This document shows, piece after piece, positions 1 through 64,000 of a stretch of DNA of 64,000 nucleotides. The translations under genes were made by a program, and so were the position numbers. The DNA is taken from NCBI GenBank assembly GCA_000934665.2, contig KZ538517.1, positions 62,001 to 126,000 on the forward strand, written 5' to 3'. The notes below the pieces were generated by a model that had not been told where the DNA came from, did not search any database, and saw only the letters and a program-made list of their open reading frames with translations. How positions within the stretch are numbered: position 1 is the first letter of the stretch; each line of letters begins with the position of its first letter. Source of the DNA: Catajapyx aquilonaris (lineage: Eukaryota).

Positions 1-3000
1 CTAATGCAGTGTGCAGCCAGTCGGCCAAATGAAGCTTGTAAACTCCAGCCAACCAACATTTCCACGAGCCCTCTTCATCATTTCCCCAACACCCAACAGT
101 AAATCTATATCGCCAGAACACCCACCCGGTCCATTGCACCACTCCAACTACTATCCGATCCGATTCCCAAGCTCAATCTCCACACGTTTTACAACCGACG
201 TGCAATCGGTTCCCACGCTTCATAAGGTGCGATGGACAGTGTTGGGCATCGGTGCGTTCAGCATGTTGTGTTTTGATTTGGAAATGACAGGGACCCTGGT
301 CAAAAATGGGCTGGAGCTGATTGGCAAGCTCAAAAGCTGCGGGGGAAAGATAAGTTGGTTGTCACGGGGGCCAATATGCCGGGGGCGAAACTGCGGGGGC
401 GAAAAGTCCGAGACCCGTTGATGACATTGCTATCACCCAGTATTCGCATATCCGGCACATAAGGTGCAGTATTCTATCGATCTAGAAATCCTTCTGCAAC
501 CAACCAAGCAGGAAGTCCTGAGGTTATGTAACGGGTTAGTACACTGCAGCATGTATGTATAGTAACATTATCTGGATAGCTCAGCTATATACCATGAGCC
601 GTACACAATGTGTTTCTTTTTCCACTGAATCGGTAAAATCTCCCAAGCTTCGGACACGCTCGCACGTACAAAGGTGATGGAGGGTGATGGATGGGGCTAT
701 GTTGCCACTTCTTCAAAAGCCTTATATAGGTCCTAATCCAGAATAGCCAAGAGAAATCTACAATGCAGTTCCTGGGGCTATATATGCCATCTCTTTAACA
801 CCTTTTTGTTTGCAGAGTTCATATTCCTATGCGTCCATGACTTTTCCACTTCCCACCCCTGCTCAGGCCTTCCAGTTTCGCACAATTGCAGTTTCCGTCC
901 TGGACCGTTTTGAACATGCAGCATGGCAGCAAAACTAATGCAGTAATGCTCTTAGTCGGCGACCACTACAGTGTAAAAGCACTGGAGTCATCCGACCATC
1001 TCTTTGCACTCAGCAGTCGGTCCAAAGCGCATAGGCTGCTGCAATAAAAGAGAATATTATCTGGTTTGTGGGCGTCTGGCTGAAACTTTCAAGTCTGCCA
1101 GGTGTAACCGACTCTGGAATTCCTCATATTTTTTTTTTCAAAAGCCACGTTAAAAATAAACAACTCTTTTATTTATTAGGGCACTAGAGAGCACTCGCTC
1201 CTCATCGTGTTGAGAAGGTCATTGCTACAAAGAACAAGAAGACAAAGAAACCCCTACTGTGACTTTTTAATCATCCGTCGCAATGGGAGGTGCGAAATGA
1301 GCTTCTCTTTTTCTCGCCCGCCTTGATTCTCTCGCTTTGAGCGTGGCAGCTCTGAAGCTGTAGGCTCCCAATTCCTTTGATTTCGCCAAACGAATTTCAG
1401 AGCCGGAACACAAATAAAGTCTGCGACGAGACTGGAATTGGGGACAGCTAGTCAGAAACTGTTGCAAGCTCTTTGCCATTTAACTAGGAAAATGGAGGCG
1501 GGTTCTGCTTGCCTCAGGGTATAGTTTGAGCTCGTTACTACGCTTGTCTCTCGTCGCCGACGGCTTTCATCATTTGTGCACTGGCAAATTGTGACCTGCT
1601 CATTTGTCCTTCGACTGACAACCTTGATCAATGTGAAGGACGGGATGGCCTCCAAAATCTGATTATTGCGACTCCAAAAATTGGGGGATAGTGGTTTAAA
1701 AATTTCAAGAACAATATCACTACATTGAATGAATATGGAATTCAGGAATTATTTAATCACAAAGATCATCAGAATAAGCAAACTACCATACAAAAAGGCC
1801 ACAGTTTTGCGAAGAATTTCCTGCAAAGATCTGCAGTATAAACTATAAAGGATGGTGTGGTGAAATGGCTCCATGTAAACTGGAGTCCAGGCTTTTCCAT
1901 TTGGGTTGAGTTGTGAGAAGAGGTGGGGAAATTAATCTGCATTGCCGCCTAACACATAATACATCAAGGCGGTATGGTCCGGGAGAGGTAGGGTGGAAAG
2001 GGAAGATGGTGTGGGGGGTTTTGGAATGGCGAAATTCCATGTGGCGAAAATTGTTCCCTGTGGGAAAACGCCATGGACCCTTTATCATCGCAAGTTGGCT
2101 TCCGGAAGCAGTCCTATATTGCAATGGAAATGAAGGCAGGCAGAAGCCACAACCCTCGGGGACACCAAGGCTTCCACATTCAAACAGAATGCTCTATAAT
2201 ATTAGCAAACCTATCGAGAATCTGCCCTAGTTTCATGCCATTCAAACTTCCTCCTATTATTTTTTTTCTATTTCTATTTTTTCTCCAAACTCGGTTATTG
2301 ATTTATGTCAGAATGCAGCGGCACCTGAGCGCATCACCTATCGTGGCATACCATAGAAATTATTTCAAGTCGGTCCATCATGCAGATGGTATGCAATGAG
2401 GAGGAACATGATGCGGTCCAATCCGAAATCGAGTTGAATGTGCTCCGTCCAGGGGTATCGATTTTTGCAAACTTCCCCGACGCTAATTAATTACCGGGAC
2501 GAAAGGGTTTCATTGTACCCCGAGCCCTCTCCAGATTGAAGGGGAAGATGGGTCCGGGTGTTTGGCAGGGAGGGACCGCTTGCAAAACTGACTTATTACC
2601 GGTTGGGGACACTGTTTGGACCTCCTCAACCCTGCACCGATCAGCCCCTTTTCACTCATACATTTTATTCAACAGCTGCGTGATTATGAATGTCATTTAA
2701 ATCGCATTTAGTTATAATCCACATATCACTATTTCAGTGGGTACCACAAGTATAGCAAGTTGGAATATAACATCAGACAAAAAAATTCGTCGTGTTATTC
2801 AGGTCTTGAGCTATCCACGTAGGATTGGATTACATGTCCTGGTTCGAAAGTGAGGGTCGATTTTGAAAAGAGGGCGTGACTCACAAAACGCGAGGTGCAT
2901 CCGACAGCGCAATGTACGCACGTCCTTGTTGAAACCTTCACCGCTTGTATTTTGGGTGAAATACGTGTCACCAACCTTCGTACGGTCCAATTTTGACCTC

Positions 3001-6000
3001 TTTTCATCATGAAACAGCCTTGTGATTTTGATGATTACAAAAACGTCTTCCGTGACATTTAATTAACAAAGGAAGTCGGTAAATCATCACGACGCCATAT
3101 TACCTTCTGACATGTAAACTGATAAGCCGGTACTAAAATGCCAGTATTAAAAGCATATGCGCGTAATACATACTAAAATATATTTTACGACATGAATCTT
3201 GAGAGTTGCATGCACCCTGGTCATTACCTATATATATGGGTGGGGGTCACTCCAGAATATTCGTGCATGGTTACCCCAGCCTACATCTGAACCTGGCATA
3301 TTATTGCAATACCGTACTTTCAGAATATCAATTTTTGCTCGTTGATAGTTCGTGTAAATTGCCCGTTTCGTCAGGCACTTCTTCCTTATTCAATACTGCA
3401 TTATAAGTCCATAACCATGACACTTATCGCACCTTGCCCTTTCAACGTTACCATAAAGCAGTAACAAGCTCCTCTACTTTCCAGCCATAGGTAGACACGT
3501 AATCTGCAGTCAGTGCTGAGTGAGCATTTTCCTCTGCAAACACGTACGGAAAGTGGTAGCTGATTGAAACCCTTCGCTTCCTTGCAGAGACAGGTTGGAA
3601 GCACCCAGATAAAATCCATGGAAATGAGAGGAAATTTGGCAGAGGGTGGGTGGGCCAGTTCTCCCCATTGGAAAAAAAAGAAGAAGTATAAGAAAGAAAA
3701 GAGGCGACTGGAGTTCGTCGCCGGCAGCTTGTGGAAATGGCCTCGATTCTGTTTGCAGAGCGGAGATGAAGCCTCCCGCATCTCAAACCTACTTTTCCAG
3801 AAGAAGGGGGGAAAAAAAGAAGAGGAGGCAAAAAAAGGTGGTGGTTCCAGTCAGGTGATTCCTAGCACCAAGTAAGCAAGCAAGAAAGCAAGCGGGTGTT
3901 CCCAGAGGTATAATACACTCTTGGAATTCCTGAGGAGAGCAAATCATGAGCCGAGGCCTTCCTTCATCATCAGTGTTCCTACCACACGAAGATGAACGCT
4001 ACCAATTACTGGGCGAGAATGATCAATCCTTATTCCCCAGTTTCCACCATGCAGCCAGTGGGATGCTGGCTGGACCCTTTCCAACTTTTCAGCCAACTCT
4101 TTTTTTTTTTGCTAGGTCAAAGGATTCCTACGGAATATTCGATGTCCTGTTGGGTTATTTCGGACACGTCCACATGTCACTCGGAATGATCGCAATCGAC
4201 CTCCAGTAATCGCTCGGGGTGAAATGATGCGATTTTTGTGAGAAGCAGCTTTGCGTCACAATATCCTAGATGTCAAGTGTCATTCTTGTCCGATAAAATG
4301 CAAATTGAAAATAGAAAATAACATTGAGTGCACTATTCACTAGTTTAATAGCATGTATAATAGCGGATTACACTGGTGCACCGGACATCACAACAGTTTG
4401 ACTACTTTTTCCGATCGATCCCGAATAATTACATTCCCAAAGCATTTTGATGCCCTGCTGATTCGTAACTTCAGACGCACCGCACTCGAACCAATAAAGG
4501 AATTGAAATCGGGACCAGGGCAGAGTCCGAAATAAGCTAATTGCGTTCATTGTATTTGAGTCACATTCGCAGGCTATATACAGAGCAGGCTGGAGCCTTC
4601 GTGTGCACCAGGCCCTCCCACAGGCGAGGCAAAAAGTGCTTTTGTGGCGCAATTTCCAGCTGGAACAGTCCGGGCCAGGCTGGAGGTTTTTACAGCGGCC
4701 ACATCAGGCAGCGAATGAGAGGGGCTATAGTGGATTGGTTGAGGACATAAAGCACCAGAATGCTATCGTTAGCCTCCGCTCGCTATCTGCACGGTAGTCC
4801 GCCTCCTAAAATCTTATGGTCAGCAACCCTGCAATTCCGGGTGTGTACCCTTCCAGTAGCCTACCTAGAATGTAAATGAGCCTTTCGTCATCATCAACTT
4901 AGCCTGCTTCCTATAATCTCAGGCTGCTCCAACAGTGCTGCCTCCACAACTTCCTTATGACTTACCCGGATTTTCCCACTTACAATAATGGAAGTTGGTG
5001 TTTAATATATGCTAATAGAAAGCACGTAAGGGGCTACTCGCATGGTGCGAGAAGCTCCACGTGCAGCCTGATGATACTGAAGATATATCTCACCCCGGGG
5101 CGCTTAGAATGAGCCTACTCTTATTAATGTTTAATGCTGTTTGCATGGAAGCAAATCCCAGGTTTAACTGAGGTGAGAATTGATCATGGCTCAACTGCCC
5201 AACTGCCGGTTTAAAAAGAGAAATCAGTTCTTGTACATACTGATGATGGTGTTGATCATCTTCAAATAACCTTGGGTAGAAATCTAACAACAATCTGAAA
5301 ATGGGAAGAAATCCTCCAACAGTTTCGCTCCGTCAGCATGAAAAGGCCCCTTCCATTTGCAACCTTAATGCCGATTTATTTATCACCTTTCCAGAACTAG
5401 GGGAGGGAGGCAAAGGGAAAGAATCGCGGGTCTTCCCTTCCTTCCCGCAGGATCTAATGTGCACTCTGCTAAGTGCTTTCCATCCGACATGGAGACCCGA
5501 GGGGATTGCCTTTATGTTCCTTGCCACATTCTAAATGGCTTACATATATTTCCACCGGCAACAAGCCATCAATCCCGATTGGAAATATCCGTTCCAGAAA
5601 GTCCAACCAAAATGAATTATTGCAAATAACTTGCTCTCCCTTCCCATTCAAACAATTGTCAATAACTAGCGTGAAAGTTGGAACCGAACACATTTTGACG
5701 ATACTTTGGTGTATGGGAATTGGGTGCCCCTGATGCAGGTTGCCCGATACTACCTATAGGTAAGTTCCACACCAGAAAAAAAAGGGAAGAAGAAAGTCTT
5801 CGTTCCTTCTTCCCCAAGTTTTCAGAAAATCCAATTGGAAAAGCAGGGCTTGGGGGGGCCAAAGGGAAGGAATTCTTCAGGCACCCCCTGAAAGAAACGA
5901 GATCCGGAAGTCCTCTTCTTCCATCTTTTTTTTCTTCTTCTTCTCTTTTCTTCCTCCCCTTTGACCTATAAAAGTCGGTCCACGGATGCGTCTTTTTAGG

Positions 6001-7842
6001 TGCAGAAGAGGTCTCCCCTCCTACCGTTTTAAATATGTAAGGCAGGGTTACTGAAGGTCGGTATGTGGACTGTTCCAAGGGTTTTTCGCCGGCCTTATAT
6101 TATATTGGGAGTAAAGAAATGCTGGGCACGAGGTATAAAAAAAATCCTTTTCCAAGACGAGCGCCGCCAAACCAGACTTTTGTAATATTAAAGGGATGGG
6201 ACCCTCTTTCACAGCCCATCTATTTTGCGATGCTTTCCATCTTGGATGAGATTTTCTACCCGCCTTTTTATTCCTAATGTGGACCTGTCACTCTCGGCGA
6301 AGATAAAGGAGGTGTTGCATATATTTTAACATTCACCCTCAAAAATTCAGGTGTCGACTCATGCGCTTCAAAAATGCAGTGGTGACCCTCAGAACTTCTG
6401 AAAGTAAGCAAAAGCCAACTGTACCTCAGAGACTTCAAAAACTGACTTCAGGCTCATCTCAAAACCCAGTCGAGATTTTCAGGAGGTGAGTAGAGGAATG
6501 ATGAAAAAAAGAGAAAAAGATGTGGAAATAAAATTTGGAGTGATGGCCTCCCAGACCGACGGAGACATTTTAGTATCACGGCCCTGGTTTTTATGAATTC
6601 TGCAAGTGGTGGGATTTCTTTACACGTCTCTCTTGCGCTGATTTTATGGCTCCAGAGTTGTGGAGCTGACGTGTGCAAGTGCAGCACATTTTGCACGCTT
6701 TCAGCACCTTCCAAAGTTTCGCACTTTCTTCAAGTACATCCAGAATTTGAAATGAAAGCGCTCCAGAAATAGCTTCATGCAATTTGCTTAAACCAAGCCC
6801 AGAAGGCTACACACCGCACACAGTACGTCAATACTGATCAAACATCCAAGTGCGCCAGCTCCAAACGCATTTTTAATAAACGACAAAATCCCCCCAAAAA
6901 TTATTAACCCGACTATGAACAAAATAACACCTTATCCTATAAGTTATTTAGGCTCTCCATTTGCGCAGACCCCTTGGGACAGCTACATTCAACTTTCAAC
7001 ACCTTTTAAGTGCTCATAAAGCCACAAGCACATCTTCCTAAACCTCATAGCTGACCTCCAAAGTTCCCTCCCCAAAAAAAACTTCCCTCTGCATTTTTTA
7101 AAAACTTTCCTGTCAAAAAAAATGGTCCCATCTAGACAAAAGGGCCAGCGCTTGGGAAGTTCTCGTTTCATGAGCCATGTCCAAGTTAGAGGGAGGGAGA
7201 GAAGTACGAGGATCCGGTTCCCATTTACATCCAATATCGATTCCGGACAAATCCGGCCAGAATTTGTTGAATAATCCCAAAAACCAGCGAAGCAGAAGGG
7301 ACTTTTCTGTGGCCCTCTAAAAAAAATGAGAGGAAAGTGGAGAAGAGTTTGTGCTCCGGAACGACGCCTAATATCCCAAGAGAAGTAGGAATTTTCATCG
7401 CCGTTACCAGTTAGAGCATAAATTGGGCAGACCTGAAGAAATTCTAGAGCCTGAAGGCGTAATCCTCCACTCTTTTTTTCTTCTTCTTCTTCTTCTGGAA
7501 GGATAAGGGTAGCCCCCTAGATTATCAAAGTGATGGATGAAGCCTCCCTTACCCCTTTTTCCTAAAATTTGTGCACTCCTCTTTCTCCACCTCTGTGTAT
7601 TATGACTGCAAATTAAGATTGACGCTCGCGAATTAATTGCTCAGCATTCCGTCTTCACTTTTCCCCCTCCTCCCCTTCTGAGGATTAGATTCAAGCCTGA
7701 GGCACAAACTTAGATCCCTCCAAAACTCCAATCTTATCTTCTATTTTGGGTAAGGAATTCATGCGCTTCTGGTAGAGAAACGACCAGGGTGACATATCCA
7801 TATATTGTGGATGATGGTAAAAAATATGGTGTAATTCAATTA

Positions 7843-7935
7843 CACCAGTTTTAGTGCCACATGCCCTGGTTGTACCTCTACTCGGAGTAGAGGTACAACC
7901 AGGGTATGTGCGGGTATGTGGCACTAAAACTGGTG
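7843..7935. repeat. Long near-perfect inverted repeat (about 41-bp arms), MITE-like foldback
   Basis: Arms differ by one substitution and a 10-nt duplication (cgggtatgtg) in the right arm; 1-nt centre. Confidence 0.85.
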
Positions 7936-10900
7936 ATATTTGCCTCCTAGCGCATAGTACTATAAAGGACTAGCATTTCGCAGGCAGTCTCCCAAGTGCG
8001 GAGAATGCTATTAAAGTCGTATAGAAGCGGCGGTTGGCTCCAATCAGACAAGAAAGAGCTGGGGCTGGATATCTTGAGCCCCGGAGAGAATCCGGAGGAA
8101 CTGAGATGGAATAAGTCCTTTGGCTCAAAGGAGTAATTTCCATTATTCTCTTCTCTCCTTTCCTTTCCAGCAGCACAAGCCCAACTCACAAGAGTGTCGG
8201 TTTCCACCACACCGGCTCCATTTGCAAGCAACTCCCATTCGAATGCCCAGTGCTAAATAACTACAATTCATTTAGCTCCGAGTCTTAATCCGACCTCGCC
8301 TGACTGCAATTTTCAAGAGTCTTTCATTAAGTGAAATGCAGATGGGTTCGCGCTTTGCCCAGGATTTTGCTTTCGAAATGGACATGTTGGTCCTTTTCGC
8401 GAAAATGGAATGCTGTGCACGGTGCCGGTAAAATATTTCGCAATTGTAAAATTTCCTGGTTCCGCACATCTATACAGGGTCCGTAACATGCATTTGGAAG
8501 GGTGATGCAATGTGAATGAGGCTTGTAAGTGGGGAAAGGAACAAGCCAATATTAATTTCATCAATATATTAAAGAGCAGAGGCAGGAACATTATCCTCGG
8601 AGAATGTGGAAAGCTATTATGATTCCACTAATTACGGTAATTATAGCAACCGTGCAGTGGAATGAGGCGGATAATAATAGTAGTGAAATAGTGCCACTTT
8701 CCGCATACATGATTATTCCACATATACTCATCCAGGAGGGAAAAACAAACTGACCATATACAAGCCACAAATCCATTAATGAGATCCAAAACAACAAAAA
8801 ATACTACAAAACACCGGGTAATCTCAATTTATTATTAATATATTTAATTGCCAGACGTCACTGCAGCCGGTAGATAACACCATCCACCCACATAGACATT
8901 GACGTACCATGAGCGCATTACGATATATTTTATTACTGAACCCACTAATGGCCTATAATACCACTACTTCCAAACGACATAATCAACAAAACCCTATCGA
9001 GTAATCCGTGACAACACACTTCTACCGCTGCACAAATTACGCCCAACTGACCAGAAATTGTGCCGCACCCGGTATAACAAACGACCTCCGGTTTTTAAAA
9101 AGTGCCACAGAAAATATGAAGAATCGCCCTTGCGGTTATGCCCCGGCTCATTTCCAGTAATAATCCCAATCTGTGGGCTCCATTTCCAGAGTTTTATGAA
9201 CGTCAATTCAGGTAGCACGAGGACATGACATTTTAATGTCTCCTTTTTTTTTTGGAGAGGGGGATAATATGAGTGCGCAGAGGCACGCAAAGCACGCATT
9301 CACGCACAGAAGTGAGTCGACATGGCAACTGGGATTTATTCCCAGGGCTGCATTAATCTGCGAGGAGAAAAAGGCCCTCCTTTCTACCCTCCTTCTTCTT
9401 CTTCCTTGCCTTTCTCAGACAGGGAAATTTACGGCCAAGAAAAGAGATTGGGGGGGGGGGGGGNGGTATAGAAGAAGAGAAGAAACAAGGGTTCGATACA
9501 AAAAAGGAGAGCTTGGCTAACAAGCCTCTGGTTTTGAACAGAGGCTCGCAAAGCACACGGCTACACTCTCATTCCGGTCATAATGGCACCAATTTTGTTC
9601 TCAGTAATTAATCTTCCAAATTTCGCTGTCTCATTTTCTTGTTAAAATAAAGCGGGAGTTTTTTCTGAATTTGCATAGCTTAAAGAGTTGTTTGTACAGC
9701 GTGTGGCACTTGGCCCGTGCCCAATTTGGGATTGGTTGAAATGCGAATGAATGGGTTGCTTGTGGGAGTTTGGGCTAATAATTTTGTAGGCAATGGGAGG
9801 TAAATATCAACTTTCCTTCGTCTCTTTTCTCCTGCAGTTTTTACCTCCTTGCTGGCATAAAGAAACTTTCCATTTTTGGTGTTTTCTTGGCAATAATAGT
9901 GCGAGCCCCTGTTGAATCGTGAATTCACGCATGATAATAGCCAAACTTCCATAATTATGCATATAGAGGAACATGTTACCTAATACGATAGAGAATTTTC
10001 AGAATGTGTACTTTGCTCAGCAAGATTTTTTGTGCATACTGTAGGTTCTTGGTAGTGTCTACTAAAACAAGACTGAATAGAAGTAAACCATATTACCTGA
10101 ATCGAACTATAATGGCTGCGGATTTGTTTGCTCAAAAACTAGGAAGCGAAACGCACAGTACAGTATGGATTTGTTGCCATTTTTCCATCAATAGATGGCA
10201 ACCATTTGAGATCCATAGTGTCCGTTAAAACTGGTTTTAATGATATTAAGGTTTGCACACTAGTAGTTTACACTTCACCCATGTAAAAGAGTCCATTTAA
10301 GAGGATATCACGCTTTGCAACTGGTTGTGTACAATCATCAATGTCATTAAAATGCAGTTTTAGTGACGATATGAAACTTTAACAATCGTTCATCATCTAC
10401 CATTACCGTAAAATTGAAATAGTTGCACTGTGCATTAACTTGCTACGTATGTACACGTAAAATGAAAAATACACATTCGCAACATTTCAACAATTACATC
10501 TCATCTCAGAATCGCCCGTAACATGTAAATTCCCATCGTCATTTCTGCATATGCAGTACTACTCTGTTACACTGCAATCATTATTTAGCAGGTATACGCT
10601 AATGCACAAACAGGAGCCTCCTGACGCAAATAAACGCAGTAAAATCCCCCGCACTAGTTTGCACGACTATATGCCCACATCTTTCATATACGCAGAGTGC
10701 AACTACCCGTGCACTCCATACTCCGTAGCTATGGAAACATTGCAGACCTTTGTCCTCGACCTGTTTCTCAACTTCAGGCACCACTAAAATTGAACCCCCA
10801 AAACTCCGGCCTCATCAGCGGATGCAAATTAAGCCCCCTCTAAAAAAACACCAGCCACCACACCTTATATTACTTGTCTCCACATACGCTCTTACAAGTC

Positions 10901-12215
10901 AAGCCCATACTTTTTCACACTTTTCCGCACATTTTTGGCCCCGAGGTGAATTTGAGTCAACGCGACGGCGCGTGCGAGCATTAAGTTAGGCAATAAATTC
11001 ATTAGCGGGTTAGGCCCCTTGGAGCTGCAACATCAGCCGTGCGAGCCAAATGGAAATTGCGGCCGGGAATTAATAATGTGCGAGTGATCGGCCTCCCAAT
11101 CAAAACTTGTCGCCGCATCGTGTTTTGCACATGTTTTCTAGATAACACTGATCCCTTCCACCACCCCCAAAAAATTCCAGCTATACCCGCATCCATTAAT
11201 TACATAACACCACTGCGAAGCTGATGGGGAATGGGAACCACCCGAGACTCCAAAAAGGTAAAATCAATTTTGAAATATTTTCACTTAAAAATAGCCGGAT
11301 CCAAAAATAACTGCATATTTCATACATTCCCAGCTATAAAAGACGTCGTCGGAACCAGTGCAAAATTGGTCCAACAAAATATGCGGTAGTGTTTGACAAA
11401 TTATGCATGGCGGACGGGGTCGAAGACCCCTGAGCGTTATCTAATTTTTAGATGCGGGAGGCTGGGAAAAGGTCACGGACGTCATTTTGCTAGTGGACAG
11501 GCCTTCCTGGCTGGTATGCAACCCCCAGCACTGCCTACCTCCCAGGATATTCCATAATTATTTATTACGGCGGCAGGGGGTTGGGGGGGGGGGGACTGAG
11601 TGGGTGGTGGGGGAGAGATTGAAAAGAAGCATTCACAACCGCAGCATTGTAGCCGCTATAAAGGCAGCTTAAGAGGGGGGGAGGGTGTTTTTTTTGGAGA
11701 GAGGGGCAGCACAGCATCCGCAGCAAGGTAACCATAGCGACAGAAGGGGGTCTCCTTCCCCATTGGCCCCAGCCCTTGCCCCCCATCCATATCCCGCCAT
11801 TCCAGCATCCCCCCGACACCAGCCTTCAACATGCACCATCAAGGCCCGCCCATCATTGCACCAATTATGCATTTAAAAAAAATATTATTACCCAAGACCG
11901 ACTCTAAGGCAAGTGCGTCATACCCATCATATTAAACTATCACAGTTTATAAGCAACAAAATATCAAAATAGTACAACTTACAATATTTGGCAAATACAG
12001 TAGTGTCGTTGACACGCGCTATCTGACATGTGTCCAACTAGTCCGTTCGTGTGTCAATAAGCACGTGAAAGACTTGATAAACGCATTACGTATTCAATAT
12101 GCTCACACAACAATCGAATTATCCAGATGCATTTTACTGATTACCGCCAAAATTAATATCGTCCATCTTCAAAAACGGCTGACAGTATACCGGTACCAAA
12201 AAAAAGCGTACTCAC

Positions 12216-12570
12216 CACAGGGTGCGTCATATCTGGCCTGGGGCAGTCAATTGTTGGTGGCCGACGGCCGCGACGTCCTCCTTCTCTGGCCACCTCTAGA
12301 AAAACAAAAACCCGTGAAAGAAAGAAAGGGCAGCCCAACTTTGAAATCCGAAGATGTCCTTATCGGTACATGTGATTGGCCATGCCTATCCCTCCATGTG
12401 TGCCTCCCGCATTGTTATTACAGCGGAGCACTCTCCCCCTCTTTGTTGCCGGTGCCAGTGGCCGTCTTCTTCTGGCTCCTGCTCCAAAGTCTACCCTCCT
12501 GGTCCTCCCCCATCTCCCACCCCCGATCGATAGGCTGCGTGAGCTCATCGGGGAACAGACGAAGAGCGAT
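12216..12570 (-). other. Probable internal 5'-UTR exon of the same leftward gene
   Basis: GC-rich block bounded by gcag| (after a C-rich tract) and GTG|GTGAGT; no recognisable protein. Confidence 0.4.
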
Positions 12571-15047
12571 CTGCGACCCAACTCGTGCGAGTATATGGGG
12601 GGTGGAGGGGGAGAAAATTAGGGGGGGGGGGGAAGGGGAGGGGGTATCCACGCACATACGATGAATGTCATCACCTATAGTCAGACTCGACAACCCCCCC
12701 CCCTGAGACTAGTCGAAAAAATACTTCGCACACATCAAAGGACGTGTTTTTTTAGGGGTGTCGCCGAAACATCGACAGTCGTCTGGTATTAATTAACGCC
12801 ATCCATCAACATCAGAGACACGTGGAATTGTTTTTATAATGGATGCGAATTTGCGCCTTTCAGTTATTCTGAAGCGATTCGAATGAGCAAGTGATGTTTC
12901 AATAATATATCCATAGTGCCAATTAACCATACTATCAGAATTTCACAGAATTTCAATGGATATACTATGGCTATAATAATTGATACGGTGTAAAAGTTTC
13001 GTTGTAGCTCGAGCTCCGTCCCTTAATTTCATTTAGTGATTACCTCCAGATCATGGCTCTATCATTGGATAATGGGGTCCCTACCCTGATCTACCGATAC
13101 CGTAACATGGAAGGAAAACGTGACATCAATTCCAAAGTGGAAGGGTACGGGTGCATGGTCGTAAAAAAAAGCGTTGGGAACAAGCAAAAGTAATACTGCC
13201 TGTAGGGTTTTAATTCTATCAAACTATCTCCCAAGTAACAAGGTCTGAAGTTTTGTTATCCGCACACAAAAAAACAATACCTTGAAAATGAAAAACAATG
13301 CAAGCGCATTTAAAGTTCATAATTATAATAGTTCATGTAGAGGCCTAGAGGAAAATTCTAATAAGCACATCAGTTGCAGTGTATACGCTACCGGGCATAA
13401 TTTATGTTCTATTAGATGCTGGAAAAGATGTCACATCCTTGAATTGTTAATTATAGAGTTTAAACTGTTGAAAGTCATTTGTTGCCACTGTGACGTCAGT
13501 ATCCAAGTTATGATATCGATGTACTGTGTACGTACATGTATTATATACAAGAATCACTATTACACACTCTTTATGTATAGTACATAGCCTATTGTTCAGT
13601 TGCATCCTACAGAAGCACAAATTGGTTTGCAACATTACGAGTACAGTATTTCCCTAAGCTGAGAGCAAATATTTTTCAAACAGCAACGATATCACACTCA
13701 AGCGCCGGTTTCCCAGTCAGAGATACCACGCAGGTACTATTTCCAATGCAGCAAGAGATTATTTCTGTACATTCCAAAAAAATGGCTCCCTACTGCATTG
13801 AATATTTTAACCCACATCAGTTTGATTGAGCTTAGTTCAAAGCCTCTGGAACACTTAGACTATAGTCTTGCGGCACACCTCATTGCGGACCTGTACTACA
13901 TCCACCACGTCAATGCAATGGTGAGACTCAGAAAAAAAAATTATGGTTATTGCTCAACTATAAATTATCTTCTCAGGAAGTATTCTCGCACGTAGTCATA
14001 TTCATGTTATCCCACGCTCTCACTTCACGAACAATTGAACCTAGTCCACGCGCACAATTACACTGCACCTAAAGATCAGCATTTGAAGAAATGTGTACAT
14101 TGTACTAATTGGGTTTGAATGAACGAATTCAGTTGAATTGCAAAATGCATACAGTCGACGCCACTGCATACCACGTTCTACGAATAATACTTCCCATACA
14201 AAGTCCAGCCCCCCGATATGAATAGAGGGCTAAAACGTAGCTTACAGTTGAGGCTTTGTGTCTGGTATATGAAGTAAGCGCGGGCTATTGAGGGTTTAAC
14301 CTCAAAATGAATATAGCCTCATAGTCCTTTACCCGCGCAACCTCCCTGCCCTGCCCAACTCTGTTCACTATCTGGCCTCTTCCCGGTTATAAACCAATAC
14401 GTGGTCAATATGCCCCGTTATATAAGCCCACGGTATTCTTCCTTGAAGGTAACAAAAAAACCTCAAAAAAGGAGCAGAAATCCTGCCACCCGCCAACTCT
14501 CCCAAAGTCCACAACCTTCCCAATACAAATTCCATTAGTTCCCTTTTCGCTTCATTTGCCAGCGGGGCGGGGGTGGGGGGGGGGGGGCTTCCCTTTCNCG
14601 AACACCCCATCCTCCGCTACCTTTTTGCCTCAGACTCACAACTCAGATAAGCTAATTACCTCTCCGGAAGACGTGCTCCGGAAGTCAACAACCTCGTAGA
14701 TTTTTCCCTCCCTTTGCCAATCTGCCCCCTCCAAAAAAAAAACCGGTTGAAATCCCCAAAAAAGCAGAGCTAACTCATCCCACATTCTGGCACAAAATGT
14801 GCGGCTTCCAATGGGCCCTCTGGCAGTGTGGCCCGCAGCAGCCCCTGCATTAATATACACCCCACGCACCCCCGCCCACAAACCCCTATCACCCACCTCA
14901 CTTGCAAGTCAATATCAGGACTTCCATGATACCCCGGCGCCATATGGAAAACTATAGCCCCCCATTGTGCTATGCACAGGAACGTGCGGTGACTCGCCCG
15001 AAAAAGCGATGACGATATTGAAATAGACAGATGCCACTGTCTAGATC

Positions 15048-15089
15048 TTCGTTTCGTTTCGTTCGTTTCGTTTCGTTCGTTTCGTTCGT
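15048..15089. repeat. Mixed (TTCG)/(TTTCG) simple repeat
   Basis: Direct reading. Confidence 0.9.
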
Positions 15090-18000
15090 AGGCGCACTTT
15101 TTCACATTTATATGCCCAGTCACGAAACTATATTTGGCCTAATGATACCAATTTCACCCAGATGCACTATCCTCACCGCGGTTTCATTTCCTAAATGATA
15201 ATGTTTGTGGCAGATGGCACTGACGTCGCATTTGCAGCCGAAGAGTGGCGGTGCCTTCTGGCAGGTTCCAAAAAGAAAACCCAGCAGCCCCTTGTCGATA
15301 ATGCAAATGCACTCGACGAGATTAGCTCCTTGGCGACTAAACTAGATAGGACTTCCCAAAAAAAAGGGGGTTGGGTGGATTTATCCGGTGGCTGTCCCCC
15401 CAGTTTTATTGGTTTGGCTTGGAGGCTGCCAGTCTGACTTCAAAATAAGGGCTTTCATCCACCTAGTTTTTATGTGTCCAAACGCCCTCCCCTGGATTCC
15501 TCGCCCTTTCCGCCCTTTCTCTTCTCCACCCATACTCATCCATCTGCTTCTCAAAACAATCGTGACAGGCAAACGCAATTCCCAAAAGGAACAAGCTTTC
15601 CAGGATTCATTGGGCACAATTCCTGCATGCGAGGAGGGGGGGAGGGGGTCACACGACATCCTGGCCAAATGTTTCCAATCCGATGAATTAATGGGCAACA
15701 CCCGCCCAATCGCAGTGCTGTTGATTGGGTCAAAGGGTCTTTGATTTGTAACGACCTCCGACACGCATTGTTGCCACACTCACCGTAATCAGTAACCTGA
15801 AGTCACATTGGTCATAACCTACAATTACTAGTGAGTTACAGCCTATCACCATATGATTAACTTCAGGTAATTCATCCTGAACAATGTCAAAAACAGCAAC
15901 CACAGAGTAACGACCGGTACTGGTATTGGAACTACAAAGTCACTAAATTAATCAATTGCGAGAGGGCTCTGTGGAGCATTGAAATGGAATTAATTTCGCA
16001 CTCATGAATGCGCACTCATTCAATGATTTGAATTCATTACACGTCAGGAATGCAAGCAGTCAAAATAATGATTCGAAAACTAGCCGGTCCCTAGCGTTTT
16101 CGGATTTTATGGCTCGTATACACGTGACGTTAATCTCCTAGCCCCGCTTTAACAATGCCGGCTTCTAGGAAAATCTTTTTGCCAAAATTTGCATGCAAAT
16201 TTCGGGCTATAGTGTAGGTGCATTCTGGAACGCAACATGAAGCTCGGAAAATCCATCAAATACCTAATGATTCATTTGTAATCCGGTACCTCAACTAAAA
16301 CCCTGATACTTATCGAATCTTTTCCTAATTACTCTCAAAACAATAGGGTTCCGCTAGCATTACCGTGCATAGTTCATAAAGTAGAAAGGGGAGTAAACTC
16401 ACAATTCCGACCAGGTTGAAAGTTACTCGATATTGCCTCGGCTCCAGACCAGATTACTGAGCCGAAACTCATTAACATGAAATCGGCCTTAATTTCAGAA
16501 CCGGTAGGGATCGAGGCCACGTCGGCAGTAAAATATCCCCGCAAAATCCGGTATTAAGATCTCTATAGACGCGTCCAACAGTCCACATCCCCCCTCTAAC
16601 AAAGACATCTTTGGCTGATCTTCGCAAACAGCAAGGAGACCATTTTATTCCTCCCAAAGGCTCTCTCTTTCTCTCCCAAGTGCTCGTTATTACCTTAATA
16701 TCCAACTTGGGATGAAGAAGAAGTAGTAGAGGAGGGAAAACCTCAAGGAAAATATTGGCAGCCAGGGGGGAAAAGGAGCCCCTATGAAATGTGGGCAGGA
16801 AAAGGAAGAAACAATAACCTCAGCCAAGTCCTCCGAAAAGGAAGAAGAAGAAGAAAAAAAAAAGAAAGAAAGATGAGAAACGACCCTTTTGGAAGTCATC
16901 AGGCAGTCCGAAAGCTCCCTCACCAACTTTTATCCCTCATCTGCAACTAGATTGATTGTGGTTTTTGGCCCCGCACACCAAAAAAAAACACGTCCTTCCT
17001 TTTTATTTCAGGTCGCTCCCGATTTCCTGCCTTATGGTCGGAATCCTCAATTACTCGGAAAGTAACTTGTCTTCCAACTTTATTGCAAGATTCACATTGT
17101 TTCCGGGTTTAAATCAGGAATGCATATAAAAAAATTAAATTCATTCCGAAATCCCGTTTTCGGTGGTTCCTTTTTATTCTTTGCTATAAGACGGTTTATG
17201 GGCTTGAAATTGCACAAAATTGCAGCCGGTAATTGTCAACGGTGCATCTCTGGTAATAAAACGAATGTGCCATACATGGGCGGTCAAAAAATATCCAGTG
17301 TCCAGCCAACTAAAAATCCGTTTTCAGCATCGAATCCGGGGTCCCCCTATAAAATCCGCTGTGGATTTCCGGGAGATAGAATTGTGCTGGACGAGAAGAT
17401 GATGGCTGGAATCGAGAGTAGGGGGGGTTCTTTTTTTCCCCCTTCTTGCCCATCACAGCCTGGGATCAAACCCGCAGCAATTCCACTTGATTTAGTGGCT
17501 CTGGTGATGCGAGCTCCAGGCGAATTATGGGACCCTAAAGGCTCCTTTGACGAATGGCCAACCCCCGCCTCTTATTTCCACAGTAGACTCTACTATTCCC
17601 TTTTCCAAAAAAAACTAAAACTAAAGAATAATTGGTAAACCAAAATTTAGCAAATTCTAGATGCTCTTTTTGGGCATCAGACGCGTCGCCAGTCGCGATT
17701 TAATATTCAGCGCTGCGCTTGTTGACAATGGCGCTGTTCGCGAAAGTGAAGGAAAAGGCTGAAAAGATTGGAGTAAGGGTGGAGCTTTGGGGAGAGCTGG
17801 GCATAAAGGCAGTCCCGTTGCCTTGTCTCATTGTTAGCAATTTTCCTCGCATGTTTCCCACTCATTCGGCCCTTAGCCCTTATATATATATATTTTTTGC
17901 CCAAACCCCGCCCTCCAATTCTTGTCTAGGCCCTAACTGTACCTGTCATGTATCAAAAGCTCAGTGTGCAACCCGCCCGTTGAAATTTAGCAATTTACAC

Positions 18001-19511
18001 AATGTCAAACAGACCTGTATACCTTGTATAGAAACAATTTTTTACGAGCGTACCTGCCGAACATAACGTAGGTGTAACGAGACACTACCGTCACCTCCAC
18101 CGCGTAACGCTACTTTGTTTTCATACCTGTCTAATATTTTTCTGAGCTCAATTGGTTTTGTTCTGGAAGCCATGTCGTCACGAAGGCCACCAGACAAATA
18201 AGGCCGTGAGGAAGTGGACACAAAAAAAACAATTTGGGTCTCCTCCTACAACCCCCCTCCCTTAAAACAAGGCCGTTTGTGAATTGTGTATGCATCAGAT
18301 TCAAAGTGCGTTACCAATCGAGTCCTCCTCCTCTAGGCTGTGAGCAAACAGGCGCCATGGCGCCAGTCGAGATTCCTATGGCCCCCCCAAAGGCCGTGTC
18401 AAAGGGAAAGCCTCAAACGCGTAATAAATAATTAGACGAGGCTTATGCATGTTTTGAGCCAGTTCAATATCCTCTGTCATGTCGGGTATATCCCTTCCTT
18501 CCATCCGTCTGTGCATCCACTCGTTGAAAATTTCATGACTTCAGCTCGCTAATGAATGAAAGCCGACGAGGAAGAGACTTCCTCGTCAGAATATTAACCA
18601 CCTTCGCGCCCAGATTCATAGAGCTTTCAAGGGAGTCGACTGTGATATTTCACTTCTCATGAAGAAGATCCTTCCCTGCAACTCTCCTATTTCATCGCAG
18701 ACCTTTTATTCATTTTTTTTTTCATAAAAAGAAGTTGGGTTCGTTTCCCACAATTTCCTCTCGAAATGGTCACTCCTCATGCAAGCATATGGCCTCCTGT
18801 GCTAAGATTAATTTTCTCATATAACGTAACGAAACAAAGGTAATTGTACTGCAACGACTACAAAGCGAGACATACAACTGGTTTATGAACTGACACAAAA
18901 ATTATTATACGCACAGTATCTTTGCAATCACATTTTTCAAGGTTGACATTTTGCTCATACTGTGTACATATTGTACAATTAATTTACATGTTAGTACGAG
19001 CGATTGAGTAATTCAATGATTGTGATTTTCTCGCCGGTGATGTTCCCCTGACAAGCAGATATTGGTCAAAGGTCATCGGCATGATGCGAGCTAGTTGGGT
19101 ATGCAGAATTGCACGCTCAAAGGTTTCTCCAGAGGCCGCTGGTTGGAGAAAAAGGAAAGGAAACGTGCTCGGAAAGACAGATGAAGTGAGTCAGCGCTTG
19201 CTCCCTAAGGACTTTTGCCTCCTTTCAGGTCCATCCTCCTTCAGACATATACCTATCGGCCACGACCGCCTTTTCTCAACACACAAAAAAAAGATCAAGA
19301 ATTGACAAAAAAGGATATGAAAAAAAAACTTAGCCCCGAGAAACGTGTGGATGGTGTTACATTGTCGTCGTGGGAATTCACCCCTGCGATCATCTGGGCA
19401 GACGTGTCTCTTTCAAGGAAACTTCTCTCCAAAGTAGTTTATAACATGTCCTACGTGTAATCTAATCTTCAAGAGCTCCTTTATGCACGCGTGACTGCCA
19501 TAATCTGTATA

Positions 19512-19515
<4 letters not shown>

Positions 19516-19606
<91 letters not shown>
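19516..19606. repeat. (TA)n microsatellite, about 45 units
   Basis: Direct reading. Confidence 0.98.
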
Positions 19607-19608
<2 letters not shown>

Positions 19609-21671
19609 TCCTGGCTACTTGTTAAACCATTGTGTTATGAAGTACGCATTGTTGTTATGAGGACTGGCAGGTCTGACTGTCCATGACGGATGATTTGCAG
19701 TATACACGATATTTACAGTTTGCGCAACTGTACAGACGAACAATTTGCACCATCATTCTTCAACCAATATTGGGGGGGGGGGGCAAATATTCGGTTAATA
19801 TTATGCAATTATTGAGCCCATGTTTGCACAAAATTAATTTCTGCTTTGAGTGCATGTGAAATGAATATTAATCCATATGCACAGAGGGGTCAAAAAATAA
19901 ACACAGTACTGATTGACCAAACGGATTCATTTCTCACACTCTGATGCAAGCTTGGAAATAATATCGCATGCTCTTGTACATATCCATTATTACGTAGCAG
20001 CAACTTATCTTCCCAGCGCATAAAAATTTCCCAAAAAACCGTGCCATAAACCTCGCCCCATTGTGTGACTTATCTTAGCTAGACTAACCATCATCATCAG
20101 TCGTTCCGCAGGGACCCAGAAAAAAAAAATCCAATAAATTGACTCCCAATGTGGCCTTTCATTTGGGGGGTAATGGGCATGAGTCACGCACAACCCACGG
20201 GCCGGAGATCGTTATGCCCCATCACCAATCAGGCAACCCCTCTACCTCTCCCAAACCGCGAATTAAAATAAATTAGCCCAAATGCGCTGAATAAAAAAGG
20301 GATAAAAAATGGCAAAATTTTTTGGAGGAACCTTATACTGACAATATTAGCATAATTTCGTGTCATAAGTGTGATAACCTCAAACGGTGATTTAATGTAG
20401 GTCTACATTGAGGGAAGGGTAAAAAAAAAAGTTGAAGACCTAGAGGAATCTTAATCCCGGCCTCCTTTCACGTGTCAACGGGATTACAAGTGACATGTCT
20501 GTCAAGCTGTCGCGTTAATTCAGGATCAAGCGTCATATCTGAGTTGCTCCGCTTCACTACACACAAACATCTCATTACAATCTACGGAAAAAATCGGTCA
20601 GATCATTATCACCTTTCAGTTAGTCTCCACAAGCATATTTTTCATGGGCGACATGCCCTGTCACTTACGGGTCCTAATGTATGTCAACCACTTGGTCATT
20701 TAAGTATAATCTGACATGCCTATTTTATGCACTTTCCCATGCAAATCCTGTTAATTATGCGGTCTCATACGTCTCTATACACTCTGCAAGTCGTGTCATC
20801 GTGTCGTACATGCACTGTACACGATGACATGACTTGTTCAAGGTGAGAAAGTCCAAATATATAGAGACGACTAAACTTTCTCAATTGTCCTACAAAAAAT
20901 GTCTAAGTGGTGTCCTGTTGTTCCGAGTAATTTCGATATGCAAGGTATATGCAAGTCACACTTCCAACTATGATATGGGTTACGAGGTCTTGGCCACATA
21001 TAGTATCTCTCTGATTACGTACCCCGAGCTCGAAGATCGCTATCGAATTTAATCACTCGCACAAATCAGCAGTGAGCAATTAACAGTAATCCCTGCCTTG
21101 ACATGCAATGATCAGTAGGGGATTATATTCAAATATTCATTTGGTGTTGCAAGCACAACCCATACACTATAAATGTGTTGAGTGCTCATATGCATCCCCA
21201 AAAAAATTGTCATACTCGAAATTGAAATTTTCACAAGTACAGCAAAATCTAACCAGCAAAGCAGAATTTTTCAGCCAACTCTGTGCTTTTGCAGCCATAA
21301 TTAGAATATAATCTCTGCCCCTTTCCTGGAGTCCTTCCTTCCCTCAGGTAATCACAAAAGGAAAGCCATCTAATTGCTTCCGCCAAGAAGGCAACGAATT
21401 ATGCCCGTTTTCATATTCCTGGCGAGGACTTGCTGACTCGCTTATTTCGTTTCTTCTCCTTTTGTATATCTCCCTTTCAGTCCTGGCCACAATTTTCCTT
21501 CCCACTTGACATTTCCGCACAGTCGCCCAGATGACGAGGCTTCGCCTTAGGAGGAATGTTTGCTTTCAATTAACAAAGTTTTCTTTGCAGCCAAGGTAAT
21601 TTTTTCCGCTCTTTAATGGTTTCTGTAATTTGTTTTGCGTGCTTCCTAGGGAATCGTACTTCCCCCCCCCC

Positions 21672-21686
21672 NNNNNNNNNNNNNNN
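21672..21686. other. Assembly gap after a poly-C run (second gap at 54451-54461 after poly-G)
   Basis: N run. Confidence 0.95.
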
Positions 21687-22749
21687 TGTGGAAACTGATT
21701 TAGAAAAGTTGATTGGCAGAAGTGCTGATCTGAGCAGAAGATTCGAAGATGAATAGGGGGTCGCATATCTTAAGAAGTTCGTCTCCAATCCTTCCACTTA
21801 TTCCAGAAAACCAAAATTATGCGCACTCTGCATTATTCATATGATATACAGTACTGAAATCTATGTACTGCTGCACTGGAGAGAGCTCTTACTAGTTTTA
21901 AAATTGCTCTTTTGCGATTGAGGTCAAAATATAGCTGTCTGGAAAAAAATTTACTTTTGTTTCTGGCTCGCTCTCACACATGTGCCGCTATAGTCTTCAC
22001 CCACATTAGTGAGAACAGCAAAAAATAATGGTGCCAGTAGTGAAAATACCAATATGCGAATTCTTTACAACAATATATTGTATTTGAATGACTCCATAAT
22101 GTTTCACATTCAGACCTCTGCACTTGCCACCATTGCAGCTGAAGTTATTACCAACAGTATAATTAACCAAAAAAGCTAGACATCTGCAGACAGGTAGTTC
22201 CAGGGAACCCTCCGAATGCTAATAACATTAACAAAAACTGCGCAAAACTTAGCCCCCCAGCTGCTCTGAATTTTTTAAAACGCCTAAAATGGTGTTCGCT
22301 ACTTTCTGCAACACGGTCGCATGGATAATTCACTCGTTCCGGATGCATACAAGTTGTGGTATACAACGGCTGCTGTGCAGGAAATAAAGGGTCATGCTTT
22401 GTTGGTCCCACTTCCCCAAATATTCAACCAGCTCGCACTCCCATCACGTACTACAACTTACATAATGTTCCACTGAACTTCAATGCAACCCCCAGCATCG
22501 CATCCTGAAAATGTCCCCAAAGTTGGATCGATGCAAGGTGTTGTCCGATTCTATATTTAGTCCTGAATTTTCTTCTTCACCACCACTACCAGACGAGTCA
22601 TTGAACCGAGTTCACGTATTTATAGAGAGGAAGAATCACTGGACGTGTTGCGGCCATTCAATCGGGTCACTGACCACTTCCCCCACCAAAAGGTCTGTAT
22701 CGATCTTTGCCACCTCACTTGTTTGCAACACCTGAAGACTAATGTTCCC

Positions 22750-22960
22750 TTATCGTAGCCTTTATCGGGCGGTGCCCAGAAAATTAATGGAGCAAATGGG
22801 AGAGATTTATACGGGCGCGTCTGTGCCGGAGACGTCTCCATGTTGACTACTTTTAGAGGCATCAATTCTATATCGTACCGTGTTCCGTGGACGTGCTGTG
22901 CCCATGCATCACTTGGGAATTCCACAAAAGCCTCGGTGCAATAAACCGGAGAGCAGATTC
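22750..22960 (-). pseudogene. Degenerate PIF/Harbinger-ISL2EU-type (DDE_Tnp_4-like) transposase fragment
   Basis: VYCTEAFVEFPSDAWAQ..RY..LKVV..TSP resembles the IDCTEIFIERPS...Q..Y...K.L.GITP block, with DKGY downstream; first catalytic Asp replaced by Tyr. Match judged by eye. Confidence 0.4.
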
Positions 22961-24298
22961 CCCTATCAGTTCTGCCAAAATTCAATCCATTTTGACCATT
23001 GCATGCTGGTCAGCTATTCGAAATGGTGGTGTTTTTCCGCCATTACAATAGAGCCAACCCGACGTAACCCACTCAAATTATCCGCTAATTATTATTTGAC
23101 TCATAACCGTGTGTAGGGATAATTAGTGTACCAATTATGTCCTCGTATTGGGTTATATCGTCATTAGGCTCGTGGACTCGTGTTTCGTCACGTTCAATCG
23201 GCGACCGGGCTGCCAATCATCATGTGCAATGTACTGTGCACGGATATACCCGGCCGATATAAATCTGTCCCCATACCCGACACACACCCAAAGAACCTTG
23301 GTCAACACAGAAGGCCGTGCATCCAACGCTGTGTTGTGTACTACGTGGGGTGGTGAGTGTTCCAGGAATATTATGATATGGCCATAAAAGTCCAAATTGA
23401 TATAAACACACCTGTCACTTGACCTGATTAGGGTGAAACTTGAGATCCGTCATTAGAAAATCACAGGTCGGCAAGGGGTAATAAATTATAGTAACGAAAT
23501 TACTGCAGCTGCGCATAAGCAGGTGAAGGTCGACGCAAGTGATTCTTGATAGTTCTGCAAGACTGGATTTAACTGTAAAAACCTAACACGCCGCTTCTGT
23601 GAGAAAGGAAAAATGCTAGCCAATTAGTGCTATATATGCGCACCGCCGTTTTTTTAAATTCTCAAATTTACTCCACGTATCTACAGCAAGGTAAACCAGA
23701 TACATGTGCTGAGTGTAATTTGCACACCACATATGCGATATTCACTATGCACTTGTTGGAAGTGTAAGGGACAATAACCTCCCATATAATGAGGCAACAT
23801 TTCAAAATGTGTTTTTAAAATCCAGACCATGCGCATTGAATATATTATTGAATTTCACACACATTACACGCGCACCTATTGCATTGGCAATTAGGAAGGT
23901 ATTTAAAAATTTACCTGGTCATACGAGTCGGGAGTGTAATGTAGTTTTAAATGACAGGACGATAGCATATCATATAACTACTGTCATTCCCGGAGAGAGA
24001 GGTCAACCGATCCCCATAACCCATAAGGAAAAAGGTCCATACGGGACCCAGAGCACTTGTTCCATTGAAAACATCAAAGCGAAACGTTGTACGGCTAACA
24101 TCACGCTCCGTTTCTCCCATAAATCAAAGAAAAACCACTGCGGAGAAGCAGCCAAGTAGAACTGGCCCACGTGACTCGGCCTAACTGGAGCAACATGCAC
24201 TCATTACACTATCAGTAGATCAAACACGGCTACCGCTTACTTACAAAGTACCGCCGCACGGAAAAAGTACCCACAGTCTTGCAAGAATGTAAACTCAC

Positions 24299-24420
24299 GT
24301 GATTGTCTCTCAGGTGGGAAAGAGCACGGCCATGGCCCCCAACTCGACCAGGCCAAGTTCCCTCGTCCGTACCACGCTGGCCGGCGACCAAAACAAGACT
24401 CACACACGGCACACACACGC
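24299..24420 (-). other. Probable non-coding first exon of a gene running leftwards out of the window
   Basis: CpG-rich patch, Inr-like TGAGTC near 24400, donor CAC|GTGAGT at 24299/24298. Confidence 0.4.
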
Positions 24421-24822
24421 GGTCCTCCCTAGGCAGGTAGCGGCGCTCGCTGGAGGGTGATGCCACGTGACGTCCACAGCACGCCCCCACATCCCCATAT
24501 TACTAGCTGGGAACTCGTACTGTCTCTCGGATGATCCCCGTTGGCAATTCCGGGCGCTGCTTGCACATGTACTGTACAGTCTGTACCTGCTGCACCTGCA
24601 CATCAGCTGTTTCCGTTACACGCTCTAATTATGACTCCGCTGACATGAATACTGATCATGAATCTTCGCGAAATAGTGTAGTAAAAGTATATGAACCGGT
24701 TTCACTCTTCAGATACACAATGCAAAGGAGCTGCAATGTGTCCAACATTCACTTTCATGGCCTTCTCACATCTGGCAAAACTTTCTCAAGTCATCACTCC
24801 TGTGGTTGTACACGGGTTGTAG

Positions 24823-24870
24823 CACGGAGCCTTTAGTCATCCAAGCGCTTGGATGACTAAAGGCTCCGTG
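24823..24870. mobile_element. 48-bp perfect palindrome with an 8-bp TSD; minimal TIR-only element
   Basis: cacggagcctttagtcatccaagcgcttggatgactaaaggctccgtg equals its own reverse complement; flanked by ggttgtag at 24815-24822 and 24871-24878. Confidence 0.8.
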
Positions 24871-26570
24871 GGTTGTAGTACCATCCCTACCTGCCACAGT
24901 TCTCCCTCTGGGTCGTTCACTCATTGACAACCGTTTGACCTGGAGGGGATAAGCGGGGTCTGCGCGTGTAATCCAGATTGACCTCCAAGCGAGGGATTCC
25001 CCGAGGGACCACTAAGCCTAAACCTTGCACTAAACCGCCATGGGTCATGGGTCACAGTGTCAATGGGACGCAAAAACACTGCGAAGACCCTATGCCTTGC
25101 AGGTGGACAGCAAGTCTTGTCCTGTCAGTGGGTGGATGCAGTGTTGGGTACAGCGTTCACTGCTGCGTCGCGGCAGGTCAGGGTGGACACGAGAGAGAGA
25201 GAGGTCACTCACACGCGATACTTGGCCCCAGAAATCCTGACCTCGACTCGGGGACCACGGGTGGATAAATAGAAAGGAAGGTCCATCCCATTGCCCCAGT
25301 CCCCCTCCCTTCTCTGCAACTTTGTTGTGAATGCTTACATGAGTTACATCAATGGTGGATTATGAAGGCGGCCATAGTTAATCCAGTGACTGTCCCCACG
25401 GGAGTCACCAATCACGGAGGCCAATGATGTTCTCTATCCGTAGGTTCCAGAATGCGCTGCCCGATTAAAATTTAGTATTTGCAAAAAGTCATGTTAGCTT
25501 TTCCCAAGGAAATTGCAGGAAACTTCAACAGTATGAGTGTATGACAGAAGCACTCACTTGTCAGTCATCTACTGATTTGATTTCAGTAACATGAATATTA
25601 CAGCTTTATTGAAATGCCAAGAAAAAATGGGTCGAACCAAATGTTCATCCTTATCATACATCACAGTATATCCCAAGAACAAGGGTACCATAACAAGGAG
25701 CAGTTTCCTCGTTACCTCACATGACTAATACAAAAATTCTGAAGCACTGCTCTCAATTGCTCACGAAAATAAGGATGGAGAGGCCAGGAGGCCCAACTTC
25801 TTGACACTGCCGTAGTCATGATTGTTGATATAATTCAGACTTCAAATAATTTGACTATATGACGGTTGTCTTCCCCAGCAATGGTCAAGAAGTCTTGACT
25901 ACACGTCTACACACTAACAGTAAGTACCTGAAACTGAAGTGAAATCGGATTACAATGAACAGACTGCTTCTCAATGCAGAAACTTGTCAACCATTTATTT
26001 CGTGCCTGAAAGTGTACAAAATGAATGTCAACAAACCTTGAGTACAAAATCAGTTTTCCTCTTTACTGACACCAATATGAATATTTTGACAATTCTCCCA
26101 GCATCAAACACCACGCAGCCAAGGATGAGTAAGAAAGTAGACCAAAACAGTTTGTGACAAAACATTCTCCATTCTATCAACACCAGAGCCAAGTCACATC
26201 GGGTGGAAAAGCAGTCTCCATCAACTCTCAATGTAATTAAGCACCGATGTACAGTACAGCCCAATTGCTTTCAAAGCCAAGCGTTGCAAAATAGAACACA
26301 CCTTGCCATTAGGATTTCAAATGTCAAAAGTGTACACTATCACACACTAATGGTATTAAGTTAAGCGAGGATTAGTAAATATAACTCATTTTGTTTTGGC
26401 ACAATCTCACTGCCTCAACTAAGTTTGCAGTGTGATTTTTTAAATCATTGCAAGTGTGTGGAGACTAGTCTTCACCAGGAATTCATAGCTCTTAACACCT
26501 AGAAAATTTTAAATAAAAAAGAATTCTTCTCACACTTTGCAGCTTCTTGAATTAGTTTCAAACAAACCAA

Positions 26571-26576
26571 TTTATT
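26571..26576 (-). terminator. Candidate PREP polyadenylation signal AATAAA (others at 25994-25999 and 25605-25610)
   Basis: tttatt on the + strand, downstream of the stop codon. Confidence 0.35.
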
Positions 26577-26787
26577 TAATATAATGTACTTTGCAAATGC
26601 ATAAATTGAAGTGCTAGAAATGTGCAAAATTACATCACAATCCACATGATATTGTCAACATCCTTCCAATCAAATTATAATGCCCCTGTGCAACAAAACA
26701 CAGATATATGGTATTTTCAAAATAACTTTTCCAAGTTAAAAAACACTGCCATGGTATGTCCATCAACCTGTATTGTAATTTGATCAA

Positions 26788-26853
26788 TCACTTTTTGAAC
26801 TCTATTCCTAGTGCCTCAACCAGGAAGCAGAAGATATCCGTGTGTTCCTCAAT
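26788..26853 (-). CDS. PREP: PREP last coding exon ([21 protein letters not shown])
   Basis: ttcag| acceptor, TGA at 26790-26788. Confidence 0.93.
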   Translation of the reverse strand: MEEHTDIFCFLVEALGIEFKK

Positions 26854-29800
26854 CTGAAAGAAGATGCAATTAACTTTACATCAGAAATCCAACTTCTCAG
26901 TAAGATTTTCAAATGGCCACAACTCACCACTTTGGTAGTGGGTTTCCCACCTCCATGGCCTGCTTTCGTCTCCACCCGAATCATTATGGGATTGGTCTGC
27001 AAGAAATAATGTAAGTTAATAAAGACACTGTAAGCATTGTGCGTGTCATAATTTAGTTAATGTGTTAGTGGAAATTTTGTACACACTCGCCCCTGTGAAC
27101 TCATCTGCAAGTTTGGCATGTGAACATGTGAACTTACTCTCACCCTTGAAGGTGAGGGTACAGGAGCAAGTGGATATGAATGTCCACGAGCTTTTCACCT
27201 ATAAAAATATGCACCAAATTCTGAAACATGCAGTATGCACACTGTACTCCCAATTATTCGTGAATCACCAAAGTTAAAAATAAACTTCCGAAAGAATGCC
27301 AATATGTATCACAAACAAAACAATACAAGAGACTTTTTCCAGAAGACAAACTAAAAATCTATTCTTAGTTTTATTATTTTGATTAAACCTTATTTAAAGC
27401 AGCATACAGTATATACAGCAGTTCATTAAAAACCTGTGAAAAGCACATTTTTGCGGTGTCTAGGACCATTTTTTAATTATCCGTGTTTTCCTATTATCCA
27501 AGCACACTTGTGCATTCATTAACACAGATAGTAGGGGAGTACAGTGCATACAGGGTGTTCCAAATTCGTGGATCAAGCCCGGGCATTCCCCCCTTTCATC
27601 TCGTGTGGAATTCGGGGTCATCTCCGGCTTTGTCTAGGGTGGGATTTCCGATAGACGAACCACCCGGGGGAGCTCACAAAATGACCATAGTGCCGACATT
27701 GCACTGCACACTGCACATCCCCTCCCAGTCACCCTGTCCTCAGATCACGGCTCTTCGTTGTCCAAATTCATGTACACCTTGGCAAATAAAGGTCCTTGTC
27801 AAAACCTCTGCTGAGGTACGGCACTACACCCAATTATTATTATTACACTTGTAAAGTTCTATGGTTTTCATAGTGCACAACTGAAACAACCGAATCTTTG
27901 GTCATGTTAATAACCCAGGGGACCAGGCATGAAATATTATACTGTATACCCTTTTCTGTCATGGGTTGTCTTAGAACTTGAACTGCTCATAGAGATATAC
28001 GGTGACATACCTGCTTGGAGCAAGGTCCCAGCACATATTGTAACTGGGCAATGTGCTTCAGAGAATGCAAAGGCACAACTCGATCATCATGGTCAGCGGT
28101 GAGCAACAGCATGGCCGGATACTTCAGAAATGGCAGAAAAGGAGAGTTCAAAATTAAATATCACAATCATATTGGGACAAGTGGTAAATATCATTGCAAG
28201 AAAAGGGAATAAAAGAAAGAAGAAAAAAAAACAGGCATTCAAATCATGTTATTACATCCCTGTCAAGAGAGACTACAAATGTTTCTTTACCTGATAATTT
28301 CCTTCTGGAATTCCGATGTTGTGCAAAGGAGAGAACTTGTAGAGGTTATCAAAGTGTTCCTTGTCATCTGAGCAGCCATAATCCGAGCTCCAGGCATAAC
28401 CAATGGTAAACTTATGAAAGCGAAGCATGTCTAGAACACTAGCAAAAAATTAACAAAATTAAAATTTTTTCATTGGAGCAGTGAGGACAAGGACAGCTCA
28501 TAACATGTCTGTCACATAAGGACACTATTTGACAGACTTAGAACTAGTATTTAGCATAAAATTAGATTAAATTTTAATTTATTACAATAAGACAGACTTG
28601 GAGGTGAACATTCTAGAGAAAATTTTCAATAAAGCACGAGGCACATCCAACAATCAAGAAAAAGTAACTGAAATTACTGAATACATCAAAGATACTCTCC
28701 ACTAAGGGCATGTCAATATGATCTGGATTTTTTTTTAAGCATGTAAACATTTCAAATAGCCAATATCACCTACACCAATACGTGAATATCATTAATTTTT
28801 TTTACAAGACAGTTTTGAATATATAGGCAACAACTGAAGAAATAATGATTGTGCACTTACCCAACTTGAGCAATAGCCGCCCCAAAAAGCTCTGGCCTCT
28901 GATTAACACAGGCACCTACAAGTAGACCCCCATTAGATGCCCCTTGGATTGTCAGCTTGCCACTACATGTGTACTTGTTCTCTATCAGAAACTCAGCTGC
29001 TGCCTGAAAGTCGTGAAAGCCATTCTGCTTCTTAAGGAGACGGCCGCAGTTATGCCAGGATTCGCCATACTCACTGCGAAAGATGTACTGGTGTTGTTAC
29101 AATGTATTATTACATCCCAATTCACAATATGCTTCTTCCTGCCACTGTTCAATTAATACAGTTCATAGTGATGGCACCTTTTAAAGCAATAGGTGGGGTT
29201 AACAGAAAAGTTCAAATTCCTGAAAATTCCATCTGAACTGGCCAAGCTAGTGAAAGTTAAAGGATAGGGTCCGGATGTGAAGGAAAGGCACCTGCACATT
29301 TGTCTCTCCTTTAACCTGCTTCCAGTCACCACCTGGCAGCAGGAAAAGATGTCTGCTGAGAAGCACATCCTATTGCACATAATTTTTTGTTAGAGGAATG
29401 CAGGAGTTGGCCTATACTGGCCAGTCCTTCCCTCAGGGACTTAATGACACAAAATGGCATGTCAGCCATACAAATGATCCAGAAAAGTCTTCACCCACTC
29501 CTACAGAACAAATTGCAAATTTCTTTGGGGTAAGAGCCATTGGTCCCATTATTGCCACAGATGAGAAACCAAAAATCGTAAAAACCAAAAAGTACAGTTT
29601 TCAGACTTTTCAATTAATCAGCAGACATTAGTGGGCCAAATTTCATCACTCTCAGTAGTCTGGGAGTGGGTTAGGTGGCTGTGACATACGTACATACATA
29701 TGGACAAACATAATTATGAAGATAACTGTCCTAATAAAACTCATGCAACCAGCCACAGCCCCCCAACTCCCTCTCTTTTCCCGTGCGCTTAGCAAGTCCC

Positions 29801-32800
29801 CTATCCCCGGACGTGGAGCCCTGTACCAAATCGTATTCGGGCGGACAACTTCTGAACCATACTGGATGTACCTAAAGCATCAAATCCCATTAAGTTCTAG
29901 TTTTCAGATCCACAGTCCCAGCCACCTGCATGCAATTTGGACCACATCGGGGATAGGGAACTCGCTAAGCGCATGGCCTTCCCCAAATGGCTAGATAGGG
30001 AGTTGCAGGAGGCTGCATGCAACCATCCTTCGGACTGCCAGAAAAACAATCATGTTCCTCTGATATACATTTAGATGCAAAAGTTGCTCAACACACTAGA
30101 CTGATCCTCAAATTGTTATTAATACAGCAATCAAAACAGCCTTCTAAGAAACAATTTTGCAGAAATGGTATGGACACTTGTCAATGGTCAGATTACCCCC
30201 TAGCGTCCGTACCATTTCCACACCGATAGTACATTTTTAAATCTGAGGACTAAGAAGTACAGTTCAAGGACATGAACTATGAATGTAACTAACCCTCCTC
30301 CTCGTATGTTGGGGATGGCGAGTATGCCATCAAAATGTTGCATGAAGACAACCCGTGTAACACTGAAGGTGGGCTGGATGCTGATGTTGAAACCCCCATA
30401 ACCATAGAGCAAGCAGGGGGCAGTTCCATCTCGCCTTAAGTTGCGCTTGTGCACAATGAACATGGGAACCTTGGTGCCATCCTTACTTGGGTAGAAAACT
30501 TGTGTCGTCTCTAAAAGGTTTGGTTCGAAGCCCTCCAGCTTTATCTCACGGAAAACCTAATTGACAAAAGCAAAAATTAAACTTCATGTTTCAAAAGAAA
30601 ACAGAATACTGATGCCCTTATTAAAAACATAGCCTACCTCAGGTTGAAGAACTGCTTTAGTTAAATCACAGCGGTAGATAATCCCAGGGGTGAGGAATGA
30701 AGTGAACAGGTAAAAAATCTCTGTGTGCTCCTTTTTCCCTGAATATCCTGTGATTGTTCCAACTTCCAGAGGAAAGGTCATCAGCAGGTTACCAGTGCTC
30801 AGGTCACGCAGTTCCAAAACACTCTGCAAAACCACAAACATCTTTATCCATTGTTTATGACAACACTAGCACAAATTCCCATGTTTCCCTTTAACCGGTT
30901 CTGCAACCAGTTCTCAGCAGAGTGACTCCATTCCACAAACAAGATTGGCAAATCACATGAGCATGATTAGAATTGACTTTTTCTCATTCATTCAAGTAGA
31001 CTTGTGCGGATGAAGTGAACTCGGAAAACGGGAAGTGGCAGGTCACCGGAAGTTGGACATGAAAACCCTGGGTAAATCCCTAACACACTTGGTTCAGGAA
31101 TCCACGAAAACTAATTTCGAAATCCAACGATAACCCGTCCGTAAAGTAGACTTGTGCAGATAGAGTGAACCCTTAAAACCAGAAATGGCAGGTGACTGGA
31201 AGTTGACCATGACACCTATTTAGGTCACGCTTAATCCGAATATGAAAACTGTTTGTCGCTATCTCTTGTGGTTGAGGCTCTGACACCTGTCCACAGACAG
31301 ACAGACAGAGCCGTTCTATAAGACTATTTTCCGATGTTGAGAAGAAGTCTAAAATTAATTAAACTGAATATCCCCTTACCCCGTTACACCCTCATATATG
31401 TATGTACAAATCAGGTGGGGGGAGGCGGAGTGGCGCTGCGGTAACGTGTGGGCCCACAGATGGGAGGGTCCCGGGTTCGATCCAACCCAGGGGTCTCCCC
31501 CCTTCATCTTGTGCAGAGTTGGGTCGTCTCTGGCTTCATCTCGGGTGGAATCTCAGATAGACTAATCCCCCCCAGGGGAGTTCACAAAATGCACCGTTTG
31601 AGACATTACACTGCCCCTCCCAGTCACACTGCCCATGGGCCCGGGCGCTTCTTTCAAGACTCCAGTAGGTATTGTACTACAACAGTATAAATAAACGTCC
31701 GCACTACATACCTCTTGAGGAGGTCAAGCACTACCCCAATTATTATTATTACATTATTACAAATCAGCTGGGATCAAACTAACAGAGTGAATTCCCACAA
31801 TCATAAGACCCATAATGTGGTGGCTTGGGCACTACTCTTGCTAATGTAATGTAATGTAAGAAAGAAGATTAGTGGAATACATGGGCCCATCTTTGTCATA
31901 TTACACAGTGGATGAGAGTGATGTAGAAGACAGGTGAAGAAGACTCACTTACTGACCAATGATAGGCTAAGAAGATATCACTAATAAAGATGTGACATTC
32001 ATATGGCTTCACAGTTTCTATTGCTTGCCTTTAAAAAAGCAATGGTTCTCATTATACACACCTTGACATCATGTATGTAACACACAACCAGCTTGTTCTT
32101 ATCTACACATGCAGCCCAGTCCAGCACATCTTTGGTGTGTTCAGGAATTAGTGTGGTCCAGTTCTCAGGGCTAGGGTTGGCCAAGTCTATTCCTATCAGG
32201 CGGTAGTTGGGAGCATCTTTGTTTGTCCTGAACACGCACACTGACCCCTCATTGGTTACATACTGGAAATTAGTTTCAGTTAATATTCTTCATATCTAAG
32301 CAAGGTGCATATAAGTGAAAATGGGACTGGGAATTTTTGAAACCTCAAAGTCTGCCTCGAACTTGTGCACTATCTGGGTGATGGTGAGCATTCCTTCCAG
32401 TCCATTTGGAAGAGACTCCAAATCACAGAAGTACAGGAGATTGTCTCGGCAGTCTTTCTGTGGTGTTATCAGAAGATAGCGCCCACAGTCTGATACCTCT
32501 GCACCTCTACGAAAGTTGCACACATGCTTTAGACCACAAATCCTGGTTGAATTTATCATTCTTCCAGTTAAAATTACAGCACAAGGAAAAAATCAGCAAT
32601 ACCAGTTACACTTCTGTGACTTGCAGTTCCCAAGATATAAAATCACCACAACAAAACCAAATTGCACAAATCCACAAGCACTAGGGGGTTTTTCTGAGAC
32701 AAGTTCATAATAATATGAATGCTTCTCATCAAGCACAAAATCTAACTCAAAATTTTGTGCTGATGGGCAAACATACACATCACTTTTTAACTCTGCCTTC

Positions 32801-35800
32801 CTGTCTGAAACATTAGAAGAGACAATGATACTGACTCTACTGCACCTGTTATAGTACATGTTTGAAACAACTCACATTAATTTTATTTTAAGTTCCTTTT
32901 GAAGTCAATCACCCTGGAACTGAACAGGCAGAAATTTTCAAATAACAATGGCTGTAATTTAGTTAACAGACTCTTAAATTCTTCCAGGGGAAAATTTTTC
33001 AGACTGCCAAATTCAAGGGTAAACATGAACCTACACTGTATTGAGCCTCAAACTTGTTGACCAAGGGAACTGGTTGGATGGGGCCCAAAAAGCCCCGAGG
33101 AAAGTTGCGCATGTCACAGAAGTACACCTGGTTGTCCTTACAACCCTCCCGTGGAAACACCAGCAGGTAATTTCCACAGTGGCTCACTCGACATGACCTA
33201 ATGTGTCCATTATGTTACAGATACAGCAAGTTTCAAACAAAAGAACAAAAAATTAAAACATTATTTTATATACACTCACATCCGCCACTTTGGTTCATCA
33301 GGAAATTCAACAACAAGGACATCCTGATTCTGGGGTGTCCCTACTCGATGATAGTAGAGCTTCTGGTTCTCATTTGAGGTTGTTTCAGAGCCATCGGTTT
33401 TGCCAGCTTGCTCTGGATACCGCTGCCAGATTGAATGCATACGTTTTAGTTTACCAGTCCCCTTTCTTCAAGAAATACTCCAGCATATTCTACAGCTTAT
33501 CAAGTTACTATCACTCTTATTTCCTCTCTGAATATAGAGAGCAATCAAATAAATTATCATGCATTATACAGTATTCAAAAACTTTATAGATTATGCAATG
33601 AGCTAGTGAGAGTACTAGGCCCTACTGCCCAGTAGGTTCTTGTCATTTATTTTGTCATTTGAATTGATAGTAAGATGCTCCATCAACGTCAAAACCACAT
33701 GGAAATTCTGCAGGGCCATGCACACACACACTCTCTCTCTCTCTCATTAAGGCCACTATTTATTTTATTTTTTATTTATTTTACCCCGTGCTAGGCATCA
33801 AGGGCCTCTTTGGGGGGTGGCACACCACCATCAGTTTTCTGAATTACTTTTTTTCTTTTTCTCTCCGGTGCAAGGTAAGGACAGGGATATGAGGGAGGGA
33901 CACTGGTGCTAGTGCATTGTCTACATATTGGGGGTCGTGTGCAGTCCCTCAGGGGGCCTGTTCGCCATAGATGACCCCCTAGGTGCGGGATCTGAAACCC
34001 CCCGCACCTCCTCAGGTATGGGACAAGGATAGGAAGGGAAGGAAGCGGCTGTGGCCTGTTATTACGGAAACAACTCCAGGATTTCCCTGGAGGGACCGTG
34101 GGAAACCACAGAAAACCACGGTCAGAGTTGCCGGCACCGGGGATCGAACCCAGGACCTCCCGATTAGCAGCCGGATACCAAATCCCCTCCGCTACCACTG
34201 CTTCGGTCATTAAGGCCACTAGCTAGTTGTCATGAAATAATCTGACTGATACTGTCAGAAGAAGTGCAATGCAAACAAGCACCTCTCATACTTTGTTTAG
34301 TTTCCTAGTAATGAACCTTGCATATGATACTTACACCATAGAATATTCCTTTATGATCATGTGTCCATGTTATGGATGAAAATTTCACTTTTTCAAGCAC
34401 TTCTGGAAAGTTCTCGCCTGTTTGTGAAGAATGAGACATTTATCAAATCTTATCAGCACTTTAGGCATTTTACAGCCAAAATACAAACCTGTTGCAACTT
34501 TTTTGAAGTGAATGGTAATCCAATCAGAACCACTACAACTCAGACCATAAGCAAAAACTTCGCCATCTTCTGAAAATGCTGTTTCAGTCAGGGCAACAGT
34601 CCCATCTTCTGAGAGCAAGTTGGGGTCTAGGAAAATTCTTGGCTCACTCTCCAATGAATCTTGGATGTAAAGCACACTGCAAATAAAGTACATAATGATA
34701 ACATTCTTTAATTTATAGTAAATGCCATTGGTTATTACCTTTGGTTTTGCAGGCCCGTGTTCTTGTAGAAAAAGTAGCGAGATCCTCTCCGAAATGGGCA
34801 AGAGTACTTGGGAAAATTCCACAGTTCTGTCAACCTGGCTTTGATCTCTGCCCGGGGGCTGCATCGCTCCAGGTATGGTACTGTTATTGCATTCTGATCA
34901 TCTACAAACTTCTTTGTCTCTTCACTATCTGGGTCTTCCAGCCATCGGTATGGATCAGACATCTGAAATTGTCTTCCCTTTAGTGCACTTTGATCAACAA
35001 GCTTGATAGCCTACCCTTCTTTTAAAATTATAGTCTGATAGTCTAAAAGATAGTCTGTTCAACACATAGTCCACAATTGATGCACTTACACCAGAGGTCC
35101 ACGCAGACTCAACATGCAGTCATTTTGGCATGAAGAATTTCCACAGAAATCATAGGAAGTAAGCTGATTGTGAGTTGTGCATTTGTCATTATACCTGCAG
35201 TTCAAGTACATTTGGCTTTTTTATTTAGCGTAAACTAATATTGATACGCTTACAACCCAAATACGTATATGCAAACAAAGATTATATCATGTAACATGAA
35301 TTCTCTAGCTCTCCAGATTGATCCATCATGGTCATTATCACAGTAAGCTCCAAAAATTCTTGCTGCCTCCTTCCGGCGACAGATGTGGATTGTTGCAGTA
35401 ATGTTGGATGCTTGGACATTTGCAGCACTCTGATTTGATATTTCCAACTTGTAATTAAAGCCTGGGCATTATAGTATGGAATGCCTGCAGCACCTCCATT
35501 TTGACAATGTCAAGTAGATGTCTGCAGGAATCTAATGTAATGGATTTTGTATGGCATCGTATCACTACATTGCATTGTATCATATCGCATCCATATCACA
35601 CGGCACCCTGCACACATCCTGTTATCAAAACAGGGCCATTAAGACATGCAATCTCATGATCCCAGATTACAGGCATGGCAGAAGTCACTGCACAAAATTT
35701 TATCTAATTTGAACAGGGTACTTGGTCACAAAAATGGTCTGATGAATATTGATGGAAAAAGATCTCTCTGAAGACCTCGCATCTGTTTACTCCAGTGATA

Positions 35801-36688
35801 TTGAGTCGCACCACAGGACAAGGATCTGACTCTGCTCCTACATCCTTGTCAGCTTTAATGCACCATGGCCCTTCAAGCTCTGGTTATTACATAAACCTCT
35901 GAATTTGAGAAGCAACCCTGAGAGCTAAATTGGTGGTCTACTGGCAGAGTCACCCAAATCGAAAAGGTCTTTTTGGGGTAAGAGGTAGACAAAGGTGGAT
36001 ACCACTTTTCCATCACCTTTTCTCCCTCTCATTTCTACTTCCACCTGTCCCACTCAAAGAACGAAGGAGAAAACCCCGCCCCGCTCTGCTTTACCTTGAC
36101 CCCATGGTAATTGTCAACGACTGAGTCGTCCCTCCTGGCAGCTGGATACTGGAACTTCATGACAGCGCGGTCCCTCCTGCTCCCCCTGCAGTTGGAGGCA
36201 GATGCGGATTCCCCTGTGGTGGCTGCGGCTGCTGAACCCAGTCGCCGTACGCTTCCTTGCAGGATCTGCAATGATGCAGGATGTGAAAGCAACACTCTTC
36301 TGTGGGATGAGCCCTCCTCCTCCTGCTCTTCCAGGGTCGGCAATCAGTGACGATTGGGTATGTATAGGTGATGATGACCATCACTTACCTTGTGGGTGTT
36401 GGTGCCGAAGAGACGTGGGTTCTCCCAAGGGTGCTGTAGCAGCTGGATGTACTTTGTGTGCCGTGGGGAGGTGAGCAAGAAGGGACGTTTTCCCGGCGGC
36501 GCGGGTGGAGAAGAAGAAATGGGATTAGCGGGACTTGTGCTGCAGAGGGCGGCGGGAGGAGTAGCGGTCTCTTCTGAAGAGGAGGAGGAGAAGGGGACAC
36601 GGGGACGGGAGTGGTGGTGGTGGAGGAGGAGGAAAGCCAAGCGACGATGAGAACAGCCAGCAACAGCCGCCGGCGGAAGTGGCGCCAT
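26788..36688 (-). CDS. PREP: Prolyl endopeptidase (prolyl oligopeptidase, S9A). Spliced CDS: join(36688-36389, 36265-36095, 34962-34739, 34676-34489, 34417-34335, 33422-33280, [33197-33035 OR 32506-32344], 32262-32062, 30823-30638, 30556-30294, 29073-28861, 28438-28291, 28121-28011, 26996-26928, 26853-26788)
   Basis: All exons have GT-AG boundaries and compatible phases. Core from ATG 36160 is 2124 nt (707 aa). Motifs: [48 protein letters not shown] (Ser nucleophile at 28937-28935), [14 protein letters not shown]. Confidence 0.97.
26928..26996 (-). CDS. PREP: PREP exon 14 ([23 protein letters not shown]), contains the catalytic His
   Basis: gcag| acceptor, |gtgagt donor. Confidence 0.95.
27565..27846 (+). 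mobile_element. Diverged, 5'-truncated copy of SINE family B in PREP intron 13
   Basis: Colinear similarity to 31480-31750 (ttcatct.gtg, gatagac, cacaaaatg, cccctcccagtcac, gcactac..ccaattattattatt). Confidence 0.8.
28011..28121 (-). CDS. PREP: PREP exon 13 ([22 protein letters not shown]...), contains the catalytic Asp
   Basis: Translated by hand; aag| acceptor, |gtatgt donor. Confidence 0.95.
28291..28438 (-). CDS. PREP: PREP exon 12 ([21 protein letters not shown]...SPLHN...Q)
   Basis: Translated by hand; GT-AG, phase 2/0. Confidence 0.96.
28861..29073 (-). CDS. PREP: PREP exon 11 (EYGESWH...QGASNGGLL...AQVG), contains the catalytic Ser
   Basis: Translated by hand; gcag| acceptor, |gtaagt donor. 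Confidence 0.96.
29575..29740. mobile_element. Possible short Helitron/Helentron-type fragment
   Basis: gccaaatttcat motif followed by an ACAT-rich tract, as seen in insect non-autonomous rolling-circle elements. Confidence 0.3.
29750..30015. mobile_element. 266-bp MITE with imperfect TIRs and an 8-bp TSD (hAT- or P-type)
   Basis: Termini CAGCC...GGCTG; inner inverted blocks caactccct.tc and tgcgcttagc.agt.ccctatccccg; TSD catgcaac at 29742-29749 and 30016-30023. Confidence 0.85.
30294..30556 (-). CDS. PREP: PREP exon 10 (VFREIK...[10 protein letters not shown]...YGYGGF...NIRGG)
   Basis: GT-AG, phase 0/2. Confidence 0.96.
30638..30823 (-). CDS. PREP: PREP exon 9 (SVLELRDL...FTSFLTPG...QPE)
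   Basis: GT-AG, phase 0/0, conserved motif. Confidence 0.95.
30994..31400. mobile_element. Helentron/DINE-1-like non-autonomous element remnant
   Basis: Two diverged tandem units with a 150-bp period (aagtagacttgtgc at 30994 and 31144), followed by a (GACA)n tract, an architecture typical of DINE-1/HINE elements. Ends not defined. Confidence 0.5.
31415..31757 (+). mobile_element. tRNA-derived SINE (family B) in PREP intron 8
   Basis: A-box-like TGGCGCTGCGG, B-box GGTTCGATCC, (TTA)n tail, 10-bp TSD tacaaatcag at 31405-31414 and 31758-31767. Confidence 0.88.
32062..32262 (-). CDS. PREP: PREP exon 8 ([20 protein letters not shown]...HDVK)
   Basis: ccag| acceptor, |gtgtgt donor, phase 0/0. Confidence 0.95.
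32344..32506 (-). CDS. PREP: PREP exon 7b, mutually exclusive variant ([28 protein letters not shown]...KFEADFE)
   Basis: 163 nt, tag| acceptor, |gtttca donor, phases 2/0, open frame. Confidence 0.93.
33035..33197 (-). CDS. PREP: PREP exon 7a, mutually exclusive variant ([28 protein letters not shown]...KFEAQYS)
   Basis: 163 nt, tag| acceptor, |gtaggt donor, phases 2/0, open frame, homologous to 7b. Confidence 0.88.
33280..33422 (-). CDS. PREP: PREP exon 6 ([14 protein letters not shown]...[11 protein letters not shown]...EPKWR)
   Basis: gcag| acceptor, AT|gtgagt donor (phase 2). Confidence 0.95.
33759..34206 (-). mobile_element. tRNA-derived SINE (family A) in PREP intron 5, full length
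   Basis: A-box-like TGGTAGCGGAGGGG, B-box GGTTCGATCCC, A-rich tail, 15-bp TSD tcattaaggccacta at 33744-33758 and 34207-34221. Confidence 0.9.
34335..34417 (-). CDS. PREP: PREP exon 5 ([28 protein letters not shown])
   Basis: acag| acceptor, |gtaagt donor; VKFS..WTHD.KG motif. Confidence 0.95.
34489..34676 (-). CDS. PREP: PREP exon 4 (SVLYIQ...FLDPN...SGSDW...VAT)
   Basis: Phases 2/1, GT-AG, conserved motifs. Confidence 0.95.
34739..34962 (-). CDS. PREP: PREP exon 3 ([12 protein letters not shown]...NTGLQNQ)
   Basis: ttcag| acceptor, |gtaata donor, conserved motifs. Confidence 0.95.
36095..36265 (-). CDS. PREP: PREP exon 2 (ILQGSV...[24 protein letters not shown]); canonical Met at 36160
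   Basis: Acceptor cattgcag|ATC, donor AAG|gtaaag; conserved POP N-terminus. The acceptor choice is less certain than the coding part from 36160. Confidence 0.85.
36389..36688 (-). CDS. PREP: PREP exon 1, putative N-terminal extension (100 codons, [22 protein letters not shown]...)
   Basis: ATG in CAAGATGGCG context; open frame up to a consensus donor AAG|GTAAGT, phase 0. Confidence 0.65.
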
Positions 36689-37448
36689 CTTGGGGCCCTC
36701 TACGGCATGTATCCACAGTTGCCAGGTGGAAGGAGAGAGGGCGCGGGAGGCGGAAAATTACAGTAGCTGCTACTTGCTATGTAGTGGTCGTCACTCGTCA
36801 GTGAGAGATTTTGTGATAGTACTTTAATGTTTTAAAGTAATAATTAAAGTGAATGTGAGACAATTCTGTACAGCATGTGTATCTCAGGTCTAATGCAATT
36901 ACCCATGTTAATTCATGTCAAAACCATCGATTTTAGAGTGGAAATTACTATAGTACTGCACTGTACAATGTAATTTAATGTTATTCTAATTATTCATTAC
37001 ATACGTTAATTACACTGCATCAGATTTGCCATATTCATGAATCATTTAGATTTTAGNGCCGGCAGCGGAAGTGGCGCCATCTTGGGGCCCTCCACGGCAT
37101 GTATCCACAGTTGCCAGGTGGAAGGAGAGAGGGCGCGGGAGGCGGAAAATTACAGTAGTTGCTACTTGCTATGTAGTGGTCGTCACTCGTCAGTGACAGA
37201 TTTTGTGATAGTACTTTAATGTTTTAAAGTAATAATTAAAGTGAATGTGAGACAATTCTGTACAGCATGTGTATCTCAGGTCTAATGCAATTACCCATGT
37301 TAATTCATGTCAAAACCATCGATTTTAGAGTGGAAATTACTATAGTACTGCACTGTACAATGTAATTTAATGTTATTCTAATTATTCATTACATACGTTA
37401 ATTACACTGCATCAGATTTGCCATATTCATGAATCATTTAGATTTTAG
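36666..37448. repeat. 391-bp tandem duplication (36666-37056 and 37058-37448) split by one N; probably two haplotypes or a scaffold overlap
   Basis: Equal lengths, about 5 substitutions, N at 37057. Confidence 0.9.
36674..36692 (-). promoter_or_regulatory. YY1/TISU-like element (CAAGATGGCGCC) over the first ATG, next to an ETS-type CGGAAGT site; GC-rich 5' end of PREP
   Basis: 11 of 12 positions match the TISU consensus SAASATGGCGGC; CGGAAGT at 36674-36680 on the + strand. Confidence 0.55.
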
Positions 37449-38606
37449 AGAATCGACTGAGAACTATTAACAGGCCCACTGAGAATTTTAATACGATTGC
37501 AAGAGTATTTTGAAACCAATAGCTCCTGATGAAAATAACATACCTGTGCTAGTTTCATAAGCAACTGTCGGATCGAGTTATCTGTAATAAAACAACGGAA
37601 GGAAAAGGAAATTTCGATTCTTGCTTAATTTACTGCTGCATGTCTCACAAAGGTACGATTTACACACCAGTTGACAAAAAGGTCATTCCATGAATCGCTC
37701 CATGACGTAGCTGGAAAAGGGGGGTATCAAGAAACACATACATACTTGTCTTTTTCGTAACCATCAAGTGTTCCGTGTACAATACACCCTGTGAAAAAGT
37801 ACGAATGAAGGAACAACACCGAACTGCGTACGTCCCAGAAGGGTGTGCACTTGTGACCATGAAAAAAAAAAAGTCCACACAACACAGGGGCAGTAATTTC
37901 CTCCATGAACTAGAGAGATTCAGTCTTTAATAAATAAAACTATATGCCTATACCTATCAACTCTCCAACAGAAACCTGCAGCGCACGCTATTTTTCTTCC
38001 GCTTTTCATCCACGCAAGCCCTTTGACGTTCAAAATCTCTTTCGGCTGTCACGTCCTAACGTAGGACAGTCGACAGTGCCACACACCTCGCTGAAGTTTG
38101 TCATTTTATCACTTTGAATTTAGCATGCAAATCAGCGCCTTTGACGAATACGTTGGCACAAAGAGTAGCTTCAGTGTTACCTACCTCGACATTTCATCAA
38201 CATTCCTGGAAGCTGTACATAAATTGACATTATTTTAAATCTAACATCGCCCTTCCTCGAATTTCTAAACAAGCTGACAATGACATTTTTTTTATTCCGT
38301 CTCCCTTGAAATAATAGTAAAAAATCGAAGTAACTGCGAGTCTCTATGATTATTGGCAGTATAGGTGAGGAATCCCCTGTCGGCACGATATCTTCAGTCA
38401 TGACGTTGTAAAGAAGATTAGGCACGGAGGGGGGCGCTGCTGCTTTTGTGCTTCATTGACTTCAAAATAAGGCAAGGTTCGTCTTTATTAAGTGCCTAGC
38501 GTCTAAATCCAAGTTTTTTTTCCGGTTCGAATGTTAGGGAGGCGGTGTTGGCAGGTACCGCACTGCTGATTGTCGACTACATGCAAAAGTGTGCGCTCTA
38601 TTTGTC

Positions 38607-38695
38607 TCAGAGTTGTCCCCTTTGAGTCAAAAAACCTGCATGACGAGCCACATCCGGAACCCTCATGGATGAACGCTCCTCGGTAAATGACTTTT
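38607..38695 (-). CDS. PH-protein probable last coding exon (EKSFTEERSSMRVPDVARHAGFLTQRGQL*)
   Basis: atttttcag| acceptor, phase 1; AATAAA at 38489-38484 downstream. Confidence 0.55.
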
Positions 38696-40688
38696 CTGAA
38701 AAATGGAACAATATGTCAGATCATATTCTGCCAAGAGCACTTGAGCCGACTTCAGATAAACTGTAATCAGTCGACCTGTAATATAATTATCCAGCTGCAA
38801 CATATTTTGGAAAATGTAGGAAATGCCTTCAGCACATGCTTAGATAGCTATCAGAAATCTGTTCCGCCACTAGAAAGCAGGAATTACCCTGCAGATATGT
38901 GAAAGCAACAAAACTTAGTTGTAACATCCATCTGAAGTTGGCTCATACAAATAAACCGCCCTGGGCTCCAATAGAGCGTGAACTTACCTCTGTACCTGAG
39001 TAGAAGCGCAGCACTGCCCATGCTGGGGACTCTATCCAAGTGCGGAGCGTGACCCAGACTGTGACCAGCGGAGGACACCCTCATCCCTGTCACACCAACT
39101 ATGCCTCGGTGATTGTGGTTGTGGTTGTGGTTTTCCCCGTGGGAATTTGGCCGGACTCGCAGCGAAGACGCACTGCTCCGAAACGACAACGACGGCGTCA
39201 GGCTGTTTGACGTCGGGGTGCCTAGAGTAGTGAAGGACGTGCATGTCACGCCACAGGATTTAACAATTTTTGTCACACTGCCGCGCGGTGTAATTCCGCC
39301 AGCTCAGGAGTGATGAAGGACACTGCATGGCCACACTAAACCTTTGCATATTTTTGGCATTTCTCCCCCCATTGTCCCATCAGGGGCAATTGCCCAAGCT
39401 GTTACCCGCATCGCCACGCATCCGTACAATGGTGTCATGACCTCGTAGTTTTTCAACCCCCACCATGTTGGGATGCAACGAGCAGTGCATTTCCATGGTA
39501 ATAGTTACCCCTGGATTCGTGAGGCGTGTCTCCTCCGCTGTTTTCCGAGTGCCCCAATCGACTCGTGTTTCCAGAGCTGGCTGGAGAACTCGGAGGAGGC
39601 GTGTCCAGGTCTCCAGCACTCAGGTCGATGTCTGTCAGCACTGTCAGGGACAAAAAGAAAATAGGAGGAAGGAGGAAGATGGTGAAAAGACAGCCAGTTA
39701 GATCACGCAAGAAGAAATTCCGAGGATGTACTGTGTATAAAAGGAGGGAGTGTACGCTTGGTTGCTTATTCCTCCATTTCTTTGGATTTTTCGTGGCTTC
39801 TTCGAATCGCTTCTTTCCATGTACCATCCACCATCTTGATGGCCGATAAGGCAGACTTTCTCGCATGGATTGCTACCGTTTCTGCTTCCTTACCTTCCCC
39901 TGGAGGGCGGGATTTTCTTTTCCATTCTGCGGAATGGATTACTCAGAATGCGATTATCCTGGATCTCTTCCCTGCCCAATTTGAACCAGGAGCAATTTCG
40001 CGAGTGGTGTCAGAGTCCGCTACTTCTATTTTTTATTGCAAAGTATCATCCAGTGATGATATTTCCCATAAGGGGAATGAGCAAAAAATTAAACTTGCAG
40101 GCCATCTTCGCAAAAATGGGCTGCTACGAAACGCTGCACAGTACAAATTGTTCAAAAAGAATATCATGCTCTTCATTTCACTCGTGTAACAACAGATAGG
40201 TTCCCAATATAATGTTTACACATCAATACACTTTCCTGACTACCCGTTCCACTCGTCAAACTTCTGCTTGCCTTTCACTCTTAGTCCTCTCGTCTTCCCT
40301 TTTTTACCATCTATACGGTCAAGTGAGCTCCTGCGGAGTTCTGGTTCCTCTATCAGCTTCAAAGCTTCTACCCCTCTCCCCATTTCGCAAACCAGAAGAT
40401 TGTGTGCAGAGGATTGGAAAAGTTCACAACCAGCGAATTTTTTCTCTCTCTCTACCTTTGCCTTTCGTCCAGTTCTTGTTCAGTACGCCACAATGATTCC
40501 CCTTCCCGACCCAGCTATCCCAGGAAATAATAGAATCCTTCGAAGCCAGGGAATAATTTGACATTCAAATTCAGTCTGAGTCCGGATGCGGAGGGTTTGT
40601 TCCATCAGCACTTGGTACCAAGCGCATATTATCCAGCAGGGACCACTTTTCTACCAGATGAGCTATTAACCAGGTTCTTTCATATTCC

Positions 40689-40739
<51 letters not shown>

Positions 40740-41436
40740 TAATAATAATAATAATAATAATCCATAAAAGGGGCGGTATTTCAAACAAAATTAAAGCAGC
40801 CAGATGTTACTTCAATTAATATTTCATCATTTGCATCATCACTCCTGCTGCATACTTTTGCTCATTTTGGGTGGAGATCATTATAACCAGCAGAATCTGC
40901 TGCATTTTCCATACCGTCTCGCTTTATAATCCCTGAGAGCGGGCAGAGAAGAAAATCATGGTGCTATTGACCAGTGCGGGGTTACTCTTATCTGCCGCCC
41001 ATTCCCCGAAACTGCACAAATTCTTTGAAGTATTCATAACTTAGTTATGATCTGATAGTTAACTTCATTAACCTCTGGCTTTAACGGTATAATCGCACAC
41101 CGGTATTCAAGCTCGCTAAATGTGCAATCTTTCAATATGGTGCTTCGATAAAACCAGTCCATTCATACGATTACGTGCGGCTTATCACCTGCTTTGTCAT
41201 ATCAGCAGTGCGATCATATACACAAATTACTGCAACCCTTTCAAACCGAACTATTAATTTGGTGGAAAGCGTCCATCGCAATGAAAATCATATAAAAAGC
41301 TTATTTAGAGGAGGCGAGTGATAATGAACTGCTAACCAGAGAGTTCATCCTGCAATGTATGCAACATTGGCTATTCCTGCTCACCGGGGAATCACTATCA
41401 CAGGATACTGCACTATTGTAGCCTGCGTGGGATGCC

Positions 41437-41514
<78 letters not shown>

Positions 41515-44500
41515 GAAAGCAAACATCAGGATTTACCATCTGCCTTTGCATACCTGTAGTGTAATGAAATTTTAATAGGCTGGAGGCTACTCTAAAGCTA
41601 CAGTTTCATGAACAGTACAATAATGCATTAGCCAACTTTTAGTTTAACATTCACCATATTTTCATTGCGTCTATTGCAACATCTAAAACTTACATTTATC
41701 CTCAATAAAACTGATGCCACTGTGTTCGACATACTGGAAAAGCCCTCAAGTTACTACGACTTTGTACGCACTCACTCATTAGCCACTCTGGCAGTAAAAT
41801 TTGTCAGACCAGGTTTTCCTCAAAATTAAACATTGCCAAGTATATCCTACTACAGAGTACAGACCGGACAACCTTGGCCAAATATACACATAACATAAAA
41901 TTATGCGGACCGTAACAGTGCACTTGGTGGTCTCAGCCCACAATGGCATAGTTGTAACGCCTTTCTCCACTGTAAAATGCATTTTTAATTTCAGAAAACC
42001 ATCTCGACAGGCTCGACCTTAATTCTAAAATAGAACCATGGTTAAGGACAAAACCGCCTCCTTTCTTTACAACTCCGCAAAAAAATTCTTTCAAGTACCT
42101 CACCTCCTTCCGAAATAGCCTCCGGCTCTAGGTGATAATGCCAAAATCAATCCTATTATATCAACCAGGATGCACCCGCCAATCACAGCTGACGTAACTT
42201 GCGCTTTGCACATCCAGCAGAGATTGTGTTTCTGAGGGCTTCTCTTCCGACGGGACATTTCACTCAAATTTTATCGTTTTATGCCGCTGAGGCACAAACC
42301 TGCCTATCACAACGGACATCTCAGATTTTTCCGCTGCGTCACTGCGCCGGAGCCAAGCGCAAATCCTGATAAAACACCGCCAGTGAAATATGGAATCAAC
42401 CTTGAACCCAAGTTTTTAACTGAGAACTCCAGCTAACGGTACTGCCAGAGGATCGCAAATTGCAAAAAACCGGCACTTCCGCTGGAGTAACGCCCAATAA
42501 AGCTCAGAATCTTCATAATTCTCGACAGACATTCCTTCAGTTTGGCAAGTGACGCCGTGAGAAGAGATCGTAAAACAGAGACAGAAAACACTTGGTGCAA
42601 TCGGGAGAAAGGGGCAATAAACAATGCAGGAGGCGCCGTCTAAGGGCAGCAGAGAAAGAAATGATGGGAATTGGTCCAAAGACATCATCTGCCACCAAGC
42701 AAAGAGCGAGTGGATCCTGATGCTTAAAGCCCCAGCCAACACGTCCTGGTCATCATTGGTATCCCCAGCAACCTCCCGGTTTGCGACAATAGTCCTCCGA
42801 GGGCATTCCGTCCCCAGAAGATGGCCCGCCAGAGGGGAGTTAAAAGGCATTCAAATCAGGGTTTTATTAGCCCCACGGAACGATAAACGACTCCTTCTAC
42901 ACGTCTTCCAACCCTCTAAATGACAGCTCGCACGAGTTACAGCAGCCAAATCCCCAAACATATAAGGAAGTGGGAATGCCTTTTCTCAAGAGGAGGCCGA
43001 CCTTAATGAAAAACTTGGCAGGAGTTGACACGATCCACTAGTGCCTTGGGGGGTCTTCTTTTCTAGCAGCCAAGACGTTCTATAGAAAAATGCAATAGCT
43101 TGTGATGTACTGAATATATGTTCTTCTTTTGTCAGAATATGATGAATTTCCCCGCAGCTTCATCTCATCTTGGAAGCCAAAGGTAGTGGACATGATCAAT
43201 AACTCATCATATCGTTCAAGTTTTAACAACTTAACTTCAGTGTCCTATCACGTAACTCGGCTTATCCCACTCGCGTATAGCAACTTGCCGTAGTACCTCT
43301 TCCGCTGCTCCTCATCAACTTTCAGAGTTACCTTCCTATACCTTGGCGAAAGCATCTTTCATCCTATATGCAACTTTTCCCGCATCTATACCATCCTCTC
43401 GTGGACTATATACTTCTCCCAGCTACATCATTGGCGCTTCTCGTTTACTGACCTTTGATGGAACACCGCCTTGCACAATTCCCAGATAGGCTTCGTTTTC
43501 TTCTGAGAACAGCAGCTGCTGTTTCATTTAACCAAGAATCGCCCTTCGGAAAACCGACCTTAGCCACTTCAGAAAATATCTATACACCACTATACTCTTT
43601 CTCTTTAGATAATAAAGATTCCTGCCCTACTTCCAACTATATAGAAACTGCAGCCTAAAACTGAACGCATGCGTTTTCTCAAAAGAATCGAAATGAATCT
43701 CTAAGCAAGTAATTCCGTTAAGAGTCTTTTTCCCAGCAATGCACTCTTGAATATTACAAGATGGTATAAATCGGCCCAAGCTGCTTAACAAAGTGCACTG
43801 CTGAACTGCCTCTGCGTTCCAGCCAGAAAGGGCAAAGAACTGCTCTATACTCCCATTATTGTTACATGCAGCAGAGTGTGTTGAATCTGTAAGTTTTATA
43901 CCTATGATCATTACCTCTTGCTATATGATCAGTTCCAACAGTAACGTTTATGTTAGTTAATAAACCAAAAGCCCAGTTTGGCTACTGCACAACATTGAAA
44001 CCACCGCATTGTACATCGAATTTCCCTGCAACTCGCCATTTCCGCAACAGCTATATAGTCCCACCATCCAGAAAGTTTGTCCAATAATGATCCCGATTTC
44101 AACTCCTCAATTACCGCGCGTGATATTCAGGGCACATCAATAAGTGATTGTGCGAATATGAATGGCTATAGCGCCAAGTGGATCGAGATGAGAGTGAGAT
44201 CGAGTCTCCATTAACTTCGACGTTCCCGAGCAGACGACCGCAGGATCTAATTAATCCGTGTTCACACAAAAGCCTCAATATTCATAGAGAAACCTCACCG
44301 ATGGCCAGGGATGATCTAGGACCAAGACCAAAATATAAAATGTCCAACAGGAGGTGGAAATGCTGGTCTTGATTCGTGGACCAGTCAGGTATTGTGTCCC
44401 GATCGATCTCTTCGAAGAGTTGGGGAGGAAAATCGGACAAAAGCATCCATATAGCTGCTATATGTAATAGGACGGAGACGCCGTTACGGGACCAGAATTG

Positions 44501-47500
44501 TGGCAGAAATACCGCTTTCTACCATATGTCACCACCCATATATCTCTCATCTTGGAACTTATTGAATCGTGTTCGTATATGATTGGGGTCAATCAGGTGC
44601 ACAATCGATAAGCCTCCGATCCCCTCTGCGTGTAAAACCTTCCCCATAGCGTGACCGGTTAACTAGAGCAATATTTCGCACCGGACGATCATTTCAGTCA
44701 CGGTAGCCCAGGCGCTATCACCCAATAAACGATTAAACATGTGCGAATTATGCAGATTTTACAGCACGCGCTTGATTACTGCCAATGCTAATTTGACTAC
44801 TCGAAGTGAATTAGTAGATGCGTTTGCACCGGCAGCAAGAATTCTCCTGGTAACATTTTTGGGTGGGTACAGCCTGCTGTGTGCTTTCGGTTCCACAGGG
44901 CTATATAGGCCCACCAGGCAGGAAACGTAGAACGAAGTTATATGCCCCGTGTATCGATCCGAATTATCCCATCGGATACATACGACACCGCAACAGAGCG
45001 TAAGAGTGCGCTCCAATGGCACAAAATAAATCCAAACAAACAGCGTGCACTCCCATACTAATGTAGTGTACTCACGTGAGTATCGGTGGTACCTCCTGGA
45101 GTCTGATGGTGGAGTGTCTTGATTGATAGAGCTCCATTGCCGTCGGAGTGGTACGGCCGAAGCGACGCTGACGGTGGATCCGGTGGGGGTTGGACAAGGA
45201 AGCCATGGAGGTTCTGACATCAAAGACTGACCTAAGGGCAGGGTGCATGGTAGACGACGGTGTCGAGACGACGGAGGCGGTGGAGGTGGTGGTATCGGCG
45301 GTCCTCTCCTGGGGGCAGTCACTAGCCACTCCACAAATCCGGCCCCATCCACAATCGTGCTCTTGGACCACAGCTCGTGGGCATGTCGAAGTGCCCTCCG
45401 TCTCTCTTTACTAGCACCCATACACTCCTGGAATCCAGCCGAATTAACCTCTCTCCCTATTAACCCAAATGAACTCCTCCTTACCATTAGAAGGCGGTAC
45501 CATTCCCTGATATCTTCTCTGGACTTGAGTAAAATCCGACCTTCCCTCGGAAGTTGCAAAGCCACCAGACTTTGGCCCGGCTCTCTTCTGTCGACCCATT
45601 CGATTGATTCCACATCCACCAGCTTAATCTGGAGCGAAGGATCCAAAGTGTGAAACCCTCTTTAATAGTCGCCACTAATGGTTCGTCGCGTCTACAACCC
45701 AGTCAACATCATGGAAATACCCCCATCGGGCGTTTAAAAAAAAACAGAGAGTTTATTGTGTAATTATAACCGCGTTTGTAGCCCATCAAGCCTCATTGGA
45801 AGTATGGGAAACTCTCCATAAACCGAATTCCCAGCCCCAGGCCGAATTATGTGGGAAATTGGATTCATCTTAAATTTCATAGTTAAAAAATTATAAAAGC
45901 GCGATCGAAAAGCAGCTTGCGTTCATCTGCATCAGCAAGTGGATACGTCATTACGCAACTGAGAGGATACACCGATGTTTTTTTTTTTTAATTCTCTCTC
46001 CAATCCCCCCCACCCAGCCCACTTCCAGGCTACGCTTTGCATAATGAACCCGAGCGGTGACGAGCATCACTCTGCACCCAAGCCGTAATTAACGAAGCTG
46101 ATGAAAATACAAATCTGTATAAGGTCGGGCACATAATAAAAGGGGGGGAACGGGGTTAGGTTTGCCTTCCCACTTTGTCCCCGCACCAATTCGGATCCCA
46201 AATAAGATTCAAACTAGTACTTTCCCACCTAGCAAATTACACCTCTTTCAACACCACCAGTCTCGCGTTTCAAAGGAGATTGGTAATCCACTAAGGTCTA
46301 CCGGAGGGAGATGTTCCGCCAAGCCTGAATTGGAAGTCCCTGCAAACCATTCGCAAGTGGTAATACACCGCGCAAAAATTAATTGGAGTACCAACACCTT
46401 TGTAAGCCTCTTAGCGGGCAAACTTCGCTCATTAATACCCACTTGTACCTTTTTTTTGTTTGAAAAATGTTCCCTTGAAAATAAGCGGGGGTCCGCTTTT
46501 AATTGAGTACGGCGGGTTGGCAGAAAGGGGACACCCTCCCCTGGTGTTTAGCATAGGCGCCATTCATTTTCCTTTCAAATGAGGGGTTGAGAAAGCACCC
46601 GATTTTGGCTGCTACTTCCTCCAATCAGGGACCGGCTTGTATTCCCATCACGGACAGGGTCTATCGGTGCTTAGGGATATAGATTTGTCCTGCAATCAAT
46701 AGCCCCATGTGCACGTGTGTAACCTACCTTGAAGATGAAGTCGCCCATATCAGAGATGTGGGATGCTGAGGCTCTCTTGAAGCAGTGCAGATAATCGGGT
46801 GTGAGGATAAAGAATCTTTCCTTCCATCTGGAGAAAAGCCGATCTCTTTGCTGGCACAAGACCCCTTTCTTGATCGCAGAACTTGCAGGAGACCCACCAC
46901 CATCCTGCAGATGAAAAGTACAAAAAAAAATCATATTGAACTTTTTTTTTATCTAACTCTGTGGTTCAGCCTCCCCGAACAAGCCAGCTTATCTAAAATT
47001 AATTGCCAAGCATCACACTTTCTGCCAGGTCCAGTAATATGACAGTTGCGGTTCTGTGAAATATGTCACTAGACTCTGAGGGACTGCGGTAACTAGATTA
47101 GGTTTGGCTCGACGCATGCGTCAAGTTGAGCCCATGTAGCAAGTTTGGATCTCATAAAAAAAAGGTCAAAATATTTTTTTCACGCTCATTTAAGTACAAA
47201 CTGTCCATAAAGAGTGGCGTGTTTTAAAAGGGACATTTGACATGTAACCCCTTGCTAATGGCATTATGATCGATTATTTGCAATGAAATAAAAAAATAAA
47301 ACCGGGTGTCCTTTGTCCCCATTCTAAGGAGAAAGAGGGACAGGGGACTTGCCTCCAACTTATTATTGGCGAACACGCTTGAGGAGGAGAAAAGTCTTGA
47401 GTTTAGAGGGGGCTTTTTCAAGTCCTAATTGTTCCCGGGAGATAGAGAAAACGACGGAGGCAGAAAAAGCAACCCGAGAAAGAGAGATAAGTGACGAAGG

Positions 47501-49474
47501 AGACCGTCGTCATCCTTCCCTGCAACGCTCCAAGGGTTTTCTTTCTTTCTTTTTTTTTTAAACTCCTTCACGACAAAGTTCGTTTCCTAAGTAAAACGAT
47601 CCGAGGCCAATATCTCCAAGACAAAGGAAATCCTGAGTTTTCCTACCAATATCCACGTTTATGGTGGGGTGGGTGGGCCAAAGTTGCCCAAGTTGTTCAA
47701 ACCCAATGGAAATGACTGCGTAGCACGCTAGTAATTGATGGTATAAACGAGGGGAGCTTCAACCTACGCGGATCCAATTGGAAAGGAAATGGATGAAAAT
47801 GAATTGTTGCAGTCATCAGGAATTTCAGCACCATTAACTACAATGTCCGTAAATCTATTAGCCCTACTCGGATGTCAGCCTTGGAAGTAGAAGAATTTTA
47901 GGGGGAGAGGAGCAATATTGTTGGCCAATAACAAAATTGTACAGGACTAAAGCATGTTAAATTTTAACAGTCAAATGTCCTGGTTCACATCGGTAAATAA
48001 AAAATTCATGTAAATGTACAATATTAAATCGTATTTTGGTAGGACCATACCCGATAATGAAGGTACACTCTCCCTAATCTTAATTGCGCCCCCCTTCCAG
48101 GTTGCAAGCCTGTTTAACTATATATCCGATTAGCCCATTCGCGGTTTTAGAACATGGTTGCCGCTGCGCTCTGTTTGTCACAAGCGTGTGATAATTTCCC
48201 TCGAGGCAACACCATGGATGGGGCATTACGCTAATTAACCGGTTCTGCGTATTGACATTCACACTTCCAAATTGGATGGCGCTTCTCGGGTTACGCAATT
48301 ACAAGGATTTTTTTTTCAAACAAAAATCCACAACCCCCTGTGTGATGGATGTCAGATGGTGTCATTCGGTAACCTTGAAGACGTACAGTACATACACCTT
48401 CCGGCACATTGATAGTGGAAAGTCACACCCCAGGCATTTATTACCAACCACCCAACCCTCCTGATGTGAATCAAACTTTCCCTCGTCCGTGAGAACTATC
48501 TGAAGGTAACTCCCTTCATAAAGAATGTTATTGTGCTATTGGTATGGGAGTTGTTATCCAATATACCCAAACATTTCCCTGCCAGAATGACCCACATAAA
48601 CAAACAGGGAGAGGGAGATTTTGGACAAGCTCCAACTAAATCCAGGGGTGAGGACCTCAACAGGTGGGGCAGAAAGATCCAAATCCAATATGGTTCCCTT
48701 TACCCAGTTTATTTGACGTTTCTAGGTTTGCTAAGGACGATGGCAGGAAATGATCTTGGGAGGACGACGGGCACATTGCATGGAAGTTGGATGGCAGGGA
48801 AGTACACTGCTAAGACTTGAATATTTTCCTTGCTTCGTGAGGGTTGAATGTTTGAACAATGCTGGTGATTGCCGGATAACTTGTGTTTACTGACATCCTG
48901 ACCTGAAACTACCTTGGAAGGAATTTGCACCTACGTATACCAGGCCTCAGGGCAAGCATGGCCTCACGGACCGTCACGGACACCATCAGTCAATACAAAC
49001 ATCACAAGGACCATCTCTTACCAACTTACGCACGCTTTCTAAACAACTAACTTGGTATGCCAGAAGTAAGAGTCAGAATGGAAAAAAATAACGCCAAATA
49101 CTTATAGAACACACATCATTTTATGCTCATTTGAATCACCCTACCTTGAGAGCCGCGTCCAAAGCCATCTTCCGTATTGGAAGACTAGCACCACAGGGCA
49201 GGTTGAGACCATTGGGTCTGGCACTGTTAGGTCTGGCTCCATGCGGCGCCATCGGAGACACAACAAAAGGAACCAGAGAGGGACCCAGCATGGACTGAGT
49301 TCTTCTGACAGCACCAGGCGTGGTGGGCCCTCCTCCAATGCTGGTGTTGGTGCTGGTACTGGTACTGGTGCCACCACTGCTGCTACTGGTGGAACCCACC
49401 CCAGTATGATGGTGGTGATTGCTGTTGTTGTGGTGGTGGTGGTGGTTGTGGTGGTTGTGCTGCTGGACCAACAT
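38607..49474 (-). CDS. Uncharacterised PH-domain protein, about 485 aa. join(49474-49145, 46904-46728, 45628-45485, 45427-45076, 39640-39509, 39221-38988, 38695-38607)
   Basis: PH signature IKKGVLCQQRDRLFSRWKERFFILTPDYLHCFK...IREWYRLL; phase-compatible GT-AG junctions (0,0,0,1,1,1). The start codon and last exons are less certain. Confidence 0.8.
38988..39221 (-). CDS. PH-protein exon (GTPTSNSLTPSLSFRSS...HNHNHNH...LRYR)
   Basis: ctctag| acceptor, G|gtaagt donor, phase 1/1. Confidence 0.7.
39509..39640 (-). CDS. PH-protein exon (LLTDIDLSAGDLDTPPP...)
   Basis: Long polypyrimidine tract ending ctgacag|, phase 1/1. Confidence 0.7.
40689..40761. repeat. (AAT)n microsatellite with one interruption
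   Basis: Direct reading. Confidence 0.97.
41437..41510. repeat. (AAT)n microsatellite
   Basis: Direct reading. Confidence 0.97.
45076..45427 (-). CDS. PH-protein exon (ECMGASKERRRALR... poly-Pro ...RYS)
   Basis: ttccag|GAG ... C|gtgagt. Confidence 0.82.
45485..45628 (-). CDS. PH-protein exon, C-terminal half of the PH domain with the conserved Trp helix
   Basis: ccag|ATT ... ATG|gtaagg. Confidence 0.88.
46728..46904 (-). CDS. PH-protein exon, N-terminal half of the PH domain
   Basis: ctgcag|GAT ... AAG|gtaggt; KKG.L...WKERFF.L motif. Confidence 0.9.
49145..49474 (-). CDS. PH-protein first coding exon (His-rich, Ser/Thr/Gly-rich)
   Basis: GCCATG start, in-frame stops upstream, donor AAG|gtaggg. 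Confidence 0.7.
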
Positions 49475-52400
49475 GGCTTCCCCCAGCCCTTCCGGGTGAC
49501 GCACCAACTACTATCGTCTGACCACATCCGACCAGATATGCAGCTCCAGTGCCATGGTAACTACCTATAAGACAGCCCAGGAAGGGAGAAAAAAGGAGAA
49601 AAAATGAGGGAATCGGATTGCACAAGCTGAGGTGATTTACGTCTAGACACGTCACTGCAGGAGTCGCCATGGTGATGGGAGCAGACAAACTGGACCACAA
49701 GACTCGTCTAAGCTCGGTTTCACAATAAAACATGCCATGACAGCCTGACTCAACTGGCGCCAGAGATAAGAAAAGCACGACCTGGCTGTGTTCAATTATT
49801 CCAATAAGTCAACGGGTGAATGACTCAAATCCGTTCAGATCACGCGGACTTACCAAACAGCATAGTCATACCCACTTTTACCAATTACGTATGTCCACCA
49901 TCTGTATGTAACGGTAGAGTCCATACACTTTTAATATCTCTGCCGTCCCCTAATATGCACCTGCCATGCATGAAAATTACAGTACCTTAAGATATCTTTG
50001 GCCACACGGTTCCTAACGGTGTGTGATGGCCAGTCCAGCAGATGCCGCAAGTGCAACGACACAGAGCGAGTAGGATGAACCGGAAGTGGATGACTCTTAC
50101 TAGGCGTGATTACGCACCACGGATAAAAAAAAGGAATACAGAATCACCAGGCTCGGTACGGCAAAAAGGCACGTCCGCCCGCTGCACTCTCACCCTGCAT
50201 TATCTTCCAAACCGAATTTTAGCTCTGATTGTACGGTTCCACAACCTGCACCATCACGTTTCCTCAATGCCCTCTCTCGCATACCATCCGCCCTTTTATG
50301 CGTCACCGTCTGCACGTCGGGGCACGTCTCAACAAGACTAGACGAGAAAGTATTCCAGAGTCGCCTGATGTTGCGGATCCTTTCCTTACTTACTTTGCTG
50401 CAGGTGCGGTATCATGCAGCATACCTAAGTATACCTTTGAATAACTCATGTCGCTCTTTTGCTCTAAAAGTATGAGATTCCCAAGCACTCATTTGACTAA
50501 TTGTGAGAGTTGTCGGCAGTCCCACACTAACTGCACGCCAACGTTCGTTTTCAGCAACACTGAACGAATAAATCAACCGAGAAGAAGCAAAGCACCTGCT
50601 TCATCACACACTGGTACACACGTCACGCTCTGTTCTTGCGGATGCGACTCTCCCTGCAGCGCACATTAATTATTTTCGGAACACCAAATGCGGAAAATTC
50701 GTCACCCGTGCCTTCTAGACACGCACCAAGAAATCTTCTTAATATACTTCCGGGGCAACAATCTGTCCAAACAATTGGACATGAACCGAGAGGCTGTATA
50801 CATGTATGGCTCCCACGCGTGCATGAAACGACAACCTAAACGCGTCCACTTCAAAAGACCAAATGCACCGTTCCACTGGCATACAGTACTGTCAGTGCGT
50901 GTTGCACACACACGCATTAGAGCGTGGGGACCGGTCCCACACCATACTGTTACACATGTAAAGGGGGTTTGACCACATCCAGGAAAAGGGCCACCAAGTT
51001 CTGAGAACATAGGTTAGTCCAACAGAGATGCGACACAATAAAAACAAGGGTGACACACTTAATGAACCTGTCCGATGTACGGCTATAATTCTAGCCTGGA
51101 ATGAAAATTGCACGTGCCGCATGACCCAAATTCTGGCCAAAATCGATATAATTCACACTAGAGGTAGAGCTAGGATGAGCCCCGCTGCACTTTTTCCCAG
51201 ACATTTTCGGTCCAAAAAATGTGCGAAAAAAACACAATCGCTCCTGAGAGAAAAAGAAAATGATTCTCAATGTGGCCATCCACATAAAAAAATATGTGGG
51301 TGGTAGATACCGGTATATCTTTTGTATGTGTGCTCACCTTTCTCCGCCTGCTCATGCCCATCGGTTGCGCTCGATTCCCAAACAACGCAAGTGTTGTTCT
51401 GCAAAGAAAGAATGGACCAACTTATGGCATCAGTCTAGTTACAGAAGATGACTGGCAGGAAGAATCTAGGGGGAAAAAATAGCCACTTTCTCAATGAACT
51501 CTTGGGCAGTCTCAAGTTCGTAAGTAGTACGTGGCAGGTCCGTACGCTTCAGTTACACACCCCGGATTCACTCGGTTTCACAGCGGCCTTGGAGGAATTT
51601 TCCAAGGAATACTGCCAAAAGTCGGGACGTTATTGAAAAAGTTAGGAAAAAGTTTTTTCGCTTCCTATTTGCGAACATATTTCATTGCTGTAGGCGAAGC
51701 ATTTGTGGATATGGACGTTTAAAACTTTCATCTTGAATTGCATTGACATTTCAATTGGGAGTACTGTAATGGATGGTAACCTTCGAGTCATAAATTACAT
51801 TTATATGGTCTGTCGCATACTACGCTCTAATTTAACTGCTCATCATACTGTGAATTTAGGTGATTCCAGAGTCAATATATGAGCAGACAATATCACAACC
51901 AAAGCGAAATATGTTCTTTATGAATTTCCCCGCCATATATATATATGGAGATATTGCTTTAAAACTGTATAGCCTACTTCCACAAAATTTCCGTACAAAA
52001 AAGCTCCATTTGGCAGATGATAATACACCTAGATTTTGACATATCCAATACCGTACCGGCATTCGCGTATTCCGTCTTCCACACGGCCCATTACATCTAT
52101 TTGATCTCTCGAGTCGCAAAATACCTAAGCTTCACATTTTTTTTAGAAGGCAATTTTCTATGGATTCAGTAACAAAGATGGGAGATATAAACCGACAGCC
52201 TGCAAGATGCGAAGCATAAAGGCCCTATGATTATCTTATTAAAATGATTTCCAAGCCGCCAGTTTCCGTGAACGGCCAATGAACCCGCCAGATAAGACTC
52301 TTATTCTTCGTGTTATTTTCCTCCCTCTCTTCCCCCACTCCAGAGTATATAATATAGTTCCATTCAGTTATTCCAACAACGTGCACCATAGTTTTAAAAA

Positions 52401-55400
52401 AAAGTATGTGATATTTGCGTGTCTTTGATTAAAATGCAACGCACCCGGCGTTTCTTTAATTCATAACGCGCAGCTCCGCCACCCTTCACATCTGATATAG
52501 GCCTTTCAGGCAAAGAAAAAAAAAATTAGGTATGCTGGTGATAATTACTAATTAGTTAGGCCAGGTGGCAACAGCGCGTGGCCTTGACTTTCTTTGCTGT
52601 AATTGGTCGGAGCAATGCAGTGACGTGTCACTGTGCAGGATGGAAACAATGGCGCCCAGCTTTGCGTCCACGTGAAACTATCGATTTTAATTAGCATGCA
52701 CCCGTCAGGATAATTCATGACCTGTGATTTATCGCGCCGATTCTCTGACATTTGGCGTTGGACAAAAATGGAGGGTGTCGATGAGCGATGTTTACCAATA
52801 GCCGAATGATAACAACCGACAAATATTGCCTCTAAAACATATGTCGAATTCCAAATACCTATAGGAATTTGAATATGAATGTTGCAATTTAAAAAAAAAA
52901 ACATATTTTTCTCTTCTATGCATGTGCCTAAACAGGGTCTGCATAAGAATTAACTCCATAATGACATACATGACAGGTTATATCACAGCCGGTCTGCATG
53001 TATGCAATAAATTACTATCGACTGCTATGATAAAGGCTAATCGAACGCTAATTTGCCAAATCCCTGGAGATTATAGTCTGCCAAAGCTAATCCCAGACAA
53101 AATATACCGCAGCTCCCAAAATATTCGAGCAATCTTCTGAAAAAATATCTCAAATTAGAGCTCATTCGCTTGCCAAATCCTCTGCGTTATTAAACTTTTC
53201 CCCAACAAAAAAAAAAGTTGCTCTTACCCTCCAAGCACACATCACAACCTACAAGTATCGGGCCTTAAATATTTAAATCAGGTCGAATATCCAACACCAC
53301 GGCATGTTTTGTGTATTGATCAGCTTTGTATGAACCCCCCAATATTGGAGCCAACCCCCAGGCTTTATAAGACTTAAGGTACACACTGAAAACCAGGTAA
53401 AACCAAGTATTAGCTACTCTCTTCCGCATGTGACAACAAAGGCTCCCCCNCCCCCCCCCCCCCCGAAAAAAAAATCAGCACGTTGCTGGCCATTTTCAAT
53501 TTCCAATAAATCGGCCAGCAGCCAGTGAGTTTAATTCCAGACCAAATGCCATGTGCCACCCATTGTAAACCCAGTATGTTACCGAACAAAAAAAAAACTC
53601 ACATTCCTGATACTTCCAAATTCACACATACGCACATAAAAAACGCTTGAAAATCACTCCATGTTGCCACACCGCGGGATACATTCCCCCAAAAAATCGG
53701 TCCATATAGGGGTGGGAGGGACACTCAAAATAAAAGTTTCACCCCCTACCCTAACAGAAAAAATATATATATAAAAAATGCCTGGTTGGAAATCCACCTC
53801 TGGATTCCGTATTATCGACCCATTCGCTGCTTCAGAAAGGATGGCGGAGGCTGCAAGGGAGTGTGGCGGAGGAGCCCAGCTCAAGGGGGGGTTGGAAAAG
53901 GGGAAGCTGCACAAGAATGAGACGAGGAACTGCGAACAATCGATTGCTTGCTCACACGCTAGGAGCCTGCTTCGCTTTTTCATCGCCGATTCCAATCCGC
54001 GATACACGTTGCGCTTATTGGGAATTCACGGGGGCCAGGATGTCACCCATCATCAATTTGGGGCTTAAAAAATATATGGTTCCAAATGTAGGTTCTTGGG
54101 GAGGACTATCCGGAGGGACAATATGGCTGCTAATTGCGAGGGTGCTAATGTTTGGTCAAATACAGAAGTCGCTGAAGGAATGCAAATTTAGGTATGGACG
54201 CAATAAATTTTTTTTAAAATAAATGGCAAAAGGCATGGGTAATATTTTTGGTGCAAATTTTCCAGGCACATGCATTGAAAGCATAAGCCTACAGTACGTA
54301 CTTGCTTTTTATTGAGGGTAAATCGGATAAGGCATGCCATACAAAAGTGTGGGTCCAATTATTTGGAAGTGGGTCTTGTGGGAGTTAAACCGATTACGGT
54401 TACCAATAACATTGCAGCTTTTTTTGTTTTTTTTTTGGGGGGGGGGGGGGNNNNNNNNNNNATTTTTTCACACAATGCTGTTGGAGTTTTCCGGGAGTCA
54501 ATGGAATTATTCATAGGAGTCTCGAGTGGGCGATGCAGTGCATAATGGAAACGTTCATAAATTAGGTCACGACAGTTACTACCTGCAATTCAAGTACCAA
54601 TGCGTTTTCATTTCAGCTGACCACACGTCCCTCCGAAGTCATTTGCCCCCCATTTATCACTGATAGGAAATTAAAAATGCATCATTAGCCCCACACATCT
54701 GCAGGGCACGTTCCCGCTAACAATCGTCATTTATCAGTTGCAAAAAACCGCATAATTTACAAATGTCTTCTGGGAATGCACACCAGCATCCCCGAAAAAA
54801 AAGTTTGGACAGTTACATAAATAAATAACCGAGTTTTTGTCAAATTTAAGCACCCTCACCGCCACAATTTTTTTTCTCTCTCAATTTTACAGGCTTAAAC
54901 CTTCCTCCGGTAGATTTAACTGCACTTAAAATTTCAGTCCTAGAGGGATTAACCCCATGATTTGGAAGTGGACATCAGCAGAAGGAAGAGCCTTGGAGCT
55001 AGGAATGAGGAAGGACGAATAAGGGAGTGACAAACATGGGTGAAGTGCAACGAAGGGTTGCAAACGGGCTGAGGCCAAATCCCTTCCCAGAGGAATTGGT
55101 AATCTTTCCACGCGAGGTAGTTTGCTGATGTGATTTAAAATCCATCTCGCCCTCGCTTCCTGCTGCTTCACATAGAGGTGGGTGGGGGTGGAAAATGGGG
55201 GGTAAATGTGCAGTACAACAAGGCATTAGGTCTGGTTTTTGGGAGGCGTCCCAGTGCTGCTGACCATGCAGATTAATATCCCTGACCCCGGCCCCACGGC
55301 CTGCCCCAAAATGCAAATGGCCTAATAGCGAGCTGTGTTTTCATTAGATCCGTCTGTACATTTTGCACGCAAACTTTAATCCACGTCTGATTACTCCCCG

Positions 55401-58400
55401 GCTTCCCTTCAATGCGAAATACATAAATCTCCTGAATTCCAGCAGGCAGCTTCCCTTAAGCGCTTTTATTCATTTAAAAAAATATCAATAGTTCCCATTT
55501 TGTGAGATATGGGTAGGGGAATGGTATTGATCCGATTAGCATGTAGTTGCTACAGGGTGGGCCCTGTAGACATTGTGGCGATAGTTGTTAGAAGAATGAG
55601 GGCACGGGGCAGCAATCTTGACACACTTGTCGAGTTTTTTTCTTCTTGCTGGATGGAGACGACCTGCACCTTTCCTAACGGCAACTGCTGTTTCATATGT
55701 GTGAGACACCCACTTTCCCATTCCTACCACAACACGGCGCATCAACATGAGTGTCAGCAGAAGGGGTAAAGCGAAAGATACTAATTCATTTTTAAAATGG
55801 AAACTTTTTCAGGCAACAATCAAATTGTTCACGATCACCAAATACAGCGACATTAATAGGGCATCATACGTATATGAAATCACATTATGCGCAACATAAA
55901 AAATTAAATCATCCTTCACTAATAATTTATATGTACTGCACAAACACCCTAAATATTTATTACCAAAAATACACGTGAGCTACCTTGGGGTATCGTGACT
56001 ATAGGAATGGTTTTTCAATGCACTTAGGCCATCTCCTGCATTCTTAAATTCACGTTACGTAAATTGGGGTGACGACATTGTCCGGAAGATCGCAGTTTAA
56101 TCATTAAATGACGTCATTACTTTCCGGTGAGGCACACCTGTCCTTCAGGTACCATCCTACATACCATTTGCGTTACAACCTACACCTTCCAAGCTCTATT
56201 TCGTTTTTCCCAGAATATTCAACCGCCTCTCTCCCTTCGAGCCCATAGCTATTCTTGTATACAGATGCTGGAGAACCGTGTAACTCGTTTTAGTTCCTTC
56301 CTCGTCGCATTGTTAATACATGAGAACGTCCTTTCCGCGAGGAAATGATGATGAGAGTTTTCGTCTGTCGCGAACAAAACTGAGCCCCTGCATCTCTCAA
56401 ATGGAAATTCATAAAAGCACCATTTTGAACTTGGGAGGCCCAAGGCAAGAAAGGTTTACGCTGGCGGAAAAGATGGATTCAGAGGACATCCGTCTATCCG
56501 GAAAGATGTCTGAAAAGACGTGCTAGGATCCGGCTGGACCCTTTCTGTTGGAAACAAGCAGAAACGGACCAAATATGAGAAAAATGGGGACAAAATTATT
56601 ATTCCGCTTTCGAGTTCAGATTTGCCTAAAATTCCGCTTCCGGAAAAAGCTTCGGTTCCTACATTTCCAGGACCTTTCCAAAGAGTTTTTGTGTTGTCCT
56701 CGTGACTGAATTAGTTATGGCAGACCATGCGGGCTGCGTGTGAGTGAATGCATACACAAGTGCCACTATATTTATCAACAGCTCACGCTTAACTTCTCCT
56801 AAAAATCCCCGCATATATTTATGCTAAGCTCCTTTTTTTGGGAGAAGAGTTGAAGTAGTTCGCGATAAATCAATCAGACCGAGTGCATGTTGACAAACGA
56901 ATGAAGTCATCATTTTATGTGGCATAACAAGTGTTCCTACTCATAAATCCTAGCTACGTAAATATGCATAATATACTGTACATTGATGCAACAGATGATC
57001 CGAAATTGGGAAGCAAAAAAATTTGACCTACATTGTGAGAACTTTCATGGATGATTTCATTTGATAACGTAATTGGTGCATGTATTATGCACATTAGTGA
57101 CAGGGTGTTTTGTACCATATTTGCACAGGAATGAGGCATATACACTGTACTGAACTCTAATCACGTCCGGTTTCTTACACGGCCGCTTCGGTGTTTTGTT
57201 CCGGAGTTCTTTCATTGCATTTTAAAAAGGAACCAGTCCTGCCCCCGACCGGTAGCGCTGGCCTCTAGCTATTTATCTATGCAGATACAGTGCTGTGCCC
57301 TTGTACAGTATCTAGCACAGTGTTTACTCCAATTTTAAAATCCCAGTCTGAAGCTGAAAAATTGCTAAAATTCAAAATAACGAGCATTTCCTGCAGCATT
57401 GGCCACATACGATAAGAACCAGCAGGCTAAGTGTTACAGTTACAGCTTACGCACACACAACGTACATATTGGCACATAATCCAATCGCTGTGGTTTCCGC
57501 AATGTTGTCACAATTCAGGGCTTCCGTGCAATATAGCCAAGCAGCAAAGCGAGAGGTCAGGTCAGGCCCGCGACCCGGATTCCTCAGAGAAAACCGGACT
57601 GGCTACCATTTGGTGGTAAGCTACTCTTGCTAATGGTGATGGCTCTTCTCCATCGCACCATAAAGTCAGTGGTTGCAGCAGGAAGTTGGGGAGGGGCGGG
57701 GTCCATTTGCAACTGGGACCTTCCGCATTGTAACCAAGGACGCTCACCCACTTCGTCTTGCTCATGGTCAACCTGAATCTTCACCATTGTAACTTTTCGG
57801 GCAAGAATGGGGCGTGAAATCCGCGATTTTAGGTTGAGGGTTTGAGTCCGTTCAAGTGCGTCACTTGGCCTTGTTTGCAATTGAACAAGTTGTATAAACA
57901 TGGAGTAGAAATGTTTTCGGGATATTGCTTGCTTGCATATTGGTGCCACGAGGGGGTTTTCACTCGTTGTGGGAAATAATTACAGTTATATATCGAAAAT
58001 GGCGCGCCCAATAACCGTTTCTCCGTGGAAAAGTGAAAGCTTTAGGCAAGGATACAGCACTTTATAACTGTAGGTTGAATCAACCTGACGGGTCGGAGAA
58101 GAAAAACAAACCTGTCTGCCTCGATTTTGCCGCCAATATATACGTCCATGCAAAATGTACCTTCTGTACTCAATTCCCAGAGAGCCAACACAATATTTTT
58201 TTTTAAAAGGTGCCCTAGAGATATTGCCCTTTCTAACAGTACATGGGAACTTTATGAACACCTCCTACCTACAACCCCCATAGTTTCGCACGATTTGAAC
58301 AACTTCCCAGATCGGTATCCCAGAACTCACGTGCCGCTAATTAGACATGCCAGAAACATGCAATTAGCCCTTTCAAAACCCCCGACTTGATTTAATAAAG

Positions 58401-61186
58401 CATACCTGCAGTAATGTCATTATACGAGTCGTACCAAATCACAATCGGATGACAACCCCGATTTGTTCCAACTCAAGATGTCAATAGCCAGTAATTTGCA
58501 GTGTATGTGGCGGCATTCTTTTGAGTGAGACAAAAGAGGGGGATTTGAGTGAAAAGAAGTAGAAAAAAAAACAACCCCAAGCGAGGAAGGATGGTGGAGA
58601 GGGTCTTGAGGGAGATAGAGCAGGAGATAGAGGGGACACAGATCCCACGATGCACTTTTCGTCGCGTTCCTTTCCACTGTTTGATCCTTTCCGAGTCAGA
58701 TCCACTCCTTGCGAGATTTCGATCCGAGGCGAGAACTATCTGAAGTTTTTTTTTTTTTTTCTTCTGGACATTTCCCAATGCAGGAGCAATGACTTCGCAT
58801 TTCCCTGAACTTGTCAAGAGCATTACACAGGAAGTGTGTGAAATTGCGAAAAAATGTGCGCTGCAAAAAATGGGGGTACCGGTGCAGATATATAGACACA
58901 AGAAATGTTTGCACTGCACAGTGGTTTCAGGCCATAAATAATGCAGCAAAAATGATGATATACCATGATGCTACATGCACACAGTACACCGTGGAACTAT
59001 GAAATTTTTCATAATTCACGGATGACAGTGATCAGAAAGGAAAATCCTGAGTAAATACCATGCAGTACACCTTCCCATCTCATTCCACCTGGGAAATGAG
59101 CACATTTCACAAAAAACCAGAGAATATTGCACATCGCGGAATTCCACCACGACTGATTTATACCTTATGAAAAATGAAAGCTGCCCTTAACTGTTGGGGC
59201 CAATCGTAAAATATGCGTATCGACCCCGATTCCGCCATATCCATCACTATAGTTATAGCGTTCCAAGCAAATCCCATAATATTCCTATTTGCTCTTTGAA
59301 CCGGAGCCGCCTTTTACTCCGATTCTCTTTTTTACTCTCTTCTTCTTCTTCTTCTTCTTCTTCTCTCCTCCCCCTTGACAAGGGCAAGAAACATTGGATG
59401 GGAAGACCGTCGGGACATAGAAGAATAAAGAAGTGAGTGTGGTTGGGCACACGGAGGCAATTTAGAGGATTGCTTGCCTTTTCCCTTGTGCCTACAACTT
59501 TCCAACTTCTGTTGTGTTTGTATCTAGAGCAGGATATTGCTGCGGAATGCTTTTTGGCCCAGCCTTTTCTCCATTTGCTATTAATAATTTCCTATCTGGT
59601 TGGCATTATTGTTCCGGATAATTGAAGCTTTCACACTTTGTTTGCAAACACTTTGCGTTGGTTTGTGAGCAAAGAAGAGCTAAGCAGCCTGGAAAATATT
59701 AACATAAAATGGAAAACAATGCAGTTGTTTTGCATGACAATATTGGCATGTTTCGCATCCGTTGGCCTGGGCTGTTAGCGCTAATTTTTCACTCAATAAT
59801 GATGGCGTCCTTACAGTTGTGCAATTGAATTCATACACTTGTTTGACACGCTGTGAATATGTGCTGTCACAATAAATCGCGCCCATTCATAGCGACGTTC
59901 AGAGAAAGAAAGGTGCTTACAAAAGAAGTAATCACCATTGAATCTCTCGACAAAGGGTGACAAACTTTTCACACCAAATTTATCACCGATATTTGCAACA
60001 TTTTTACTATCTTTTTTTTCAAACCATCAATGGCCTGCATGTGTGTTACTTATATAAATGTCTATTAAAAATACCTCGCTACAAATTCGCCTTTTATCTA
60101 CACCTCTACCGCAGTCCTCGACCAAAATATTTCCCTGATTACTACTATCACTACTGGCACTGTCCGCACAATTTATAGCGGAAATAGTCTATTACAGTCC
60201 TATATACAGACGGTCCATACACTTAATTAGATTATTCGTCCCTCTTTGCCATAAATAATGAACCTATTTTTTCCTAGCCTCGCGGCACTCTTGATGAGAT
60301 CAGTCCTGATGGTCCCTATGCCCTCCAAAATAGATTAGAAGGTGCGAGTAGCGAATGACACGAGACCATCAAAACGTTTCGCCGCAACATGGTTTATCAA
60401 ATGTAACCGGCGGCTGGGAAGTAGTGAGCACTCGAAAATTGGCGGCCCTGCTTGACTGGATAGATTGGAAAGAGAGCAGAAAAATATGTGGGCTGTGGAT
60501 TGTCAGCTATGCCAAGCGTACACTCGTTGAAAGGTACCACTGACCTCTTTTAGAGAAGCCTCGTTGGCATCTTTGCTAGATGTGATTCAATAGGGAAAAA
60601 ATGTTCTATTGTAGTCTATTACATGGGTTGGGTATAATAGCATTCGACCTCTTTCATATAGTGGAGACCACGTGATTTATCGCAAAATTTTTTGAGAGGC
60701 ACTCGACTGGATTGGCCGATTGTTACATGTTGACATTCTCCTTCCCGGGGTTTACCAGCATTGTGCTTAATTCAACTAGAAGCACCGTTAAAGGACGGAT
60801 TTCAAGGCACTATTTTGATACGTTTCGCTCTGGAGATGGATTAAGAGAAGAAGAAAAAACTATACCCGTCTGCAGCGCCTTTCATGCCGGAACAAAGGCG
60901 GGGACTTGAAAGCCAAGCAAAACTTTCCTCAAGGCCCCCTAACTCCATTCGTAATTTCAACAATTGGATTTGCCACTCAATTTAACATCAAACTGCGAGC
61001 GCCCATTCCCCCAAGGTTGGCAATACAACTTTTCAGTACCCGCATCCAGCTAATTTGCACTGTTCCGGACAATCATTACCAATTCGACCCGCACTTGCAA
61101 TATACACAAACGCACGTGTGCATTAGTACAAAAAGAAATGCAGCACTGGATATCCCTTAATGAAGACCATGCCAAGTGGTACTTAC

Positions 61187-61530
61187 CAGGTACGTGTAAT
61201 TACACCCGTATCGTGCACCTAATCCGGTGTGGTCCAGTCCCTGCAGCTTGAACAGGCGGATGTTACCAGGCCAGAAAGCTCTCTGCGACTGGTTTGGTTG
61301 GTGGGTTGCTTGCTTGGTTTAGCCCACCCCTCCCCGGGACTCCCACTCTCCCTCCACGATCAAGGGGAAGGAGAGGAAGGCAAAAATCCGTCACTATGGC
61401 AGCAGCGCCGCCCCAGTCGACATCACGCCTTGCTGACCTCACAGTCAGGAAGAGGTTTGGCAACGTGGTCATTTTCGTGTCCTGTCACACCCCCCTGGAG
61501 ACGGCTGCATCATCGTCGTGTCATTAATTG
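61187..61530 (-). other. Possible 5'-UTR exon of the PH-domain gene
   Basis: GC-rich block ending at a consensus donor CTG|GTAAGT; 5' boundary uncertain. Confidence 0.35.
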
Positions 61531-64000
61531 CAACTGGACCATTGTTGACTGGTCATGACCGCCAAAAAATGCGCAATTAGGTGTAATTGGGAGTTATTTT
61601 TTTATGCGGGCCTGTATTTCAGGGGATATGAGGAATTTATTCATTAAGCTGATGTTGGGACGTGAGTGTGTCTGGCATATGGTGAAAACAGAGTGTGGCT
61701 CAAAAATAGAAGGGAGGCTTAATTTGGATAAAAAAATTACTAACTTCCTTCATTTATTATTTAGTAATTCCTGCGTGTCCAGCATCTGCCCGTGACTCTT
61801 GTTTATTATAAGCACGTTTCTTCCGTAATCCCCTAGGATGTAAATAAATAAACTCATTAATATAAAATAACCCTCAATGGAAAGGGCACATACTGTGTGT
61901 GGTTGGCTGAAGCCAGAAATTACTATGACAATCGAAGCATTTCCCGCAAAGGTCATGTCTGGATTTTCTCCAGAAACATATAAACTGTGAATGTGTGGTT
62001 TAAACTTTAACACCTAAAATGCAAATCTCAGTCACAATATAGTCGTGAAGGATTTTAAGATGTAAAAGTTTGACGGTTCTTCTATCTTTTGAATTATTCC
62101 AACAAACACATTATGCAGTAGTTCTGAGAAAATTCATACGGCTTTAATAGAGTCTATGCAAAGTGCAGTCAGGTTCGCCCGAATAAGGTGATACTCCATA
62201 TCAAACGAGGGCGGATCCAGCAGACCGTTTGACCCCTCTGGTATTATTATTTAAATCGACTTCTGGCAGAGAAACAGATGCATTATGAAGTGACATTTCT
62301 ACAGTACTGTATTATCATTTACTGTGCGAATGAGATTCTAGAATGACATGAAAAATTAAATCCATATATCCAATTAGCACAAGACCAATGTAGTGCCCAA
62401 TTCGTCAGATCAAGAGATATACCTGTAGCCTACAGGGGAAGAAGGTATACACTGTTTATATATTGTAAGTATAGTGTTTAGTTATACTCGTACGTTTGTT
62501 TACTTGCTTGCTGTTAGCAATCTACAACATCATCACTTGTCCCAACTCATGTCCCCTTCTTGATTTGGGGACTTCGGAAATCTACTGTATACTCTCAGCA
62601 GTATATGATGGTACAAAAGCGTAAAGAGCCAAATCTAGTAACTTCCAAACGCATGCAAAATTATGCCATTGTAGGTTATGATTATGAACCATACTAATTC
62701 ACGAGTGATGCCTATTTTATGCTATAATAATGTTGTTTCGCAGCATATTCGCTATGCCATTTCGCATTTAGTGAGTTTCGAGGTAAGTCCACTTTCAAAC
62801 CGAATAGTGCAGAGAGAAATATGGAGCCAACAAAAGACATTCATTAACATTACTTGAGACAATGACTCGCAAATAAAGCATTGTTCTATAGCTATTTTGT
62901 AATATAATATGGTACATTAACCTGTGATTATACAGTACTGTATATAGAAAATGCCATCACAGATTTACAGTGTCACATTACTGCTGTAAACGGCATTACA
63001 TTATTGATGCGGAAGTGTAAAACATATTCTATGTAATATATTCGACACAATAAACTCGCTACATTGACTATGGCTGCAACTTGACCGTGAATAATTATGC
63101 CCATTATATCGACACACTACCTATATCTCCATGTAATCTACATTAGGCCTATACGCTATAATCATGTTTTAAAACCATTACGTACGTACTGTGCTATCGG
63201 TCAAAGGTTATTGCGGACACTTAATCTTTTAGGCATACAGTAAATTAATATCCTGTTTCAGTATAGGGAGGTATTGTTATGTCCGAGCTTTCAAATGTAT
63301 ATATTTCAATTTTTAATACACTACATACAGGAAGGCAGACATGCACTTTCCTTACTTGTTGAAAAGCCCTCATATTATGGAAAACTCACACTTTGAGCAG
63401 TATCATGCTTATGTCGAGAACATCTTGACCTGGCACGTGCCAAGACAAACTAGCTCACAAAGCAATTCAAATTTGCGTTATTTCTCACGAGGACACACAA
63501 AAAAAAGATCATCGTCTTCGTAGAGGGTGAAAAAAGTCAATTTCCCTCAGGGAGAGGTAGGAAACTCCTTTATCTTTAATCGGAAGGCAGATGCAGTGCA
63601 GTGTGCGTCGTGGCGATGCTTTAATGGAATTTATGTGGCGGTTGATCTAGCCGGATAAGCGGCCGAATTTCGTTCTGGAAATTGCGTTCTCTCATTTTTT
63701 TTCCACCATTTTTTTTTCACCCATCTGGCGGGTACTATAGGAAAAGGGGTACCATCAGCCTCTTGGCTTCTCCGATGGGATTCCTTCAGCCAACGACACA
63801 AGATGGGAGTCTGCTGGAATTTACGGCGCCCATGGGTGAACTGAAAACCCACCTTTCCTCTCCTCCCAAAACGACGCCAAATGTACATTTTTCACGGGAC
63901 TTTTCTGCCCAATTATTTCGCTACAACGTTGCCAGGAGAAAATAACGCACGCGAGGCTGGAGCTGATATTTCGCTGGTGTTGAAGGCTGGATGGGCTGGG

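Follow-up and report, generated by a model that had tools for sequence, protein, structure and literature searches.

Two homologous exons lie in tandem within the prolyl endopeptidase (PREP) gene of the analyzed stretch of 64,000 nucleotides (hereafter, the window), and they raise the question of whether one gene supplies its enzyme with either of two versions of a single propeller blade. PREP is a much-studied drug target whose substrate selection is still debated, and arthropod genes commonly contain mutually exclusive exons that arose by tandem duplication.

Gene Structure and Product

The PREP coding region (26788..36160, minus strand; ATG at 36160 and TGA at 26790-26788) was located by tblastn using insect and scorpion PREPs as queries, and the propeller exons were covered by three PREPs. 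It comprised 14 coding exons which, with exon 7b, gave a product of 707 aa in a joined frame open throughout; the 13 introns, all GT-AG, were derived from spliced contigs of run X1. The product was 75% identical over the full length to the PREP of Schistocerca, which bears the PF02897 (N-terminal seven-bladed beta-propeller domain) and PF00326 domains. Comparison of the exon peptides with solved PREPs revealed catalytic equivalents at Ser554, Asp641, Arg643, and His680, in the motifs G-A-S-N-G-G (Ser at 554), D-H-D-D-R (D641 and R643), and A-G-H-G (H680), and in the PREP tree the window gene branched next to winged insects. The window holds an intact arthropod prolyl endopeptidase gene, and its predicted product can be assigned to peptidase family S9A, as both the propeller domain and the catalytic residues were found.

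Exon Pair and Reading Frame

Exons 7a (33035..33197) and 7b (32344..32506), both on the minus strand and 163 nt in size, encode an REGC-type and a QKDC-type (insect-like) version of blade 4, respectively. Exon 7a is preceded by TTAG and followed by GTAGGT, and exon 7b is preceded by GTAG and followed by GTTTCA; both are entered in phase 2, with two codon bases supplied by the upstream exon at 33280, and left in phase 0. The neighboring constitutive exons, also on the minus strand, are exon 6 (33280..33422, 143 nt), which ends in phase 2 (AAG TGG CGG AT) and whose joints 32506>33280 and 33422>34335 were found in a spliced contig, and exon 8 (32062..32262, 201 nt), which starts in phase 0 (TAT GTA ACC). 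On the same strand, the intron 5' of 7a (33198..33279) is 82 nt in length, with a GC content of 0.26 and a purine-rich stretch in the last 20 nt before AG, and the intron separating 7a from 7b (32507..33034) is 528 nt. No third copy of the exon was detected by hmmsearch with an exon profile in the six frames of 26500-36600; besides 7a and 7b, the profile matched only the plus strand at 32600-32641, and weakly (score 0.3, E = 0.21).

Each of the two exons had one stop-free frame, with one to three stops in the other two frames. Their ungapped identity was 23/55 residues and 76/163 nt, and the net charge was +2 for 7a and -6 for 7b. The anatomy proposed in a sequence-only reading of this locus (two stop-free exons of 163 nt running from phase 2 to phase 0 between AG and GT) was thus reproduced together with its coordinates, and the residue identity and charges given there were obtained again on recomputation.

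The joined frames exon 6-7a-exon 8 and exon 6-7b-exon 8 were both open. When 7a and 7b were included together, a stop appeared inside 7b, far 5' of the last junction, and when both were skipped, a stop appeared two codons into exon 8, which bears out the earlier claim that inclusion of both or neither breaks the frame. Since 163 nt is not a multiple of 3, an open frame admits only one exon or the other. Exclusivity would be enforced at a minimum by the reading frame, as inclusion of both or neither leads to an early stop and, presumably, to nonsense-mediated decay. The two exons are adjacent, homologous, of equal length and phase, and able to use the same flanking exons, and they represent a real tandem-duplicated pair that is probably mutually exclusive.

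Location of the Exon in the PREP Fold

Both exon peptides matched the same part of PF02897, namely, positions 234-281 and 233-279 of 414 for 7a and 7b, respectively, with scores of 22.2 and 22.9 bits; the cut-off is 24 bits, and a shortfall is to be expected of fragments of 54 aa. In the alignment with solved PREPs, residues 1-53 of 7b corresponded to residues 237-290 of 1h2w and residues 4-53 of 7a to residues 240-290, with the R-E-G-C of 7a lying over R252-E253-G254-C255 of the pig enzyme and Q-K-D-C occupying this place in 7b. The exon segment thus corresponds approximately to residues 236-290 of pig PREP, that is, to blade 4 of the propeller with the Arg252 and Cys255 positions, in agreement with the assignment made in the sequence-only reading. 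According to the available portions of PMC5589771 and PMC5446394, Cys255 lines the S3 pocket, and the peptide 249-256 forms a blade-4 loop at a distance of no more than 5 A from the inhibitor. The designation of the exon as a substrate-gating segment was overstated, since it is loops A (189-209) and B (577-608) that are discussed as gates in these portions. The exon encodes blade 4 as a wall of the S3 pocket, including the loop 249-256 facing the active site.

Use of Exon 7b and Possible Use of Exon 7a in mRNA

A single spliced contig of 2583 nt from run X1 joined exon 6, exon 7b, and exon 8 with 7a skipped (joints 32262>32344 and 32506>33280) and had no differing letters. Exon 7b is therefore the exon in use in the observed mRNA. 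No contig covering 7a was found in run X1, which was the sole usable run and was represented by contigs, in which rare forms are dropped, and the depth of this run was 0 in two bins together spanning 32566-33239. Of the junctions suggested for verification, those joining 7b to exons 6 and 8 were thus observed, whereas those of 7a were absent from these contigs. The donor of 7a scored 5.1, above 6 of the 13 confirmed donors of the gene, and is thus average for the gene, whereas its acceptor scored -9.2, below all 13 confirmed acceptors, when rated with a matrix derived from these acceptors themselves (13 sites only); across the gene region, which has 636 AG dinucleotides, 79% scored at least as high.

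The reading favored here, which we consider reasonably probable, is that the blade-4 exon was duplicated in tandem, with 7b as the default version and 7a as a rarely or conditionally used replacement, exclusivity being enforced by the frame and the choice possibly steered by an intronic element. According to this scheme, duplication of the 163-nt exon would have left 7b with the derived Q-K-D-C loop and the G-A-E start common to insects, whereas 7a would retain the ancestral R-E-G-C loop and would be spliced instead of 7b rarely or under certain conditions. The 7a form would be an enzyme of 707 aa in which the S3-side wall of the pocket is more basic. We infer that 7a is used at the present day and that RNA pairing plays a role; a difference between the two forms in substrate preference, gating, or redox behavior, as proposed in the sequence-only reading, would be hypothetical.

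Alternatively, 7a may once have been spliced as an alternative exon and then been silenced too recently to have acquired a stop or an indel, the gene making the 7b enzyme only. This agrees with the spliced contigs, which contain 7b alone, and with the acceptor score, which by the gene-derived matrix does not stand out from that of a random AG; however, weak acceptors are usual for regulated exons, and 7a has kept its AG and GT ends as well as its precise length and phase.

Selection on Exon 7a

Synonymous differences between 7a and 7b were saturated (pS = 0.91), with a pN of 0.42; the identity at the first, second, and third codon positions was 27, 33, and 16 of 54, respectively, and 14 of the 23 shared residues were encoded by different codons. 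When 3000 neutral copies were simulated at the observed nucleotide divergence, the number of identical residues averaged 10 and peaked at 18, never attaining 23; the likeness of the two exons thus far exceeds chance. The GC content of 7a was 0.515, compared with 0.26 and 0.35 in the flanking introns, and its in-frame coding log-odds was +13.5, compared with a mean of -19.7 and a maximum of 11.2 for 663 intron windows. Saturation of synonymous sites with retention of residues shows selection through most of the history of 7a, while the exon-like GC content and the codon log-odds above those of all intron windows argue against long neutral drift. The codon comparison thus shows that 7a has been under long purifying selection and is not decaying, its Pfam profile score is as good as that of 7b, and the earlier proposal of an old duplication with both copies retained as coding is supported by the same values.

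In the exon tree, the 7a branch was very long (0.9, compared with 0.15 for 7b), which would fit relaxed constraint and specialization equally well. A word-index search of protein collections gave no close 7a-type segment, and the identity did not exceed 53% among 1.84 billion representatives. Exon 7b was 63-76% identical to the corresponding stretch in 22 named PREPs from insects and scorpions. The long branch and the lack of close relatives in the searched collections speak for recent silencing of 7a, as does the fact that a 54-codon frame remained stop-free in 9.5% of the neutral simulations. Nevertheless, the selection acting over most of the history of 7a, its exon-like composition, and its retention of positions conserved family-wide make silencing a rather unlikely explanation, and rare or conditional use of 7a is preferred.

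Exon Pairs in Malacostracans

The same exon is carried as a pair of REGC-type and Q(K/Q)DC-type versions in malacostracans. The Panulirus ornatus isoforms XP_071518100.1 (X1) and XP_071518101.1 (X2), which are models of the NCBI pipeline, are 735 aa each and differ at 25 positions, all of them within residues 267-317, that is, in the homologous exon. Like the window pair, they are of equal length and belong to the PREP family, and the flanking residues (..KWRI and Y-I/V-T-N..) identify the variable exon as the one found twice in the window; G-A-E and Q-Q-D-C in one version are replaced by a basic third residue and R-E-G-C in the other. The exon, however, has 51 codons in P. ornatus and 54 in the window. 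Two krill-like contigs of mRNA size (2869 and 2873 nt) encoded proteins of 704 and 703 aa with either version between identical flanks, and both versions were found in tandem in gene models of Petrolisthes (two species) and Chionoecetes. All ten a-type rows had [K/R] as the third residue together with R-E-G-C, and all five malacostracan b-type rows had G-A-E together with x-x-D-C; this is the two-site pattern that distinguishes 7a, which starts with S-C-R, from 7b, which starts with G-A-E. Judging by these sequences, the homologous exon pair is alternatively used in malacostracans.

The sequence-only reading knew of no mutually exclusive splicing in PREP. No report of it was found in the literature searched, so this part stands; however, the X1 and X2 models of P. 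ornatus already encode exactly such a swap.

Candidate Docking Element

The segment 32601..32631 (minus strand), located in the intron between the two exons and unique within the window, was the sequence with which 7a and 7b each gave their best antiparallel pairing. The complementary site in 7a (33108..33132, minus strand), which covers the codons around Y-F-C-D, formed 20 Watson-Crick pairs, 3 G-U pairs, and 2 mismatches over 25 positions (-31.2 kcal/mol); the site in 7b (32411..32435, minus strand) formed 18 Watson-Crick pairs, 5 G-U pairs, and 2 mismatches over 25 positions (-29.6 kcal/mol in the sense strand and -20.4 in the antisense strand). The sense strand is the better pairing strand because of the G-U pairs. 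No other inverted repeat of the region ranked above these two pairings, whose ungapped helix scores were 45 and 40; each score was reached in 1 of 400 dinucleotide shuffles of the intron and both in none of 400. The core 32607-32625 is common to both pairings. The paired Y-F-C codons are identical in 7a and 7b, in contrast to the different codons of most shared residues. In the equilibrium fold of 32320-33290, the core of the element paired with 7b with a mean probability of 0.87 and with 7a with a probability of 0.0. Thus, the element is complementary to one site per exon and the predicted pairings would exclude one another, as in a docking/selector arrangement. The element may steer the choice by pairing with the Y-F-C-D codons of either exon, never of both together; this would either hide the exon engaged or place the 7b acceptor in a looped-out segment. 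Considering the weak plus-strand match mentioned above, it could also be the relic of an inverted partial copy of the exon. A metagenome scan for sequences of relatives gave two contigs resembling mRNA and a single false match, and nothing else.

The element could also draw 7a and 7b together, which, along with the early stop that arises in 7b when both are included, would suit a mainly regulatory "poison" role, with inclusion of 7a next to 7b shifting the frame, triggering nonsense-mediated decay, and tuning the PREP level. Such a role needs no conservation at the protein level, whereas 7a keeps PREP blade residues with synonymous sites saturated, and the homologous a-type exon occurs in full-length open reading frames of Panulirus and krill-like transcripts. 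It is therefore considered very improbable, and replacement of 7b by 7a remains the preferred reading.

Comparison with Known Systems

As in arthropod clusters of mutually exclusive exons controlled by competing RNA pairings between docking sites and selector sequences (Dscam1, srp, and others), to the extent covered by the available text, the window contains tandem homologous exons and one element with one site per variant and a single pairing at a time, and the duplication model outlined in the available part of PMC6071210 fits this arrangement. Unlike these clusters, the window has only two variants, with the putative selectors inside the exons and the docking element between the variants, and frame incompatibility alone already yields exclusivity at the protein level. 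Exons 7a and 7b of human ATE1 likewise form a mutually exclusive pair within a gene encoding an enzyme, with competing RNA structures reported in the accessible part of bioRxiv 10.1101/2020.06.04.134791, although this gene is unrelated and belongs to a vertebrate. Mammalian PREPs (pig 1H2W/1QFS and human 3DDU) share the fold and catalytic residues with the window product, and their R252 and C255 are kept in 7a; no second version of the blade-4 segment was found among the solved PREP sequences searched.

If real, the exon pair would be a means, natural and genetically encoded, of exchanging the only propeller blade that touches the bound ligand, and the alternative states of residues 239 and 252-254 are found repeatedly, both in the window gene and in several crustaceans. 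Comparison of the two recombinant forms would directly test how the wall influences sensitivity to thiol reagents and the preference at P3/P4. The pair would also add an enzyme to the arthropod examples of mutually exclusive exons known in splicing biology, as a small, tractable two-exon case with putative exonic selectors. It should be noted that nothing fundamental is changed, and the pair is already implicit in public annotation.

Origin of the Pair

The exon may have been duplicated separately to give the window pair and the malacostracan pair, in which case 7a would resemble the a-types through retention of the ancestral loop and convergence; we rate this slightly below an even chance. 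In the exon tree, malacostracan a- and b-types formed one clade (95/90), which has a shorter loop in common and excludes 7a, and this leaves the orthology of the two pairs in doubt. The exon order is also reversed: the a-type exon lies 5' in the window and 3' of the b-type exon in the Petrolisthes and Chionoecetes models. Moreover, R-E-G-C is also present in scorpion and pig PREPs.

It is doubtful, though conceivable, that the REGC/QxDC pair is one ancient pancrustacean invention that predates the split of Malacostraca and the insect lineage, swaps the whole blade and the charge of the S3 wall, and survives in malacostracans and this lineage, winged insects having retained the derived QxDC version only, with the choice made here by pairing of the intronic docking element with exonic selectors. 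If such selectors are true, the synonymous sites of the Y-F-C-D codons would be constrained.

Against independent duplication, 7a shared 14-19 of the first 27 residues with a-type rows (17-19 with six decapod or decapod-like rows) and 8-13 with malacostracan b-types, whereas 7b shared 16-21 with b-types and 12-16 with a-types. The AU test likewise did not reject the grouping of 7a with a-types (p = 0.373, lnL loss of 6.3), which cost less than the grouping of 7a with 7b (lnL loss of 15.1, p = 0.233). Finally, a third, partial copy with an R-V start and an E-R-G-C loop was found upstream in Chionoecetes, so an ancestor with the order a-b-a would be possible.

Structure of the Exon Pair and Use of Exon 7b

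An intact prolyl endopeptidase (PREP) gene was found on the minus strand, with its bounds determined by tblastn with three arthropod PREPs and by the splice joints of public contigs. The coding region, from the ATG at 36160 to the TGA at 26790–26788, comprised 14 coding exons, among which were two homologous exons of 163 nt each, namely, 7a (33197–33035) and 7b (32506–32344), both on the minus strand and both bounded by an upstream AG and a downstream GT. The upstream exon 6 (33422–33280) ends at 33280 leaving two codon bases, and 7a and 7b are each open solely in the resulting frame. An ungapped alignment of the two exons gave identity at 23 of 55 amino acids and at 76 of 163 nucleotides. An earlier sequence-only reading had proposed this exon pair, and its coordinates, length, flanks, frame, and identity were matched letter for letter when the minus strand was read, while the net charges that it gave (+2 for 7a and −6 for 7b) were reproduced. 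Its argument that only one exon can be used per functional mRNA also held: the frame from exon 6 to exon 8 (32262–32062, minus strand) is open through either 7a or 7b, double inclusion leads to a stop within 7b, and with double skipping a stop follows two codons after the start of exon 8. A third copy of the exon was searched for in the PREP introns, and none was found there.

The product with exon 7b contained 707 aa, had an identity of 75% with Schistocerca PREP, and retained the equivalents of Ser554, Asp641, Arg643, and His680. Contigs of run X1, a public run of unspecified kind whose contigs proved to be spliced, contained 13 joints with CT..AC ends across 26500–36600, which agreed with the exon map. 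One contig of 2583 nt was identical to the window sequence and had joints 32262>32344 and 32506>33280; this contig, in which exons 6, 7b, and 8 are connected and 7a is skipped, is proof that 7b is used in mRNA. Exon 7a was uncovered by run X1 contigs, and the two depth bins jointly spanning 32566–33239 were equal to 0; since such contigs drop rare forms, the run was taken solely as proof of 7b use.

Evidence for and against Maintenance of Exon 7a

Identity between 7a and 7b at the first, second, and third codon positions was 27, 33, and 16 of 54, respectively, and differing codons were used at 14 of the 23 common residues. The proportion of synonymous differences was saturated (pS 0.91), whereas pN was 0.42. 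Among 3000 copies simulated neutrally at the same nucleotide divergence, none reached 23 common residues (mean 10, maximum 18), and 9.5% remained stop-free. The GC content of 7a was 0.515 vs. 0.26 and 0.35 in the flanking introns, and none of the 663 intron windows (maximum 11.2) reached its in-frame codon log-odds (+13.5). The donor score of 7a (5.1) was average for the gene, being higher than that of 6 of the 13 confirmed donors. The acceptor score (−9.2) was lower than that of all 13 confirmed acceptors, with a matrix built from these 13 sites only, by which 79% of 636 AGs in the gene region scored at least as high. The branch of 7a in the exon tree was 0.9, compared with 0.15 for 7b. The evidence for and against 7a, taken together, points to an exon that was preserved in coding form through most of its history, the acceptor of which is now weak; this is the profile of either a regulated minor exon or a recently silenced one.

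The duplicated exons themselves were confirmed, and their proposed interpretation, an old duplication kept under selection and giving two isoforms, was partly supported: the age of the duplication and its selection were borne out, whereas it is inferred that this organism uses 7a and that the isoforms differ in function.

Homologous Exons in Other Arthropods

In 22 named PREPs from insects and scorpions, the corresponding segment had 63–76% identity with exon 7b. Among longer proteins, a word-index search with 7a gave two candidates, neither of which was significant, and phmmer against 1.84 billion representatives gave 50 matches with identity not exceeding 53%. Most of these matches were exon-sized open frames on genomic contigs ending at the same donor position. 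In a few of them, which had R-E-G-C and a basic third residue, the score of 7a was equal to or higher than that of 7b, and one of these was a Portunus trituberculatus model. A profile was built from such a-type segments and then used to find crustacean cases.

In Panulirus ornatus, RefSeq isoforms X1 and X2, of 735 aa each, differed at 25 positions, all within residues 267–317, which are exactly the homologous exon, with G-A-E/Q-Q-D-C in one isoform and S-S-K/R-E-G-C in the other. Of two krill-like contigs, one of 2869 nt encoded a protein of 704 aa and the other, of 2873 nt, a protein of 703 aa; each contained one version, spliced to flanks that were identical. For each of Petrolisthes cinctipes and P. 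manimaculis, a model of 825 aa contained the two versions in tandem, and a model of 766 aa contained the b-type only. In the read-through models, the b-type and a-type were separated by an 8-codon bridge (residues 331–339); if these models are true to the genomic sequence, no intron could fit in so short a spacer, and the choice in Petrolisthes would be enforced by steric exclusion. The Chionoecetes opilio model contained three exon copies, and the crab cluster may have three members; the third, partial copy (residues 278–302, with an R-V start and an E-R-G-C loop) preceded the b-type and a-type. All 10 a-type rows had K or R as the third residue together with R-E-G-C, and all five malacostracan b-type rows had G-A-E together with x-x-D-C. 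At the sequence level, this two-site pattern is the same as that of 7a and 7b. Alternative use of the homologous exon pair is real in crustaceans.

The swap is already present in public annotation, as the P. ornatus isoform pair shows. A search of full-text literature other than subscription journals and supplements, judged in part from titles and the beginnings of abstracts, found no description of mutually exclusive splicing of PREP, of which the earlier reading had likewise been unaware. The present analysis contributes a pattern that recurs across lineages at the S3 wall, together with a candidate RNA-pairing element that can be tested.

It should be noted that the examined insect pairs labeled "isoform X1/X2" by NCBI were rejected as exon swaps, as their lengths differed and they contained b-type segments only; in the insect isoform clusters examined, two short members do not span the exon. 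A metagenome scan with the a-type profile reduced 122 pattern matches to three loci, two of which were mRNA-like contigs with a single exon version and had a barnacle-like S-E-G-C loop (L001) and Q-D-G-A (L002). The third (L003) was a false match, being without a tblastn match to four full-length PREPs. In one model of the moth Plutella xylostella, the b-type segment was present three times in tandem, in nearly identical form (residues 265–408), and a sequence of the bug Eurygaster integriceps contained a second partial copy far downstream (residues 581–606); these extra copies are either recent duplications or artefacts of assembly or modeling.

Phylogenetic Analysis

In the tree of 21 full-length PREPs, the window protein was sister to winged insects (support of 97 for insects and of 93 for the window protein with insects against Malacostraca). 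The exon tree comprised 49 segments over 54 columns; in it, 7b was grouped among insects, the malacostracan a- and b-types formed one clade (95/90), and 7a was a long branch outside it. Within the first 27 residues, 7a had 14–19 residues in common with a-types vs. 8–13 with malacostracan b-types, and 7b had 16–21 in common with b-types vs. 12–16 with a-types. In AU tests, neither the grouping of 7a with a-types (p = 0.373) nor that of 7a with 7b (p = 0.233) was rejected. The order of the exons was a-then-b in the window and b-then-a in decapod models, and the further upstream copy of Chionoecetes had an a-like start and loop. The pairs may stem from one ancient duplication or from two parallel ones, the exon tree and both AU tests being compatible with either.

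Position in the Protein Structure

Residues 1–53 of 7b corresponded to 237–290 of 1h2w, and residues 4–53 of 7a corresponded to 240–290 in solved PREPs; both exons were placed on identical positions of Pfam PF02897 (22.9 bits for 7b and 22.2 bits for 7a). The R-E-G-C of 7a was aligned over pig R252–C255, where 7b has Q-K-D-C, in agreement with the earlier assignment of the segment and of these two motifs. Peptide 249–256 is the propeller blade-4 loop that holds Cys255, lies within 5 Å of a bound inhibitor, and adjoins loop B (PMC5446394). Cys255 is included among the S3-pocket residues, and Arg252 is included among the ligand contacts, in a second source (PMC5589771). In passages of PMC5446394, the loops discussed as gates are loop A (189–209) and loop B (577–608). 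Therefore, what the exon encodes is blade 4 with the wall that faces the active site; the gate lies elsewhere, and the earlier designation of the exon as a substrate-gating segment was overstated.

Candidate RNA Switch

Within 32240–33300, the two top-ranking inverted repeats had one arm in common. This arm, a candidate docking element at 32601–32631 (minus strand) in the 528-nt intron between 7a and 7b, was the best antiparallel partner of both exons and paired at their homologous Y-F-C-D codons. Over 25 positions, pairing with 7a (33132–33108, minus strand) included 20 Watson–Crick pairs, 3 G-U pairs, and 2 mismatches, and pairing with 7b (32435–32411, minus strand) included 18, 5, and 2, respectively. 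Pairing was scored by ungapped helix and dinucleotide shuffles, as whole-sequence duplex folding gave huge interior loops; in 400 dinucleotide shuffles of the intron, either helix score was reached once and both were never reached. The duplex energies for 7a and 7b were −31.2 and −29.6 kcal/mol in the sense orientation and −29.0 and −20.4 kcal/mol in the antisense orientation, respectively. The element sequence was unique within the window, and the Y, F, and C codons were identical between 7a and 7b, although most common residues differ in codon.

It is equally possible that the element is what remains of a partial exon copy in inverted orientation, in view of a weak plus-strand match of the exon profile at this site. 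As a candidate docking element, it matched the docking-site/selector logic and the duplication model set out in the abstract of PMC6071210, with the candidate selectors lying inside the exons. In the equilibrium fold, the element was paired with 7b with a probability of 0.87. As 7a is transcribed before 7b, the element could capture 7a first.

Other Features of the Locus

Ahead of the ATG at 36160, the frame remained open over a further 61 codons (36161–36343, minus strand), and residues 37–89 of the 775-aa long isoform from Schistocerca were aligned to 36235–36092 at 38%; judging from these sequences, a longer N-terminal PREP isoform may exist here, comparable to the 775- and 709-aa forms of insects. 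The PREP intron region 33914–34250 had a summed run X1 contig depth of about 8800, with numerous contigs, variants, and loose ends, which suggests an element repeated many times and/or strongly transcribed; tRNA and Rfam scans gave 0 matches window-wide, this region included. The 1238-nt intron was overlapped by other transcripts or repeats: run X1 contigs at a depth of 30–69 covered 30881–31554 inside it, a joint in its region (31539>31614) had non-canonical CT..TG ends, and a further joint connected 31590 to 27700 with 17 additional letters. The Pfam scan covered 125 of the 135 long open frames of the window, the 10 within the PREP gene being excluded, and gave one sub-threshold match and a single clear match, a PH-domain fragment (PF20399, E-value = 1.1e-07) in an open frame at 46674–46952 on the minus strand, which is probably an exon of a neighboring gene.
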